The position numbers and the translations under genes are program-made. Below the pieces are notes generated by a model. That model saw only the letters and a list, made by a program, of their open reading frames with translations, was not told the DNA's origin and searched no databases. DNA of 64,000 nt from Adineta vaga (Eukaryota; Animalia; Rotifera), in contig CP075493.1 in assembly GCA_021613535.1 (NCBI GenBank), positions 5,828,001-5,892,000 on the forward strand. The letters are read 5' to 3'. This document shows positions 1 through 64,000 of the stretch, piece by piece. Within the stretch, counting starts at the first letter, position 1; the number at the start of each line of letters is the position of its first letter.

Positions 1-212
1 ACGTCATCCTCTGATAGTGATTCCGATCTAGTAGGATGTGATTTTTTCTAGAATACACTTGCTAAATAATCACTTTCTCTTAGAGTACAAATTATCTACA
101 AATGATTGCATTAAATGAAGCTTATGAACGAGCTGAAAAAGTTGAAAACTGTTCACATCGATTATCAAGATATATCACTCGACAATTGAAACTTGCTTTG
201 ACACTCATCTAA
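1..212 (+). CDS. 3' end of an unknown gene (partial)
   Basis: GT..AG intron 31-83, then an open last exon 84-212 (STNYLQMIALNEAYERAEKVENCSHRLSRYITRQLKLALTLI*); AATAAA overlaps the stop. Confidence 0.6.
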
Positions 213-658
213 TAAATAGATAATTATACGATGTTTTTTTTTTAATGACTTATAAAATAGATTTTGTATTTTAAATTATTTGCACGTAATTTTAGATTGA
301 ACTTTAAAAAACGTCTAGCGTACAGTTTTTATTTAGAATAAGACAAAAATTTCCATTGATTTCGAATGAAAACAAATCAAAATACATTCACTAGCGCCAT
401 CAAATCATTATGTTTATTCACATTTATAGTTCCACTAACGAACGAACGAACGATTATTTCTTTGTCTAATTAAAAACAAACATAATATGATGTCATTTAT
501 TATTCGTCGTCTATTCTGTGCATGTGCAGTCTAAAGTCTATATATACATCTATGCACTAATCGCTAGTATCTATTGTGTCCTTTGCCTAGTGTAAATAGT
601 CGGTTTAACTTAGTTTTATTTACAGATATCTTTACATTTTTTTAAAATACAAATAAAA

Positions 659-1923
659 ATGAGTAAACGATCACTTGATCCTGAAAATAAAGAAAATGAA
701 CCTGAACATAATTCAGCTACTATAAATGAACTTATTCCATATAAAAAAGCAAAATTTACTGATCGAACGAATGACGAAGAAGTAGAAGATGATGAAGAAG
801 AAGACGACGATCAAGAAGAAGAGAATACCGAAGATGAGGATCAAGAAGAAGATACCGAGGATGATGATGATGATCAAGAAGAAAATGAAGAAGAAGAAGA
901 AGATGGTCCATTATCAATCTCGGCAGTTCTTGAACTCAATGAAGGTACAATTCATCCAACCAATAAACAATATTTCATCTATGAAGGTACTGATCTCGGT
1001 ATGGTTTCTAAGACAGCTCGTTTCTGGAGTCGAAAATATTTAAAAGTGTTTCAACATGTCGATCCTGATGTATATAATGTACGTTAAAAAATTGTCTTTA
1101 GAAAAAAAAACTTCATTGATTTTGAATATTTTCTTTAGATGTACATTCATAATGATTTTCTTTGTTATGGTGAATTAGAAATTCTTGAAAATTGTCTTCT
1201 TGATATAGCAAAAGGAACATTTCTTAAACATAAAGGTCAAATGAATAGCACCAATTGTATTACTGCTTTTCGTCGCTTAGAAGCTTTAACTATTATTCTT
1301 GAACGTGCCGATAGTTTTCCAGGTATGGATGATGGAGAACGTTTTATTGCTATTATGCGTGTTATTGGTGCCTGTTATGTATCAATTCTTGCTAGTTTAT
1401 TACCACCATCATTATTTCATGGTAACTCATTGGATAGTGATGATGAAATGAAAAAAATAAATAAACTTGCACAACAATTACCTAATTTTAAAGAAGTTTT
1501 AAAACGAGCTTTAATTCGTGGTCGAATGTTTTTACAAATCGGATATATTCCAACTGCTTATACCAATTTTTTATATGTAAGTTTTCCATTGAATTCTATA
1601 TCAAATAGTTCTGAAATCTATTCTAGACGATCTATTGTAATTGGTCGTTAGCTATTGATAAAATTCGTATTGATTTAAATGCAAAGCCTGATGACAAAGA
1701 CAAAGACATTTGGGAAGCATTAAAACATGCAGCTCAAATAAAGAGAACATCTTATAAAGAATCATTTAATTTCTTGAAAGAATTAGAACTTTATTCAAAA
1801 ATGCATCCAGATTTAGGTGGTCATTCACATGATCTTCGTAAATGGTCGAAAACTAAACGACAAAGTTATTCTTTCGATAATATGGACGATGAACCTGTGG
1901 ATAACTTTTGGTTTCGATTATGA
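659..1923 (+). CDS. Uncharacterised protein with acidic N-terminal tract (3 exons)
   Basis: Exons 659-1078, 1139-1576 and 1627-1923 join in frame via GT-AG introns. D/E tract; motifs DPDVYNMYIHNDF.CYGELE and LGGHSHDLRKWSKTKRQSYSFD. Confidence 0.85.
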
Positions 1924-3141
1924 ATAATCTTTTTTGTGTATAAATGTAAAAGGCTTGTTTTATTTTGATTTTTTTTGAATCGAGATGAAGTTTGTTATTC
2001 TATGGTCTAAAAGTATTATTTCGAATAGTATTTCAAGTGTTTTTCTTTTTCTCCTCTTTTTCACATTTTTGTATAAAACACTTGATCGTATGTCAATATA
2101 TTATATGTGTATAGAAGATTCGAACGAATTCTGCGTTTTTTTTTTTGGTGAAGGTAGGTTTGGTAAGAAATATGAAAATGAGTTATGAGGGGACGACAGC
2201 TTGTTTTTTTCTTCTTTTTTTAGTTTGCATATGAGGAGAGATTAGAGTGTTTGAATGCGTAAACGAGCACACAGCTAGAAGTAATGTGAAGTATGTAAAG
2301 ATATACCAATCAACAAGGCCGCAGTCTTCAGTTGTATGTTCGTATACGAACGGAGCGAAAAAAGAAATGCGAAGGATGTGATAAAACGTTTTGTTTTATT
2401 TAAAGATTTTTACATCAACATTTTATTAGAGTTTTTCTTTGAAATCAAAATAACATAGGATGATTGTATTTTTTTTCCATTGATTCATAGTGATATTGAA
2501 TGATTAATTTAAAGAGCATTACTTAATCCTCCCTCGTCTATAAAATTGAAACGAAAACTACTTCAATCAAAAGAAATTATTCATATTTGTCCTATACATA
2601 TAAATTTGTGTTTATTTCTCAGCTTTATTTTTTTCTGCATATATTATAAAATAATCTGAAAGTGAATCATTGTTCTGTACAGAAGAACAAGACGAAGGAT
2701 TTATTGAATTTATCTCGAATTTCAAATTAACAATTGTTTATTATTGACTCATATTGTATTCTTTTCTCGTTAATGAGTATTGCATTTATCTTCCCCCTAA
2801 TAATCACATTGTTACCTCAGCTTGTAATACAATATTAAATTGCATAAAAAACGAACAATAACAACTCATGTATGTGTATATATATATATATACACATATA
2901 AACACAATAGAACGCGGCTGTTGCAGATGAAATTCTTTCTCTTTCAGCTGTTACTACTACTTCTGCTTACAATAAAATTGTTTATTACATAAGACCAACT
3001 AACTATTCGTTTGTTACATTCTATTCACACGTTTGGCTGCTCTCTTCTTGAATTTCAGATAACACATCTTTGTCGTCGACTTTGTTGTCTCTCCTACTCA
3101 ATTTCTCCTTTACATTTAAACTGTTTGTCTGTATGTACGTT

Positions 3142-3423
3142 TGTGTGTGTGTGTGTGTGTGTGAGGGTCCGTATATGCATATGTGGTGAGTCGAAATAGA
3201 AAAGAACGAACGAAAGAGAGAGAGGGAGAGAGAGAGAAAAAGAAAAGTAAAGGACATTAAAGTAGATGCCATATAACTATTTCTTCTTGCCTTTGTAGTC
3301 GTCGTCGTCGTATTTTTGTGAAAGAAGAATTTCAGCTCTTCTTTTTCTTTTTCACTTTTTCTCTGTGGTCACGAGCATCAACAAAAATAATAATAACAGC
3401 AACAACAACAACAACAACAACAA
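3142..3423. repeat. Microsatellite cluster (TG)n, (AG)n, (CAA)n
   Basis: Directly visible: (TG)n ~3142-3163, AG-rich ~3214-3237, (CAA)n ~3400-3423. Similar tracts occur at ~5085-5105 and ~5845-5870. Confidence 0.9.
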
Positions 3424-6400
3424 GACAACCGCAATATTTCTTTCTTCATATAATCGCTCTTTTACATTCATAACATCACATTTACGAGAAGAAGAAACAA
3501 AGTTCGTACGTGTTTAGTCGAATCAACTGACATCTTCGTGCAAAGACGGTATGTATTACATTTTTGAAGTTCACAGTAAAGAATATAGCATAAATATGAA
3601 AAAGAGACGACGACGATGATGACGACAAAGAAGAAGAAAAGTGCAGACAGCAATACAAGTGAACAATATATGAATACCTTAATATTCATTAAATGATGAT
3701 TGATTGATGTTCTGACTTTTCATTAAAAGCAAAAGAATTCTTCGCAATCTATCGTGAACCTGTTCGTAGATGTTGTTATCAATTGATCATTACATAACGA
3801 GTTCGGTTCCTTCTTTCTCCTTCGTTGTAGTCAATTTGTTGATGTCTTTTCTTCTTAACATCTATGCACATATTTCTATGAATAATTTGAATCGGCCCAT
3901 TTAACTCTAGGAATCGAAGCAAATCTAAAAAGGAATGTTTTTTATGTCTTTGTATATATATATATATATAGATGAGAACTAACAAAGAGTACATAAACTC
4001 ATTTATGGTCGACAAGCTCCATAAAACGATATTAGTTATTCCGACAAACATTCACAAACACAGATGGATGTCTTTTACCTCTTGATTCACTAAAGCAATC
4101 AAAGTAATCGAACATGTATAAATTTAGACAGCTACTCTTTTCATGGCCAATAGGTTATCTAGATGACTTATAACTCAATCGTTTTTGCCTATTCTTGATC
4201 AAGATATGTCATATTAATGAGTAACATGCGTTTTTTTTGTATTTGTTTATTATTTTTTGATAAACTTTTTGATACTAAAGCAATTTACTATCATGTCTTT
4301 AACTTGTTATTTTTACACAACTACTTTATTTTTGTCAATATTATAAAGACATTTTAGTGTCCTTTTTTCGTTTATTTTCTTTTCTTTTTTTTTTCATCGA
4401 TACATATGTATTTTCGATCGAATTGAAAACGAGAAAGAGAGAGACAGAGAGAGAGAGGTAAGGAGAAAGAGAAAAAAGAAATGGAGGCGTTCGCACTATG
4501 AAACTCAATATGAGACCGCAACAACAACATAGACGAATGTTGATCGACCACACAAAAAGCCGTAAATCATGAGAACACAAACTCATTCTCAATACTAAAT
4601 AGAAGCGCGCGCGAGAATATATTTAACTATGAGAAGAGAATAGAATAGAATAGAATAGTAAGCTGACGATGAAATTATGATGGTGATTTTTACCGCAAAA
4701 ATTTTTCGTTCTCTTTTTCTGTCATTGTTTCGTTGTAAGTGACTAAAATTTTAACACGCATAAGTCGAACTTCAGTATACTAAGTGCGTTTATACTCAAC
4801 GGAGAGGAAGAATTTCTTTATGTATATATACGATTGATCAAGTAGAAAATAGATACACTTATAATGCAACTGTATATATATATATGCATGTGTTACCTGG
4901 ACTAGAACAACAACCATCTCGATTAAATACATAAGCGAAGTAGTGTAACACAAAGATAAACATAGTGCTGATTGGTCACGTAGTCGTTACATTCACCTGT
5001 AGGTATACTCCTAGTTTCAAGTGGCAAGAGAACGTGAGAGAAAGGGCTCTTTAGCTGGTTGAGCTGCTTATGCGCATAATAAGAAAGAGAGAGAGAGAGA
5101 GAGAGGGACAGAGTGTAGAAAAAAGAAATAAATGCAACTAGCAACAATCGATATCCATAGGGTTACCCTATAAGTTCGTTTGTTAGAGAGACAGACAAAC
5201 GCATGTGTCAATAAATGTTAAAATGAATGGAGGCGGTGAAGAATTCTTTCGAATAATATGTATTTATAATCTTGATGTTGTCAATAGATACTGATGGATG
5301 TCTCCTTGAGTAAAAAATAATTATCTCTCTATCCTATCTGTCTGTCACATATCTCATATTTCTTTGAAACAACAAGATTAACTCTTCGAACAATTCAACT
5401 GATTATACAAAAAAATTTTTTGTTTTCCTTTTCTCGTCTTTCTTTACTTTTCTCTCATGCTCTCTCACACATGTATTTTGTCGTTTAGTTTTATTGCGCT
5501 ATAAGAATAATCTCATTCGTATTTGAAGAAGAAACTAGAATACTAAATGCAGAAGAGAGAGAAGAGAAGAGAAAAGAAAAGAAAGGAAGAAACAGAATAG
5601 ACCATCATTCGCTCTCATCTTGTATGTTCTTTCTTCTTTAGAACTTTTTTCTCTTCATATTCACTGACAGAACAAACAGAATAGGTTCTCTTTTTCTCTT
5701 GTCGTCGCCATCTGAGCTAATAATTGACGAACGAGGAATAGGAGGAGTAAAACAGTGGTATATATGTGCATATGTAAATAGCAAAAACCGCACTGTTTCA
5801 TTCAGGAGTTTAATATTGTGCACATAGCTACTACCACCATTGTAACAACAACAACAACAACAACAACACAACATACATATGTATATACACAGAAGTAGTT
5901 TAAATACGTGCGCGTTATTTATTATTTTCTCGTTCTCATCGTCGTGTACACACATCGACGAATGAATGAGTAAATTCTAATTGCTAGCCATCACCACAGA
6001 CACCCACACCCGCATACCTTCTACCTTTTCTTTCTTTCTTTCTCTACCGTTATTCATCTTCGTCCTCTTCCATCATCTCCCCATCGTACTCTATACATAT
6101 ATGTGTTCTTTCTATTCTTTGTGTCGATCGTCATATCAACGGGAGAGAAAGAGAAAAAAAGAGAGGAATGTTGAGGAGGAGAATACAATTAGATTGTTGG
6201 CTGACTGACTGCCTAGCTGGCTGGCTATATGGATGGCGACCCGAAGAAGAGAAGGAAGAAAAGAAGCGTCGACTGATTATTCATGCTTCTCTCTCTTTCT
6301 CTCCTTTTTTTTTGAAACAACGCTTATATACGAACGAGCCAGGCAGGCGAGAGCATGAGAAGGCCCCGTTTGTTGATCTCTCGCATCGAACACATACATA

Positions 6401-6615
6401 TACACATTATCGAGAAGCAACTACTAGACAGAAACAGTATGTCCCACTAAATTCATTCAACTGTATCAGTAAAAGTCATCTGAATTAAAATACAAAAAAA
6501 AGACTTTTCATTTGACCTGTTTTCAATATCTAGATTATAAAATTCAATTGTTTTTATCGTTTCTTTTTCTTTTATAGCCTAATTTCTTCTTCTTATCATT
6601 AATCTATAACGTATC

Positions 6616-9600
6616 ATGGCTGATCGTGGTGATCAAACTGTTATTCGTCGAACAATAATCGAACGTGGCTTTCGAGCCGCTAATGATAGTCAACCTGGTG
6701 GTCGCGCTGCTGTTGAAGCAATGCGTAATTTTCATAATCAACATGAAGAAGAAAAACGTGAAATGCAAGAACTTAATACAAAATTTGGTGCTTATCTTGA
6801 TCGGGTTAAATTCCTTGAAACACAAAATCGTAAATTACAAGCCCAACTTGATGATCTCAAACAGAAATGGGGTAAGAATTCTTGAATGAATAAAAAAATG
6901 TATCAATTAAATGAAATCCTTTCTTTTTCCATTCAAGGTTTTGATTCGGGTAAAGTAAAAGAACAATATGATCAAGCATTGGTTAACCTACGAAAACAAA
7001 TTGATGATGTTACACGTGAAAAAGCTCTAGCTGAATTACGTGCTAAACGTGCTGAATATGATGCATCTTTAATCAAACATCAAACTGATTTTGCTAACGA
7101 ATTAGTGAATCTTGATCGTAATCGTTTTGCTATGCTTAAACAACAACTTGAAGGTAGTGGTTCAGAATTAGATGCTTTACGTGGTCGATTTGAAGATAAA
7201 AAACAAGAAATTGAACGAAGTAAAAATGAAGTCAAACGTCTCTTGGAACAATTAGAAAACTTGAAAAATGAGTTTGATAATGAATCAATGGCTCGTGTGA
7301 TGATTCAAAATGAATTACAAACTTTAGAAGAACAATTAGCTTTTATGAAAGCAATTCACGAAGAAGAACGTAATGAATTGGCTTCACTTGGCACATTACC
7401 GATTGATGTTAGTCAATTTTATCGAACAGAATTAACACGTGCTATTGCCGATATTAAGAATGATTTCGAAGCACTTTCACAAGCACAACGACGAGAATTA
7501 GAAGGTAAATTGTGATATCAAATAAAATGTTACATTTTTCTTTTTCTCTCTTCTTTTTCGTTTAGAATATTACAAGATTAAAACTGAGGAAATTCGTGAA
7601 CAAGCCGCTGAACAAAAACGTAAAATCGAAGAAGCACGTCGTTCTGGTGCTGTGGAAGTTATGGATTTATCTTCATTGAAATCTATGTTATCAGAAAATC
7701 GTGATAATTTTAATTCATTACAAAAGGAACATTCAGATTTATCCAATCATCTTCGACAATTAGAAGAAGATTTTGAACGAATTTCAGGCGAACATGGCCG
7801 AGCACAAAATGAACGTGATCGAGAATTAGCCGATTTACGTGCTCAAGCTGAACAACGTGAACAAGCTATTGCTGCTGTTTTGGAAAATAATGTTTCACTT
7901 CGATTCGAAATTAATACATACAGACGTTTACTTGAAGTTGAAGAAGGTCATCTTCAACGAGTTGAAGGTGGTGAAGGTTTTAGTTCAGGCGGACGAGGCT
8001 CATCGTCCTATCACTATCAAACAGGATCATCAGTTAGTGGTGGTGCTACAACTGGTCGTTTTGATAATCAAACAGCGGACGTTTCAACGAAAAAGATGAC
8101 CGTACAAAAATCGGCTCGAGGTTAGTTGATTTATACTCATGAAGATAAATTTCTTTTCTCGAATCTTATCATCATAATATATCTTTTAGAATATTATTTT
8201 TGAAAGAAACAGACATTCATATATTGACCATTTTATTTGAAACCCTATATATTGATAAATATTTCCCTATTATTGAATCCTTTATGATATTTCTTCTCTT
8301 TACGAATGTTGCTGTTGCTGCTGGAAGTCAATTCATATAATAATAACAATATGAAGCAGCATGTCCTTCCTGCACGAGATACTTGAGAACGAGACTCGTG
8401 TTATTTCGTTTGATCCCTGGTTATTTCTTTATCTCTGTCATCCCGCTCATTCGCTGATAATGATCATGATGAGACGTTTTGTTTGTTCCCGCTCATCTCC
8501 TTCTCCTACCGGCCAATTGCCCCTGTTTTTTCTTCTTTCTCTCTTCATTTTTTGTTCTGGCCAACGATAGTAAACATTTCTATCATTACGCATGATTAGT
8601 CGCAGATGGACGGTTATAATTACAATAAATGTCTACCAACTATTACATCTTGTTCTCATCTAATAATTAAAAATCACATTTTTTCAAATCACTGAACAAA
8701 CCATGAATGAATTCGACTAACTTTCATCTCGGATAATTTTCCGAAATTTGATTCAATCAAAAGCAGATTGGTTTCTTTTTTCTTCTTCTCCAATGTTTAC
8801 ATAGGCTACTCTTGACTGCATATTGTTTTATTTTTTCTGTTTAGACTACTAAAAATTAAAATCTTCCAACACAGACCTTCTCCTTTTTTTCGTTCTTAAG
8901 TATAATAAGTGTGAGCTTTGTTTTTTTTATAATCATTTTTTTTTGTTTTTTATTTGCTCGTCAAATTACACATAGCGGGAGCTCATGCTTTGAAAAAAAA
9001 ACATTCATATATATATATATATACATATATATCAATATCAATATATATAAATAAAAACCTTGATTATTTTCCTTTTTGCTTCACTACATTACGATGCATA
9101 ACTAATTATTAATTTATTCGTGTGTATCATTGATTAATTTAATATGTGTATTTTTTTTTTCAACACCGTCCACTGTCGCCGTCATCGTTTATTATTAGCA
9201 CGCATATTTTCACTTTATTTAATGCGTGAGATATTTCGTCTTCTAAATAGGCAAGCGTCTATAGTCTTCTGTCTCATATGACATTGAAGCAAAATATGAA
9301 TGAATATTAATCGAGTCATGTTTGAAAAACAAAACACTATTTCTATTTAGGTCCTATTGCTATTGATCAGGTAGATCCACAAGGCAATTTTATTGTCATC
9401 GAGAATGCTGGTTCAACAGGCAAAGATCAAGATATGAAAGGTTGGACATTACGACGTAAAATTGATTCCAAAGACGATATTACTTATAAATTTCCGGATA
9501 ATTTTGTACTTAAATCACGATCACGTATTCGTATTTTAAGTCGTAATGCAAGTAAAGGTTCAATCAATGAAAAAGAAACATTAGTAGCCGAAGGTGTTCA

Positions 9601-9688
9601 AACATGGGGTACAGGTTCGAATATGATTACACGACTTCTCGATGCTAATGGAGATGAAAAAGCTGTATTCAATCAGAGATTCCAATAA
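6616..9688 (+). CDS. Cytoplasmic intermediate filament protein, invertebrate type with lamin-tail domain
   Basis: Exons 6616-6871, 6938-7504, 7566-8120, 9351-9688. Coil 1A EKREMQELNTKFGAYLDRVKFLETQN; coil 2B end LRFEINTYRRLLEVEE; lamin-tail domain FIVIEN..MKGWTLRR..YKFP..WGTG; no CaaX. Confidence 0.95.
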
Positions 9689-11390
9689 ATAACATGATAA
9701 CAAAACTGAAATCCATTTTCGACGACGATCAAGAAAATACCGGCTCATCCTTTCTTTCTCTCTTTCTCTTTTTTGTCTTCTTTTTTTGTTCCTTTTATTA
9801 AATTAGAAATGAAATTCCTTTACCCTTATCTTGTCTGTTGGTTCTTTCTAGACATAGAAAAGTGTGTGTTTGTGTGTGTATTTGTGTGTTTTTCGTATCT
9901 AGACAATTTGTCTTTGACTGTTATTATTATATTATCAAACTCTTTTTTGTCTTTTTGAAATTCTGTGAAAATCCTCTTGTCTTTTCTCTCTCTCTCTCTC
10001 GTCTTTTGCCATCGAACACAAGATCATAACTTTTCTTTTTCATATATCTTTTTAGGTTAAACCGCTTTTATCTTCTCTTCAGTTTTTTTGTCATTTTCCT
10101 ATTACTACTCTGCTAATAAACCAGACACACACACATATGAATGTATTTGAAGAAAAATAAAGTACCGAACATGGCCATGTAGTTGTTTGTCTCTTTCTCT
10201 CTAAGTTTTTCTTCTTCTCTGTGTAAGGATTAGTTGTCAATTACTTTTGTGCGTGTTCGTTTTGTTTTTGTTTTCTTTGATGGGTTTAATCTACTACTGT
10301 GTTTTTGTCTATTATTTTTGATGTTTTCTTCTTCGTCTCTTGTATTTCATTTGTGCTGTTTGGAAAGATTCGTTATTCAGAAAATTCATGCGAAGAAAAC
10401 AAATACATTTTTGAAGAATACGAAACATGTCTTCGAATTGAATATTAATAAAAACCAAGAAGAGCAAAACCTTGAATATTTTGTTAAATATCATGGGAAT
10501 ATTTTCGAAAAGGTTATAGAAAGAATTTCATCTTTAAAACTCAGTAAGAAAATATCAACTATTTTCTGATTTGTTTGTCAATGTTACTAACAATGACATT
10601 ATCTGATAATTGCTATACGTATGATAAACTATCGACTGTTGACAATATCCTTGTTAAAAGAATAACAAGATACATCCTTGTCATTTCAATTGAATGAAAG
10701 TTATTAAGTGTAAAAAATGTTTTTGTATAAGAAGAATATATTAATCTGCAATTTGATTCAATAGGAAAAGGAAGAAGCACGAACTTTATTTATTTGCAAT
10801 TTGAGAACTGATAATATGACCATGAAATATGATCTTACGCACTTGCTGACAGAGATAAACAGTAACAACTGCTTTCCATACGTTTTGTGTTTAAGTTATA
10901 TCATTTCTAAGCAATAGATACTGTCATTTATATTTCAAATATAAACAAAACAAAAAAGGAAATTTTGCTGACTGATTAGATCAAATGAAAACGACAGATT
11001 CCAGTATTTCCATCAAGATTGTTCTAAGATATCGGTTTAGAATATTTCCCTATTTGTCAAAGAGAACACTGCTGACGTCTTTCTTGTTCGTTTTACAAGA
11101 ACGGAATTAAAATAATCCTTTCGTTCTAAATAATATCGAATTTCAGTTTGCTCACAAGGTAAAGTGCAGAAACTGATCTTTATATTAAATCAACATTATT
11201 TTTGAGTAGATATCAGTTCCAAAAAATCTCTCACATGATCGATAAGATCAATAAAATTTCTCATGTAAAGGTCACATAATTTGCTGTTCATAAACAAAAA
11301 AAATACATCACTAATTTTCTAACAAAGTTACCATTTATTTTGATGAAAATTTAGTTGAACAAATGCGCGTATTTTCATCTTCTATTCAAC

Positions 11391-12611
11391 ATGCTAAGTT
11401 TCTATCTTAGATTTGTGTTTCAATTCATTTTCATTATAAATTTCATCTTTAAGTTCCTTGAAGCAACAGAAGAACATTCGATAGTTATAGGGAATTTATC
11501 ATCTCGTAATCAATGTCATTCTAATTGGCATTATCTTTCGAATCAATCACTTTGTATTATATTTGCAACATCAGAAATAGGTGATGTTCGATGGTATGAT
11601 GGATATAAAGGATGTGAAAGTAATTCTGCACAACTTCTAACATTGACACATTCGAATAAATTGCAAACAATTGAAAAGAAAATCTATGAATTAGAAATAA
11701 ATAATCGAATTAGTTTGGATTATTTTCAACAAGGTGCTTGGATTGGAAAGGCGAGTAAGATAACTAGAATGAACTATGTTGATATTGATGCATGTTCTTA
11801 TATCTATATATAGAATGGTCAAATGAAGATTTATGTGATAGTAGAAGTACAACTATAGAAGATCTTCAATTCAATTGTATGATAGTAACAATGCGTTCAG
11901 ATGATCTATCATTATGTTTGAAAAGAGTTTCCTGCACAGAAGAACATCCATTTATATGTGAAAGTAAATATAAAATGCTCTTTTAAATAGACAAAAACTC
12001 GTTGATTTTGTTAGGTAGAGCATTGACGGAAGATGAATTGGTTGAAACTACAATGCAAGGGCGTCTTTCGTGGAGATGCATCATAAATGTTATATGGTGT
12101 ATCATCGATAGTGAATATAGAAAGAAGAAAGAAAAAGAAGCATTAGAAGCTCAAAAGGCTGAACTTCAAGCTTATATCACGCAATGTAAGTTTCGATATT
12201 ATGGAAAGATTCAGAAAAATACTATCTTCTTTATAGTTAATTTCGATATTCCTTCCGATACTGAATTATCCGGTAAGTTAACTTATTTATAAACTTAAAT
12301 TATAAAAAGGTAATTTATTCTTGAAGCAGAAAGCCCATCAGCTTTAATGGAACAAACAGATAAACCACTTGTAGTTGCAGGTAGTCGAATTTATAAAGTT
12401 AATGTTCATATTTCGAAATTCTTCTTCAGGTTTCGCCGTACCATCATGGATGATCTTAACTATCGGAACATTGGTATTTTTATGTATGATATGTTGCTGC
12501 TGTACAGCACTTATTTGTATAATCAAGAAATTAAGAAATAGACGATCTAGACGTAATCCAGCTAATCGTGATGGTAGTTTTGATTCAGTCTATTCGACTG
12601 TCTCAAGATGA
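11391..12611 (+). CDS. Type I transmembrane C-type-lectin-domain protein A
   Basis: Hydrophobic N-terminus; CHSNW..LC..WYDGYKGC..LL..AWIG..C..C..FICE lectin pattern across spliced exons; TM segment ending CMICCCC; basic tail ending SFDSVYSTVSR. Confidence 0.8.
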
Positions 12612-12722
12612 TGAATAAAATATTGAAAAAGTTTTCATTGTTCTTAATAAATTTCTGAATATATACGAAATTCGAAAAGATTTTAAGCGCGTGTTCAATT
12701 ATTATTATTATTATTATTATCT

Positions 12723-14168
12723 ATGTCATATATAACTGAGTTGTTTACATTTAATCTACTTGTGTTGATTCGAAATCATTATGGTAAGATAAATTAATGT
12801 GATTATAGATAATAGTTATGAATTAGTTAGAGCATTCAATGAAACTTGTGGTGGAAATAATCCACCTTGTATTGAACCATTGAAATGTATTGGTGGATAT
12901 TGTTTATGTTCACAAATTGCAAAAACAACTGATGCAAATAATCCACTTTCGTTCTGGGTATATTCTCTGATAAGTTTACAGATGATTTTAATTATTAAAA
13001 TTTTATTTTTAAAGGCAAATAAAGAATGTCATACATGTCCACTTGACTATACAACCACAGGTAAAAACTACTATTTACTTTTCTTTATCTTATTTCTGAT
13101 AATATATAATATAGGAACTAAGTGAGTGAAATATATCATATTATCAAACAAGATTATCGACGAAGATGATTTAGATGTTACAGTTTAGTATTAACTAAAG
13201 ATAGTCAATTGAATTGGGAACGTGCACGTGAACGTTGTAAAGAACATAATGGTGATCTTCTTGTCTTTCGTTCAGATGAAGAGGTAATATAGAAATAGAA
13301 CTATCATTTTTCAGACAACAAATTTCTTTTTATAGTATAAATTAATGATAGCAATCACTAAAGCTAATCAAAAAAATGTCGAGTACGTTCAACAATTGTA
13401 AAGTAAAGAAATTTTTAGTGTGATATATAGAATGCCTCAACGAGTACCACAGGACGGTACTTATTTTGGTAGTATATGGATTGGAGCTAGATTAGCTGAT
13501 TGGCGTGGTGATGGACGTTTCGATTTAGTTTCTCATGGACTACCACTAACAAAAAAAAATCAACATTGGTGGTAAGTTTAGTATTAGATCCCATCGATTC
13601 GTATTCTGTTGGACATATGTAGTGCAAAGTCTTCACTTCTTGGACATGAACCAAATTTTGTTCAATTAAAAGCAACTGGTGAACGTCAAGCCTGTCTTGG
13701 TTTAGCTTTTTTCCAAGATGGATCTGTTTGTATGCATGATTGGTTTTGTAGTTGGGAATCGTACACTCTTTGTGAAGTTCGTAAGTGAATGCGTCGTTTA
13801 AAATTAACAAATACCTATTGTTATATATATATATCTAAGATCCTCCAGCACCAGAAACAAGTACAGGTATTGAAAAAAAACTGTTTATGTCTTATTTAAC
13901 ATACAACCATGTTTTTTTCTACCATAGGAGCACTGCAAGCATTAGAAGGTATGATTAGATAGTTTTGCTTCGATTGATATTGAAGTCTTCTGCAGAAAAA
14001 CCAAGTAGTGGTATACCATCATACATCATTATTGGTGTTGTTGTACTCGTTTTTTTGGCATGTTGTATTGGTGCATTTTATTATTTACGCAAGAAGCAAA
14101 AGATTCGTGGACGTACTCAATCATTTGATTCAACGGAAAGTGGCATGTCTCGAAATTCCGCTTATTAG
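12723..14168 (+). CDS. Type I transmembrane protein B: Cys-rich (EB-like) module + C-type lectin domain
   Basis: Spliced translation CPLDY..KCY..WERARERC..GDLL..IWIG..HEPN..ACL..MHDWFC..LCE; TM IIIGVVVLVFLACCIGAFYY; tail SFDSTESGMSRNSAY. The start codon is uncertain. Confidence 0.8.
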
Positions 14169-14639
14169 TTCTTAGCTGTTTGAGATAACAAATATAAAAT
14201 CTAATAAATACGATTCCATCTTTCGGTAATATAAAGTACAGAAGAGTTCAATTACATGTCGAATAAGAATGTCTGAGATGCATTTCTTTATGAATAAACG
14301 AATGCATAAAGATCGTAAGAATATTTGATACAGTTTCAGCTCGTTTGATTAACACGACCTAATATGGTAAGTTAGTCTTGTTCGACGAAGAATATCATAT
14401 TTAATCATATCAGTGTTGGAATTTTTACCATTCGAATGGTTGTTTTATATGGCTGAGAGGAAAAAACAACTACAATTTTCCTTGCTTTCTGTGTTTTTAT
14501 CCATTTCATTTATGAAAAGAACGGGCGAGGCGGTGGTTTTTTCCCCAGAATAAAGTTGGATAAATCCGATTTCACTCCTTCGTTCTATATAAATTCTCAT
14601 AGTTTAGAATGATAGATTTCTCAATCATCCACTTTATCA

Positions 14640-15282
14640 ATGGCTGGTACAAATAAATTGAATAAAGCTCTTTGGACAAATATTACTGAACTCAAATTAA
14701 TGAACAAAGAAGATACACCTATAAAATTCCTGTTTGATAAATCACCATTTGGTGATGATGATGATGATGACGATAGACCTGAGACAGAACAGACAGAATA
14801 TACAATTATTGGACGGATATTACCAAATTCTGATATATTTAAAGAAAGTGCATTTCAGATCGAAATGAAATTAACAAATAGGTATCCATTTGAACCTCCT
14901 GAAGTAAGATTTCTGACTCCGATCTATCATCCAAATATTACTAAAGATGGTAGGTAAATAAGAGAGTTCTGACAAATTCATATAGATATTTCAAATAATT
15001 TAAGGTAAATTTTGTCATGCATTACTAATGAGAACTGCGCGTTGGAAACCGAACACGACTCTAGTCGAAGTAGTCAAAGCTGTTGTCGAACATATTGATA
15101 ATCCAGATATTGACTATTCTGTCAATCATGGTTAGTAATCTTAATTATATGTGGAACTTTTTCATATAGGTTTTCGAAACTGTTTTTATATAGACATTGG
15201 GAAAGAATATACAGAAAGAAGAGAAGAATTCAATCGTAAAGCTTTAGCTATGATCAATAAACATAAATTATCACGAAACTAA
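14640..15282 (+). CDS. E2 ubiquitin-conjugating enzyme, UBE2L3-like, copy 1
   Basis: 3 exons; YPFEPP.VRFLTPIYHPNITKDG|KFC with catalytic Cys; WKPNT; poly-Asp insert. Confidence 0.9.
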
Positions 15283-16655
15283 AGAATGAATACTCTTAAC
15301 GACATGACATTTTTTGGCCATTATGAATGAATACGAAATAAATTTTCTAAGTATCTATATCAAGTAATAAAAACAGTACAAGATTCACTTGACAAATCAT
15401 TCTCATGACTTTGGTATGTTATTCTTTATTTCATAAATTGATCGTAATAATATGATTGAATACTTCTAATTTACGTTCATTTGATTAAGATAACGACTAT
15501 AATAGTTTTTGAATATAATTCTACAGATTGAATTACGAGTTACAACCACAATTGATTCTTTTTTGTATAATTTAATAAATCGTTCTATTGAATTATATTA
15601 GTATCATCTTTATGATGAAGAAAGATAGAAATTTGATTTACTTTTCTTCAACAACAACGTTAACAACTAGTGTGATTGATGATTAAACATTCGGAAAATA
15701 TTACAATTGTCAATTTAGTTGATAGTATTGTATCTATCGCATATCAATTTCTAATTTGTATGTTATCATAAATTTAACAAACATGTATTTGATTGATTTT
15801 TCACGCATCAATCAAAGATACGAATAACAAATCACTGTTTAAGTGTAAATTCAAACTTCGTTTAACATACTGTAAAACTATCAATTAAAACACGATAGAT
15901 CATATCTGATATTTTGATAAGCGACATCATTAAAAACTTTTGCTGTATTTAATGAGCAACATTGTCATATGTATTCAGATAAACACAAAGAATCCGTTCG
16001 ATAATCTACAAATGATGTTAAACATATAGAAATGTTTTTGAAGTACAATTACATATCTATTTTATATTGTGTCGAAAAATAAAATGAGTTTTTGCATGTA
16101 CACAATGATTCGAATTCTTTTTCTTATTGTTGTTGTTGGATATAGGCGAATCGTGAAATCGTTTTATTGTTTCTCTAATTTAGTATTTGAATTCTTTCAA
16201 ATGTACCCTTTTGCGTATAGAGTACAGTATGATCGTTTGATTTATTTACTGTCTTATTACGCATGTTTATTCCGAGAAATTTGAAGTGTATATAAGAAAG
16301 GAACGAAAAATTTTGACGCGATGTAATATCACATGAATTACATTTTCTAAAGAGAATAAAATTCGCTGGTGTTGCTAGTGAGCTGATTATACTACAAAAC
16401 AGAAGCAACATACTTGTTTTCGATGTTTCTAACCAGGATTTTTATCTTACATTTTCGTTTTATAATAACGTCTGCAAGTTACAGGTAAGAAGAAAAATAA
16501 GTCATGATTATTCGTGTACTTTGTTGATGATGAGAATGATAGAATCGTTTCAGTATGAAAGAGTACCTTTTTTCTAGGTTGATACTAGTTAGAGACAAAG
16601 CGAAAAAGAAGGTCAAATGATTTCAATGTTTGACGGTTTTTTTTAGATTAAAAAA

Positions 16656-17296
16656 ATGGCATCATCAGTATCACCGGGAGGATTGAACAAAGATCTTTAT
16701 ACTGATATAACTAGATTGAAATTATTAGATAAAGATGGTGCAGAAGTAAGATTTAAATTATTTAAAACACCATTTAGTGGTGAAGAAGAAGATGATGATT
16801 TGGATAGTCAAACCCGACAAGAATATGTGATAACTGGTTTGATCTATCCGAATTCGAAAATCTATCAAGAGCGTGCATTTGAGATCGAGATTAAATTATC
16901 AACAACATTTCCGGTTGATCCTCCTACTGTTCGTTTTCTTACTTCAATGTATCACCCCAATGTTGCTGAAGATGGTATGTAGAAATCAAATAGTTTGCTT
17001 TCAATTATATTGTTATTTATAGGTGATTTTTGTAATGAATTACTAACAAAAACTAATAAATGGACATCAAAAACATCGTTAGTTGAAATTATTAAAATAG
17101 TTGTTCAACATATCGATGAACCTGATGATACCAATCCAATTCGACCAGGTTAATAATTAACTTGATTCAATCATTTTTAATCTAAATATAATTTATTTTC
17201 TATTTAGCTGTGGGTGTTGAATATAAAAATGATCGTGCTCTGTTCGAAAAGAATGCAAAAGAACATGTTTTGAAATATGGTCAACCACGTACCTAG
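16656..17296 (+). CDS. E2, UBE2L3-like, copy 2
   Basis: 3 exons; FPVDPP..MYHPNVAEDG|DFC; ends FEKNAKEHVLKYGQPRT, similar to the UBE2L3 C-terminal helix. Confidence 0.9.
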
Positions 17297-17899
17297 ATTT
17301 CTTTTATCAACATTCCAATGATCGATAAAAGACATTTTTAATAAGTTACCTTAACCAAACACACTCATACCTAACCTTTTTTTTATAAATAGTTATCAGC
17401 TTCTATTGATCAAAGTATTAAACACTAATAAAATCTGGAATTAACATGTATCGATTTTCTTATACTATGTTCAGAAGTAATTGCCGATTGAGTTTGGTAA
17501 CATCTGTTGAGTATATGATCTTGATCTTAATGCATAATTCAACCATTCTTCAAAATTTTACATTGTAAGCAAACATAATCCTCCGAATCACAAAAGTGTT
17601 TCTTTTCAATATGTATTTCGATCTGTTATTTGTTTTCTCTAGTCAATTGATTATTCGTACGCGAATTTTTTCGTCATAATCGTATTTGTATTGACTAATA
17701 TTTCTGTGAATAATCACATACGTATTCATGTACAGTTACTTTCTCAATACTAATATATCTTCTCTTTCATTTTTCTCTTATATTCTGCACTTGAAAACAA
17801 TCTAATTAGTATGATGGAAATATCCTTAAATAAAGTAATACTATAAATACTAAAGAGCAGCACTAAATCGTACGATTGTCCTGTTTCTGATCGTTAAAT

Positions 17900-18528
17900 A
17901 TGGCTCAACAAAAATTGAATCAGTTACTCAAAACACAGATCAGTGAATTAAAATCATTCGCAAATGCAAACGATGCATCCGGCATATTTATCCTGGATAC
18001 AATCTCGTGTAGTGAAGAAGAAATAGAAAATCTAGTGGAACCACAAGAACATACTATTTGTGGACGAATCTTTCCAAAGTCAGCTGTTTTCAAAGATAGT
18101 GCATTTAAAATTGAAATCAAACTATCAATGTTTCATCCATTTTATCCACCTAAAGTGCGGTTTCTTACTCCAATCTATCATCTAAATGTTAGTAAAGATG
18201 GTAAGATCGTTTTCAAAACTGTACAAACGAATAATAATATATGTTTATATTTCCATTTAGGTGAATTTGATCATGAATTGTTACAAAAAACAGCACGATG
18301 GTCCAATAATACATCTTTAATAGATGCTATCAAAGCTATTGTTGATCGTATTGATAATCCTGAAATATATTCTGCGTTAAATAATGGTATTGTACATTGT
18401 TAAGATTAGATAGCATGACATTTTTCTTGCATTTTTTTTATATAGATGCAGCAAAAGAATATATGGAGAATCGTGATGAGTATACTCGGAAAGTATTGGA
18501 AATAGTACAATCTCAGGCATTGCACTAA
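17900..18528 (+). CDS. E2-fold protein, copy 3, lacking the catalytic Cys (UEV-like)
   Basis: Same two intron positions as the paralogues; YHLNVSKDG|EFDH (HPN to HLN, Cys to Asp). Confidence 0.85.
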
Positions 18529-19129
18529 CATTGAATTCACTATTTCGTTTACATAATCGAGAATATACATCGTTGATGAATGGATATATCAAGAGTCTTA
18601 TACATTTTAATCATGATTTAAATATATTGAGTACATGTCTAGCATAATTTTGTTTTTCTTATCTTTGATAATAAAGAAAAATAATTGCGATTCATTAATG
18701 AAAAATAAAGACTATTTTTGACATATAGACAATTTTAATTTGAATTCTCTAAGCCAATTTTTTTGCAATTTAGTAACATTAATCAAATAAAATCGATGAT
18801 ATTGATTTGAAAAATAAAATGTTTTTATAGTAAGACTCGTTAGCTTTTCTTTTTCTCTATGCTATCTACCTTAATTACAAATAGGTTTTCATTGGTTTAA
18901 TATTTCAGCCAATGAAAAAAGTAGGTTTTTTTGTTTTAGAAATGTATTCTATGTTGGAAATTTCTTCGTATGGTGACATTGCATAAATATTATATTCATC
19001 ACTTTTGAAGAAAGAAATAAATAAAAAGAGTAATTTTTTTATTATTTTCAGTATTGCATATATCGAGCTGGGGAAAAGATTCATAGAAAATCATGTTATT
19101 TCTCTCTTGTTTTTGTAGATTGTTGCAAA

Positions 19130-19766
19130 ATGTCTGACTCAAAACGGACGGTGTTGATTTACAAAGAAATGGCTAGATTAAAACTGTGTAACAAAGATAA
19201 TGGACCAGTACGATTTTTACTTGAAAAATCACCATTTAATGATGACGATGACGATGATGATGACGCATGTAAAAGCGTAGACTCAAAAGAATGTTCAGCC
19301 ATTGGACAAATATTTCCAATTTCTGAAATGTACAAGGATGCTGCTTATCGAATTGAAATCAAACTGTCAACAACTTATCCACTCACTCCACCTGAAATCA
19401 AGTTTCTTACTCCAATTTATCATCCAAATGTGGATCCAGAAAGTGGTTAGTAAAAGTATAATGTTTAGTTCAAAATTCTATGTCTCTTTATAGGAGTTCT
19501 TTGCGATGCTTCAATACTTACTACTGCTACATACACACCAAAAATGTCATTAGTCGATATTATTGAAGCTGTTATAAAATGCATTGATGAACCTAATTGT
19601 GATAAACCTGTTCGAGCAGGTTGGTGTAGTCTTATTGTTCGCTAGTTTCTTGAAGAAAAACTTTCCTTTTCTTTCTTTAGCATTGGGCGTAGAATATGTC
19701 AATGATCGAGCAACATTTAGTAATGCTCAAATGGAAGCTAGGAAAAGCGGTTTACCTCGTACATAA
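19130..19766 (+). CDS. E2, UBE2L3-like, copy 4
   Basis: 3 exons; YPLTPP..YHPNVDPES|GVLC; poly-Asp insert; ends KSGLPRT. Confidence 0.88.
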
Positions 19767-20290
19767 GCTTTTCCACACATTTCTCTTCTTCTTTGCAAAC
19801 GTGAACAATAAAAACACTAATATAATTCATTTTCTTTGATTGACACCAATTCGAATTTATCCTGAACATATGTTCATATATCACTCCATTTATTTTCCTA
19901 TTATTTTTTTGTAGTTCACTAGTTATCATATATTAAACACTACAATGTCATTATTTCTTACACCATCTTCAATGTAAAATCATCTGTATTAAAATTTTGT
20001 TCTATTCACGAAATTATCCGAAGGAATATGTTTAAACTGTAGAACATTTTTGAGTTTATTCGATGATTTGAAAATAAACGGAAGTAGCAGCCAAAAATGT
20101 ACCTGCACACATGATCGACGATAAAAACAAAACTTCTCTAATGATGTCGCTGGTGCCGGTCTCTTTTTGCATTCGCTTTACAATTGAGCGAATTACATCC
20201 AAGAATTGAGTTTTTTTTTTACTACTACTCAGAATTTTTAATACATTCCATTGCGAAGTATTACTTGAATTTATTTTGGATTACAAGAAA

Positions 20291-20926
20291 ATGGCTGAAT
20301 CGAAATTGAACAAAGTTCTTTATACACAAATCACTGATTTAAAACTCTGTAATAAAAAAGAACCACCAATGCGATTTATACTCGAACAATCACCTTTCAA
20401 CGATGACGACGAGGATGATGATTGCAAACCAAGTACTGCCAGTACTACTGATAAAGAATATTCAGTTATTGGACGAATATTTCCAATATCTGAAATATTT
20501 AAAGAAGCTTCATATAAGATTGAGATGAAATTATCAAAAACATATCCTGTCACACCACCTGACGTTCGTTTTCTGACACCTATTTATCATCCAAATGTAG
20601 CAAAAGATGGTATTATTCATTTTTCTAAAATGACTCCCTAATATTCAGATGTTTTGATCGAGGTGCATTTTGTCATGAACTATTAAAAAAACAGTGGAAT
20701 GGGAATTAAAGACAACTTTGATCGATGTAGTCAAAGCTGTTGTTAATCGAATTGATAATCTGGATGTTGAATATTCGTTTAGTCCCGGTACGTCATTTGT
20801 TTTTGATCAATTTTAGAATTATATTATGACTTTTTAGAATTGGGCAAAGAGTACAATGACAATCAAGAAGAATTCAAAGGTAAAGCAGCAGAGTTTGTTC
20901 GAAAACATGGATTAGCACGAGATTAA
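20291..20926 (+). CDS. E2, UBE2L3-like, copy 5 (1-nt frameshift in exon 2: pseudogene or assembly error)
   Basis: YHPNVAKDG|AFCHELLKK then a premature TAA. Adding one A to the A7 run at 20685-20691 restores TVEWELKTTLIDVVKAVV..KHGLARD*. Confidence 0.8.
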
Positions 20927-22053
20927 TTTATCTTAATCAGAGACTTCATGTGTTGTATTGATCTTGATTTCTTCATTTACTGAAAACGCATATTCTCATT
21001 CACGTTCTCTCCTGTAATTATTATTATTTTAAATAAATAAAAAAACAAACGATTTTTTAGTCTAATTTTGTATTGAATAGGATTGGATTCGATATTACGA
21101 TGGATAAAGTCACAAACGTTGGTTTTCTTCTTTCTATCATTTGCTAATGACTCAAAATAGAAACCAATCGTTATTTACTTTATTTACTTTCGTATAAAAA
21201 CTCATATCATGTTCCGATTATCAACATAATTTCCATTTATCGTAAATTTAAGTGATGTTCTGAAAGAATTAGTCGATCATTCTGATTGGAACTCCTTAGT
21301 TAACGAAGGTTTGAGTTTTGGTTTGTGTGTATTTACTCAATTATATTTTGAATTTTTCAAGTGTTTATTCTTTCTGTCCAAAACATTTTACAAATGATAA
21401 TTGCGTTTAATTAGCTATCAATTCTACATTGAGAATAATAAAAATAAGAAGAATCATACGTTTGTCTATAATATGTGAGAGTCATCAAAACGATTGAAGT
21501 ATATTTCAATTGATTTAATTATGGTTTTAATCGTTTCAGATTCTTAGTAGTGTTAGAAAACAACATTAGTTTCTATTTTCATATCGAATGCAGCGACGTT
21601 ATTCCATTGGTTAACATATTGTTCTCATCATTCGTTCTTTTTTTAATATATATATATACATTGTGTCATTTGGTTGTTTTTTCGAGAAAAATCCAATTTT
21701 ATGTTTTTCTTTTCTTTTTTTCTATTTAAAAAAGCAAATTTTTATACTCAGCATACATCTACTCGACAGCTTCTTTTTTTCTCCAACTTCTTCACATTAT
21801 TTTCGTATTTGTTATTAATACGATAGCTCTAAAGAGAGAATTGCACAATCGCTCGGAAATTCTCTCTTGAGTAATAATTATTTTTACAGGTATAGTTATA
21901 TCTACATTAAAATCTATAGACACCTACTTCAGAAAAAAGAACGAAGTCCATCCCTCGTAGAGTCACAAGGCGTAAAACTATAACAATCAAATGGCGAATA
22001 GTTAATAAAAATTCCAGTTTTTTCTTTTCCTTTTTAGATAAAAAAAAATTATC

Positions 22054-22605
22054 ATGGCAGGATCGGGAACGAACAGACGCATATTAAGTGAATTAACTAG
22101 ACTTCAAGGTTTATCAACAAACAGCGACGTGAAATTTCTTCTTGATAAATCACCTGCAGATGATCCTTCATCAAGTTTAATTCTCGGAAGAATTTTACCA
22201 AAATCAAACATTTACAATCAGGCAGCTTTTCAGATAGAAATTAAATTGCTACCAGAATATCCATTTAAAGCACCTGAACTTCGTTTTATTACACCAATTT
22301 ATCATCCAAATGTTGATGATAAAGGAAAAATTTGTGTTGATATACTCAATGCAAATGATGGCTTTAAACCAACAACACCTTTAACAGATGTTGTCAAGGC
22401 TGTCACTAATTTGATTGATAATCCAAATATCGATCATGCACTTAGTCCTGGTATGTAATTGCTTTTAAGAAAATGAATGTTTATTTTAACTTGTTTTTCT
22501 CTATTGTTTTTTAAAGAAATTGCTGCCGAATACACACAAAATAAGTCCACATTTGAACGTAAAGCATTAGATATGGTAAAAAAACATGGTTTACCACGAC
22601 AATAG
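22054..22605 (+). CDS. E2, UBE2L3-like, copy 6 (most canonical)
   Basis: 2 exons; AFQIEIKLLPEYPFKAP..IYHPNVDDKGKIC..FKPTT..IDHAL..EIAAEY; no acidic insert. Confidence 0.92.
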
Positions 22606-22946
22606 ATATAAAAAAGCTAACTTTCCACGTTTTTCTTTTTCTTTCTTCCGGTTTGTCTCTTCTTCTTTTTCAAATAATTGTTGTGTGATTTCAATATGTA
22701 AAAGAAAAAAAAATCGTGTTCATGCTTAATATCTTATTCATTTTCTTTGAATATTCAAACAAGAGATCAGTATTGATTTTTTATTATTGATGATTTATAG
22801 AAAAATAAAGAACAAAAGACGTCACATGACGATGTTGTGTTTATTATTTACAGAAAAAACTTTCATTCACTTGAAATAAGTGTGAATACGATTCTTAAAC
22901 TTTGAGTCATTCAATGACATGAACTAACTATATACATCTGTTTTAG

Positions 22947-23456
22947 ATGGCATCAAAACATATACGTTTACTGAAAGATCTCGCACATATTGATGAAACA
23001 TTTCAATCCAATCGATTATTTTTTATTAAGAAAAAAATCGATGCATCAACTTGTGATGCAATTCATGAAACAGATTTAACGCATCCAATATTTATCTATA
23101 CACCACAACAATCGCCTTATATCGGTGGAGAATTTGAATTAGAAATAAGTCTACCACTTGATTATCCATCGACGACACCACGTGTGAAATTTCGTACACC
23201 AATTTATAGTCCAATTGTTGATGAATCAGGTGTAATATCATGTTTACCTATACTTCAACGATGGCAATCATATCCAATTAGTTCCATTCAATTACGAGAT
23301 ATACTTGTAGAAATTGATTATTATATAACACATTTAGAAGATGTTGATGAACCTCATCGACCAGCTCTACTTATCGAATGGAATGATGATCCGACAAAAT
23401 TTACGAAAACAGCTGAACAACAAACGAAAGAATTAGCTAAACCACAAAAACGATAA
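22947..23456 (+). CDS. Divergent intronless E2-fold protein, copy 7
   Basis: SPYIGGEFELEISLPLDYP..PRVKFRTPIYSPIVDESGVISCL: UBC fold with HPN replaced by SPI and a Cys retained near the active-site position. Confidence 0.85.
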   Translation: MASKHIRLLKDLAHIDETFQSNRLFFIKKKIDASTCDAIHETDLTHPIFIYTPQQSPYIGGEFELEISLPLDYPSTTPRVKFRTPIYSPIVDESGVISCLPILQRWQSYPISSIQLRDILVEIDYYITHLEDVDEPHRPALLIEWNDDPTKFTKTAEQQTKELAKPQKR

Positions 23457-23555
23457 GAAAAAGATCCGATTGTTCGATTCATAATCATTGATGTTTCTAG
23501 TCCATATTTATCGTAATTTGTTTGATGTTGTTTTGTATGTATTGTATATTTCTAG

Positions 23556-26500
23556 ATGAGTGAACTTGATATGAACGAACAAATGACATATGCCACGGCG
23601 ACATGGCGTGTGTTTGATGAAATTACGTACAAGTATGTTTTCATTCGAATGTTAGAATTTCAGTTTATTGAAGAATACTTACATCTAGCTAGATATCTAT
23701 GAAGATGAGGAATTCTCGATACTGTTTGTTTTTCTTTTAGGAAAATGGAAACAAGTAACATCACTGATTATTCAGCTCAATTTCGAGATACTCGTAGTTC
23801 AACGGGAGATACAATCAAACCATTTGTTGCTATGGCTCCGTGCGGAGGACCAATTGGTAAGGACTAAAATGATATTCAAATATATGTGATATAATATTTC
23901 TGTTCATATAGCATTTGTTTATAAAAGACCATCACTAAATACAAATGATGTTAAATATACAATAATAATACAAAATTTACCAAAACCTGGAACTAAACTT
24001 AAAGAAGTAATCAATGTTTGAAGTATTTAAAGAAATTCCTTTATTTTTCAATGCCTGTTTAGTTTGATCGTGGAGTTATTATACTTGTCGATTGGACAAT
24101 TAACGAAGATTTATTATTAGTAACTGAAGATGGTAAATATCATATTATTAATATCTTTCATTATAATACAAATAATGATGTATCCAAACAACTCGGCGAA
24201 GTGAGTTATCTCGTAGAATTATTTCATTCGAATATCTTTCGTTTGAATCTTCTAGTCCGTATCAACCATCAGCAGTGCATGTACATTTAAAACAACTCAA
24301 GGTACCGGTTTAGTTGTTTTCACTAAAAATCAAGAAAGTTTCACTACTGTGAAAAACGTCTACAGTCCAATCATTCAAACCATATCACTTGGTAAGATGA
24401 AATAATTATTCGACTCATTCGATTCTATTCAAACACATTTAGGTGCCGATCTTCGTTCACCAATTTCAGCGTGGTGTGTTATTGATCATGCTGACCTTAC
24501 TATTGCCTATGCATATGATAATGTTATAACAACATGTGGTGCAACGTCAAGACGAGATCAAGTAGAATGAGAATTTTCTATTCTTTTCGAAAACGAAATA
24601 GATTCAATTTTTTTTCTTGCTTATAGCAAACCATTCCGGGAATTACAGATACAATTATTAAATTAGTATCAAGTAGTAATTATAAAAGTATAGCTGTATT
24701 ACGAGATAATGGTGAAGTATTCATTGGTTTAAAAGAAAATATTGGATATCCACAATCATTTGTATTAAAATATGCTAATAGTACTGATAAAGTCAAAATT
24801 ACAGATATTGCTTGGTATGATATCTATATATTTGGAATGCTTTTTTTTGGATAGAAAAAGCTTTCATTAAGGTCTGCATCTGATACAGTCATTGGGATTC
24901 GATCAAGTTCAAAAACTTGGTTTGATCTATTGATTATCAATGGAAAACATTCACAACCGATGAGGTTTGCATTTTTTTGTTGCTGTAGTTCAATCAATAC
25001 TAAATATCTGTTTTTTAGTGAGAAAAGTCGACAAGCAATTACTGATGATACGTGAGTACTGAATATTTATCTATCCTATTCATTAAAGATCATGTTTAGT
25101 CTTTGTTATACATCTCCTGTTTGGTTATCAACTGAAATCGATGGTATTCGAATTATTTCCGGTCGAACACTTGATTTCTTTCAACGTTTACCAAATGAAC
25201 TTTATAGTGTCTTTCATTTAATGTCCGATAGTCCTGGTGCTAAACTTTATTCTGCTTATATGAATTATAAAGTAATCAATTCTATCAAAAGATTCTTTGT
25301 CAATATTATTAAAACATTTCTTTAGTATCAAAATCAAATGGCTGAAATGTTATTGAGTCAATTGAAATCATCTCGAACGACAAATTCACTTGAAGAAGCT
25401 GTTAAACAATGCATATCAGCAGCATCCAATGAACATGATCCATCAATTCAAAAGATTCTTCTTAAAGTAAAACAGTGAATAAAAACCATGACAATTTTGA
25501 AATTTCATTTTCTCCAATAGGCTGCGCTTTTCGGCCGTTCATTTCTCTGTGTTAATTTAAATAATCCCAAAACATCTGTGCGTCCCACAGTATCCGTTAT
25601 CAATGATTTATGTACAAATACAATTCGTAATTTACATCTAGTCAATAATTTACAACATATTAACATTTCAATTCCAATAACATATAGACAGTTTGTTATT
25701 CAAGATTTGTTTTCTATCTTTTATAGAATTTATTTGTTTCAGATTTGAATTACTTGGTACACGTATTCTAATAGATCGTTTACTTCGTCGTAATTTACAT
25801 GATTTTGCTACACGTGTAACGAAATTATTACGTATGCCACCAGAAGAAGGTGAAAATCGAATTCTAGTACAATGGGCTGTACAAGAAGTTTGTAATTGAA
25901 AGATTTATTCAATAGATTTCTAATCAATCATATTTAGCTTAATAATCCTGCAAATACAAATGAAGAAATAATTGCTGAAACGATCAAAAAACGTCTTGCT
26001 GATGTGCCTGGTATCCCATTTATCGATATTGTCAAAGCTGCAAATCAAGCAAAGAAATATATTGTTGCCGAACGAGTATGTAAAAGATATTTGAAAAGAA
26101 ATTCTTTACAATCGAATGTTTTTCAATTTAGTTATTAGATGTAAAAGTTAGTCTTAGTGATCAAATTGATATGTTATTAATGTTAAATAAAAGACAAGAA
26201 GCTTTACAAAAAGCACTTGCTTGTGGTGATACTGATTTAGGTAAGAAATCGATTTTCTTTCTGAAAGATTTATTTTTCTATTTCTCTAGCTCTTTTTGTC
26301 TTGATGAGAATAAAATCGAGTGGTGATGTTAATCTCACTGATTTTAATTTACAATTAGCTAAATTAAAAACATTACCATTGAATTTATTATTACAAGTAA
26401 GAAAAATCGTAAAATAGATAATAATGTCAATTGATTTGTTAGTGTTTGGAAGAACGTGATCGAAATAATTTACATAATGAATTGAGAAAACAAACTTCAA

Positions 26501-27471
26501 GCGAACGAGAACGTGTTGCTTATTCGCATATTGTTCAACGATTTACCACAGCACTTGTATGTCATCGAGAATTTTATCTTTGTTTTTTTTTTTACAAAAT
26601 AGAACCTCTGTTTGATGTCTCATAGACAACATCGGATCAAAAAAGTGAATTAATAAGTGCAGCGAAATTATTTCATGAAGTAAAAAATGATTCAGTTGCT
26701 CAGGTATATAATATTAATTGTTCAAAGAATCCTATTATTTGTTTGTATCTAGTTAACTGAAGAGGAAGCTCGTCTAATAAGCAAACAAGATGAACTTGAA
26801 AAGAAATTATTTACTGTTCAATTAAAAGGTCTATCATTAGTTGATACGTTAGAAACATTGATCATTCAATATGAAAAAGATGCGGATATTCTTCGAAAAG
26901 AATTCAATATGAATGATAAACGATATTGGTGGATTAAAATTCAAGCATATGCAAAGAAAAATGCTTGGGTACAATTATTAGAATTTGGAAAAAAACAAAC
27001 ATCACCGATTGGTTATGAAGTAAGAACTTGAGTTTCAGAAGAGAATAGTTGTTTGATTTGTTTGGTCTTTTTTAGCCATTTATTGACGTATGTATTCGAT
27101 ATAAAAGATTTGATGAAGCTCGTCGTTTTCTTGATCGATCGATTTACTCATTAAAATTGGATGAAAAACGTCTTCCATTTATGTATGCAAAAATTCAGTA
27201 AGTATACATATATATATATATATCTTCATTGATCGTTAGTGTTTTCTTTCATTAATTATTAATCATTTTAAGAATGTTTGATGAAGCAATTGATTCTGCA
27301 ATAAAATTAAAATCACTTGATGCTTTGAATTTTATTGAATCGACAATTCAACCTAATGATCCGAATGTTCCACGAATTCAACAAGCAATTGAAAAATTAC
27401 AAGATTATGGTGATAATCCATTAAAACAAGTCTTTGGGTTTCTATATCGTGGTAATCGAGCAGATGAATAG
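23556..27471 (+). CDS. VPS16: Vacuolar protein sorting 16 (HOPS/CORVET subunit), many short exons
   Basis: Motifs VAMAPCGGPIA, LIDRLLRR..RILVQWA, DKRYWWIKIQAYA..W..L.EF.K..SPIGYEPF. Not every junction was checked. Confidence 0.9.
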
Positions 27472-29282
27472 CAAAATTGAATTAATTCTGATTGTAACAA
27501 TGATTTCAACGGTTTCTTTTCTTCAACTGTGTAATTCTTTTATTTATATATTGATTATTTAATTTCAAAAATAAAAAAAGCATGATAACGATATTTTCGT
27601 TCAGAAATCAGCAACTGTGTGAGTTATGAATTTCAAATCCTTAGAAGTTCATGAAACCATATCAACAGATTATTTTTCGCTTGCGAGAAAAACTGAGATT
27701 ATTACAAAGAGTTTTGTTCAATGTAAAAAATAATATTTAAATTCTAATATAAAAATGAAACAGAATTTTAAAGAATGACGTTAAGTTGTCATTGATGTAA
27801 TAGTCTTAATTAAAAAGAAAGACAGTCATTCGATTTCAAACACATCCCAACGACGACTAAACCAAACCATCTGTCATTCACTTATGAAAAATATCAATAG
27901 CAGATGAACTGATGGTGATAATGACAATGCTGACTAAGTTCTATTGAATTTCTTGAACTATAAAAAAAGGAAAATTCTATCAAATGATAAGCCATTATTC
28001 TAGACTAATAAATGACAGATTCCATTTGAGTTGTTACTGAATAATTTCCAAGACACATCCTGTAGAAAAGGAAAAGTGGTAATTTTTCAAAAGACAAACT
28101 CTTCTAATGAGAATATCACTCATGCATAGACCTCCACCGGTGAGACATACTTGAAATGAATTAGCTTATTATGGCATTTTTTTTCCTATATCAACAGTGG
28201 ATTAACAGAAAAGATATATCATGTCATGAAAAAAAAATTGTTTTCTTTTTTCCATAAGATAAATGGCGTAGTTTAGTATTGCATGTAAAACATTCATTTG
28301 ATGATTAATATTTTTAAAAAAAGAGAGAGAGAATATATCAGACGAGAAGAGAAACGATATTCAAAGTAAAAATAACTGTAAAGCTTCATCATTTAACACT
28401 GATTAATAGATACTTCTACTTCATTTTCTTTCTCTGTTTCAGTTTCTTCTATCGGATGTCAATTACATCAAGTTTCATGCATTTTATATTTCATCTCGTT
28501 TGTCTTTTCAATTTCTTTCTTTTCTCTCAACGATATTTTATTATATATTGATCGGCATCATTATCGAGAATAATAGTGCACACAATATGCCTATATAATA
28601 GCATTTAGTAGATGCAATGTCTAGAGTTTGAGAAGGTATGCGTGCATTTCTATTTCAAAATCCGTTTTCTAATGTTGTTGACAGTTTAGTGGTTTTTTTA
28701 GTTCTTTTTTCTTCTCCTAGTATAATCAACTCAATGAGGAAGAAAAGAAAAAGAAAAGATCTTTCTTTTTTCTTCTTCTTCTTCGTTGAATTAAAGGAGA
28801 AAAAGTGTTCATCAAAGGAAAGAAAAGGCGAGCCGTTTCATATGAAAAGGAAATTTGTGGCCCAAGGTGCGTATTAGTCGTGCAAATCAAGTCTACTATA
28901 AAGAATCTATCACATCGCGACAATGTCTGGTAACTATCCTATTCTTTCTAATCATATTTTCCTATGTAATTTTCATAATTAAACAAACAACAACATACTG
29001 CCGATATTGATGTGTTCTTAGACGATGAAAATGAAAGTGATCATTATTTTATATTTTACAGCTAATCGATTTACTTGAATAAGAAGAAAAATCTTGTGTA
29101 TTGAACTGGAATGTATCTAATAGGTCTTACCGAATGACTATTAGTGTCTTATGTTTTTTAGTTTATAGAAAAGGAAAAGAAAGAAAATTTTCACCATTAA
29201 AGCATTATTAAGGTCGTTATTTTTTGTTAGAATTTCATCGTTCATATTCCAATACAGAGCATTCTTTCTAGATTTGATAAAT

Positions 29283-32200
29283 ATGCTCGAAGGTCAACTG
29301 TTGAATGATGTACTTTCTCGAGTTGAACAATCACGTTTTTCATATAATTCTCAAACGGAAGAATTTCGTTCTTTAAATACAAATTTTCAAACCTATTTGA
29401 TCGATATTAAACAAATTGATGATGACAATAATCGATTACAGCAAAGTATTGAAGATATTCGAACAAATTATATTCAAACATTAGAAAATCATCTCAAACG
29501 TTTACCGGAAGATTTTCGACAAGAAAGTCATGTATTAACTGAAGCTCATTTCGAACGATATAAATCGAAAAGTCGTGCAAAACGTTTTCTTAATGAACGT
29601 GAAGAAATTAAGAAACGAATTAACTTCTTGATGAATAATGAAAAAGAACAAAGTAAACGTTTAAATTATTTACAGAGACAAGATCGAATCATACAAAATG
29701 AATTGAAAAGTATCAGTGAACAATTTCAAAGTGTTCATAATCATTTGGAAAGAGAAAAACAAATTCATCAACAAACAATGAATAAAGTTGATCAATTACA
29801 TCTGAAATTGGAACAAGTTTGTGTTGAACGATCAAAAACTGAAGTAAGAGAAAAAAAAATTGATTTTGTAAGAGAATTATGATTGATATATATATATATA
29901 TGGATTTTTAGTTCGAAGTTCAAAATCTTCGCGAAGAAGTAAAATTGATGCAAACGGCAAAAGAATTTCTTGATGATGAATATGAAACGATACTTGCCGT
30001 ACAAACAGAAGCAAATGATTATTTTCTAACATGTTTAAATGAATCAATCCTACGTATATATGATGATTTTGATCAGCTAAATAAACGACAAATGGAACAA
30101 GTTGAAATTGAATATGAAAAAATGATTAAAATTCTTGAAGAAAATTCTTTAGCAAATGAAATGATCAATGAAACAGAAATGAATCGACAACGTACATCTC
30201 AAGTTGAATTTCGTAAACTTCAAGAAGAATATCAATTAATGACTGAAGAATTAACCACACTCAATGGACATAATCATATTTTATCAGAACGTATTGTTGA
30301 TATGGTAAGTCTGAGAAATTCTCTTTTTTCAATACAACATCGTAACTATAAATATTCATTGATATAGGAAAGTGATTTGTATGCAATACGTAATACACAT
30401 CTACGAGAATCGATAAATAAAGAAAATGAATTACAACAAAGTAAAATGGAATTAGATTCGTTAAACGAACAATTAAATCAGTTAACAGAATATGATCGAA
30501 ATTTAAAATTTGAATTGACACTCTATCGAGGAGTTTTAGAAAGTGAATATCGACGAAAACAGCAGCAGCAGCAACCTGTTCGACCAACTGTATTACGAAC
30601 AATGGCTATAAGAAATAATAAAACTTATCCAGTAAATATATAAGTTTCTAAAACAAAAGAATTTGTTCATCTTTTTGTTTTCAAAGATTTTAACAAACCA
30701 CCAACAAATTGAATTAAATGGAGAAAAAAACGATGTTCAATCTTCTGAACCTACGTTATCAACAAATGATATGAAAGAGAGTCCTATAGCAGTTTCAAAA
30801 AACTTGTCACAAGAATGGAAGAAATCATTCGATGAAAATCAACAAAGTAAAACGCCGACAACTCCTCGACAATCTCCTTCGGAAATACCAATAGCAGTAA
30901 CTAATGAGACAGCGTTACCAGATCAGTCAGAATCTAACAACGATGGTCGAACTCTACTCGAAACGATAACGTATCTGACTTCGACTTTATTCGGAAACGA
31001 AGAAGATCCGAACAATGCCAATGAACCACCTAAGATATCTTCCGAAGACGAGAAATCCACTACAAACGTTCCGATTGACGAAGAATTATCACTTCTTACT
31101 ACATCGACGACCTCAATGCAACCTTCGAAAGATGAACAAATATCAGAAGAACATGAAAAAGCAGCATCTATTTCTCCTGAAACAGAAAGAAGCCCTTCAG
31201 AATATCATTCGTCGTTCCTTACAACACAAGATGAAATTCAAGAATCATCAGATAACGAACTAACCTCACCAATTCATAAACAACTTAATGATGAACAGAT
31301 TGAAATGGAAGACACTTCACCATCACTTTCAGCATCATTACAGGAACAGACAGAACCACTTGAGGATTATCAGCCATCTTACATCGATCCAACAATAAAG
31401 GAAGAAAAGTCTCCAACATTGTCTACCGATATATCATCTCATGATCAACCGGAAGAAAATCAAGATTCTACGGAAGCTTCAAAATTAGTTGTAACATCAT
31501 TCGCACATGAGCAAACATCTAACGGCCAAGCATCTACAACGGATTTATCGTCTCCAATACAATCAGATCAACAATCACCTATTGAAATTGCTACATTAGA
31601 TGATCATTCATGTTTATACAATCAACAGGCACAACAGGATGCATCGTCATCAGAATCAACCTCATTCTCATCGACTGTTCAACAAAATTCTTTGGCACCT
31701 TCTCAAGAGCAATCATCATCAGAACATCAACAACTCTCTTCACTTGATGATAACGTTCAAGCACAAACTTCATTCATATCGACTGATGAACAACAAATAT
31801 CAAATTGCATAGGTAAATTCATCTGTATACAAACTCTTGTCATTTGTACCTTAGAGCCTAGAAGATTGATACAACTTACCAATCACGTTATATCTTTTAA
31901 GGAGACATCCCTGATGCAAACTATGTCACTGAATCATCGGATGGATATGATAATGATTTTGAACCCGAAGAGAAAACGAAATCATCATCGTATGAAACAG
32001 ACAACACCGAACAAGATATATCTCATCCATCACTTCAGACTATCGATGAACAAGACACGAGTCAATCTGATAAAGAAGAAACATCTTCTTTAGACGAAAC
32101 ACATCTACAAAATGATGAACCTATTTTAGAAGAACAAATTACTTGTTCTAGTAGCAATCAAATCGAGGAAGATAGTGGCATTGGCTTTATTTCTTCCTCA

Positions 32201-34075
32201 GGTTATTATGGAACTTTAAATGATTGCACTCATTCATTGAATCAAGAGCTGAAAAGACCTGAGTCAAGTCAAGCATCCTTTACTGACGTAGGTGATGATA
32301 ACACTGGTTCGATGGGAGGTTCGTACATTGAAAAATCGTCTCTTTCTATCATATCAATTTATATTTATTCTAGAAGTTGATCGATCAACTTCTCCAAAAC
32401 TCGAAGACAAAGATTCCAATGAAACGAATGAATTAACTTTAGAAGTTGTTATGGAAGGTTTGTCATGGAGACATGATTCTTAAAAGATAGATTGATAGTA
32501 GAGAATCAAATTCGAAACTCTCTTTTTGTATATAATTAGATCTTCGATATGTCTATCGTGATTTGGCCAATGAAGATGATTTAGTCGAGATCAATGATCA
32601 TTTTCCAAATCAGTTAACCGATCGTTTAGAATTCGGTGATAATCTCATCCGAATACTCTTTGATAATTTTCTAACGAAATATATTGTCCAACCTGCTGCT
32701 TTAGACAGTAAATAATTCTTTTCTTTTTGAAGAATAAAAGTTTGTTTTATACAAATTTAGTTCGTTCAAAAACACTCGATTGGATCGAATTTCGTGATAT
32801 ACTTTTTCCAATTCTAACCGGTCGATACATGGAGCGACATATTCGAAAATTATTTGATTTATTCGATACAAGTAAAGATGGTTATTTATCATTCGAAGAA
32901 ATCATTGGTATTGATCTTTTCAAATAATTCGTTTTCTTTTCTCTAAAACAAGAGATTTTCTTTAGATCTATTTGAACTTCTTCAAGTTAATAATTCCACG
33001 GAATTAGCACGTTTTATGATGAATGAATTCGATAAGAATCAAGATGATAAATTAAGTATTGATGGTAAGATTATGAAGTTAAACGTTTAGAAATAGATGT
33101 AATTATCTTTGAATTGTTTAGAATTTGTTGCTATCGTAAAGAAAACCGATGATATTAATAATAATATTCTTCCAGAAAAACTTGAAATTAAATCTTGGTT
33201 TATGCAACATCCACTTAATGATGAAAATCATGCAATACAAACGATTTCATTCGAAGTACCTGTTATCAATTATCCATCAAAATCGAACATGAACAGTGCA
33301 GAAATGATTAACAATCAAATCACTTGTTAGACATAAAATTTTTCGTTATATTGATTGAATGAAAATTTTTCTTTTAGTATTAGCTCGAATCTTCAAAAGA
33401 GTCGGTGCTGATGTGGAAAATAAACAATTAGATAGTAACAAATCAACATTAGCTATGAAATTAACCAATGAATTTATTACTAATAATATTAACATATCGA
33501 ATGAAGATCTTTATTCATTTATTGAATTGTATTTAAACAAAAAGCAAAATTCAGGTATTAATTTTTTTCTTTCGATAAGATTTCATTTGATGACGATTTT
33601 AATCTATCGATATTTAGATTGTTTTATTAAATGGGAAGAATTTCGAGATATATTTCGTCCATTTGTTAATGATGGAATGGTTATGAAAGAAGATTTATCT
33701 CGTTGGTTTGATATATTGAAAATTAATCCTCATGAAACAATTGAAAAAGAACAGTAAATATGAGTAAAGAAATCTCGAATATTATCATTTTTCATTCTGA
33801 TAGGGTTCTTCATTTACTTCGTTTGTTACAATTGTCTAATCCAGAGAATATTCTCAATAAAATGAATGAAACTGCGGGAATAGATGCAAATCCTAATGAT
33901 TCATCTACATTGGAAGGTAAGATAATCTGTAAAGTTTTACTAAATTACTAATTTTCTTTATTTAGAATTACTCTTTGCTTTTGATAATACTGATGAAACA
34001 ACAGCTCGTCTTTATTTGAACAATGAACAAATTCAAAATTATGATCAACAATGGCTTACAAAAACTATCTTCTAG
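29283..34075 (+). CDS. Divergent IF-rod protein with long S/T/E/Q-rich linker and C-terminal EF-hands (about 1,330 aa by my model, 14 exons)
   Basis: Coil 1A-like EEFRSLNTNFQTYL.DIKQIDDDNNRL; coil 2B-like LKFELTLYRGVLESE; EF loops DTSKDGYLSFEE and DKNQDDKLSIDE. The predicted GT-AG junctions keep the frame. Confidence 0.8.
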
Positions 34076-34258
34076 ATCTATATATCTTAATCTCTCTTTT
34101 ACTTCATATTATTTTCATCCAGTGACATTAGTATCTTTTATCACACTCAAAACAATGCTGTCAAATAGAAAAATAACATAGTGTAGTTTAGCACATACAA
34201 TCGAATTTTTATTTCAATAATATTTTGAATAAAATCGCACATGTACATCGTTACTCAA

Positions 34259-35571
34259 TTCATTTCAATTGTTCTCTTCTGCACAACATTGCCAAGGTAA
34301 ATTCTTGAGTCACAGTTGTATTTTCAAAGAATCACATACTTCATGCACCTTGATTTCATGCAGCAATAGGATTACCATCAGTAGTATTATAGACAAGACT
34401 AATTGTACTAGATGACTAATTAAGAAAATAAAAAAATTAACTAAAGAAATAAAACAGATTTCATATACTTACTGTCATTATACTATTCTCATACAAAACA
34501 CCTGCACACACTAGAATTCGTCAAAATTTTATAAACCACAATCGTATATATATATATATATTGTCTTACTATCAATAACAAATGGATCAAACATAGTATT
34601 AGATTACACGTAACTGCTTTGTTGTTGAATTGAGATTTGATTTCATAGACCATAACTGTCGCGATTATATATATTTATATAAACACTCAATAAATGGATA
34701 TGTGATTTTTGTAAAAAGTAAATAACAAGCAATTTGATTGTTATTTTTCTATAATGACGCGACAGACAGTTTACCTACGATTTATTGTTGATGTGTCAGC
34801 TATTTGTATGACTTTTAAAAATATTGCTTCTAGACATCAGACACTCGACACATGCCGATCATTTGTTATTCTTTTTTCTTTCTTATAAGATTATAAACAT
34901 ACATTGAATACATATGATTTCTAAGAAATCATGTCAGATGACGTTTTACTATACCTAGATTATAGAATTAAAAAGAATACAATGAATATTGCGCAATGCA
35001 GTATATAATTTTCTGATAAAACTTTTTTCGTCTGGTTTATTCATATCGAGATTTTATAACATGATCAAATTAGTCATCAGCAAAATATAGAGAGAGAGAG
35101 AGATAATAAAAAATGTCAGTTAAGATGGTAAAAACCGTTTCTTCTAACTGATGAATTTTGATAATCAATTCCAATGCAAGATTTGTTTTTCTTGATTAAA
35201 AAATACATTTATTAATTCAGTTGTTTAAATTTAAACAAAACTTCAATTAATAGAATTTGAAATACAATTGTAAAATAATATCTGATCCATGTATCCAGTT
35301 CCATTTCATTCCGAGTAGAATAATTGAGATTCATAAGATTTATCAAGATACAGTTGTGTTATGTTGAATTCTAAATAATCGAAGATGTTCCCTTCGTTTT
35401 TGTACTTCTTGATAAGGTTGAGAAGTAATAAGTTTAGTTTGATCAGCACTTTGAATTGTGCTTTCGACGTAGGCAAGAGCCACTGCGCCTAAAAAAAATA
35501 TAAGACATTAAACTAAAAGATACTATTAGTCATTTACCATCAACAGTGGAACTACAAAATGGTGCGCTCAT
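34259..35571 (-). pseudogene. Degenerate exon/intron remnants or very small genes
   Basis: GT-AG-bounded segments on the minus strand (e.g. 35571-35343 MSAPFCSSTVDG|AVALAYVEST..., 59 aa), with in-frame stops in the neighbouring segments. No recognisable domain. Confidence 0.3.
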
Positions 35572-36361
35572 TGTCGTTTTTGTGAATGTTGTATAGTGAC
35601 ATGGAAAGATGAATCAATGAATGTATTTATACCAATGTCTTTCATGATTTTTTCGGAAGGGAAGTGTAAAATGCAGTACAATGCAGGAGTGACTCCTATG
35701 TAAACTGACGTCATCGACGGGTCTTTCGCGTGAAACGTTAGAGGAAAGGAGAAAGGTATGCATATGATGATTGACATACCTTGTTCTTACATCACTATGG
35801 ATGTTTCCAAATCGTTTCGTTACACGTCAAAATATAATTCATTACCATGGTTCTTATCTGTATATGACATCTACAAGTGTTTATCTTATTTGATCGGACC
35901 AGTTGGCATTTATTGGCAAATTCCAACTAAAACACATGTAATCTTTACTATTTTCATGTATTATGAAATGCGAAACGGAAGACAAGTACGAAATCATTAT
36001 CAAATCGACTTGTAACCTACTGAGAAAGTCAAATGTTGGATATTTACCTCAACGATACAAATCTTGACAAGTAAGTAGCAAACTGTTCGTAGTTACGTGT
36101 AAAGAGGCGAAATATACAATATTGTCTACTCTACATTATTCTTATTTAATTGACGATGGAGAAATTCGTTTTTTAGATTATCAACAGCTGATATAGAAGA
36201 GACAGTTTCTGGATACAAATGACGTCAAAACATCATATCATACATCTCGAACTAGAATCAATTTGCAATTAGTTTGTTGATGGACATGTTTTTCGAGTAA
36301 TCATTCGTTAATTAATAACTGTTCGACTTCGATGCTTTCGCTATATATATATATATATATA

Positions 36362-36561
36362 CAGTGGTGGCAAAAAGTTTCGTGACACTTGTAAATTACC
36401 TCCTAAAATTTTATATTGAATTGAATTGGAACTCTATTCATATGTCTGGTATAATTACTAGTAGACCTTTCATAATTTATTCAGAAATCAAAAAACAAAT
36501 CATTTCATCATAAAAAAAAAATCAACAGGAAATACCTTCAGCGGCAAAAAGTTTCGTGACA
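36362..36561 (+). repeat. Left terminal inverted repeat with outer and inner direct repeats
   Basis: Reverse complement of 37761-37960; GGCAAAAAGTTTCGTGACA occurs at both ends of the repeat. Confidence 0.95.
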
Positions 36562-36682
36562 CTATCATTATTTATAAGACTATTGGTCAATAACCAATCC
36601 AACTGAAGTGCGACATCTACCAATCGATAGAAAAAGACTATGTACCAATAATTAAGTGGGAATTTTTCTTTGACAAAATAAT

Positions 36683-37708
36683 ATGACACAGTCACATATT
36701 CGTGAATATCAACGGGCTCAATGCATTGCGTTGAGAAATGCTGGTATGTCATATCGCGCCATTGCTATAGATATTGGTGTTTCTCGGGCTTCAGTACAAC
36801 GTTCTTTGGAACGATTTGATGAAACAGGCGGTTTTCAAGATCGTTCTCGGTCGGGTAGACCGAAAAAACTCAATGATCGTGATATTCGTATGTTAAAACA
36901 TTTGGTTCAAGATGATGCTAATCGAAGTTCATCAAGGGAATTGATGCTTAAATTGAATGAATCATTAGAAAAACCAGTCTGTAGAAGAACAGTTATAAAT
37001 TATTTACAAAAATTCGGATATGAATTTAAAGTTAAAGTTGAAAAACCATATCTCAATAAACAACATCGAAATGCTCGATTACAATGGTGTTTAGAACATT
37101 CGAATTGGACTGTTGATGATTGGAAGAAGGTTTTATTCAGTGACGAGTCGACTTTTTATGTTATTAAACGTAAAAGTGAAACAAAAATATGGCGTACAAA
37201 AGATGAAAAATGGCGAGAAGGTTGTATGGCTGTTGCTGCTACTGGTGGTGGAGGTCGTGCTGGCTTTTGGGGTGTTATTACATGGAAAGGAGCAGGTTGT
37301 TTCAGGATTTATTCTGAAAATACGAATAGTGACGTCTATTGCAACATCCTAGACAATTATTTAGTTCCAACTGTCCAAATGTATGGTTTCGAAAATGATT
37401 TTATGTTCCAACATGATAATGCCCGTTATCATACTTCAAATAAAACTCAAGAAAAATTACAAGAATTAAATGTTAAAGTACTTCAATGGCCAGCGAAATC
37501 ACCTGACCTTAACCCCATCGAACAATTATGGTCGATTATCGATAATAAATTAAAATCCAGACGAATGTCTTCGATTAAAGAATTAATCAATGGTTTATCT
37601 GCCGAATGGTTGAATATAACACCAGAGTTGTGTGAAAAACTTGTATTTTCAATGCCACAGCGGATACATAATTGTATCAAAGCACGTGGCAAATGCATAG
37701 ATTATTGA
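36683..37708 (+). CDS. Tc1-like transposase, 341 aa
   Basis: N-terminal HTH, RSGRPKKL, W..VLFSDES, FQHDNA..H, WPAKSPDLNPIE; 34 residues between the second D and the E. Confidence 0.97.
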   Translation: MTQSHIREYQRAQCIALRNAGMSYRAIAIDIGVSRASVQRSLERFDETGGFQDRSRSGRPKKLNDRDIRMLKHLVQDDANRSSSRELMLKLNESLEKPVCRRTVINYLQKFGYEFKVKVEKPYLNKQHRNARLQWCLEHSNWTVDDWKKVLFSDESTFYVIKRKSETKIWRTKDEKWREGCMAVAATGGGGRAGFWGVITWKGAGCFRIYSENTNSDVYCNILDNYLVPTVQMYGFENDFMFQHDNARYHTSNKTQEKLQELNVKVLQWPAKSPDLNPIEQLWSIIDNKLKSRRMSSIKELINGLSAEWLNITPELCEKLVFSMPQRIHNCIKARGKCIDY

Positions 37709-37760
37709 ATTATAAGATTTCGAAAATCATTTTGATTTGTTTTTATACATTAATAGTTTT

Positions 37761-37960
37761 TGTCACGAAACTTTTTGCCGCTGAAGGTATTTCCTGTTGA
37801 TTTTTTTTTTATGATGAAATGATTTGTTTTTTGATTTCTGAATAAATTATGAAAGGTCTACTAGTAATTATACCAGACATATGAATAGAGTTCCAATTCA
37901 ATTCAATATAAAATTTTAGGAGGTAATTTACAAGTGTCACGAAACTTTTTGCCACCACTG
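37761..37960 (-). repeat. Right terminal inverted repeat
   Basis: Matches the left repeat over 200 bp by eye. Confidence 0.95.
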
Positions 37961-39635
37961 TATATTTAACTCGTTTCATCAACAACAATATCGCTTTTGG
38001 TCATTAACAAAGAAAGAATTTTTTCTATTGATATAATGTAAAACAGTACTGAAGATAATTTTTCCATCAGTTATATCATCTGGAAGAAAATGACATAAAT
38101 AATATCTATTCAAGTTTGTGCTTAATGTACATCAACATCAGAAAATTATCCCGAGAAAAATAATAGGACAAATTCTTCAACTGATTTTCAGTTCGAATAA
38201 TTGTTAAGAAAAAAACAACAATAACAACAGAGTCGATCGTTTTATTATTATTTCACGTGTTTGAATGATCAAAATCGAAAACATTTCTTATATTTTGTTA
38301 TCCAATAGTATGATTCTTCTTGAAAAACAAAAAAGAACAACAACTGCGTCTCCTTATATGTGCATATACAATAGAATCGATATCGATTAATTCTTTAATA
38401 TCTCGTCTGAGTCTGTATTGATTGATTGATATAATCTGTTGTTCAAACTGACTAATATTATCAAACAAAGCACATACACATACTTTAACTAATCCATTGC
38501 AATACGTATTGTTTTCATGTCCTCTTCGTCTTTTTCTTCTTTCATTCGAGAAAGTGACAAGATCAACTACTGACATTTGCCTAATAAATTGCAGTATTTA
38601 TTCATCCGTTCGGCCTTTCTCTCTTTCTTTCTTTTATAGTTATTTGTCTCATGTTTTACTTGGCGAAATAATGTGCTATTTTACGGATGAATAATTAATT
38701 CTTATATAGTTTAATATTCATTACCATACAAGTATCTCATTAGAATATTAGTTTGGTCACAGGTAAGAAACAAAAGAACCCGATTTTTTGCATGTTCTCA
38801 TCATCATCATCATCATCCGGGTCCACATGTTCAAAGCGCGACATGAATAGACGAATAACCGAAGAGAAAAGCGATATGCACATAATCAATGAAGTGCATA
38901 TAGAATACCGTTTCGTTGTATCGATATCGATTCGAGTTTGAGATTATAATCATTAGAAAACATATTTATTGACAGGAAAATCGTTCTAAGAGAATGTGGT
39001 ATACAAATAGGTATTCATTTGATATGTTTTATTTCTACGTTTATTGATTCTAAATATTGCCCTAAGGAAATAAAATACAAGTATAGATTATGAAATTAAG
39101 AAGAAAAGAAGATTTTTCTTTTTTATTCAAGTATTCAACGTTATAATTATTAATCATCAGTTCGAAGAAAAACATCGGAAAATATTTTAATTTCATTTAT
39201 TATTAATTTTTCTAAATAAACAAGTCCAAAGAAAACATTTATTTAATATTAACCAAATTCTTCTTTTTCTCGTCGTTTTCTTTTTAAACGAAGAAAAATT
39301 AGTTTTTCTTCTGTAATCATTGATATACTCTTCGAATCAGAATTGATCGATGTAGAAAAGGAAGGAGAACAGAAGAAAGGCTTCTCTTCTTTTTTTTTGC
39401 TTCCTATTTTTACCACCAAATCTTTTCCGAAAGACAGAATGAAAAAGAAGAATAACGACTCTCACATAAACTATTACCCATCGATAGACGATGTGTTTTT
39501 TTTTGTATTGTATGTATGGCAAAGCATACGATTTTTTCCTCTTCTTCTTCTTCTCTCTTTTATTTCTATCTATAAAAAGCAAAAATGATTATAGGTCATA
39601 CTTGAATGTGATGGAAGAAAACACTCTATTTTTAG

Positions 39636-39966
39636 ATTGAATCAACTTGCAAATAACATGGATGGTTTATATGATTGTATACGAATTATGAAAATTTCAA
39701 GTGAAAAATTACAATCAACACGTTATTCTGAATCCTTACGACATACAACATTAATACGATCGACATTTTCACAATCACGTAAACAATTCTGTGAGTTATT
39801 TTATTCATTTCTTAAAACGATTTCAACAACACAAATATTATTACCTATTCTCATACAAAATCAAGAATTTCTTTTACCAGATGAACAAACAATGAATACA
39901 TCATCACAAAAACGAAAATCTTCACATGTTGATACAGTTAAACGATTACGAATCACATCAACTTAA
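39636..39966 (+). CDS. Small uncharacterised protein (last exon; 5' structure uncertain)
   Basis: Open frame after a TTTTTAG acceptor; codon style like neighbouring genes; basic C-terminus QKRK..KRLR. Confidence 0.45.
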
Positions 39967-41163
39967 GTTTTGTCAATATAATGTAAGAACAAAAATCTTC
40001 AATAAGTATGATTCCATTCCTGTATCTATTTATCTATCCAATCGTGTTTTTCTTTGCTTCTTACAAACAAACAAACGAACAAATCTTTTTCATGTAACAA
40101 TTGTCAAGATGTTACCTTTTCTATCGTAAAAACTATCATTCGTTTTTCTTTTCTTGGTTCACAGATGTGAGAAAGTTTTTGTTAGTATTCAGGGTGAATT
40201 CGACCTAGATATCTAGCAATATAAATAAACAAAAACTTCTGATAATAGCTAGTCTCTCTCGAATGGATCCTATCTTGATTAACTATATCCAATTCTCTAA
40301 GGTTTCTCGTTCTACAAGAACAAAAATACAACACATTGATCTCATTTATGTCTATGTGTGATGATGTATTGTAGATAAATTTTGATAAATAATGTGAACA
40401 AAAAGCTAATTTATTCATAATTATACGAGTAAATGTGAAACATATTAATCTTCTACTGTTGCATAGCTTATCAAAAAGCTTCGTAAATATGGTCTATATG
40501 TCAACGAATTGTTTTTTATTAACTAATTTAATAGACTTTTCTTTTCTTGTTTCTCCTTCTTCTCCTCATATTGTTTGACTAATGAGAGATTTATTGATCT
40601 CAAGCATGTAATAGAATCTTGTCAAAACGATGTTGGTATTAATAAATCGTTTTGCTACTAGCAAAAGTTCGAGAGAAGAAACGAGAATTACTGACATGTC
40701 AATGAAAGTTAGCGAATAAGCAGAAGTTATTCTTGTCAACTAAATTGCTAGAATATTCAAATTTATTTCTAGTAACATATGACTCATATGGGGATAACAA
40801 CTGTTTCGATGATGAATATCATTTTCTATAAATATAAAAAGATTCATGCATAATAAGCAATTGTAATCTAATGAAAAGTAGTATTATTATGAACATTGAA
40901 AGTTCTTTCGACCTTTTTTTTTTGATTTCTTCTTTATTATAATTAATTTCAAGGAAATTTATGTTAGTTTGATTTACACAACAACAATAATGATATTTAC
41001 ATAAAAGAAATGTTCAATGCTAAAGAAAAAGGAGAGAACACCGGATATTTATTTTTTTGAAAAAAAAGAAACCTATAATAAATAAGAAGTATTGGATGGA
41101 TAGTAACAATGTATCACTATAGAGATAAAAAGAAGATGAGAAATCAGACTTTCGATATTTTGT

Positions 41164-43897
41164 TCATTTCCTAATCAAGAAAATTGGATAAAGAATAGAA
41201 ATTATTAGATATAATGCTATATTGTTTGATAATGTTTGACCATGGTTCATTACTTTCTGTTTTGAATCTTGTCTTAGTGTCATATATGATCGACCTATAT
41301 GAAATTTTGATAATGTAAAAGAAAATTTCTTTCGAAGATAAAAAAGAAGATTCTTACGTGTTGTTTGTTCATCGATTTCTTTATAAAGTCGTTCACTAAG
41401 TGATCCATGTATATCATTATCATATGTATCGATCACAGTTGATGATGGTAAATGATCATTAATATTCATTGTATTCAATTCATCATCATATAAATCAAAA
41501 TTAGGTATATATTCAATTAAATTATATTTCTTTTTCGGTCGAAGTGATACAATCATTTGTTGTACTGGTATCATTTTTTTCTTTAAATCATCTAGTTGAT
41601 TACGTGTTAATTCCGCATGATTCGTAGATTTTGATACGAATGGAATGGATGGAAGTGACCATTGAATGAAATTACTATATAGAATAAACAAAAAATGAAA
41701 GTTAATTATATGATCGAAAAATATTCGATTCAGTAGAAAATAATTTCAATATAGAAATAATGGTTATTCACTCTTTTGATCTATCATATGAACTAGATCG
41801 AATAAAATTAACCTATTAATTGAGATTTTCATGTGGATGCTATTCATATTATCGATTCAAGGTGTCGAATACGAACTTGAATTGAAAATCGGGCAAATCT
41901 ATAATTTAAGCTTCAATGAACTGAAGAAAAAAAAGAACGATCAGAGGTTGTAAATCTATGCATACTTTTCAAGTTTTATACTTTGCACATTGGGCGACGA
42001 ATAAATGACATTGACTGCGCCATAAAGTAAGAGAATAACCTCAAAACGTCAATAGATGCAATCGTTTGTAGTTAACTATTTATTTCCTATCTCAAAATCG
42101 TAACACACAATTCATCACATCTTTATAGATTCTCGATAAAACAGAAAAGATTCGTCTTGATTTTGTTAACTAAAGCTATAAAAGAATTCTATTTGACCTT
42201 GTTCGACTAATCATCTTACTTCGTATTTTGTTTATCGATCTGTGTACATCGATTAGATTTGACAGCATAATTTGAATTGGAACAAATATCTGTAATTATC
42301 TGTTGTGTATATCGAAGAGACAGAGTATCAATAGATGATTGAAGTTGTTTAAGTAGGAAATGTAATGATCGATTCCATTGATAAACAAGTTCAGGTGATT
42401 CAATTATTGTTGGTGGTAAGGAAAGAATAGGACTAAAAGGTTTACCATTCGGATCGGGACAGGTTTTTTGAAGTTGAGTATATATATGACGACTATTTAT
42501 AGCTTTAACAACCATATCATACAGATAAATATGTAATTTCGAAAGACGTTCGACAAGCTTAATGAAGAATGTAACAAAAAATAAACGGACTAAATTTTTA
42601 TGTCTCATTATCAAAGACTTACTTTTAATTCAATAATTGCATGTTCGATATCTTGTATAACAATTGAATAATCTTTTATGATTGAAGCAAATACGACATA
42701 AGGATTAGTTGTTTGGTTAAAACAAGTTTGAGTTACATATCGACAATCATCTTCACATAAAGGTTCATTATCATCAGTTAGAATTTGATTAAACGATGTT
42801 GATTCACTAACACATAGTGGACATAAAGTTTCTCTTGCAAAACGTTGTATACATGAATTTGAAATCATGGTTGTTGATGTTGTTATCGATAGTAATCGTT
42901 GAATATCTGCATCAATATAAATTAACATTGTACGAAAGATTTGTATTAAAGATGAACCACTTGTTAAAATATAAAGTAATTCACGTTGAGTCGATAATGC
43001 ATCCATTTCAGAAGCTTTATTTATAAGACATTTTTGTAATTTATCATCGAGAAAACTATTTTTATCTTGAATCATAAATTGTCGATACAATGAAATAATT
43101 AAATGATTTAATAAATCAATCGTAGATTTCGATACATCATCAACAGATGATTGATTCTTACTAAGTATATTGAATAAAATTATAGTTGATTGATGAACAT
43201 TCGAACGATATTCTTTTGTACCAAATAATGATTCTAATGATGAGATTGTTAATCGACGTATTTCTGTAATATATTCTTTCGACCAAACTAAGAATGAAAT
43301 GATATGATCAGTGATTGGTGATGAATATCTACTCACTATCGATTTGTTCTTTTGATGTAGATAGTAATCGTGTTAAATGACTTAATTCTGCATCAACTAA
43401 CTTCTGTAATTCAGTACCATAGGATATTGCATAAGTATTCATAATTTCATGGGTACAACATGCTGGTCCAGATCCTATCTGTCCGCAAGCATCTTTCTGA
43501 ACTATAAATAATCAAAAGAATGTAAATAACAAGCTGTATGAGATAATTTCTTTTTATATCCGGAAGAAAATAAGTTTGACTGTTTTTTTTATGAAAACGT
43601 CTACATCGAAGACTTTCTTTTTATTTCTTTTTGTTGTTGTTGTTATTGTTGTTGTTGGCAAGGATGCACATCATTGATTTTGATTGTTTATGACAATATA
43701 GAAAAAAAACGTTATTTTAACTTACCTTTATATTGGCTACTAGCAAGTTTTTCTGTCCATGTGATGTACGGTTGAAGACGTTTGTTAATTGAATTACATG
43801 GATGACGTAATGCTAAGTTTTCTCGATAATTACCAGCAGAAAAGCTGAAATGTATCGAAGAAAACAATAGAATTAATAGATGAACTAGCCAAGACAT
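41164..43897 (-). CDS. Glypican-like GPI-anchored protein
   Basis: Signal peptide; ACGQIGSGPACCTHEIM; SCIQRFARETLCPLC..PLCEDDCRYVTQTC Cys pattern of glypicans; hydrophobic C-terminal signal. Confidence 0.8.
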
Positions 43898-46800
43898 ATA
43901 GTTTGTTCATTGATAAAACATTTTCTAAATTATCGAACAAAATCTAAAATGAACAAAAAAAACGTGAATAAAATCAATCGATGAATGAAGTGTTTTTTAT
44001 GCAAAATTATTTTACAGACCTCTGCACATGCACCATTTTTTCTCTTTCCTATATAACGACCTTCATATTCACGTATATATATATATATCTTTGTCTTTTC
44101 CTTTCTCTGTCTCTCTCGTTCTGTCTTTTTTCTTTATTTTTTTTTGCTCTGTCTTTCTTCGACGCTCAATTTTGTTTGTGATAATCAATCTAATCGTCTA
44201 TATTAATTTCCTTTTCTTTTTTAACTACATGGAAACCAAATAATATAACGTAATCTAATATGTTTGACAGGATCCAACATTCTTTCTTTTGACTTCATTT
44301 TCTTTTTATTAACAAAGAATAATTTAAGTATGACGCAAACTTCTAACAAAAGGTAATCGAAACCTTAGTATACACGACGATTTGAAATTATATGAGATTA
44401 ATCTTTTGTCTTACACATGTTTAAATCTTGATGTATGTATTCTAGTAAGTCGAGTAGTACTAATACATGTCGAAGAAAATGTTATACTCATTAATTTTTG
44501 CTTTCTATTTTTTCCAATCTGATTTGTTTTCTGTTTCTTATTAGAATTGTTATTGTGACATACACATTTATTCGATCTATTGCACAAAATATACCTTCTA
44601 TGTTGATATCGGTTTTTGTTTCTAGAAATGACCTTGTAGAAAATAATGTTTTACAAACGAATACACATAGATACATATCTCATCGCGGATTTTCTCTCTC
44701 TCTCTCTCTCTCGCTTTCGATAATTTTGTGATCTTCAAGGAGAAAAAATCACAGTATGTATAATCGAAGAAGAACGTGAAGGACAAGATATGTCGTTTTA
44801 TTTGCAATCTTTATTAACAGCAACCAAAATATATACAGCTCGTATCCTGTGCTCTTGTCCAAATACAGTCGAGATGTAAAAGAGGACTTATCATCTAGAC
44901 ATTGGAGAAAACACGCACATCCGTCTGTCTATGCATGGGCGAAAAGACTGTATATATATATGTTATTATTTCATTGATGAGAATAATGAAAGCAATGGTT
45001 TCTAAACGGAAGAAAAACGAGCTAAATTGTACGTACACCCACGAGATCTCTTGTTGTATATATGTCTCTATCTAATAGAACAGCAAAATACCATCGCAAA
45101 ATAGAACTAAGAGAACAAATCATACAGTCAATGTCATTATATTAACACTTGAAAAACAAAACTGATTAGAATGTCAGTAATGATACATCAAAAACATTTC
45201 ATATCAATTCAATAGGGAAAAAAGAAAAAGGAAAAGTAGAAGCAATCAATGTTGTTATCGAACATACTAACCTTATAGTTCTGTGAAATTGGATTCTTCT
45301 AAACATGAAAAAAAAGTCCTTCTTTTGGTGCTTACCTCTTCTCATTTAGAACATGTTTTAAATAGAAATAAAATCATGCGAATATATTTAACAGGTAGAA
45401 TATAAAGAACGTAAAGTAAATGTGACTGGCTGGCTTAAGACGAAGAAGAAGAAGAAGGGAAAAAAAGATGAGAAGATTTTTAGCTAAGTTTCTTAGTGTG
45501 TGGTTTTTCTTCTCTTCCTTTTTTCTTTCTTTCTCCACTCTCTCCATGCTTTCACTAATGATACAATCACGAATCATGGGATTAAAGAGCAAAATGATAA
45601 ATACCAATTTATGTCGAAAATAAGTAAAGATAAAATAAAACAATTGATGATTACATCGAATGTTCGAAGCCAAAATGACATATTACTATCGATTAGGTAT
45701 TTACGAGAAGAAGTAGTTGACAGTCAATATAATGAAACTATCTTTGTAAATGTACAGAAAAGAAAAATGACAGAATGATATATAGACATAAACTTAGGCG
45801 TATTACTCATGTAAATCTATAGAATAATTAGAACAACAGGTGACAATAGTTATTTGATAATAATGCATGAATGATTAGACTATGTTACCTACAAACAAAA
45901 GAAGAAGAAGTGATTAAATATCGGCGATATTTTTCTAACAAAAAAAAATGATCAATGATCTATCAAAAGGAAAAGATATCAAACGAGCGATAGTTAAACA
46001 TATAAGAAATACAGAAGAGATTTTCATGGTCAATATATAAAAGAAAAAAGAAACGGAAAGAGGAAAGTCATTTGAAATGATTGAGAACACCTACGGCACA
46101 ATGTCTACAGTATGATGACATTGATTTTGAAAAGAAAATTAATGATCAACGATTGATAATCAATATTGATGAAGAGAGAGAAAACGAAGAAAATAGATTA
46201 AATATATATATTTTTATTGTCAATTACTTTGATAAATGATACGACGAGAACTTCGATATTATTCTTTAACAGATATCAATATGCACAACTGCAATCAACG
46301 TGTATCAGAGTTCTTTGCTTGAGTATTTTCCTGTAAATCAACAAGGCAAGAACTATAAATAAGCGATTTATCCTTGTAGAATTATCTCACCATGATAAAA
46401 AACACAGTATGTTTTTGTTTTGACAGAAATTCTATCATATGAACTATACATACTGTTCTTCGTTACCAATATTACTTGAAATGATTACAAAACTACTATA
46501 TTTGTTACGTATCTTTGATCCTAAAATGTTTAGTGTTCTTCTACAAAAGACAGAGTACAAAGATGGCTAAACTTAACAAGAATATTGTAGTTGTTTTGTA
46601 GTTACGAATTAATTGATAAACGATAACGCCATGCTCATGGTCATCGGTTGATGTAGGTAATGTTCAGATACTTCTTCTTCTTCTCATCGTAAGAAAAGTG
46701 ATTGAATTTCGATGTAGTTAACTTGGTGTATTTATACTGTGAATTGACTTTTTTGATTAAAAATAAACAAACAAGGGTGGGTGTGGGTGGGTGATAGATT

Positions 46801-48550
46801 CTACAAATACTTTCTATCAATCGTTGTTCCTATTTCCCTTTCCCTAATATTCGAAGATAAAAATACAAATTTAACAAAACTGGTTGTGACAACACACTTT
46901 TAGATTTTTCTATATCTGAAGAACTACTGATTTCTGACATTTTGTCAAGACTTGGAAGCCATCATGTTCATTCAATACTGCTTAATTATAACAGGTATGT
47001 ACGTATACAGATAATGAAACGGTTGCTGATGTTTTCTACTAACTTTTTCCAACGAATTCGATTCAATTTTTCAGATACATCTTTGACTATGAATCTCAGC
47101 AAAATTACAAAACTTCTATTTTGCTTCTCCATGCATTGTTATAGTATAATTTGGTGTACTCTTTCTAGTTGTACAGTTATATTGAATTCATTGGCTGAAA
47201 TAGTTCTAGAATTCTGCGATTTTCTAATGAACAACGGACAGAGCAAGAGTTGGGTATGCTTTGATTATCAAATCCTTTCAAAATACATTTTGATAGGCAT
47301 AATTTCATTTACGACGACAATATCTCTACAAAACCCCTCTATTAGATTAGTTTCACATAAAATAAGATTACTTATTAGTTCATTAATAAGAAGTCAATAT
47401 AAGTCTCATGATTGTGAGAACTTGACGTATATCTTCTGCAAAAAATATGTTAGAGTCAAAAGTACCCACAGAGTGTAATTTGTGTCACAGCATGATAGCA
47501 GAAATTAGCAGTTCGTCAGATATAGAAAATATCAAACATAGCTCTGTTGATAAAAACGATCTATTACTATGACACAGTCAATTTTGTTAAATTTGTGTTT
47601 TCATCTTCGAATATTAGGGAAAGAGAAATAGGAACATAGATTGGTAGAAAGTATTTGTATAATCTCACACTCACATGTCATCAATTGTTCATAACCTTTT
47701 ATTGTTGAACTAGAAATAAAGATTTTTTCATGCACGACTATGGAATCTCAAGAGTTTTTTTAAACTCTCGTATTTTTATTTGTATTTCCCTTTCACCACT
47801 ACGCATTGTTGCTGCAACGTAGAAGATACGGAAACTCATGTTTTCTCGAGCTCACATATATTTTTCGAAGAAAAGTAAGTGAATGTGAGTTTTATGACGA
47901 GAAATTTGACCCGCTCTCCTCTCCACCGCCCCCATTACAGTCACAACCACGATTATAGGCAAACCTACATTATAGGAATAACCCGATTCCAAGCAAAAAC
48001 TCATTCTTCATTATAGAATTTTAATAAAAGGGCACCCTGAATCTGAGAGTAAAAATAATGACACTAATAGGCACAATCTTACTTATCAAATTAATATTTA
48101 GAATGTAAATAGAGAAACGTAACTATGAACATCTTTAGTTTTATAGAGATAATCTTTGCTTCATATTCATTGCAGTGACGTACAACAGTTTATGATAAGT
48201 CTTTTTTTTTCTTAACGGATCATATGAGAACACAACTTTGTATATTTTTATCATATTTTCATTAACATCTTCTACAGATTAAACTAGATAAACAATAAAC
48301 TTATTTCTACTTTATAATTTCTATCATGAAAAGATCTATATCGTTGAAAGGTTTTGCATATGTATGAAGATATGAATAGTTTGATATTTTAGAAAACAAA
48401 TACGTTAAGTAAAACTTATTCGGTTTCTCATAAGGTGAAGATCTAGAATAGATGTTTTCTTCCTGTTTTGACAATATTCGTATGATGTTTTCTAATTTTC
48501 AAAATTAGTCAATATAGTACGATATAGCTAAACAATTATAGTAAAGATTA

Positions 48551-48579
48551 ATGTATGTATGTATGTATGTATGTATGTA
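48551..48579. repeat. (ATGT)n microsatellite
   Basis: Directly visible. Confidence 0.9.
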
Positions 48580-49008
48580 CATTGAGAGTTGAGAAGAGTC
48601 AAATATCAGATAATTCTAACTTTTTTCATATATCATGGTTCTGAAAGTTTAAAGAACAACATAGTGCATTTAAACTATAATTGAAGTAGCTGCCATAAAA
48701 CAATTTTCTACCTTAATCTTATGGAAAAAGTAGTTTTCCAGAGTTTTATTTCGACAATATCCGTTTAATAAATTGTTTAGCAAAAACCTACCTGTAAATT
48801 AAGTGCAAAATCTTAGCGGATGGGCTTGTAGGCTGCTTATTTATTAATATGCTCTTTTTCTCTGATATTCAAATACGTTCATAGTCATTTTATTATTATT
48901 CAGAATAGAGTGTTGATAGTAATTAAAATCTAAATAAAACGTCGACTGGTGCAATCTCATTCGAATTGTCAATATAAATTTGCAAGCACTTTATACAAAC
49001 AAGCAATT

Positions 49009-49984
49009 ATGGAATCAATAGTTATGTTCATCAGTCTAGTAAGCCTGCTTGGTCCATCAATTCTTTGTACACTTTTTTTATTCTATCAATTCATTCGTTT
49101 ACCACAATTACGGCGACAATCACGAAATTTTCTTGTGATTTGTTTATTAATTATGAATTTCATTCAAGTGAAGATTCGCTTTTTGACTATTAGAATTCTT
49201 CACATGATTTTCATTCCTATTTTAGTTAGTTGTTGAATTGCCTCCTCGGTTATATTTTCTTTATACTCGAATAATTATATTCCCTTATCCACAATTTTGT
49301 GATCTTTGGAATTGGTGTCAATTTACATTCGTCTCAGTGAATTTATTGACGATTGCACTCGGATCTGTTGAAAGATATCTCTTAATTTTCGATCAACGAT
49401 TCGTTTCCAATCATTTAATACTCCTTCGACAAATTCCTTTACTTCTGTGCATTCTATCTCCAATTATTTTCTATAGTATCACAATCTACGGCGTGCAATG
49501 TGAAACAACATATATTTATAGCAATATTGGATGTGGTTTACCATGTTTCTTTTTTATTTCAACATTCGCTGTTATTTTCAAAAATATCGTTATGATTTGT
49601 GCACCCGTTATATTAACAATTGTCACAAGCGCTTTGTTACTTATTCGAGTTTATATTCAACGAAAAAAAATGCAACGACAACGAAATTTTTGGAAAGAAA
49701 ATGTCAAAATGATTATTCAATTATTGCCAATTATAATTCTTTATCTAGTTGTTTGGATTCCACTAAGTGTGTTATTTTACTTTTCAACATTTGGTACACA
49801 AACACAAAAATTGATTGTTCGACCATTAATTAATGATTATTTTGGAAATTTAAAATATTTTGTCAATTTAATCTATCCATTTCTCGTACTACTCGGTCAA
49901 ACTGAACTTCGAAATAAATTTAAAAATACCTTCTACATTTGCCTATCTACTTATCGAATAATAGAGTCTCAGCAATACCTTTAA
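49009..49984 (+). CDS. Rhodopsin-like (class A) GPCR
   Basis: Exons 49009-49167 and 49226-49984; about seven hydrophobic segments, FC..W, SVERY at the end of TM3, W.P in TM6, YPF in TM7. Confidence 0.88.
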
Positions 49985-50370
49985 CAAACTCTATATTACC
50001 AAGAATTCAATAACAAAGATGAAAGAATTATAAAAATCTATTCCCGTCTATGTTGTAAAAGTATTCCATATGTTTTGAATGAAAAGACGAAATAAAATTT
50101 CAAACGATCTTGTTGAAAACGTTCATTTCTTTATTTCTATATGTATCATAAAACATATTTTCGAATCAATCTACGAGTCTATTATTATCATTAAAAAGAT
50201 CTAGAATTTATTCGAAACAAAATGTTAATTGCTATTCAATCATCTACATTAGCTTTCAATTAAATAATGACCATAAATCGGTCATTTATTTCCATATTCA
50301 TTAGGAATACTTTTCTTTCGATTAAAAAGACAAATGTACACACACACACAAACAAAATCAATTATCTGAT

Positions 50371-52942
50371 TTATCCACATAATGTTAATACCATTGAAAT
50401 TAGTTCTTCGAGAATTTTTACACCTGATGGTGTAAATGCATGCTAAAGATAAATAAATGAATAAATTTATGAATAAATGGAATAGTTTTCTACTTACAGA
50501 CATATGCATAAATACAAAGAATTTCTTCAATATAAATGCCATGGTATCGAATTTCTTTTGTGGCATTAATTCTCGAATTTGTGTAATATAGGCTGTTCGA
50601 TCTCGAAGTAAAATAACTGCAAGAATAACACCAGTAAATGCAGCAACAAAAGTATTTTCCATATGACCCGCAGCTTTTTGTAATGCACGATTGAAATTTG
50701 CGCCATTTTCCTTCGTTGCTTTTTTATCTGAATCTTCATCGAAATCATCATCATTTACATCTTCCATCATCCAATCATTTTCTTCATGAGATTCAGCTCG
50801 AGCTGCCGATGATTCTTGTTCACAAAATAACTTTAAAAAAAACAAGAAAATTAATATTTCTTTCATTTTCCATAAATCATACTTTAGCAAGATATTCGTA
50901 GATTTTCAATGTACTACTATCAGGCATATTATCTTCCATCAGACGTTTGTAAATATGTTTGGTATTTTGTACGAGATTTATTAATAGATTAAGAGTCTAA
51001 ATATAAGATGATGAGATAAATATGAAAATGTATAAAAGATAACAAACCAAAGCAAGTGCATCGAATTTATCTTCACTACTGAAGGAACTTTTCTCAATAG
51101 TTACAAGTAAACGAAATAGATTGGAAAAAAATCGATCATCCGATATTAAACGATCACAGTTAACTTCTAAAAAACAACCGAAATTTAACGTAATATTCGT
51201 AATTCATAATTCAACTCACCACAATCATTTGTAAGAATAACTAATATTGACATGATGGCTTTACATCCTTCTCGGAATATATTACATGAATTTGAATCTT
51301 CTGTATTTGCTGTTGCCGTGTTCTTTGATAATTCTTGTTGTAACCAAATTAATGAAAGATCAAGTAATCTGAAAATATTTTTTTCTGTAAACAAAATTTC
51401 ATTTGTAAATTAGATGAAAATTTTACTTTGATTGTGAATGAAATAATGAGTATTGTTTACATTGAGCAATGTACATGCGATTAATATCCGTATTTGATGA
51501 GGATAATATCGATTGTTCAGAATTTTCATTAGCAAATTCTTCAAGCATATTGATATATCGACAAACTTTTTTATAACGTAAAGATAAGTCAATTAATGAA
51601 TAACATTGAAAATCATTATTCGATAAATCTTGTACTATCGAATCAACTAAAATTGAATTTCAATAGATTAATGAATCAAAGAAGTCTTTCACTTACTTGC
51701 ATCAATAATTAAATCAAAACCACCTAATGTACGTAATTCATTTTTCAGTGATTCTTTGAAATTATTATGACAGAGATTAACGAATGTTTCAAGAATAATA
51801 TCACATGACTATATAAAAGATGAAATAAAATAAACAAAAGAAGAAGAATGAAATGTTTATTCTTACATTGAATCTTTGGTCATAAAAAATATGATTGGAT
51901 AAGAATCTCTGGTTCATAGTAAGAATTCGTTCTTTCATTTTCTTATATTCTTGATCATTGATATCTATGGGTGAGGTTTTCTTTACTAAATCTAACATAA
52001 AATGTATTGCACTTGAATTTAATCCTGTTATTAAGATATCAGATGACAGGATGTAGAATATAAATGTTGTACATAAATTTAAACTCTAAGAAAAAGATTT
52101 TGTTATAGAAAAAAAAATCTAAGAGTCAATTAATATTACCGGAATATCTCGTGCGTCTTTTAATAGATCGAAAACTCGTTTAAGTGCATTGGTAGTACGT
52201 AGATGTGTACGAAATGATGGTTTTGTACATAATTCAGCAAATTTAACCACACTAAACAAAATGGACAAGAATTTGTTGAATGATTTCAATATTCATTCGT
52301 TGATTACCTAAGACAACGATCACTTAATGGTTTTTCAGGTTGAAATCCAGTTAAGAGATAATCCATTTCATCAATATAACTTTGTGTTTCATCAAGTTCA
52401 GCACATGTTGTCGGTTGTCGAATATTTGAGACGATTGCGTGCATCTATTTGAAGGAAAAACAACACGAATGTAAAATGAGTTAGAAGAAAGAGAAAAGTT
52501 TCAAACTTGTTTCCGTTCATTTTTTGGAAGAATTGCTCTTGTTTGTAATGTTGTATTCATTTTTGTTTCGTTATTATCTAAATCATATTCATCAGCATCG
52601 CCACCGAAAAATGCTTTATGATTCAATTGTGTTCGATTTGCCTTGATTAGAAGAATTGAAAAATAAATAGATGAATTTACTCAAAATTATTACTTTATAA
52701 TTTGTACTAAAAATCTTTCTTGGTCCTGAATAGATTGTTTTCGTTAATGCTCGTCTTGTGTGATTCAAAATTATTTTTTTCTTTGCGGTTGTCGTTGAAT
52801 TGTTAATTGTTGTAGTAGTAGTAGTAGTAGCAGAAATTGTAGTCGATACTGGAATATCATTGGAGATTTGTGTAGCTAACTGATCGATTTTATCAGTTGT
52901 ACGTGATTTTGAATTGAAGAATATTCCACGACGTGAAGACAT
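50371..52942 (-). CDS. WAPL: Wings apart-like cohesin release factor
   Basis: Spliced motifs IDEMDYLLTGFQPEKPLSDRCLSVVKFAELCTKPSFRTHLR and FNRALQKAAGHMENTFVAAFTGVIL match the WAPL C-terminal domain. Confidence 0.88.
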
Positions 52943-53193
52943 TGCTTTATATACACTTTTAGGAAAGAAAAGGTTTAAAGCAATTATATAATGTACAATG
53001 TTCTTTTCTGGTTTTGTTTATTATTTTGACAATCGATTTTCATTCGTTGAATGATTTCACCAATCAGATGACAGAAAGTTTTTTTTCATTCAATCAACGA
53101 TCTTGTATTTTGATAAATGAAAAAAATCATTTTTCTCTCATTTGCAATGAATATAACAAGGCAGAAAAAAAGACTTTAATAAGAAACAAGAAT

Positions 53194-54039
53194 TTATATG
53201 TCTATGAGTAGATTTAAAGAAAAAAGAACGAATAATAGATTGATCGGTGAGTTTTGTAATAAAATTGCTTGATCAGTAAATGCATTTTTATCAAGAAAAT
53301 ATTTGACACCAGCTCGACAACGCATATCTCGATTTCCATTTATTGTACAACCGTATAAACCACCTGGACATTCTCGATTCGCAGTTTTTTCAATAAAATC
53401 CATAAATAATGTCAATTGAGTAACATCATCTACAACTGGTATCGTTGAACAATTCGTTATATATGACAATGCACATATATAATAATCATAAGTATCTTTA
53501 CACCATTTTGCTTTTTCATAAACTGACCATTGAGGTTCAAAACGAACACGATTTTCAATCAATGGACTACACTGTTTTCCAGCCTAATGAAATTCCATTT
53601 AAATTAAATCTAAATTTCATTGTTCTCCTACCTTTTCTACATTACATATTGGCATTGGTGTTGTTGTCGATCTCATCGTGGTTGTCATTGCTGATCCTAA
53701 TGTTGTTAAACATCGATATTGTATAACAGTTACTTCACTAATTCCTGCACAATATCGACTTGTTCGCCAAGCATTACGTTTTAATTGTGCATCGAGGGAT
53801 TGTAATGCTGACGCATATTCTACACGCATATCGCAGCAGTGTAAACGTTCATTGATACAATCAGTATATGTTTTTCCAGCATCACAAAAAGCAAACAATT
53901 GTTCTTTGGTATATAATTCTGATTTCATTAATTCTTCATCATCTTTGGTTGGTCCTGGTGGACATTGTGATGCTTTTAAAATTTCGCATCCATAACTTGT
54001 CGAAATAAGAAATAAAAAGAAGAAGATATCATATATCAT
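53194..54039 (-). CDS. Secreted/GPI-anchored Cys-rich protein with two related helical domains
   Basis: Signal peptide; two C..C..C...Y..C...C..C units separated by a Thr-rich linker; one intron; hydrophobic C-terminus. Confidence 0.8.
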
Positions 54040-54543
54040 TTTCAACGATTGACTAATTAATGTTAAATAAGAACGAAGAACTCAATACAATATTATTTCT
54101 ATGTACAGAATGGATTAAACATAAGCTTAGGTCATCGATCGATGAGAGATAAAAATAAACATCAATTATTGAATGTTTATCTTTTGTCTGCTATACAATA
54201 CACGGTAACGGAGACAGGTTACCTTCAATAGTCATTGGAATGATTAATCTTCGATGAACGTTTTATTATATAAAGAAATTCACGAGCGTATTTTACTTAT
54301 GTTTCCTTCTCTTTGTTTCCTATACAAACCATAAGATGTCAAATAAAATTGGAAAAAAAAACAAAATCTTTATCCCTAACTTATTTGTTTGTGATTTCTT
54401 TCAACCAACACACAATTAATCAGACGACGACAACAACATGAAGAAAGAAAAAGATAAAATGAGTATATAAGAATAAAACCAACGAAGGAAAAAAATGAAA
54501 AGAAAAGTCGAAATCATATTGACTGCTTGATTAGTTGTTTTTT

Positions 54544-55449
54544 TTATAAATACTGAGAAAGCCAACGGAATGCTTCACCATAACCTTCTCGTCTTAATAC
54601 ACTACACATAAATAATTCCATAGGACGTCCATTGATATTTGCACGTGGAACAGTACCCTGAAACAAAAGTAATGTTTATAGAGGATTTGAATCAAGAATG
54701 AAGAAAGTATTTTACTTTTCCAGTTGTAGCACTTGAAATACCGAGTACGTAACGGAGTTCTTGTTCACTAACAGCTCCAGGTAGATCAATTTTATTGCCA
54801 AGAATCACAATAGGTGCATTAGCGACTTGTTCGTCAGTTAATAAACTCTAAAAAGATATCGTTGAAAAGAAAGAAAGAAAAAAAATGAAAGAAATACAAA
54901 CATCGAGTTCTGCTTTAGTCTCAGCGAAACGACTTCGATCAACTGAATCAACAAGAAAGACAATTGAATCCACAGCTGGAAAATAATCTTTCCAAACACG
55001 ACGAGCTAAAATGAATGCTATCATATCATAAATTCTGTATATTTCAAATCAATTACCTTGAGCATGACCACCTAAATCAAATGTTGTGAATTTCATATTT
55101 CCCATTACTAATTCTTCAGAAGCTAAAAAAATAGACATAAATCTTTCATTATCAAGAATAATATTCAATAACTTCCATACTTGGATGCAGTGTTGGTACA
55201 TGTTGAGCTAAACGATCATCTTTCAACATATGTAACAGAGTTGTCTAAATAATTCAAAAATGAAACTCGTTCAAAAAAAACAATCAATCGTACTTTGCCG
55301 GCATTATCAAGACCAAGAAACACCAATTTTCCACTTTTTTTATGTAAGCCTATATGATACGAGTTCATAAATAAATTAGATTTTCAAAACTAAGAAACTT
55401 TACCAAGTGCTGATAAAACACCAGTGAACCAATCCCACAAGAAACTCAT
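54544..55449 (-). CDS. SAR1: COPII small GTPase SAR1
   Basis: [74 protein letters not shown]. Confidence 0.97.
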
Positions 55450-55698
55450 TATATCAGTACGAACTTTAGCAAATAATGATCTTCGAAAAAGTAAGAAGCA
55501 AGGCAGGCACCCACACAGACACGAACGAACGTACGTACGTACTTCAACAATACTCTCTCTTTTTTTTGGTTCTTTATATGTACCAATCAATAGATAATTA
55601 TTGTTTTTTAGTAAGCGACATCTTCTCTCAAGTTGATTTGTCGATGTGAAATCAATCGACTCGAAAGCAATTTTATTCTTTCAATTTCAATTTCAATA
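55450..55698. promoter_or_regulatory. Probable bidirectional promoter between SAR1 and PGAP3
   Basis: 249 bp between divergent start codons; contains ACGAACGAACGTACGTACGTAC. Confidence 0.55.
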
Positions 55699-56721
55699 AT
55701 GATGATTTACTACTATGTTTTATTCATGATTTTTTCTACAAATTTAATTGTATTTGCATCACCGGGTGATAATCATTATCTCTATCGTGCATGTTTAAAT
55801 CATTGCCAACAAATGAATTGTAGTACGCCATTAGGTTTTCAAGAATTTCAAGCAAAACAACCATTTTCAAACTCGATTTTACGATGGTCATGTTCAGATG
55901 AATGTGCATACGAATGCATGTGGAAAACTGTCGATCACATGCAAGAAAAAGGACAACCTGTAGTTCAATTTCATGGTAATAAATCTCACATGACGAATAG
56001 TATATCGTAGAAGTTAATATACAAAATGAAATGTTTAGGTAAATGGCCATTTGCACGTTTTCTTGGTATTCAAGAACCAGCATCGACATTTTTTTCGATT
56101 TTAAATCTTCTATCGAATTATCTATTTGGTTATAAAGTACTTCGTCGAAATCTTCGTTTTGGTATTCATCCACTTTATTCAATGTGGATGATTTTTTGTT
56201 TGATATCAATGAATGCTTGGATTTGGTCAACTATCTTTCATACACGTGATAAACCATTAACAGAAACTTTTGATTATATTGCAGCTATTTCTCTCGTATT
56301 CGCACAATTTATTTGTTGTATTATTCGTGTTGGTTATCGAACACAATTTATGCATTTAGCTCAACTCGCATCATTATTTGTATTCGGGTTTTTTCTTTAT
56401 CATGCATATTATTTACTTTTTATACATATGGATTTTGGTTATAATATGACTGTGAATATTGTTGTTGGTCTTCTCAATGTTATCTGTTGGCTTGTATGGG
56501 GTGCCTACAGTTATATTTCAGGAAAAACTTATGTTTGGCGTTGTATGTTATCTGTTTTGTTAACAATGATATTTGTTGCTTTTGAATTAGCTGATTTTCC
56601 ACCTATTGCTTGGACAATCGATGCACATTCAATATGGCATTTTTCAACCATTTTTTTACCTATTTTATGGTATCATTTTGTAGTAGATGATTCACGATAT
56701 TTACTTCTTCATACACGATAA
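55699..56721 (+). CDS. PGAP3: Post-GPI attachment to proteins factor 3 (Per1 family)
   Basis: ASPGD..YRAC..C; WSC.DEC.YECMW; QFHG|KWPF.RFLGIQEPAS..FS.LN; WSTIFHTRD..TE.FDY; ELADFPP..IDAHSIWH. Confidence 0.95.
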
Positions 56722-56927
56722 TTCTGTTGTTTTCTTTTTACTAATATTCATTCGCCAGATAGATAATTGAACTTGATATGTGACAATAAAATAAATATGT
56801 GATAAAATCATACTGATTATATAGTTAAGTAGAAATCTCAACTGTATAAACATGTTTTAAAATGATCATATTTTCGACAAATAAAATGTAAATGGTCAGC
56901 CTGACGTAGAGAATTTCTTGCATAAAA

Positions 56928-57430
56928 CACAAGAGCTAGAGGGAAAATCGTATCAGGAGGAAAAGCAACATTTGATAAGAGCTGACATCTCAGATTTCGA
57001 TGAAATTTTGCCAATATGTAGCCCTAACTGAGATATGAAAACGCTAAAAATTTTACCTTCCAAAACCCTTTCGTTGCTGAGATATCGAGCTCAGAATAGG
57101 GGTACCCTTAGGTCAAAAATGACTATAATTGATGCTGGTCATAGACATTGTATATCTCACCATTTCTTAACAATAAGGTTTCAAGTCATGAAGGTGTAGT
57201 CTGCTGTAGAGTATTCTATATGGTGACCGATATGACTCACTATGTCATCTGTGGGTTTTTGTATGATATCGATTTAGAAAAGGTTCTTTGTTTGATAGTA
57301 CTCCGACTTCCAAGTCATTCATATATTAAAGTTTCAAGATTTAGTCTATTCATCAATTTTATCGTTTTAAAATGTAGAATCAATTGTTGCTCTAGAGCCG
57401 ATGGGAAAAGTACGGGCACTTGAACACGCA
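56928..57430. mobile_element. Possible non-autonomous transposon or repeat remnant
   Basis: Non-coding, GC-richer island with internal direct and inverted copies of CTGAGAT/ATCTCAG. Boundaries and target-site duplication were not found. Confidence 0.3.
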
Positions 57431-57526
57431 AACGAAATCATTTGTCTGACAACGTACCAAAATGTTTCAAGAGAAAAATTTATCAAATTTCCTATTTGAA
57501 AAAAAAATCTAATCTAATTTATTGAT

Positions 57527-58456
57527 TCATTTATTCATCACAACATCTGTTTCACAGTCACTCGAAACTTCTTCAGTTTCTCTCTTTGTTTGTTCGATTA
57601 GTTCATTACATAAAACAATCGGAACATCTACTTGCCATAAATTTTCCGGATTTCTAAGATAAATTTTCAATTGTATTTTATACTCAATCGTTAAATTGAA
57701 TTGTGATCGTTCTCCATCTTGATCATATTTAAATTTAAATGTTGGTGGTAAATAAATTTCCTCAGGAATTCTCAATAGAACTTTATGTCGTATTAATTTC
57801 GGTTTCGAATCAATTACATTGACATTATCAATCGTATTTTTCACATCTTCTTGATGAATATTTGACTCAACAAGATAATAAATTCCTAAACTAACATCAA
57901 CTGTTTGAATAAGTTTTTCTAATGGATTTTGTAATTCATAAAAAATGACAATCGTATCACCGAATTTAAATGCTGAACGATTAACTTTAATCTGAAGTTT
58001 CGTACCATAATTATGATTATCGATCGGTCCGAAAATGAATGGAGTTAACAGCGATGGTTGATCGATTTGTAATCGAGGACAGATACGTAATGGAAGAGAA
58101 GAATAAATTCGATCTTTCGATGTTTGATAAATTAAATTCAATGAATAAGATATCTGTGGAAAGATATTCGATTGATTGAATGATGGTGGAAGATGTTCAT
58201 TTAATGGTAATTGAAAAGTTTGTGTTGAAGAAGATGATGCATTTAATGGAAATGTTGATGAAAAGAAGATTATTTCACGATATTCAATTTGTTTCTTCTT
58301 ATGTTTTTTAAATCGAACAGTACCAATTAATATAATCAATAAGTCATCTTTGATTACATTTGTTATAGTGCCACAAACAATATCATTTGGTAGATAAATA
58401 GCATCGGGATGTTGAAGTTCAATTTGATGACGATGATGTTGTTGTATATTACCCAT
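57527..58456 (-). CDS. Alpha-arrestin (arrestin-domain) protein, single exon
   Basis: Y.PND.V.G.I, F.LP..LPPSF, ISYSL, F.GD.I, IP...PPT, IEYKI..VPIVL; N-terminal MG (possible myristoylation). Confidence 0.85.
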   Translation of the reverse strand: MGNIQQHHRHQIELQHPDAIYLPNDIVCGTITNVIKDDLLIILIGTVRFKKHKKKQIEYREIIFFSSTFPLNASSSSTQTFQLPLNEHLPPSFNQSNIFPQISYSLNLIYQTSKDRIYSSLPLRICPRLQIDQPSLLTPFIFGPIDNHNYGTKLQIKVNRSAFKFGDTIVIFYELQNPLEKLIQTVDVSLGIYYLVESNIHQEDVKNTIDNVNVIDSKPKLIRHKVLLRIPEEIYLPPTFKFKYDQDGERSQFNLTIEYKIQLKIYLRNPENLWQVDVPIVLCNELIEQTKRETEEVSSDCETDVVMNK

Positions 58457-58778
58457 TGAAATAGATATGTAATGTACTTTGCCTTTGATAAAGAGTATAT
58501 CTATATGTGTGAGATAGACAGAACAGGTTTATTAAGGCGTATTATTACAAATGAAAATGATGCATAGGTAAGCATATATATATCTCGGATACTTTTTAAC
58601 CTTTATTTACTCATGATATATATCTTGTTATTCTATTTCTATGAAGAAAATAAATATATTTATTCAAAGCTTTTCTTTTCTCTTTCTGTGCAAAACAATA
58701 AGAATAGATTTATTGATCGTATTGCACGCTATGTCATTTTATTGTGAAATTGCGTCATAGAAAAATCAATCAAATGCT

Positions 58779-60661
<1,883 letters not shown>

Positions 60662-61075
60662 ACGTACGATCTTAAAAAAATATCAAACTTGACTTTTTAT
60701 TGTTTAAATTAATTCATATTTCCTTTGCATTATTATAGGTTCTCTTTTTATTCTACTTTTACTGAACAGATTTAATCACGATCCTATTGTATGCTTTTTC
60801 TTGCCTAGTGTGAAGAACAAAGTCCACACCTTTCTTGTTGAATCAACAAACCAAAAAGATAAAGTATCTGTGAGTATAGAAAGACAATCTAATGATAACA
60901 AAGTATTTTGATGATTGAAATAATGTAATGTGTTGACATTTGAAAAAGAACATAGATAAATTCCAAAGTACAAATGGGAACGTAGATTAGAATTGATTTT
61001 GTAAAATAAATCATACATTAACTGTATTAGAAAAGTCGCTAGTTAAAAAAATTTGCTTTCAATTCGAAAATGTTT

Positions 61076-62809
61076 TTAAAATTCCCATTTATCATCACGT
61101 ACACCACGCATTATAATACGAGTAGTTACAGCTGTTGCTAAAGCAGCAAATGCCCAAAACCAAAATCCACCAATTCGTGGTATTGGAAGAATATTTCGAC
61201 GAACTTTCGCTAATGATTCGAGAAAAGCTGTTTTCTGTTGTGTATAAGGAGGATTACGTTTTGAAAGAATTATCTCTGACCATGTTGGTGAATAGACCAC
61301 TGAACGTGAATGACTAAATGTATCAAATGAATATCTGCCATGATAATTTCCAAGACCACTTTCTCCAACTCCACCGAATGGTAATGAAGGTGGAGCAATT
61401 TGAAAGATTACATCATTAACACAAGTTGAACCAGAACTAGTTGAATTAATAATTGTTTTTGCTAAAGTTTTATTCGAAGTAAAAATATAGAGTGCCAATG
61501 GTTTAGAACGAGCATTTATAAATTCAATTGCTTCATGTTCATTTTTAACAGTGACAAATGGAAGAATAGGTCCAAAGATTTCTTCTTGCATTACTTTATC
61601 ATTTTCAGTTACATTTGTCCTAAGAAGAGAAGAAAAAAACCCATAGAATGTTCGTAGAAAATATGTAGAATAGATGTGTACACATACATAATTGTTGGTG
61701 AAATATAATTACTGTTTGCATCGGTTTGTCCACCGTGAACAACTTTTGTTGTATCAATTAATTTTTTCACACGTTCAAAATGTCGTTCATTTACAATATG
61801 ACAATAGGAATTGAACTCATTGCATTATCTGTAAAGAATGATCGCCAAGCTTTGACAATTTCTGGTATCAAACGATTTTCTGTTACTTTAGAACATAGAA
61901 CATAATCAGGTGCTAAACTAAAATAAAGAAGACAGAAAAGAACATGACCGATAAACAAAAGTCATTATATTTACCATGTTTGTCCGCAATTGACTGTTTT
62001 TCCCCATGCAAGACGTTTTGCTGTAACTGATATATTCGCATCATCCGCAATATAAACTGGACTTTTACCACCACATTCTAATACAACTGGTATCAGTCTT
62101 TCGGCTACTGTTTTCGATACAATTTTACCAACCATTGTTGAACCAGTATAAAATACATGATCAATATTGCCATTAAGTAGCGCCTGTGTTTGATCAATAG
62201 CACCAAGTACAACACGAATACAAGATGTATCGAGATAACGTTCAATCATAGTTGCTATAGCTGCAGCTGAATTTGGTGCTAATTCTGATGGCTTGACAAT
62301 AGCACAATTTCCAGCAGAAATTGCACCAATTAACGGTGATAATGTTAATAAAAATGGATAATTCCATGCACCAATAATTAAACAAATACCATAAGGTTCA
62401 GGATGAACATATTTATCCATAGTTGCAAATGCCAATGAATCTGATCGAGCTTCATCTTTTACCCATTCATCGATATGATTCAGAATATGATTACATTCAT
62501 TTCGAATCTATATTGAATAGCAAGAAGTAGATAACAAATAAATTCGTTGAATCAAGAAATGTCTAGAAAACTACTTACAACACCACAATCGAATAGATAC
62601 GTTTCAGTACTTGGACGAGAAAAATCGGTATGTGCTGCTGAAGCAAAAAATTCTTTCTGTTCATCGCACATTTTATATAATTGTTCAAGTTGTTTTTTAC
62701 GCCATGCTACTGATTTCGTTTTACCAGATTTAAACGAATCACGAAGATCTTTAAAGATACCTTCTATACTAGATACTGGCGTGTCAGTCATTTTTGTTTT
62801 TGTCGACAT
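61076..62809 (-). CDS. ALDH3: Aldehyde dehydrogenase family 3, fatty-aldehyde (ALDH3A2-like) with C-terminal TM; 1-nt frameshift near 61810
   Basis: GAWNYP, KPSE, FYTGST.VG, LECGGKSP, NCGQTC|LAPDY, EEIFGPILP, PFGGVG.SG; hydrophobic tail. Confidence 0.92.
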
Positions 62810-63144
62810 GTCAAGCTTGATTGCCTTGTTTTTTGATTACTCAGGTAAAAAAAGAGAACAAATTTATCTTCAATGTTCGCCTCGGCAAACAACGAAAGTT
62901 ATACTCAAATACAGAATGAATAGGTTGTAATTGTTATCTTCATTCGTTTTTCCATGTCGCTTAAGCATAAAACAAGTTGAAGATCAACAGAAAAGATGTC
63001 GCACACAACTGACTGAATGAAGGAATTCACATTTTCTTATGTAAAACAACGAGTAATATTATTGCTAAAGATTTGTATACAGAAAAAAAAGAGAAATCAT
63101 TCGAAATAATAATTTTAAAAAAAACAACATTAAAGAAATATTTC

Positions 63145-64000
63145 CTATGATGATTTTTCAATTCGATGTTGGTCATCGAAACGATGATCATGAAGTTCCT
63201 GTCGACAAAGATCATATTCTTCTTTAGTTTGAAAGATATGTGCATGAAATGGTGAACCATATACATGTTCACCACTCCATTTAACTGATACAATATAATC
63301 TCCATGTTCAGTTGGATTATATCGACAAACAATTGTACGATCTTGCAAATGTTCACGTTGCATTTCGACACGAAAAGCACCTTTTGGACCACGAACTTTG
63401 ACTGTTAATTGTCCAGCACCTATACAAAAAGAAAGATTTCAGTTTGTAAATGAAAATAAAAGATTAGATTCCTATTCTTTACCTGCTCCTTTTGTTTCAC
63501 AGACGAAATGAGAGTGAAATGTTGATAGAACTCCATGTTCAATGCCTGGCCCATATACACGTACTTTATCTAAATATTTATTCAATTTCTTCGAAAATGT
63601 TTCTACGGCAATCATTGTATACATACTTGCATCAAGTGGACCGCTCACTTTAATCGTATATGGACTTCCTGATACATGCATTCCATTGTATTTAATCGTT
63701 AATAAATGTTTTCCAGTTTCTTCAGGTTTAATATATAATGAAAATGTACCATCACGATGATCAAATAATCTACAAATTGCTTTCTTATTCATTCCTTGAC
63801 AGTACACTGTTAATTCTCCTGGATCTGTTGTTCGTGTATCAATAAGACATGTTGATTCCTTCTCTACAATACCTACACGTAAACCATCACCTGAACAAAC
63901 GACTCGTGATGATGCATGATTATTCGTCACATTCGGTAAAACATTGACTTTAAATGGTGATCCACGAATTTGTCGTTCTGCCCATAATATATTCAATAGA
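63145..64000 (-). CDS. Filamin-repeat protein, C-terminal part (jitterbug-like; partial)
   Basis: Repeated Ig-filamin motifs GSPF.V, V.CSGDGL, DGTF...Y.P, GSPY, VYGPGIE, AGAGQL.V.VRGP. Confidence 0.9.

Follow-up and report, generated by a model that had tools for sequence, protein, structure and literature searches.

Ubiquitin-conjugating (E2) enzymes are as a rule highly conserved and low in number, with their genes scattered. UBE2L3 (UbcH7; Ubc10 or 'E2-18 kDa' in insects) is the specialist E2 for cysteine-dependent ligases of the HECT, RBR and RNF213 types, and it grips HECT and RBR ligases via F63 and K96. Its vertebrate paralogue UBE2L6 (UbcH8) serves ISG15. In UBE2D, Asp residues at the positions matching Pro88 and His119 of UBE2L3 confer reactivity towards lysine, and in Ubc9 and Ubc12 the loop between strands β1 and β2 serves the selection of the E1. 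Whereas UBE2L3 is one gene, in Adineta vaga, a bdelloid rotifer, the genome contains at least about 20-26 loci of a related family, disposed in tandem arrays.

The window, by which we mean the whole 64,000-nucleotide stretch of DNA analysed, comes from A. vaga chromosome 1 and contains, at positions 14640-23456 (5.84-5.85 Mb of the chromosome), seven genes on the + strand (E2_1 to E2_7), each matching Pfam UQ_con (PF00179) with 36.5-87.2 bits against a curated cut-off of 27. The first-pass annotation, made from the letters alone, had described seven co-oriented UBC-fold genes, six of them UBE2L3-like and mutually very divergent, with a pseudo-enzyme, a frameshifted copy and a non-canonical intronless E2 in the set, and this description stands; identity among the copies in exon 1 is 35-60%. 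Exon-intron models built on GT-AG junctions gave two phase-1 introns at conserved positions and proteins of 169-177 aa for E2_1 to E2_4, while E2_6 has the second intron only and E2_7 has none. Since E2_1, E2_4 and E2_6 as modelled match NCBI I4U23_001852, I4U23_001855 and I4U23_001857 exactly, the corresponding database proteins (P0290, P0160 and P0001) were used for full-length searches. The other spliced models were searched exon by exon, and the joined models of E2_2, E2_3 and E2_5 were used only for alignments and trees, that of E2_5 carrying X at the frameshift and at split codons. The catalytic position is occupied by Cys in E2_1, E2_2, E2_4, E2_5, E2_6 and E2_7 and by Asp in E2_3; the HPN motif is present in E2_1, E2_2, E2_4, E2_5 and E2_6, and reads HLN in E2_3 and SPI in E2_7. 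No modifier gene was found within the array.

The best sequence and structure match of the family is UBE2L3, with which it shares the UBC fold, HPN and the catalytic Cys, but identity to it is merely 24-50%. The least derived member is E2_6 (I4U23_001857, 161 aa; 22054-22605, exons 22054-22450 and 22517-22605), which has a short loop insert and retains F63, K64, K96, P97 and H119. A PDB search with E2_6 returned UBE2L3 and UBE2L6 as best matches, UBE2L3 first (E = 7e-20) and UBE2L6 with a nearly equal score. When insect UBE2L3 was compared with the genome, the highest identities were those of E2_6 (49%) and of its ohnologue on chromosome 4, C4:7280263 (50%); only E2_6 is in a reciprocal best match with UBE2L3, and the genome search found no closer UBE2L3. 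Because they are the best genome matches to insect UBE2L3, E2_6 and its ohnologue, which are 68-71% identical to each other, are probably the bdelloid co-orthologues of UBE2L3, and E2_6, the conservative member of the array, probably does the ordinary UBE2L3 job. UBE2L3 Pro88 is nevertheless found in none of the copies, being replaced by Asp in E2_6 and by Ala or Glu in E2_1 to E2_5. As the Asp of E2_6 is that of the lysine-reactive UBE2D, reactivity towards cysteine only should not be assumed for it. At position 119, His occurs in E2_6 only, and Asp in none of E2_1 to E2_6.

The array's other five members of the family, E2_1 to E2_5, are paralogues of old standing, in which the β1-β2 loop acquired an acidic, probably disordered insert of 15-20 residues. 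Family-wide, this insert relative to UBE2L3 measures ~7-25 residues, its acidic form being that of the E2_1 to E2_5 type. E2_1 (I4U23_001852, 174 aa; 14640-15282, exons 14640-14949, 15005-15130 and 15194-15282) combines the acidic loop with an otherwise UBE2L3-like sequence, in which Cys, HPN, F63 and K96 are all retained; in the residue alignment to UBE2L3, F63 and K96 are both kept in E2_1 and E2_6. The identity of E2_1 to its Rotaria orthologue is 75-76%. The AF2 model of E2_1 has the UBC fold (pLDDT 87.9, pTM 0.83), with the insert at residues 35-53 between strands 29-34 and 54-61, and its Foldseek matches were E2 structures, headed by UBE2L3 complexes with RBR, HECT and RNF213 ligases. 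E2_2 (177 aa; 16656-17296, exons 16656-16974, 17023-17148 and 17208-17296) also has the acidic loop, Cys and HPN, but carries Val at the F63 position and Thr at the K96 position; an orthologue lies at 5051 in L005 (dN/dS ~0.20). In E2_4 (I4U23_001855, 175 aa; 19130-19766, exons 19130-19445, 19494-19619 and 19681-19766) the loop, Cys and HPN are likewise retained and the two ligase-contact positions hold Leu and Thr, respectively.

E2_5 (20291-20926, exons 20291-20609, 20663-20787 and 20838-20926), the sister of E2_4 in the exon-1 tree, has Val at the F63 position and Glu at the K96 position. Its exon 2 measures 125 nt instead of the 126 of the other copies, the run of A at 20685-20691 being one A short. 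The break falls just 3' of the Cys codon (20671-20673) and the rest of the gene is intact; the sister sequence P0141 from A. ricciae reads through the site unbroken. The frameshift reflects an error in the assembly or else a break of very recent date. E2_3 (169 aa; 17900-18528, exons 17900-18200, 18261-18386 and 18446-18528) has lost the catalytic Cys while its ORF and introns are intact. It keeps F63 and has Ser at the K96 position, and its dN/dS is ~0.23. In R. magnacalcarata, the orthologous gene (L006, 7398-8002) encodes His where the Cys would stand, and its HPN motif reads HPS. Since the catalytic Cys is gone in both Adineta and Rotaria, yet the gene is intact, E2_3 is by its sequence a conserved pseudo-E2.

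In order to place these genes we built an E2 tree, in which E2_1 to E2_6 fell into one clade, bdelloid-only, with support of 99/98. Their nearest named relatives are the UBE2L3 proteins, and all named close relatives are bdelloid, in agreement with the lineage-specific character proposed for the module in the first-pass annotation. The split between UBE2T, E2_7 and generic E2s on one side and the UBE2L3 references with the family on the other received 95/89 (99 in a quick tree), in a small reference set (four UBE2L3 and five UBE2T) whose root was assumed and in which a single branch set the UBE2L3 references apart in only 64% of 200 bootstrap trees. Together with UBE2L3 as the best PDB match of both E2_6 and E2_1, this upholds the earlier assignment of six copies as UBE2L3-like, and the tree of E2 classes rules out that the copies are orthologues of different standard E2s. 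UBE2T resembles E2_1 in being nearly identical to it in the stretch around HPN, and a PDB search with exon 1 by itself gave UBE2T as best match. The likeness is local, however: UBE2T has its own branch (99/99) in the whole-protein tree. A UBE2T origin, suggested by the exon-1 matches, was ruled out by the whole-protein trees and by the lack of any better UBE2T-like match in the genome.

Chromosome 4 carries a second, ohnologous array of seven copies. Elsewhere among bdelloids, a metagenome contig of 1.16 Mb shows an identical seven-gene order, the arrays of A. ricciae and R. sordida share a Sas10/Utp3 insert, and orthology groups are common to Adineta and Rotaria, with ORFs and intron positions intact. 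The array thus predates the separation of Adineta and Rotaria, and part of it at least predates the bdelloid genome duplication. A recent explosive diversification is ruled out by the orthology groups that span genera, which point to old paralogy. The copies had been called fast-evolving, and they are indeed faster than other E2s, as ohnologues are 60-71% identical within the family against 79-98% for other E2 pairs of the same genome, but the divergence of the copies is largely due to age. In all 15 pairs tested, E2_3 included, dN/dS (NG86) was 0.10-0.42; these ratios are rough, given the saturated dS of the majority of pairs and the erratic behaviour of NG86. All tested copies are under purifying selection, which speaks against their neutral evolution.

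We find it rather likely that the region holds one array of an ohnologous pair, each a tandem set of genes from a bdelloid-specific E2 subfamily, which arose from a UBE2L3-like ancestor and whose E3 partners would have been partitioned or changed. The Cys-bearing copies would be charged by a single UBA1-type pair of E1 genes and, by transthiolation, would pass ubiquitin to E3s of the cysteine-dependent kind, RBR or HECT. Candidate partners in the genome comprise ~50 IBR loci, a count made without a calibrated comparator, and ~27 HECT loci, a number in which no co-expansion of HECT ligases was seen. Comparison of residues with UBE2L3, in which F63 and K96 are both changed in E2_2, E2_4 and E2_5 and K96 in E2_3, suggests that the paralogues may have partitioned or altered their E3 partners, and E2_3 might, in the manner of a UEV, be a partner or competitor that does not itself catalyse. 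Established UEVs and pseudo-E2s (UBE2V1/2, the TSG101 UEV, plant COP10) share with E2_3 the UBC fold, the missing Cys and purifying selection, but these families are unrelated to E2_3, which arose within the UBE2L3-like clade. A role as E2-like scaffold or decoy, comparable to UEV or COP10, could extend to several other derived copies, so that the array would encode mostly non-catalytic regulators. The catalytic Cys has been lost recurrently within the family, replaced in the E2_3 group by Asp or His and in three members from Rotaria (P0351, P0079 and P0085) by Ser, and altered E3-contact residues in E2_2 to E2_5 (in E2_3, at the K96 position only) are compatible with such a role; we nevertheless consider it unlikely for the array at large, given that E2_1, E2_2, E2_4, E2_5, E2_6 and most orthologues retain Cys and HPN.

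We think it a little less probable again that the derived copies belong to a private pathway, either of a ubiquitin-like modifier or of immunity or stress, as UBE2L6 serves ISG15. UBE2L6 is, like this family, a lineage-restricted duplicate of UBE2L3, and it nearly equals UBE2L3 in score against E2_6; the insert sits in the loop that selects the E1 in other E2s, and in A. ricciae gene models some family members are fused to an ADP-ribosyltransferase domain. However, UBE2L6 is found only in vertebrates and originated in an independent duplication, and no dedicated E1 or modifier was seen here: the array is without a modifier gene, and an expansion of E1 genes was looked for in the genome and not seen, the UFD-bearing E1 genes amounting to one ohnologue pair (two loci). 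This single pair does not favour a ubiquitin-like version of the conjugation module that had been proposed, possibly for defence or stress, and no connection of the array with defence or stress emerged. Also against such a pathway, the presumed gene ids (FUN_001852-001858) are absent from the supplements of PMC12220480, PMC10809525 and PMC10665377, on desiccation, radiation and spaceflight in A. vaga, a weak negative, as the correspondence between I4U23 and FUN ids is assumed and the supplement files are possibly incomplete. Least probable in our estimation is a nearly neutral birth and death, in which the extra copies would be redundant, with no distinct function, and heading for loss. Copy number varies between species and between the chromosome-1 and chromosome-4 arrays, one chromosome-4 copy has stops, E2_5 is frameshifted, and a recent pair of chromosome-4 duplicates has a fairly high dN/dS (0.3-0.4), all of which such turnover would produce; yet every pair lies well under 1, and the intact groups shared by Adineta and Rotaria have persisted.

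Beyond the partitioning or change of E3 partners that we favour, the single animal UBE2L3 could have given rise to a bdelloid family of at least 20 in which paralogues with acidic inserts and rewired E3 contacts are privately paired with an enlarged RBR set (the ~50 IBR loci) and regulated by the conserved Cys-less members, some proteins being fused to ADP-ribosyltransferase. This seems to us about as improbable as a modifier of their own; if true, it would amount to a lineage-specific network of ubiquitin and ADP-ribose signalling. No description of the family was found in the open-access literature searched. A UBE2L3-type radiation into old tandem arrays, in which ligase-contact residues changed, an acidic loop was newly gained and enzyme-dead copies were conserved, offers a natural experiment on the evolution of E2-E3 specificity, and it points to ubiquitin biology not yet studied in an extremely stress-tolerant animal. 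We regard the finding as moderate, because neither fold nor chemistry is out of the ordinary, other lineages too have expanded E2 sets and no link to a phenotype emerged.

The last gene of the array, the intronless E2_7 (169 aa; 22947-23456; PF00179, 69.6 bits), is of another kind. It formed its own clade in the E2 tree (100/100) on a very long stem, a protein search identified it as a UQ_con-like protein, and a genome search found no second copy. Its identity to 23 homologues is 73-88%; Cys99, followed by a CLPI motif, is invariant, and SPI replaces HPN in all 24 E2_7 homologues. Its fold assignment is sequence-based only, since the structure model, from a shallow alignment of close homologues, reached a pLDDT of 39.5 and was discarded. 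E2_7 is an orphan, bdelloid-conserved and slowly evolving E2, unrelated-looking to E2_1 to E2_6. The two genes upstream of the array, previously read as lectin receptors directly preceding it, look by eye like single-pass membrane proteins of the C-type-lectin type, but the two ORFs scanned gave no Pfam match, and the genes lie outside the conserved synteny. The conserved neighbour is instead Vps16, of which an exon lies downstream at 25092-25325 on the + strand (Vps16_N, 41.5 bits). Vps16 is found 3' of the E2_7 homologue in both L005 and L006, and the adjacency E2_6-E2_7-Vps16 is preserved throughout bdelloids.

Seven genes lie on the + strand between window positions 14640 and 23456, and each scores above the curated cut-off of Pfam UQ_con (PF00179), which bears out the seven co-oriented UBC-fold genes of the first-pass annotation. 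The window, which corresponds to C1:5828001-5892000 of the A. vaga genome, has a G+C content of ~30% and its introns are short. In our GT-AG models, E2_1 to E2_4 consist of three exons with two phase-1 introns (48-63 nt) at shared positions; the first intron is absent from E2_6, and E2_7 has none. For E2_1, E2_4 and E2_6, the models match NCBI proteins I4U23_001852, 001855 and 001857 exactly. Spliced gene models entered the searches one exon at a time.

An exhaustive HMMER search with E2_6 returned only 12 cluster representatives below 1e-30. The best named matches were all bdelloid (Adineta, Rotaria and Didymodactylos), the nearest named non-bdelloid being a mussel protein (40% identity) and the next an insect UBE2L3 (~45%). 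The PDB matches of E2_6 were, in order, UBE2L3, UBE2L6 and UBE2T. When insect UBE2L3 was used as query against the A. vaga genome, the top identities were at C4:7280263 (50%) and E2_6 (49%), and no closer UBE2L3 was found there; insect UBE2T as query found no specific partner in the genome. We also built a maximum-likelihood tree of 70 E2s, with 41 bdelloid family rows, four UBE2L3 references, UBE2T, E2_7 and 15 other A. vaga E2s. The 41 rows, E2_1 to E2_6 included, fall on one side of a branch with support 99/98, and the split that unites them with the UBE2L3 references against UBE2T, E2_7 and the 15 other A. vaga E2s has support 95/89. The AlphaFold model of E2_1 (pLDDT 87.9) has an ordinary UBC fold, and its top PDB matches are UBE2L3 complexed with RNF213, HHARI, HOIL-1, parkin and WWP1. 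From the searches, the tree and these structure matches we conclude that E2_1 to E2_6 are a single bdelloid-restricted clade derived from UBE2L3. The claim of six UBE2L3-like copies thus holds, with tree, PDB and genome matches in agreement. The alternative, with each copy orthologous to a different standard E2, is rejected. Least derived are E2_6 and its ohnologue, the counterpart from the bdelloid genome duplication, which are probably co-orthologues of UBE2L3 in bdelloids. We found no description of a bdelloid UBE2L3-derived E2 family in the open-access papers searched.

Family members occur at ~26 A. vaga loci (E2_1 as query), among them a second, seven-copy array on the ohnologous chromosome 4 (7.280-7.291 Mb; C4:7280260-7290864, loci L001 and L002). 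One copy of this array (reverse-complement coordinates 6535-6798) is interrupted by internal stops, and two copies from a recent tandem duplication (7688 and 9641) share 88% amino-acid identity, with a dS of ~0.15. The layout of the window recurs on a 1.16 Mb bdelloid metagenome contig, where five derived copies are accompanied by homologues of E2_6 and E2_7 and by Vps16, the conserved neighbour downstream of the array. R. magnacalcarata has, in order, an E2_3-type copy, E2_6, E2_7 and Vps16, and R. sordida has E2_6 and E2_7. A. ricciae and R. sordida both have an array of the chromosome-4 type into which a Sas10/Utp3 gene is inserted. An exon-1 tree recovered orthology groups across genera: E2_1 groups with a dispersed R. 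sordida gene (75% identity), E2_2 with a copy on the metagenome contig and E2_3 with that of R. magnacalcarata; E2_4 is the sister paralogue of E2_5, and E2_6 forms two ohnologue lineages with Rotaria members in each. Given this synteny and these groups, the array and the majority of its paralogues are older than the split between Adineta and Rotaria, and the E2_1 and E2_6 types, at least, are older than the bdelloid genome duplication.

The first-pass annotation had proposed a lineage-specific, fast-evolving module. The family is indeed lineage-specific, UBE2L3-derived and relatively fast, but it is also old and constrained, and the analysis found nothing that ties it to the defence or stress role suggested there. 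Identity is 68-71% between the E2_6 ohnologues and ~60% between E2_1 and the closest copy on chromosome 4, whereas six other A. vaga E2 ohnologue pairs, taken as an internal yardstick, show 79-98% identity. The family is therefore faster-evolving than other E2s, yet dN/dS indicates constraint in all 15 pairs tested (0.10-0.42 by NG86, rough values because dS is saturated).

The expected pseudo-enzyme is E2_3, which has Asp at the position of the catalytic Cys and HLN for the HPN motif before it. Its R. magnacalcarata orthologue has His at the same site and HPS for HPN. Because this orthologue is also Cys-less, with its ORF and intron positions intact and a dN/dS of ~0.23, E2_3 is a conserved pseudo-E2, in which the loss of Cys is ancient and the gene has been retained. 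Ser replaces the Cys in three Rotaria family members, so nucleophile loss is recurrent in the family. The frameshifted copy is E2_5, whose exon 2 measures 125 nt instead of 126: the A-run at 20685-20691, directly 3' of the Cys codon, is one A short. The frameshift thus lies within a homopolymer, conservation continues through all of the sequence that follows, and in A. ricciae the reading frame of the sister gene is unbroken at this site. It is either an assembly error or a very recent break.

All family members carry an insert in the β1-β2 hairpin relative to UBE2L3, of ~7 residues in E2_6 and of 15-20 residues, mostly Asp/Glu and modelled with low confidence, in E2_1 to E2_5. In UBE2L3-E6AP and UBE2L3-RBR structures the chief ligase contacts are F63 and K96. 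Position 63 is F in E2_1, E2_3 and E2_6, V in E2_2 and E2_5, and L in E2_4; position 96 is K in E2_1 and E2_6, T in E2_2 and E2_4, S in E2_3 and E in E2_5. Position 88 (Pro in UBE2L3) is A in E2_1 and E2_4, E in E2_2, E2_3 and E2_5, and D in E2_6, and position 119 (His in UBE2L3) is Y in E2_1 and E2_5, N in E2_2, S in E2_3, K in E2_4 and H in E2_6. Given the role of F63 and K96 in UBE2L3, the substitutions at these two positions suggest that E2_2 to E2_5 may have changed ligase partners. Judging from residues and relatives, we favour, with moderate confidence, a family of subfunctionalised or rewired transthiolating E2s accompanied by a UEV-like dead member.

E2_7 (22947-23456) proved to be the non-canonical intronless E2, with SPI for HPN and the Cys kept. 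It is single copy in the A. vaga genome and shares 73-88% identity, at constant length, with 23 bdelloid homologues, which conserve Cys99, the SPI motif and a DVDEPHRP block; its dN/dS is 0.10-0.25. In the tree of 70 E2s it forms a separate clade on a very long stem, with no close standard class. Homologues are annotated in Rotaria. None of the proteins that the database search returned matched E2_7 exactly (the closest reached 88% identity), and the gene may for this reason be absent from the A. vaga annotation.

Upstream of the array lies a + strand lamin-like gene (6886-9688), in which an intermediate-filament rod (PF00038) precedes an ORF resembling a lamin-tail domain. The two lectin receptors proposed next to the array correspond to two + strand genes at 11355-14175 that look like C-type-lectin-like membrane genes, both with one transmembrane helix and a basic tail at the end. 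By eye, their Cys patterns and WIG-type motifs are typical of C-type lectin domains, but a Pfam scan of two of their ORFs gave no match. Across the genome we counted ~50 IBR and ~27 HECT loci and only 2 with an E1 UFD domain; the IBR count, which is uncalibrated, looks high. At C4:9657165-9659743, an RBR-like gene adjoins a giant E2-domain gene: IBR matches and a UQ_con match are ~2 kb apart, the latter within an open frame of 1105 aa on the opposite strand. In two A. ricciae models (P0135 and P0280; 703 and 914 aa) an NAD:arginine ADP-ribosyltransferase domain (PF01129/PF03496) is combined with a family E2 at the C terminus that is 48% identical to E2_6; they may be a real fusion or two merged gene models.

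The A. vaga genome seems rich in E2 genes generally, with 120 exon-level PF00179 matches. An intronless, full-length acidic-loop family member at C3:5237481-5237993 (L023; one open frame, 199 aa) has the appearance of a retrocopy that has remained intact. The genome also holds a second E2 expansion of many intronless UBE2D-like genes (loci L009-L018 and L024), 60-79% identical to one another and partly clustered, for example at C3:19.31-20.03 Mb, C1:13.99-14.03 Mb and C5:15.61-15.62 Mb.
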